From a bacterium (GTDB taxonomy: Bacteria; Cyanobacteriota; Vampirovibrionia; Gastranaerophilales; JBAXKC01): a stretch of 18,152 nucleotides of DNA. Each line of letters begins with the position of its first letter. Position 1 is the stretch's first letter. The position numbers and the translations under genes are program-made. Where the stretch lies: contig JBAXKC010000046.1 in NCBI GenBank assembly GCA_037137535.1, forward strand, positions 1-18,152, written 5' to 3'. Below, one piece after another: positions 1 through 18,152 of the stretch. Below the pieces are notes generated by a model. The model worked only from the letters and a program-made list of their open reading frames with translations, searched no databases and had not been told where the DNA came from.

Positions 1-254
1 CAGCCGCAGATAATTTAGTCACAACAAGAACTAATGAATTAGCCGCAGCGACAACCGCAGATACAGCCGCAGATAATTTAGTCACAACAAGAACTAATGA
101 ATTAGCCGCAGCGACAACTAATGATCAAATTGCTGATGATCTTGTAATAACAAGAACTACTGAGTATACAGATGCTCTAAATGCTGATAATGCTGCGAAT
201 GTTATCGTTACAGAACGAACCGCTGAATTATTGGATGCTACAAATGCTTTGAAT
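1..254 (+). repeat. 63-bp (21-aa) coding tandem repeat with two near-identical and two degenerate copies, continuing beyond the left edge
   Basis: Bases 1-55 are identical to 64-118. Translated units: [21 protein letters not shown] / [21 protein letters not shown] / [21 protein letters not shown] / [21 protein letters not shown]. Confidence 0.9.
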
Positions 255-3200
255 GAAGCTGAAGCAGGAGTAATAGGCAGAATATCAAGAACCGGTAATA
301 TTTTCACATTAAGAAATGCGGAAAATGTTATTACTGAAAAATTAACGGTAAGTTTTGATGCAAATAATAATCAAACATTAGAATATTCTCAAGCAGCAGA
401 TAATTCTTTAATTTATAAAAAAGAATTTACTTATGAGCTTGAAGATGTAACAAATATGAATAAACTTTTAAGTGAAGTTGATACTTTACCGGATGGACAT
501 ATAACTACTCATACCTACACTTATAATGCACAAGGTTTATTAACTTCATCAACTGAACAAACCAATGCTGATGAACATCCAACAGTTTCAACCTATAATT
601 ATCTTAACGGAATGCTTATTTCAAAAGATGTAACCGCTATAAGCAATAATGAAGTAACTTCTCATTATAAGGAATATTTAACGGATGTTTCTCTTGAAAC
701 TCCTGTACTATCTAATGGAATACCTTTACTTCAAGGAACTGATACAAATAATTTAATACAATCTACTGACTCAGCATCTATTTTACGTGGTCTTGCAGGT
801 AATGATATTCTTATCGGCGGTGATGGAGCTGATACCCTTGATGGCGGTATAGGTACTGATACAATGGTAGGCGGTCTTGGTAATGATTCTTATATTGTTG
901 ATACGTCCGAAGATTTTATTACTGAATTATCAAATGAAGGTACAGATACTGTAACTTCAAGTAGTAATTATACTATTGGAGCTAATATTGAAAATCTTAC
1001 ATTATCAGGGGCTTCAAACATTAACGGAAGCGGAAATTCATTAAATAACATAATCACAGGGAACTCAGGCAATAACACTCTTGATGGAGGTGCAGGTGTT
1101 GACACCTTAATTGGTGGCTTAGGAAATGATACTTATATAGTTGATAGCGTTAGCGATATCATTACTGAATCAAGTAATCAGGGTACAGATACCGTAATGG
1201 CTTCACTTTCATATAGTTTAGGAGTTAATTTAGAAAATTTAACCTTCTCGGGAGCCTCTGATATTAACGGAACAGGTAATACCTTAAACAATATAATTAC
1301 AGGAAATACAGGCAATAACACTCTTGATGGCGGAGCTGGTTCAGATACTTTAATTGGCGGACTTGGAAATGATACATATATAGTTGATTGTACAGGTGAT
1401 GTCATTATTGAATCAGCTAATCAGGGAACTGATCTCGTTAGCTCCTCAGTTACCTATTCTTTAGGCAATAATATAGAAAATCTAACCTTGTCTGGTTCTT
1501 CTGTAATTAACGGAACAGGTAATTCTATAGATAATATTATTACAGGAAATGCTGTAAGTAATATTCTTATAGGTGGAGACGGAAATGACACCCTTGATGG
1601 CGGAGCCGGTATTGATACTTTAATCGGTGGTATTGGTAACGACACTTATAAAGTTGATAACGCAGCTGATGTTATTACCGAATCAGCTAATCAAGGAACT
1701 GATCTCGTTATTTCTACAACTTCTTATACATTAGGACTCAATATCGAAAATATAACTTTATCGGGTACTTCTTCTATTAATGCCACAGGTAACGCATTAA
1801 ATAACGTCATTACAGGAAATGACGGAGCTAATATCCTTGATGGCGGTGCAGGTACTGATACAATGGTAGGTGGTCTTGGAAATGATACTTATATAGTTGA
1901 TAATTTAGCTGACGTTGTTACTGAATTAGCGAATGAAGGTGTTGATCTTGTAAGTTCTAATATTTCATATACTATTGGAAACAACATTGAAAATCTTACA
2001 TTATCAGGCTCTTCAAATATTAACGGTACAGGTAACGCATTAAACAACATAATTACAGGAAACGCAGGAAATAATACTCTTGATGGCGGTGCAGGTCTTG
2101 ATACCTTAATTGGTGGTTTAGGAAATGATACTTATTTAGTTGATAACATTAATGATGTTGTTACTGAATCAATCAATCAAGGAACTGACGTAGTTGTTTC
2201 TACAGCTTCATACAGCTTAAGTCAAAATTTAGAAAATCTGACTTTAGTCGGTGATTCTGATCTTAACGGAACAGGTAATACATTAAACAATATAATTATT
2301 GGAAATATTGGAAATAATATTCTTGATGGTGGCACAGGTTCAGACACATTAGTCGGTGGACTTGGTAATGACACTTATATGGTTGATAATACAGGTGATG
2401 TAGTTATTGAATCAGCTAATCAAGGTACTGATCTTGTTAACTCCTCAATTTCATACTCTTTAGGTAATAATATCGAAAATATAACCTTATTAGGCTCTTC
2501 TAACATTAATGCCATAGGTAATACATTAAATAACGTCCTTACAGGAAATGATGGCGCTAATACCCTTGATGGTGGTTTAGGCACTGATACAATGGTAGGT
2601 GGTCTTGGAAATGATACTTATATTGTTGATAATTTAGCTGATGTTGTTATTGAGTTATCGAATGAAGGTGTTGATCTTGTAAGTTCTAATCTTTCATACA
2701 CTATAGGAGATAATATTGAAAACCTTACATTATCAGGCTCTTCAAGTATTAACGGTACAGGTAATTCACTAAGTAACATAATCACAGGGAACTCAGGAAA
2801 TAATACTCTTGATGGCGGTGCAGGTGTTGATACTATGATTGGCGGACTTGGAAATGATACATACTTAGTTGATAATATTAATGATGTTATTAATGAATCA
2901 AGTAATCAAGGAACTGATGTAGTTATTTCTACAGCTTCATACAGCTTAAGTCAAAATTTAGAAAATATAACTTTGTCGGGAGCTTCTGATCTTAACGGAA
3001 CAGGTAATACATTAAACAATATAATTACAGGAAATACAGGCAATAACACTCTTGATGGCGGAGCTGGTTCAGATACTTTAATTGGCGGACTTGGAAATGA
3101 TACATATATAGTTGATTGTACAGGTGATGTCATTATTGAATCAGCTAATCAGGGAACTGATCTCGTTAGCTCCTCAGTTACCTATTCTTTAGGCAATAAT

Positions 3201-5522
3201 ATAGAAAATCTAACCTTGTCTGGTTCTTCTGTAATTAACGGAACAGGTAATTCTATAGATAATATTATTACAGGAAATGCTGTAAGTAATATTCTTATAG
3301 GTGGAGACGGAAATGACACCCTTGATGGCGGAGCCGGTATTGATACTTTAATCGGTGGTATTGGTAACGACACTTATAAAGTTGATAACGCAGCTGATGT
3401 TATTACCGAATCAGCTAATCAAGGAACTGATCTCGTTATTTCTACAACTTCTTATACATTAGGACTCAATATCGAAAATATAACTTTATCGGGTACTTCT
3501 TCTATTAATGCCACAGGTAACGCATTAAATAACGTCATTACAGGAAATGACGGAGCTAATATCCTTGATGGCGGTGCAGGTACTGATACAATGGTAGGTG
3601 GTCTTGGAAATGATACTTATATAGTTGATAATTTAGCTGACGTTGTTACTGAATTAGCGAATGAAGGTGTTGATCTTGTAAGTTCTAATATTTCATATAC
3701 TATTGGAAACAACATTGAAAATCTTACATTATCAGGCTCTTCAAATATTAACGGTACAGGTAACGCATTAAACAACATAATTACAGGAAACGCAGGAAAT
3801 AATACTCTTGATGGCGGTGCAGGTCTTGATACCTTAATTGGTGGTTTAGGAAATGATACTTATTTAGTTGATAACATTAATGATGTTATTACTGAATCAG
3901 CTAATCAAGGCATTGATACTGTTATTTCTACACTTTCCTGCAGTTTAGGTCTTAACTTAGAAAATCTTACATTATCAGGAACTTCAAATATTAACGGTAC
4001 AGGTAATGCCTTAAATAACATCATTACAGGAAACGATGGAGCGAATGTACTTAATGGCGGAGCTGGTACTGATACTTTAATTGGCGGACTTGGAAATGAT
4101 ACTTATCTTTTGGATAGCATTATAGATATCATTACGGAATACGATAATGAAGGAACAGATTCAGTAGTTTCAAGTGTGACATACTCCTTAGCTCAGTATG
4201 TTGAAAACCTCACATTGACGGGTTCATCTAATATTAATGGTACAGGTAATTCATTAAGTAATATAATTACTGGAACTACAGGCAATAATATTCTTAATGG
4301 CGGTGATGGTAATGATACCCTTGATGGTGGTGTCGGTATTGATACTTTAATGGGTGGATTAGGCAACGACACTTATAAAGTAGATAATATCGGTGATATC
4401 GTTATAGAATCAAACAATCAGGGTACGGATACTGTAATATCAACGATTTCCTACTCTTTAGGTCAAAATGTTGAAAATCTAACATTATTAGGTTCAACAA
4501 ATATTAATGCAACAGGAAATGCTTTAGATAATATCATTATCGGTACTTCAGGCAACAATATTCTTATAGGTGCAGATGGAAATGATACTCTTGATGGCGG
4601 TATAGGTGCTGATACTTTAATCGGTGGATTAGGCAATGACACTTATAAAGTAGATAATATAGTTGATATCGTTACAGAATCAAACAATCAGGGGACAGAT
4701 ACCGTAATGTCAACTATTTCCTACTCATTAGGTCAAAACGTTGAAAATCTAACATTATTAGGCTCAACAAATATTAATGCCACAGGTAATGGATTAAATA
4801 ACGTAATCAATGGAAATAGTTTAAATAACATTCTTGATGGCGGAGCTGGTTCTGATACATTAATAGGAGGACTTGGCAATGATACCTATATGGTTGATAA
4901 CACAGGCGATGTTGTTAAAGAATTATTGAATCAGGGTACAGATACTGTAAATTCTACAATTTCATATTCTTTAGGATTGAATGTAGAAAATCTTATTCTA
5001 TCGGGCTCTTCAAGCATTAATGGAACTGGAAACACCTTAAACAATACAATTACAGGTAACTCCGGCGCTAATATCTTAAATGGTGGATTTGGAGATGATA
5101 CCTATATTACAGGAGCTGGAAACGATACAATCATTGATACAGCCGGCAATGATACTTATTTGTTTAATATTGGCGATAAAGTAGATACATTGACAGATTC
5201 AGCAGGAAACGACACTATTAAGCTTGGAGTTAATAAAACCAATGTAGCCTTATTTATTGATAATTCAGGTAATTTATCCATTGACTATGGAACTGCTGCA
5301 GGTATCGATAAAGTTGTTATTACAAATTGGACAACAGCTGCAAATGAAGTGGAAAAAGTGCAACTTAATGACAATACTTATGTTACAAATACGCAGATAA
5401 ATCAGGTTATTCAAGATATGGCTACTTATGCGGCAAATAACTCGATTAGCTGTAATACAGTTGAAGAAGTCAAAAATAATTCTCAGTTAATGACTATAGT
5501 TTCAAGCTCCTGGCATGCATAA
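3..5522 (+). CDS. Giant RTX-repeat (hemolysin-type Ca-binding) secreted/surface protein, 5'-truncated by the window edge; probable T1SS substrate or adhesin
   Basis: The frame of the 231..5522 ORF is open back to base 3 ([21 protein letters not shown]...), so TTG 231 is not the true start. Dozens of GGxGxDxLx nonapeptides lie in 17 modules marked by ENLTL/ENITL. The C-terminal tail (VEKVQLND...[11 protein letters not shown]...SSSWHA) resembles RTX T1SS signals. Stop TAA 5520-5522 is followed by a terminator hairpin. Confidence 0.9.
780..5220 (+). repeat. Array of 17 RTX modules (243 bp/81 aa; 270 bp/90 aa when an extra nonapeptide is present)
   Basis: 17 occurrences of (S/T/N)-Y/C-x-L/I-xx-N/Y-x-EN(L/I)-T/I-L/F counted in the translation. 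DNA periods of 729 bp (1861 vs 2590), 270 bp (4321 vs 4591) and 1728 bp (=6x243+270) are visible. Boundaries are approximate. Confidence 0.9.
1284..3887 (+). repeat. Perfect 876-bp direct repeat: 1284-2159 = 3012-3887 (offset 1728 bp)
   Basis: Line-by-line comparison found no mismatch between flanking mismatches 1283c/3011a and 2160g/3888a. The identical antisense ORFs at 1454..1645 and 3182..3373 confirm the offset. Confidence 0.9.
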
Positions 5523-5531
5523 ATAATAGCT

Positions 5532-5568
5532 TAGAGAGAGTGTGGTTAATTTCACTCTCTCTAGTTTT
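5532..5568 (+). terminator. Intrinsic terminator of the RTX gene
   Basis: TAGAGAGAGTG (5532-5542) pairs with CACTCTCTCTA (5553-5563): 11-bp perfect stem, 10-nt loop, followed by GTTTT, about 10 nt after the stop codon. Confidence 0.75.
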
Positions 5569-5596
5569 AAATTACAGTAAAACTTTATAGATATTA

Positions 5597-5642
5597 AATA
5601 ACCTCTACCGTCAGATATTTTTATCTAAAAGTAGAGGTTATT
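5597..5642 (-). terminator. Long hairpin, probable terminator of the convergent ubiX-kinase transcript
   Basis: AATAACCTCTAC (5597-5608) pairs with GTAGAGGTTATT (5631-5642) as a 12-bp stem, with an inner AGATA/TATCT stem (5613-5617/5622-5626). It lies about 30 nt after the kinase stop. The U-tract is imperfect. Confidence 0.6.
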
Positions 5643-5673
5643 ATATTTTAAACTTGTTTCAAAAAATCAGTAA

Positions 5674-6204
5674 TTATGCAAATCTTTGTCTGATTTCTTT
5701 AACTAGTTCTCTTGCTTTTTGTTTTAACTCTTCATGAGTTCCGTCATTATTAATAACGTAATCCCATTCTGTTATATCATCTAAATCTACTTCGGTTGTA
5801 TCAAATTCACTAACAATTAAGCCTCTTTTAGCTCTCTCTTCACGAGGGGAGTTTACTCTTATTTTGATAGCCTTTCTTTTTGTGAAGGATTCATATTCAT
5901 TTTTAACTCTCATGTCAGAAACTATAAGATTATCTCCTGCTTCAAGAACAAGTTTTATCCAATAGTCAGAATCTATTTTTCGCATTCTGTTTCCGAGTTC
6001 AATTAAATCAACTCTATAAACAGGTTTATTCATCTCAATAATATCAACAGCAAGACCTTTTTCCTCACTGAATTTTTGTTTGATTGCTTTAGCAAGAGGT
6101 GCTTTAACAAATCCTTCTAATTCTGCTGCAAAAATATCAGCAACTGTGTCTTTTCCGCTAAACTGCTTTCCTGAAATTGCAACTATTTTTTTATCTTTTT
6201 TCAT
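5674..6204 (-). CDS. NMP-kinase-fold P-loop kinase resembling animal-type phosphomevalonate kinase (P-mevalo_kinase family); substrate uncertain
   Basis: Motifs SGKQFSGKD, IKQKFSEEKGL, KPVYRVDLIELG, IVSDMR, IRV...ERAKRG and TEVDLDD..EWDYVINNDG parallel human PMVK as recalled (SGKRKSGKD, LKEQYAQEHGL, KEAFRKDMIRWG, LVSDTR, SRQQRG, SECGLDN..DFDWVIENHG). The start is placed at ATG 6204 (SD-like AGGTGGAG upstream, ATGA overlap with the ubiX stop) rather than GTG 6213. Confidence 0.7.
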   Translation of the reverse strand: MKKDKKIVAISGKQFSGKDTVADIFAAELEGFVKAPLAKAIKQKFSEEKGLAVDIIEMNKPVYRVDLIELGNRMRKIDSDYWIKLVLEAGDNLIVSDMRVKNEYESFTKRKAIKIRVNSPREERAKRGLIVSEFDTTEVDLDDITEWDYVINNDGTHEELKQKARELVKEIRQRFA

Positions 6205-6830
6205 GAACTCCACCTTTCATACAGGGTATTATCTATATTGCAGGAATCTAAAATTTTACCTGCTACAAAATTTATATAATCATCTATAGTTTTAATATTT
6301 GCATAAAAACCCGCAATAGGCGGTATGATTTTCACTCCCATCTTTGAAAGTTTTAACATATTTTCAAGATGTATAGAACTCAAAGGAGTTTCTCTCGGAA
6401 CAATAACAAGATTTTTTTGTTCTTTTAATATTACATCAGCAGCTCTACAAATCAAATTTTCTGCAATTCCATTTGAAATTAAAGCAATAGAAGACATGCT
6501 TGCAGGTGCAATAATCATATGATTAACACCATATGAACCACTTGCGCAGGAAGCCCAAACTTCATCATTTAGCCAAACTTTTAAGTTTGGTTCTTTATCT
6601 TCTAGCTTTAAAAAGTCTAAAACTTGTTGTTTTATAAATTCTTTATCATGTGCCAATTCAAGCCCAATTTCATGTTTAGAGATATAATAAGCCTTTTCAG
6701 AAAAAATAAGTTCTACTTTAAGATTATTTTTAAGCAAATATTCTAATGTTTTCAATCCAAATTGAATACCGCTGGCAGCGGTAATAGCTAGAACTACAGG
6801 TTTAGAACCTTGTTGCATAATATAAACCAT
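6201..6830 (-). CDS. ubiX: Flavin prenyltransferase UbiX
   Basis: LAITAASG, ASGS, IIAPASM, RAADVILKE, VPRETPLSSIHLENM, PP..GFY and C-terminal RW motifs. The start could be the second Met at 6818. Confidence 0.93.
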   Translation of the reverse strand: MVYIMQQGSKPVVLAITAASGIQFGLKTLEYLLKNNLKVELIFSEKAYYISKHEIGLELAHDKEFIKQQVLDFLKLEDKEPNLKVWLNDEVWASCASGSYGVNHMIIAPASMSSIALISNGIAENLICRAADVILKEQKNLVIVPRETPLSSIHLENMLKLSKMGVKIIPPIAGFYANIKTIDDYINFVAGKILDSCNIDNTLYERWSS

Positions 6831-6832
6831 AA

Positions 6833-6858
6833 AAACTAATTAGCATTAGTTTATTATA
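6833..6858 (-). promoter_or_regulatory. Putative -10 box (TATAAT, 6858-6853) abutting an 8-bp palindrome upstream of ubiX
   Basis: The minus strand reads TATAAT-AAACTAAT-GCTA-ATTAGTTT-TT-ATG. No good -35 is present, and the AT-rich background weakens the call. Confidence 0.35.
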
Positions 6859-6937
6859 ACTTTATTTATAAATATACGCCATAGTTAAGTTAGGTTATTA
6901 TTAAAATTAAGATAAGGATTTTTACAATGTTGTCAGC

Positions 6938-9340
6938 TTAACCTGAACCAATAAGCTCCAATCCTTCATTGATTTTTTGGTTTATTTTTTTGTCTAAAAC
7001 AGGAAAATCTTCTAAATTATATTTATTTATAAAATCAAAAGCTGTATCCCTTGCTAATTCAAGAATATCTGCATCTTCGCATAAGTCGGCAAGAATAAGA
7101 TCAGGTAATCCGCTTTGTTTTGTTCCCATAAATTCCCCTGGACCTCTTATTTGAAGATCACGTTCGGCAACAATAAAGCCGTTAGTTGTCTGAACCATAA
7201 CATCTAATCGCTCTTTTGTGTCAGGTGATTTAGTCTCAGCTATAAGAACGCAGTATGACTGAAGTTCATTTCTTCCTACACGACCTCTTAGCTGATGTAG
7301 CTGAGAAAGTCCAAATCTTTCCGCATTTTCAATAATAATAGCAGTCGCATTAGGCACATCAACTCCTACTTCAACGACTGTTGTGCAGACAAGAATATGG
7401 TATTTGCCCGCCCTGAAGTCGTCCATTACTTTTTCTTTGTCGGCAGAAGAAAGTTTTCCATGCATTAAACCTATATTCAAGTCTGAAAACTCTCCTTCTT
7501 GAAGTTTTTCAGCTTCTTTTACAGCAGCTTTTGCCGATAAAGTTTCGGATTCTTCTATTAAAGGAAAAACAATATAGGCTTGATGACCTTTTTCAATTTC
7601 TTTTCGTATTAGTTCGTAGGCTTTTTTCCGCTCTTTATTTGAAATAAAAGCAGTTTTAACGGGTTTCCTTCCCGGTGGAAGTTCATTTATAATTGTATTG
7701 TCTAAATCTCCGTGAACAGTCATTGCGAGTGTTCTAGGAATCGGAGTTGCGGTCATTGTTAAAAGTTCGGGATTTCTTCCTTTGTTTTTAAGCCCTGTGC
7801 GTTGTTTTACACCAAATCTATGTTGTTCATCAATAACGACCAGTCCAAGGTTATTAAACTCAACACCCTCTTGAATTAAGGCATGTGTTCCTACCGCAAG
7901 GTTAATCTGACCGTTTTTAAGGTTTTGAGCCTGTTCTCGTCTGACTTTAACGCCATGCTTTCCTATGAACAGCCCTACGCTTATCCCTAATGGGGTTAGC
8001 CAGTTTACAAAGTTCTTATAATGCTGTTCCGCAAGAATTTCTGTTGGCGCCATAATAGCTGCCTGATAACCATTTTCAACCGCTGCTAACATAGACATAC
8101 ACGCTACAACCGTTTTACCGCTACCGACATCGCCTTGAAGAAGTCTTTGCATCGGTTCGGGATTTGATAAATCAGCCATAATTTCATTAAAAGCATCATT
8201 TTGTCCTTGAGTGAGCGTAAAAGGTAATGACTTTATGAATTTTTCAACTAATCCTTTTTCTTTTACATTTAAAACAAGTCCTTCGGAGCATAATCGGCTT
8301 TGTTTTCTCATATATGCAAGTCTTAACTGGACTAAAAACAGTTCTTCAAAAACAAGCCTTCTTCTTGCAGCAGCAAGCATTTCCTGACTGTCGGGGAAGT
8401 GAATTTGTTTAATAGCCTCTTGTTTAGAAATTAATTTAAGCTCTGCCTCTATAAATTCAGGAATAAAATTAATGATTTTCTCGCTATATACCTCAATAGC
8501 ATTATGAATAGCAGTTCTTAACGTTTTAACATGCAAATTTTCAGTTAAAGGATAAACAGGAACAATTCTCCCTACATGTAGCGAATCACTTGATGTTGCG
8601 TCAAAGTCACCGCTTAAAATTTGTTCTTGAGCTTTTTCAATTATATAGGTATTTTTAAAATTATCGTATTTTACACTTCCTGATAAAATTACTCCTGAAC
8701 CAACTTTGAATCGTTCTTTATATTTATCCAGCATATATTTATTTGATTTTGCATAAAACCAGCTTGCAGAGGCTATTCCTGTTCCATCGTTAACTAAAAT
8801 TGAAAGAATAGTAAGATTATTTCGTTTCGGACTTGTAAAAGCGTTAACTGATTTAATTGTTCCAAAAATACTAACTTCTTGACCTATTTCAAGATCACAA
8901 ATTTTAGTTCGGTTTGCAAAGTCCAGATGTTTTCTTGGAAAATAATGAAGTAAATCATTTGCGTTAAAGATTCCTAATTTATTTAATATTGCAGAAATTC
9001 TTGGGCCTACTCCTTTAACGTACATAACATCAGCATCTTCAGGATTTGCTACAAACTTATTTTTCTTTTCAATAGTTTGCTCGTCTTCCTCGGGGGCTTT
9101 CAAGTATGAAATAAGCTGTTTTACCGATTTCATTCTATATGCAACATCCATTTGAGGATATCGCTGAAACGTTTCAAAAAGATTTGCCCATTTTTCACTT
9201 TTTGGCTTAATTCGTAGATGATTTTTTATTTCGCCACAAATAAATTCTGAAAAAGTACAAGTTCTTCCGCTAATATTTATATATCTATGCGTATCTTCTA
9301 CGTCAATGGCTTTTTTAATTGTTTCAATATTTTTTAACAT
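6938..9340 (-). CDS. recG: ATP-dependent DNA helicase RecG with N-terminal extension
   Basis: VKGVGP and DLLHYFPR wedge-domain start, PVYPLT, RRRLVFEELF, RLLQGDVGSGKT (motif I), DEQHRFG (II), MTATPIPRTL (III), QLRGRVGR (VI), DLQIRGPGE. Confidence 0.97.
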   Translation of the reverse strand: MLKNIETIKKAIDVEDTHRYINISGRTCTFSEFICGEIKNHLRIKPKSEKWANLFETFQRYPQMDVAYRMKSVKQLISYLKAPEEDEQTIEKKNKFVANPEDADVMYVKGVGPRISAILNKLGIFNANDLLHYFPRKHLDFANRTKICDLEIGQEVSIFGTIKSVNAFTSPKRNNLTILSILVNDGTGIASASWFYAKSNKYMLDKYKERFKVGSGVILSGSVKYDNFKNTYIIEKAQEQILSGDFDATSSDSLHVGRIVPVYPLTENLHVKTLRTAIHNAIEVYSEKIINFIPEFIEAELKLISKQEAIKQIHFPDSQEMLAAARRRLVFEELFLVQLRLAYMRKQSRLCSEGLVLNVKEKGLVEKFIKSLPFTLTQGQNDAFNEIMADLSNPEPMQRLLQGDVGSGKTVVACMSMLAAVENGYQAAIMAPTEILAEQHYKNFVNWLTPLGISVGLFIGKHGVKVRREQAQNLKNGQINLAVGTHALIQEGVEFNNLGLVVIDEQHRFGVKQRTGLKNKGRNPELLTMTATPIPRTLAMTVHGDLDNTIINELPPGRKPVKTAFISNKERKKAYELIRKEIEKGHQAYIVFPLIEESETLSAKAAVKEAEKLQEGEFSDLNIGLMHGKLSSADKEKVMDDFRAGKYHILVCTTVVEVGVDVPNATAIIIENAERFGLSQLHQLRGRVGRNELQSYCVLIAETKSPDTKERLDVMVQTTNGFIVAERDLQIRGPGEFMGTKQSGLPDLILADLCEDADILELARDTAFDFINKYNLEDFPVLDKKINQKINEGLELIGSG

Positions 9341-11325
9341 TCACATTTATCCGTACTGATTAACTGGATAACTTCATATATATTTAGCGGTTCGCTTTTT
9401 CCTTTTACATAAACGGAGCTTATTTTTATAACATCTAAACAAGTTTTGACTCTTTGATATGTATATTCACTTATTAAAAGTTTAGTATTATATAGCTTAT
9501 TAAACGATTCTAATCGACTTGCAAGATTGACCGTATCACCGATAACGGTGTATTCCATTCTTTCTTCAGAGCCTATATTACCGATAAAAGCAACTCCCGT
9601 ATTTATGCCTATTCCTATTTCAACTTTAGGTTTGCCCTCTTTTATCCATTTTTTTTGAAGCTCTTTTACTTTTCCAATCATTTCATAAGCACATTTAACC
9701 GCTTCATAAGGATGATTTTTATTATCGTCTTCTGTTCCAAAGACCGCAAGAAGAGCATCACCCATAAATTTATTTAGAATACCGTTATTTCTCCCGATGA
9801 TAGGTATCATTTCGCTAAAATACAGATTTAAAATAGCGCTTACTTCTTCGGGTTCAATATTTTCTGAAATCTGCGTAAAATTTCTTATATCTGCAAATAA
9901 AACCGTCATTTCTAAACGTTTCCCGCCTAATTTAGCGGTTCTTTTATTGGTGAAAATATCATCCATCACTTTATTTGACATATACTTTGCCATAACAGAC
10001 TGAATTTGCTTTTTATGACGACTTTCTAATAAATATTTTACACCATATCCAATAGTCATCGAGCTGATTGCAAATATAGGCGGAGTTACTATATCAATAG
10101 CAAAATTATTAATATAACTGAAATAACATATTTCAAAATAAATAAAACTTATTAATGCAATTATAATTGCGCTATATATGGGAGAAAGAGCGAAAATTAT
10201 TATAAAACAAGCAATTAAGGTAATAAGTAAAATCAACACATCTATAAGCAAGGAATGAGTTATAGCCTTTTTATCCATTAAATTATTTATAGCTGTTGCC
10301 TGAATGTAAACTCCAGGGTAATCTCTTCCCATTGGGGTTGACTTTATGTCTTTGAGCACAGTTGAAGTTGCTCCGAAAACAATGGTTTTGCCCTTAAACT
10401 CATTTGGATTTATAAGAGGAGTTTCTCCTTTTTTTATTTGTTCAAAAGAATGTATTATTTTCCATGCACTGTATGTTTTATATGGCAGATAGTGATTATT
10501 TTTATACCATTTTAAATAAATATAACTTGATTTTTTATTACTTATTAGAGGAATATTTAATTTGTTTTTTCCGATTAAAGTTAATCGGTTATTGCTTAAA
10601 TTGAATTTTTTAAATCCGTTTATTTTTGAATATAAGGCAAGAGAAAGCGAGGGGTAATAATTATTTTTATATTTGATAATTGGCTCAAATTTTCTTATTA
10701 TTCCATCAGAATCAGGCTCAGTTAATACAGATCCTAATGAAATATTTTTATTTACAAGCTCAGGAAGAGAATAGGAGCAACTGTAATAATTGCTGTTTTT
10801 AATTATTTTTTTTGATCTTTTGTCGTTAATATCTAAAGAATTAAACTTTTCAAAATTTTCATGTACTTTGTTTTCAAAACTTAAATCAAAAAAGCCTTTT
10901 TGTTTTGAATAAAATGTCCCCATGTTTAACTTTATTAATTTCTTCGCCCTGTTAAAAAATTCTAAATCCTCTTTAGGATTAGAATAAGAAAAAAGATATG
11001 AATCAAAAGCTATTGCTTTAACTTTCCCATAATTTTCAAAATATTCAAAAACATCCGTATAAAGGGATCTTTTCCATGGCCATCTTCCTATTTTATTTAA
11101 GGATTGGTCATCGATTGTAACTATAACAATGTTCTTTGAAGGTTTATCTGATGCTGTTATATTTGATAGAAAATCATATGCTTTAAGCTCAAGAAAACTT
11201 TGACAAAGAACATATATCAAAATATAAAAAATTGCGGATATGACTACAACAGTAAAAAGTTTTAACTTGGAAAGATTTTTAAGCAGTTGTAGAAGCATTT
11301 TCAAGTTCAGTGTTTTCATTTTCAT
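9334..11325 (-). CDS. CHASE2-domain membrane class III adenylate cyclase
   Basis: N-terminal TM; CHASE2 motifs (IVIVTIDDQSL, GRWPWKRS, DSDGIIR, YPSLSLAL, GKTIVFG, PGVYIQATAINNL); three TM helices; catalytic motifs VLFADIRNFT, NKFMGDA, GIGINTG, EYTVIGDTVNLASRLE, VKGK. The start is uncertain (Met at 11325, 11319 or 11298). Confidence 0.93.
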   Translation of the reverse strand: MKMKTLNLKMLLQLLKNLSKLKLFTVVVISAIFYILIYVLCQSFLELKAYDFLSNITASDKPSKNIVIVTIDDQSLNKIGRWPWKRSLYTDVFEYFENYGKVKAIAFDSYLFSYSNPKEDLEFFNRAKKLIKLNMGTFYSKQKGFFDLSFENKVHENFEKFNSLDINDKRSKKIIKNSNYYSCSYSLPELVNKNISLGSVLTEPDSDGIIRKFEPIIKYKNNYYPSLSLALYSKINGFKKFNLSNNRLTLIGKNKLNIPLISNKKSSYIYLKWYKNNHYLPYKTYSAWKIIHSFEQIKKGETPLINPNEFKGKTIVFGATSTVLKDIKSTPMGRDYPGVYIQATAINNLMDKKAITHSLLIDVLILLITLIACFIIIFALSPIYSAIIIALISFIYFEICYFSYINNFAIDIVTPPIFAISSMTIGYGVKYLLESRHKKQIQSVMAKYMSNKVMDDIFTNKRTAKLGGKRLEMTVLFADIRNFTQISENIEPEEVSAILNLYFSEMIPIIGRNNGILNKFMGDALLAVFGTEDDNKNHPYEAVKCAYEMIGKVKELQKKWIKEGKPKVEIGIGINTGVAFIGNIGSEERMEYTVIGDTVNLASRLESFNKLYNTKLLISEYTYQRVKTCLDVIKISSVYVKGKSEPLNIYEVIQLISTDKCEC

Positions 11326-12310
11326 CTGCCATTTCTGACTCTTTTATAAGGTCAAAATCTTCTTCCTCGATTTCAATATCTGCAGAAAGTTTGTTTAATT
11401 TAGTTTTGATGTAAGGAATAATACCGAAACATCCTGAAATAAGAACAATACTAAACCATAATAAACTGAATACAATTGCTTGAGGCTGTTTTACACCTAC
11501 AACACTCAAAAGTATTATATATGTAGCCTCTCTAGGACCAAGCCCGTTGAAAGAAAACGGTACAAATCCTGATATTGCGGTTATAGGGTATAAGACAAGA
11601 TAATATAAAAGAGGAATATGAATACTCATCGCATCAGCAATCGCTACATGGATTAATATAACTGTGAAATTGAAAAGCAAAGACCATAAGAGAGTTTTGG
11701 CAAACATATCAGGATTTTGCCAGTAAACACGAATATCTTTCAGCATGGTTCTTGCCCATTTTTTATTTTTAAATAATTTCATCATTAACGTTGGGAAAGT
11801 TGGTGTAATAAGGCAAATCAGCCCCATTAGCGAAAATGTAAGAATTTTAAAAGCAACAGGCACTTTTTCTGCTATAGGTAAAAACATTCCGACAGTTGCC
11901 ATTGCCACAATAACTATAACACCGCTGTATCTGTCCATAAGAACGGTATAAATCGAAGGAGCTTTTCTTTTGGCAGAATCACCTCTTGCCAGATATAATG
12001 CCTTTATGAAATCTCCTCCCACCGTTGTGGGAAGAAAAAGGCTAAAAAACATACCCATGAAATAATATTTTATATAATCTTTAGGCTTATTCCTAAAACC
12101 AACTGTTTCGCAGATTAATTTCCATTTAAACGAGCTTATTACTTGCCCTAAAAGATATACAGCTACACATAACACTAAAATTATATGATTAGTTTTTACC
12201 AATGCTTCCCATATTTCAGAAACATCAGTATTTGAAACTAAAAGCCATACTAAAAAAGCACTTATTGCAATTCTTATAAATAGTTTCAGCAGTTTAGACG
12301 CTTTAAACAT
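11279..12310 (-). CDS. Lysylphosphatidylglycerol-synthase-TM (UPF0104, flippase-like) integral membrane protein
   Basis: About 8 hydrophobic segments, with family motifs KW..I, YFMGMFFSLFLPTTVGGD..K, MDR..G and PFSFNGLGPRE, and an acidic C-terminal tail. SD-like AAGGG lies upstream. Confidence 0.85.
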   Translation of the reverse strand: MFKASKLLKLFIRIAISAFLVWLLVSNTDVSEIWEALVKTNHIILVLCVAVYLLGQVISSFKWKLICETVGFRNKPKDYIKYYFMGMFFSLFLPTTVGGDFIKALYLARGDSAKRKAPSIYTVLMDRYSGVIVIVAMATVGMFLPIAEKVPVAFKILTFSLMGLICLITPTFPTLMMKLFKNKKWARTMLKDIRVYWQNPDMFAKTLLWSLLFNFTVILIHVAIADAMSIHIPLLYYLVLYPITAISGFVPFSFNGLGPREATYIILLSVVGVKQPQAIVFSLLWFSIVLISGCFGIIPYIKTKLNKLSADIEIEEEDFDLIKESEMADENENTELENASTTA

Positions 12311-12386
12311 CGATTGTCCCTTGTTTCTACTTTTTATACAGGATTATTCTGAATATCAATAAAATTGCACAGAGTCGTTCAGAAAT

Positions 12387-12395
12387 ATTATAGCA
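12387..12395 (-). promoter_or_regulatory. Extended -10 promoter (TGcTATAAT) for the flippase-cyclase-recG run
   Basis: Plus-strand ATTATAGCA at 12387-12395 reads TGCTATAAT on the minus strand, about 75 nt upstream of ATG 12310, in the longest internal intergenic gap. Confidence 0.55.
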
Positions 12396-12509
12396 AATAG
12401 TATATTATTTAATCTATAAACTTTATCCTAATTTGATATTAAACTAAATTTAATTTTATGTCTAACAAGGGAAAAAAGAACTTTTACATTTGTTTTCGAG
12501 AAGATGTTA

Positions 12510-14306
12510 TTATTCGGTTTCCGACAAATTGATTTTCTCAAGCTGCTTCGCATCAAGCAAGCTTATGTCAGGTGTTGCATAAAAAGTTGTTTCATTAGAA
12601 TAAATAACAAATCCCGGTTTTGCGGCAGGAGGTTTTTTCAAAAATTTTCTTTTTGTCATAATAATAGGCACTTTTGAAGAATCTCTGCCTTTGCTGAAAT
12701 ACGCTGCAAGCAGAACCGCTTCTTCAATTGTGGATTGAGGCACTTCCTCTTTGCTGTCTTTATCGGTTTTAATCAATATATGAGAGCCGGGCATGTTTTG
12801 TGTATGAACCCATATGTCATTAGGAAAAGAAAGCTTTGAAACGATATAATCGTTTTGCTTATTATTTTTACCGATTAAAATTTTATAATTGTCTTTTGAG
12901 ATATAGTCAAAGACTGACATTTTTTCTTTCTCAGGCTTTTTCTTTTTACTTTCTTTGATGGGAGTAACTTTTGTAAGTCCCTGTTCTGCAAGTTCTTCGT
13001 TTACTTGGCTAAGTTCAATAATTGTTTGAGCTTGTTCGATTGATAAAAGTACCGTTTCCAGATATTTAATTTCGTTTTCAGCTTTTTCCAGAAATTCAAG
13101 ACTTACCCTTGCTGCGCCTTTAGCTTTATTATAAAGTTTGTAGTATTTTTGGGCATTATCATTAGCGTTAAAAAGAGGATCAAGCGTTATTTCAACAGGT
13201 TTATTCTCATCAAAAAGGTTTTCAAGAGTTACTTTCGCTTCTCCTTGCTTAATTCTGTAGATATTAGCCAGTATTAAGTCCCCATATTGCCTGTATTTTT
13301 CTTCTTTTTCGCTGCTGTCTATCTTTTTAAGATATTCATCTCTTTTCGTTTTTAATTTTTTAAGTTCTTTTTTTACGGTAGAAGAAAGATTGTCCCTCAA
13401 TCTTTTTAGTAAATCGTTATAAATATGTCGTCCGAAATATTCATCCACCATACTGTTTACTGACTCACAATCAGCCCAGTCAATGGATCTATCTGTTGCA
13501 AATAGTGAATATAAAGAATTATCGGCACTTATGGATGGCCTTATATGTTGAAGTTTAAGTAAATCAACAGTTGTTTCGTATAAATTTTCAAATTTTACAG
13601 ATGAAATTGAGGTTGCACTCGTTTTATCTGCTTGTATTTCACAAAAAGAACAAAGTTCATTTGCAAGAGCCAAACTTATATTATGAAAAGTTTTATTCAT
13701 CCATGAATTTATCTGAAGATTAATCAGTGAAACTGATTTAATAAATTCTTCCATTGGAATATTTAATAAATTAAGTTTATTTTGTTTTGGAGGATAAACA
13801 TACGGCATTCCTCCTGCAAGCTCTCGTTCTCTGCTTTTTTCAGCACTTATCGGTCTTACGCAGCCTGAAATCATCTTTTTATCTTCGCTGTAAAGGATTA
13901 TATTACTATGTTTTCCCATTAATTCAACAGCAAGAACAAAGCCAACTCTGTCGCCCAGTTCATTATAGCTTTCAAAATATATTTCAATAATTCTTTCGTT
14001 TTCGGGCTGATTAATGTTGTTTATTTTTGCATTTTCCATATATTTTCTAAGCAACATGCAAAACATTGGCGGTTTATCAGGCATTTTGAAATTTCTTTGT
14101 TTTTCGCCTGTTTTGGAAAGAACCGCAATATGTGGATATTTAGCGTTTACGTTTATGTAAAGCTTATGAGTACCGCCTTTTGACCTTATAGTTATTAAAA
14201 GCTCATTTTTAGAGGGCTGTTGTACTTTTTGAACTCTTCCGCCTGTGAGAGAGTCATTATATTCAGTTACTAATAGCTTTAAAGCTAAAGAATCAAGGTT
14301 AATCAT
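12510..14306 (-). CDS. rqcH: NFACT-family ribosome quality control protein (RqcH/Rqc2; FbpA/PavA-like)
   Basis: GGRVQKVQQP, PPMFCMLLRKY, ERII, ELMGKHSNIIL, NAQKYYKLYNKAK coiled coil, and NFACT-R motifs GKNNKQND, WVHTQNMPGSH, AAYFSK, KKPPAAKPGFVIY. Length 598 aa is typical. Confidence 0.92.
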   Translation of the reverse strand: MINLDSLALKLLVTEYNDSLTGGRVQKVQQPSKNELLITIRSKGGTHKLYINVNAKYPHIAVLSKTGEKQRNFKMPDKPPMFCMLLRKYMENAKINNINQPENERIIEIYFESYNELGDRVGFVLAVELMGKHSNIILYSEDKKMISGCVRPISAEKSRERELAGGMPYVYPPKQNKLNLLNIPMEEFIKSVSLINLQINSWMNKTFHNISLALANELCSFCEIQADKTSATSISSVKFENLYETTVDLLKLQHIRPSISADNSLYSLFATDRSIDWADCESVNSMVDEYFGRHIYNDLLKRLRDNLSSTVKKELKKLKTKRDEYLKKIDSSEKEEKYRQYGDLILANIYRIKQGEAKVTLENLFDENKPVEITLDPLFNANDNAQKYYKLYNKAKGAARVSLEFLEKAENEIKYLETVLLSIEQAQTIIELSQVNEELAEQGLTKVTPIKESKKKKPEKEKMSVFDYISKDNYKILIGKNNKQNDYIVSKLSFPNDIWVHTQNMPGSHILIKTDKDSKEEVPQSTIEEAVLLAAYFSKGRDSSKVPIIMTKRKFLKKPPAAKPGFVIYSNETTFYATPDISLLDAKQLEKINLSETE

Positions 14307-14309
14307 AAT

Positions 14310-15155
14310 TTAAGCCTTTGGATACGAACCCAATAATCTATAAAAGTTAATCATGGGTTTAATTAACTCTAACGCAGAAGAAACTTTTTCATCTTTTATA
14401 TGACCTTCAAAATCAACAAAAAAGATATACTCTCCGAAAATTTTCTTTGAAGGTCTTGATTCAATATAGCAAAGACTTATATTGTAATCTTTAAATATAT
14501 TCAAGACTTTCACGAGGCATCCTGTTTCATTTTTTGTGGAAAAGGCAATTGAGGTTTTATCGTTGCCTGTTGCTTCTGGAATATAATTATCAATCATTAC
14601 AAATCGGGTTTTATTTTCAGCAATATCATTGATTTCTTTGTCTACAATATGTAGTCCGTAAATGCTTGCTGATTTCTCAGTCCCTATTGCTCCAATTTCA
14701 TCAGCAGTTTCAGTTAAACTTTTTACTGCTGCGGCTGTGCTGGAAGCATGTTCAACAATAATATCTGAAGATAACTTTGTATTAATATAATGTTGGCATT
14801 GAGCAAGAGCTTGAGGATGAGAAACAATCTTTTTAATTTTATTTATATTATCTGTTTTACTTATCAAACAGTGTGAAATAGGAATAACTTTTTCACAAGT
14901 TATAAATAAATCTTCCGAAGCTCTTAATAAATTATCGACAGTTTCTCTTACTATTCCTTCAATTGAGTTTTCTATAGGTACAATTCCCGTAAGACTTTTA
15001 TCTTGACTTACCGCTTCAATTACTTTGATTATTGAGGTTTTAATCATAGTCGCCGGATTTGTTAAATTTAATGACATGAGAAATTTATCAAGGGCTATTT
15101 CTGTATAAGACCCCTGTGGTCCAAGATATACGAAAGTTTTAGTCGGTAAATTCAT
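14310..15155 (-). CDS. pheA: Monofunctional prephenate dehydratase (PDT + ACT)
   Basis: YLGPQGSYT, VPIENSIEG, SHPQALAQC, SSTAAA, catalytic NKTRF, ACT-domain IESRP and LGSYP. No chorismate mutase domain. SD AAGGA lies upstream. Confidence 0.95.
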   Translation of the reverse strand: MNLPTKTFVYLGPQGSYTEIALDKFLMSLNLTNPATMIKTSIIKVIEAVSQDKSLTGIVPIENSIEGIVRETVDNLLRASEDLFITCEKVIPISHCLISKTDNINKIKKIVSHPQALAQCQHYINTKLSSDIIVEHASSTAAAVKSLTETADEIGAIGTEKSASIYGLHIVDKEINDIAENKTRFVMIDNYIPEATGNDKTSIAFSTKNETGCLVKVLNIFKDYNISLCYIESRPSKKIFGEYIFFVDFEGHIKDEKVSSALELIKPMINFYRLLGSYPKA

Positions 15156-15184
15156 AAAAATCCTTATAAGCTGATTATAATATA

Positions 15185-16333
15185 TTAACGATAAAGTTTT
15201 AATGATTTAGGATATTCTAAAGACTTAGGCTCTGTTTTTTTATCTTGAGGCTTTTCTAAATCTCTGCTTTTTATAAGGCACATAAAACCTTTTTTCATTT
15301 GTCCGAATTTGAAATATACATTTGCAAGAACATTATAATCTTCCGCATTTTTAGAGCCTTTATTAAAGGCTATATTTGCATATTTTAAAGAATTATTTTT
15401 ATCATTTTTTAAAGAATATGCATAGGCAAGTCCTGTAATATATTCAACTTTTTGTGGATTTATCTTATAGGAATGAGAGAAACTTTCAATCGCCATATCA
15501 GCTTGAGAAAGATAAATATTTGCCACTCCATAATAATACAAGGCTTTTTCATTTTCAGGATCAGCTTTTACAGCTATTTTTAAAACCTTTGCAGCTTTTG
15601 TATATTTTGCTTCGTTTAAATAAACCTCTCCAAGTTTTAGATTTGTTTTAGGATTATTTGGATTAAACACTTTACTAAAAGTTAATAAATTTTCGCTTAT
15701 TTTAAGTTTGACTTTAGGCTTAGAGGATAAAACCCATAAAAACCCTGAATATAAGATTAAAGAAGACAAAGTCAATATAAAAATATTTTTGAGCTGTAAA
15801 GAGTGTTTCTTTTCTAATAAATCATCAAATCTGTCTTTATTTAACTCAATTTTATTTTCATTATTAACAAAGCCTATTATTCGCTCAAATAAATCGTCTT
15901 TTTTTTCATATAAATCAATAGAAATTGATAATTTTTTATCTGCTTTACCTATAACGTTAAGGATATTAAAACCCATTAATGTCCATGTTTTACTATAATC
16001 AGCTTTTTCAATATGCGTAAGATCAATAACCTCAAAAAGTTTCAGCTCAAAAATTTCTGCTAAAATGAAAATTAAGCGTTCCTCTGTAATAACAATTTTA
16101 GAAGTTAATGCAAAAAGAATAAAAGTTAAGGTGGCTAATGCAAATACATAAGCTATAGGTGTATTATAAAGAAAAATATGCATAATTTGGAAAGATTCAT
16201 TTTGTTTAAAATAGCCCGCAGTTAATATTAATAAAAATACAGCTGATAAAACGGTAAAATTTCTATTATATTTGACTTTATACTCTTTTAAGCTCGATAA
16301 ATCTTTTTTTATTTTAAATTTCTCTATTTTCAT
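15185..16333 (-). CDS. Membrane protein with C-terminal TPR repeats
   Basis: Two N-terminal hydrophobic segments, a beta-rich soluble region, a third TM (IFILTLSSLILYSGFLWVL), then about 4 TPR-like units (LGEVYL..AKY..A, ALYYYGVA, LAYAY, YNVLANVY with DP/NP turns). SD GAGGG at 16344-16340. Confidence 0.8.
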   Translation of the reverse strand: MKIEKFKIKKDLSSLKEYKVKYNRNFTVLSAVFLLILTAGYFKQNESFQIMHIFLYNTPIAYVFALATLTFILFALTSKIVITEERLIFILAEIFELKLFEVIDLTHIEKADYSKTWTLMGFNILNVIGKADKKLSISIDLYEKKDDLFERIIGFVNNENKIELNKDRFDDLLEKKHSLQLKNIFILTLSSLILYSGFLWVLSSKPKVKLKISENLLTFSKVFNPNNPKTNLKLGEVYLNEAKYTKAAKVLKIAVKADPENEKALYYYGVANIYLSQADMAIESFSHSYKINPQKVEYITGLAYAYSLKNDKNNSLKYANIAFNKGSKNAEDYNVLANVYFKFGQMKKGFMCLIKSRDLEKPQDKKTEPKSLEYPKSLKLYR

Positions 16334-16395
16334 ATAATTCCCTCAAAAAATTAAAACATGCAATTTTTGGTGGTGTTTTGTTTTATTAAATTCAG

Positions 16396-16416
16396 TATAA
16401 TAGAATATGTTAAAAT
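16396..16416 (+). promoter_or_regulatory. Candidate -10 elements (TATAAT 16396-16401; extended TGtTAAAAT 16408-16416) in the divergent intergenic region
   Basis: Consensus matches 35-55 nt upstream of ATG 16453. No clear -35, and the context is AT-rich. Confidence 0.4.
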
Positions 16417-16452
16417 ATGAAATCGTTAAAACTGATAGGAACGAAAAGTTAA

Positions 16453-18152: not shown

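Follow-up and report, generated by a model that had tools for sequence, protein, structure and literature searches.

Results

Organization of the ubiX-kinase locus

The window, i.e. the whole 18,152-nucleotide stretch of DNA analyzed, carries on its minus strand what appears to be a two-gene transcription unit, consisting of a complete ubiX (6201..6830), which encodes a UbiX-family flavin prenyltransferase of 209 residues, and then a gene (5674..6204) for a small P-loop kinase of 176 residues from the superfamily of PMVK and the phage dNMP kinases, the start of which overlaps the ubiX stop. Translation of ubiX may begin instead at the ATG at 6818, giving 205 residues, the length of the database copy P0252; the open reading frame listing for the kinase extends to a GTG at 6213, and public collections carry the 176-residue ATG form.

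Reading of the minus strand bears out the ATGA overlap (6201..6204) and the translational coupling proposed in the initial annotation, with the kinase ATG occupying 6204-6202 and the ubiX TGA 6203-6201. The ATGA is present at 12 of the 13 ubiX-kinase junctions identified, including that in the window, the exception being locus L001 (ATGAATAA). A Shine-Dalgarno-like AGGTGG (6210..6215, minus strand) lies within ubiX near its 3' end, with 5 nt separating it from the kinase ATG; it is found at all 13 junctions, where it also provides the codons for the conserved C-terminal Arg-Trp of UbiX (the W200 equivalent), and it is a putative ribosome-binding site for the kinase gene.

The pair had been credited with its own candidate terminator and promoter, of which the former is supported. 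A hairpin on the same strand (5597..5642), 3' of the kinase gene, begins 32 nt past the kinase stop and folds with -26.8 kcal/mol (z-score -5.67), none of 200 shuffled sequences folding as well; its tail is U-poor (UUUAAUAU) and it was not called in a simple consensus terminator scan. The folding results support a terminator downstream of the kinase. By contrast, the promoter claim gained no support, a scan of 5400-7100 yielding 7 promoter-like sites versus 8.5 +/- 2.6 in shuffled sequences, i.e. no excess. The AT-rich spacer of 107 nt that separates recG (stop at 6938) from ubiX (6831..6937, minus strand) is a possible promoter region and contains a single promoter-like match, which is weak (9/12); transcription of the pair by read-through from recG is possible. 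In agreement with the initial annotation, a Pfam scan of the 10 other open reading frames of at least 150 residues and of an 1839-residue RTX-repeat open reading frame found no UbiD-like protein in the window, and MVA genes are likewise absent from it.

The UbiX protein

UbiX is a flavin prenyltransferase, employing FMNH2 and DMAP(P) to make prFMN for a UbiD-family client. The ubiX product scores above the curated family cutoff of TIGR00421 (176.5 bits, cutoff 108.9), matches PF02441 (3e-37; 128 bits against 22.7) and lies slightly below the cutoff of NF004685 (186.3, cutoff 188). Its closest solved structures are UbiX 6m8v (1.7e-40) and Pseudomonas aeruginosa UbiX (PaUbiX; 3ZQU/4ZAF, 3e-37), with which it aligns from end to end. 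PaUbiX residues S15, E49, R122, K129, E140, Y169, F181 and W200 are identical in 13/13 linked UbiX proteins, i.e. those encoded directly upstream of the kinase, with R185 differing in being Lys in all of them; for S15, E49, R122, E140, Y169, R185 and W200 some of the roles are those that we presume them to have. A further difference from the P. aeruginosa enzyme is that no ubiD lies near ubiX in the window. Given its family membership and conserved residues, the ubiX product would be expected to supply prFMN to a UbiD-type enzyme whose gene is located elsewhere in the genome.

Assignments of catalytic and phosphate-binding residues in PaUbiX come in part from a published study (PMC6541611), in which PaUbiX is described as DMAP-specific, with Phe181 blocking the beta-phosphate of DMAPP. 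That every one of the 13 linked UbiX proteins has Phe at this position would suit an enzyme that uses DMAP and depends on a supply of it; sequence is unable to tell a preference for DMAP from one for DMAPP. The Phe counts in favor of a reading in which the kinase is an isoprenoid-monophosphate phosphotransferase (DMAP/DMAPP or IP/IPP), i.e. a non-homologous analogue of isopentenyl phosphate kinase (IPK) that sets the DMAP pool of UbiX in the ubiX-linked clade, a reading which, on all the evidence, we consider improbable.

Family, fold and conserved residues of the kinase

The kinase matches PF04275 (P-mevalo_kinase) with 54.9 bits, the gathering score being 33.8, which, together with the TIGR00421 score of the ubiX product, confirms the identities originally assigned to the two genes. 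It also matches PF21448 (DNMK; 44.5 bits against 27.1) over two partial stretches, and its best single-sequence family match is to phage dNMP kinases, i.e. phrog_139 'deoxynucleoside monophosphate kinase' (1e-26, 95 bits, residues 2-173; 1e-31 for a gut homologue), with animal PMVK second in the order of single-sequence scores. Among Atlas clusters, the closest ones contain DNMK and come from Melainabacteria, Bacillota and phages, many being viral. When the family profile was compared with the PDB, the matches were to 7xnd (7.5e-29), 3ch4 (1.4e-28) and 1dek (4e-13), with animal PMVK aligning over its full length (~103 bits) versus T4 Dnmk in two pieces (52 bits). The AF2 model (pLDDT 92) has 7xnd and 3ch4 as its top Foldseek matches (TMq 0.73 and 0.81, respectively).

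The curated equivalog cutoffs were all missed, TIGR01223 by far (55.5 bits, cutoff 188.15), as well as NF006226 (31, cutoff 189) and TIGR02173 (16.5, cutoff 102). As judged from its sequence, the kinase relates to animal PMVK as a homologue, not as an equivalog. A true PMVK belonging to a mevalonate pathway, either complete or atypical, with UbiX providing for an anhydromevalonate-phosphate decarboxylase of the UbiD type like that of archaea, would account for the PF04275 score, for human and silkworm PMVK being the best solved relatives and for the name 'phosphomevalonate kinase' that JGI gives to several homologues, but the shortfall against TIGR01223 argues against it and we give this reading almost no weight. 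To our knowledge, the archaeal anhydromevalonate-phosphate route proceeds without a PMVK step.

The kinase family has its own invariant signature, comprising SGKQFSGKD, K42, K60, R64, R75, W82, D97, R99, E103, R116 and R127. The positions aligned with K48, K69, R73, R84, R110, R130, R138 and R141 of human PMVK are basic and invariant; however, the full set of basic substrate-site residues is incomplete, R18, K19 and R111 being replaced in the kinase by Q14, F15 and V100, respectively. The Gln and Phe are near-invariant in the family, in most members of which the R111 position is hydrophobic (Val/Leu/Met). The functional roles of these eleven human PMVK residues (R18, K19, K48, K69, R73, R84, R110, R111, R130, R138 and R141) are as we assume them to be, including R111, which presumably contributes to mevalonate-phosphate binding. 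The hydrophobic residue at that position is a point for an isoprenoid-monophosphate acceptor. With respect to such an acceptor, there is no PF00696 match and the fold is that of the P-loop NMP kinases, not of the amino-acid kinases, so a kinase acting on IP or DMAP would be an analogue of the IPK family.

The missed cutoffs and the family's own signature are also in keeping with a kinase that acts on some other phosphomonoester, neither nucleotide nor isoprenoid, the adjacency to ubiX being incidental. NMP-kinase folds have been recruited to new acceptors elsewhere. Nothing points to one particular acceptor of this kind, however, and among named families the closest act on nucleotides and mevalonate phosphate; we consider the reading unlikely, though worth keeping in mind.

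Seven of the 20 distant kinase homologues scanned are calcineurin-like phosphoesterase-kinase fusions, and in the long homologues scanned from an exhaustive search of representatives no Flavoprotein domain was found, there being phosphoesterase fusions or unassigned N-termini instead. Among longer proteins (309-2000 residues) there were no UbiX-kinase fusions, which is weak evidence.

Gene neighborhoods among relatives

The kinase family is distributed across Gastranaerophilales/Vampirovibrionia, and its loci in 80 related species-level genomes (81 with the window) were surveyed for ubiX within +/-10 kb. The gene lies directly upstream of the kinase in 12/80 related loci (13 with the window), so the linkage, for which the initial annotation had proposed such a survey, is not confined to the genome of the window, a restriction that by the terms of that annotation would have refuted its proposal; the other 68 orthologous loci have no ubiX within that distance. 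An S1-like ribosomal-protein gene is upstream and overlap-coupled in 38/81 loci (gaps of -20 to +9 nt, mostly -8 to -14), flhA adjoins the kinase in 4/81 (gaps of -1 to +3 nt), and the further upstream contexts are recG without ubiX (3 loci), glyQ on the opposite strand (6), other genes (16) and a contig end (1). Such diverse operon partners also fit a phosphomonoester acceptor other than a nucleotide or an isoprenoid.

Downstream, L21/L27 genes are found in 8 loci and purD directly 3' of the kinase in two (L075 and L076). A uridine-kinase-like gene is at most 4 genes away in 12 loci. With a replacement of cmk by the kinase in mind, a P-loop motif screen of the 80 loci found no canonical NMP kinases, the 6 open reading frames detected falling into 4 groups (ABC ATPase, GTPase-like protein, CoaE and RsmG), a sample too small to be informative on this point. 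A role of the kinase as the dephospho-CoA kinase of the L019 genome was ruled out, CoaE adjoining it there.

In the kinase tree, all 13 kinases linked to ubiX group in a single clade (SH-aLRT 100; 1 change), which argues for a single origin of the linkage; the S1-linked state requires 2 changes. The pair is intact in 13/13 clade members although its upstream flanks vary (recG, cdaA, a nucleotidyltransferase gene and others), as do its downstream flanks (MnmL/YtqA radical-SAM, CoaE and others), and some selection on the pair, or on shared expression, is therefore plausible. In three syntenic loci in which recG and the kinase gene occur without ubiX (L024, L046 and L079), the intervening gaps were searched for ubiX remnants; two had none and in the other a 24-residue match (E = 0.02) was read as chance, such that this search does not separate insertion from clean loss of ubiX.

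The retention of ATGA at all but one of the junctions while the flanks change is what might be expected were the kinase to manage isoprenoid monophosphates for UbiX. Against this, the 68 ubiX-less orthologues are coupled to unrelated genes, the linkage arose once, and the linked and unlinked kinases show no residue difference of a functional type: all invariant polar residues are common to both groups, which differ conservatively only (F/Y45, I/L83, V/I86, L/V100 and S/A119). Phage homologues are abundant and the top family match is to phage dNMP kinases, no isoprenoid gene is near the kinase in any scanned locus, and the excess of ATP over ADP in the cell would be expected to push the reaction toward DMAPP, not DMAP. 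The main proposal of the initial annotation, that the pair is dedicated to providing UbiX with DMAP/DMAPP, finds no support in the single-origin linkage, the ubiX-less loci, the shared invariant polar residues, the proximity to phage dNMP kinases or the MEP pathway of relatives, and a DMAP/DMAPP role of the kinase for UbiX, although conceivable, is unsupported. We regard as distinctly improbable the broader possibility that the kinase is, throughout Vampirovibrionia, a P-loop analogue of IPK in MEP bacteria, to which, in the clade retaining it, ubiX was welded by translational coupling for the sake of the DMAP pool and prFMN.

Isoprenoid pathway context

No UbiD, MVA, IPK or Nudix genes were found among the 124 open reading frames of 9 ubiX-linked loci, nor among 23 further neighbors at other loci. 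With respect to the mevalonate reading in particular, mvk, hmgS/R, mvd, ubiD, ipk and an aconitase-type dehydratase pair adjoining the kinase are all absent from the window and the 9 related loci. Relatives provide evidence for the alternative pathway, an IspG orthologue being supplied by a Gastranaerophilales genome (PMC8896826, Table 2), and V. chlorellavorus encoding a non-mevalonate pathway and lacking two of three MVA marker genes (PMC4451040). From these relatives the lineage of the window appears to use the MEP pathway, and an atypical mevalonate route, the other possibility that had been raised for the pair, is unsupported, there being neither MVA genes nor ubiD near the pairs scanned. 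If the lineage does use the MEP pathway, a PMVK-like enzyme in it needs a substrate different from mevalonate phosphate. The chemically nearest alternative acceptor is an isoprenoid monophosphate, and a family that is PMVK-like over its full length, yet has relatives with MEP rather than MVA genes, is a point for the isoprenoid-phosphotransferase reading.

Discussion

The pair has the look of an operon particular to one lineage, not of a dedicated pathway. We favor, with modest confidence, an explanation in which the kinase has a housekeeping role, phosphorylating phosphomonoesters, probably (d)NMPs, and rides on whichever gene is upstream, with its adjacency to ubiX being inherited. The kinase is not a UbiX accessory, but a member of a class-wide family that is nearly always the distal, overlap-coupled gene of an operon and whose upstream partner differs by lineage: an S1-like gene in the clade with the most members, flhA in a second and ubiX in the one to which the window belongs. 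The ubiX-kinase adjacency arose once and was passed on by inheritance afterwards. By homology, the kinase would be predicted to transfer the gamma-phosphate of ATP to the phosphate of a phosphomonoester (X-P + ATP -> X-PP + ADP), and to name a (deoxy)nucleoside monophosphate as the likeliest acceptor is a guess. Pointers toward nucleotides are the phrog_139 match, the DNMK-containing Atlas clusters, the phosphoesterase-kinase fusions and the L21/L27, uridine-kinase-like and purD genes in the neighborhoods; counting against the favored explanation are the intactness of the pair within its clade, the much closer profile match to animal PMVK than to T4 Dnmk, the apparent MEP pathway and Phe181 of the linked UbiX proteins. 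The pairing had been put forward as not previously described, and a literature search found no description of it; the papers in which UbiX, DMAP and 'phosphomevalonate kinase' occur together were, by their titles, coenzyme-Q/plastoquinone reviews.

If this plain explanation is right, a neat ATGA-coupled pair does not necessarily represent a pathway module, the same kind of coupling joining the kinase to S1, flhA or ubiX. The kinase family represents an uncharacterized bacterial branch between animal PMVK and the phage dNMP kinases, with conservation throughout a class of non-photosynthetic cyanobacterial relatives, those studied being MEP-using. Identification of its substrate would decide between a non-canonical nucleotide kinase and, less likely, a new pathway linking prenyl monophosphates with prenyl diphosphates; the latter outcome, if true, would be relevant to the open question of how UbiX is provided with DMAP.

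Comparison with known systems helps to place the kinase. Animal-type PMVK (human 3CH4, silkworm 7XND) shares with it an NMP-kinase-like fold, size, a full-length alignment and, in the P-loop, SGKxxSGKD with the Lys and Asp present in both. The two nevertheless have only ~25% identity, the kinase being far under the equivalog cutoff; the Arg-Lys pair in the P-loop of PMVK is Gln-Phe in the kinase and the R111 position is hydrophobic, and the kinase occurs in a lineage with MEP-using relatives and without MVA genes nearby. The phage dNMP kinases (PF21448, PHROG 139), including T4 gp1 (1DEK), provide the best single-sequence family match, and the P-loop (SGxxxSGKDT), the DxR motif and a C-terminal TE...D...N block of T4 Dnmk align with the kinase. 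In contrast to the kinase, however, the T4 enzyme has 241 residues with a large insertion and aligns only in two pieces (TMt 0.50), and the kinase gene is chromosomal and kept across a bacterial class, outside a phage context.

In Escherichia coli the role earlier proposed for the kinase is filled by enzymes with unrelated folds and chemistry, i.e. the Nudix hydrolases NudJ/B/F/I (DMAPP -> DMAP) and ThiM (prenol -> DMAP), which are the only DMAP sources of E. coli described in the literature consulted (PMC12359138, citing Wang et al. 2018), a point for the isoprenoid-phosphotransferase reading. No Nudix or ThiM gene adjoins ubiX, either in the window or at the 9 linked loci scanned, and in the literature searched we found no description of a PMVK-like enzyme as a supplier of DMAP. 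The cmk-rpsA operon, in which a gene for an NMP-kinase fold is co-transcribed with that for ribosomal protein S1, is common in bacteria; although the gene order is reversed here, with S1 first, and the kinase does not belong to Cytidylate_kin (PF02224), the overlap of an S1-like gene with the kinase in 38/81 loci is reminiscent of that operon.

Results

On the minus strand of the window, a gene for a 209-residue UbiX-family protein (6201-6830; TIGR00421, 176.5 bits against a cutoff of 108.9, with a PF02441 match) stands directly upstream of an ORF for a 176-residue P-loop kinase (5674-6204), the kinase ATG and the ubiX TGA being combined, as read from the sequence, in an ATGA at 6204-6201. The codons for the conserved C-terminal Arg-Trp of UbiX form an AGGTGG motif 5 nt ahead of the kinase ATG, and 32 nt separate the kinase stop from a hairpin (5597-5642; -26.8 kcal/mol, z = -5.67). 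The other minus-strand genes encode RecG, a CHASE2 adenylate/guanylate cyclase, an LPG-synthase-TM protein, an NFACT (RqcH-like) protein and prephenate dehydratase; the recG start and the cyclase gene end overlap by 7 nt (9334-9340), and the cyclase start (11325) lies 47 nt within the LPG-synthase-TM gene (11279-12310). No UbiD-like or mevalonate-pathway product is encoded among the other genes of the window, and the initial annotation of the locus, i.e. the ATGA overlap, the gene identities, the hairpin and the absence of ubiD, is therefore confirmed, except for a promoter of the pair's own: in the 107-nt recG-ubiX spacer a single sequence weakly resembles a promoter, and shuffles yield promoter-like matches at least as often. 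The same-strand run through the cyclase gene and recG may be one transcript extending to ubiX.

The plus strand carries a giant RTX-repeat ORF, open at its 5' end (3-5522; 22 HemolysinCabind stretches, 402 bits), in which 17 units, each 243 or 270 nt long, repeat in tandem. Within this array, stretches at a spacing of ~1728 nt show 100% identity (e.g. 1272-1571 with 3000-3299, and 1785-2084 with 3513-3812), the result of a recent higher-order duplication or of an artefact of assembly. Also on this strand is a 323-residue protein (17008-17979) whose N-terminal part resembles flavodoxin and which also has hydrophobic segments and two 4Fe-4S ferredoxin motifs; the 184-residue ORF just before it (16453-17007) has no Pfam match.

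The solved structures nearest to the ubiX product are of UbiX (6m8v, 1.7e-40; Pseudomonas aeruginosa UbiX, PaUbiX, 3zqu/4zaf, 3e-37). In a HMMER alignment, PaUbiX S15, E49, R122, K129, E140, Y169, F181 and W200 are identical in the window's UbiX and R185 is replaced by Lys, a pattern common to all 13 UbiX proteins of the linked clade described below; the window's UbiX looks intact and PaUbiX-like. It is 65% identical to an ACD20 protein, also a UbiX. The gut and aquifer Melainabacteria sampled by Di Rienzi et al. are described as being without quinones and electron-transport chains (PMC3787301). Loci related to the window encode NDH-1-type subunits and an ETF-QO-like gene; on contigs of the ubiX-linked clade we observed NuoH, NuoD and NuoC-like subunits, a UbiA-family prenyltransferase fragment and an ETF-QO-like oxidoreductase with ferredoxin (L005:17413-20229, L005:23-550 and L006:105-1738), which sits uneasily with the metabolism, fermentative only and free of quinones, described there for the first Melainabacteria genomes.

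The kinase exceeds the gathering score of PF04275 (P-mevalo_kinase, 54.9 bits), also matches PF21448 (dNMP kinase, DNMK, 44.5 bits), and scores 55.5 bits, below the cutoff of 188, with TIGR01223, the equivalog model for animal phosphomevalonate kinase (PMVK). Its best solved relatives by sequence are human PMVK (3ch4, 8e-12), silkworm PMK (7xnd, 1e-10) and T4 dNMP kinase (1dek, 6e-3); a profile built from 31 family members matches PMVKs over their full length (~103 bits) and 1dek in two pieces (52 bits). Foldseek with an AlphaFold2 model (pLDDT 92) ranks 7xnd (TMq 0.73) and 3ch4 (TMq 0.81) at the top, followed by an archaeal adenylate-kinase-related protein, dephospho-CoA kinases and 1dek. Over residues 2-173 the kinase also matches a phage family, phrog_139 ('deoxynucleoside monophosphate kinase'), at 1e-26, with 1e-31 for a gut homologue; the closest ESM-Atlas clusters, drawn from Melainabacteria, Bacillota and phages, have a DNMK domain. 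On these comparisons taken together, the kinase genuinely belongs to the PMVK/dNMP-kinase superfamily but is an equivalog of neither named enzyme.

An exhaustive search of representative proteins gave 2357 matches at E <= 1e-3 and six at E <= 1e-30; the named homologues belong to Candidatus Gastranaerophilales and relatives. A genome scan for the motif SGKQFSGK, which samples only the kinase's own family, found 84 relatives, of which 80 loci were retained with up to 10 kb per side; neighbouring genes, predicted simply as the longest ORFs, were clustered and annotated with Pfam and NCBIfam. Eight of the MAG records (L001, L002, L009, L011, L018, L035, L045 and L080) have a Vampirovibrionia-type kinase and synteny under the titles 'uncultured Gammaproteobacteria' or 'Muribaculaceae', and are probably mislabelled bins.

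By tblastn with the window's UbiX, 12 of the 80 loci have ubiX immediately ahead of the kinase, and the other 68 have none within 10 kb on either side or to the contig end; the pairing thus extends beyond the source genome. Counting the window, 38 of 81 kinases instead follow a gene for a 352-residue, four-S1-domain, ribosomal-protein-S1-like product, usually preceded by a sigma-70 gene, 13 follow ubiX, six an opposite-strand glyQ, four flhA, three recG without ubiX and 16 other genes, with one upstream side cut by a contig end. The S1-like product (L015-L067 and others; e.g. L030:8944-10002, kinase 10001-10510) does not reach the cutoffs for 30S protein S1. Here too the gene overlaps the kinase gene, mostly by 8-14 nt, and this is the arrangement in most gut-type Gastranaerophilales; between flhA and the kinase, gaps range from -1 to +3 nt.

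In a quick maximum-likelihood tree of the 81 kinases, all 13 ubiX-linked members form one clade (SH-aLRT 100, one change), and the S1-linked state requires two changes; the ubiX linkage arose once. Within the clade the pair is intact in 13 of 13 and the ATGA overlap is kept in 12, while the flanks vary, with recG (window, L012), cdaA (L002, L004, L006, L008), a nucleotidyltransferase gene (L009) or others upstream, and an MnmL/YtqA-type radical-SAM gene (five loci), coaE (L019) or others downstream. The cyclase/recG/kinase synteny is kept in L024, L046 and L079 with an AT-rich gap (293-347 nt from recG stop to kinase start) replacing ubiX and holding no ubiX remnant. The window's kinase lies on a long terminal branch; nearer metagenomic relatives (81% and 72% identity) are on contigs equal in length (12,755 and 18,960 nt) to those of the closest UbiX matches. 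By hand comparison among the matches listed, used as an indirect measure of co-location in that clade, the longest contig of 24 of 99 other kinase clusters equals in nucleotide size that of one of 119 other UbiX clusters.

Discussion

The kinase adds an uncharacterised member to a known superfamily, and its pairing with ubiX is a lineage-specific operon arrangement. Neither such a pairing nor DMAP supply by a PMVK-like enzyme is described in the literature searched, a weak negative given that most subscription journals lay outside its coverage; in E. coli, DMAP is attributed to Nudix hydrolases and ThiM (PMC12359138, citing Wang et al. 2018).

The relatives of the window's lineage appear to use the non-mevalonate (MEP) route: Table 2 of PMC8896826 includes a Gastranaerophilales IspG orthologue, and Vampirovibrio chlorellavorus is reported to encode the MEP pathway, with two of three mevalonate marker genes missing (PMC4451040). 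A PMVK-like enzyme in such relatives cannot be doing its textbook job, and a true PMVK within a mevalonate pathway is very improbable.

The initial annotation proposed that the pair may supply prenyl phosphate, i.e. DMAP/DMAPP, for prFMN. Broadened to any isoprenoid monophosphate as acceptor, this is consistent with a PMVK-like kinase in an apparently MEP-using lineage and with a pair that recurs intact while its flanks change; nonetheless, we regard it as improbable. The linkage has a single origin, and the orthologous kinase is as tightly coupled to unrelated genes elsewhere. All invariant polar residues are common to linked and unlinked kinases, with only five conservative differences. Genes for UbiD, mevalonate-pathway enzymes, isopentenyl phosphate kinase (IPK) or Nudix proteins number zero among 124 ORFs of nine ubiX-linked loci and 23 further neighbours at other loci. 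Seven of 20 distant homologues scanned are fused to calcineurin-like phosphoesterases and none to flavoproteins; no fused form of a close homologue was found, which is weak evidence. The seven (P0142, P0168, P0176, P0179, P0186, P0211 and P0233; ~460-490 residues) have an N-terminal metallophosphoesterase and a PMVK/dNMP-kinase-like domain, and P0167 and P0173 (~410 residues) have 230 N-terminal residues without a Pfam match. Phage homologues are numerous, and nucleotide- or translation-type contexts recur: the S1-like gene, L21/L27 genes downstream in eight loci of the S1-kinase type, a uridine-kinase-like gene at most four genes away in 12 loci and, in L075 and L076, purD as the next gene downstream. 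The S1-kinase arrangement is reminiscent of the widespread cmk-rpsA operon.

Taken as a whole, the results lead us to favour, with modest confidence, the explanation that ubiX and the kinase do not constitute a dedicated module for prenyl phosphate and that a (d)NMP is the first-choice acceptor. The kinase gene seems to have no expression signals of its own; in the linked clade it would be co-expressed with ubiX because it is carried by whichever gene stands upstream. By analogy with its relatives, the kinase most likely transfers phosphate to a phosphomonoester. The family positions aligned with human PMVK K48, K69, R73, R84, R110, R130, R138 and R141 are basic and invariant. In the P-loop, Gln-Phe stands in place of the Arg-Lys pair, and a hydrophobic residue occupies the position of R111. 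Some other acceptor, neither a (d)NMP nor an isoprenoid monophosphate, is rather unlikely, though less so than an isoprenoid one.
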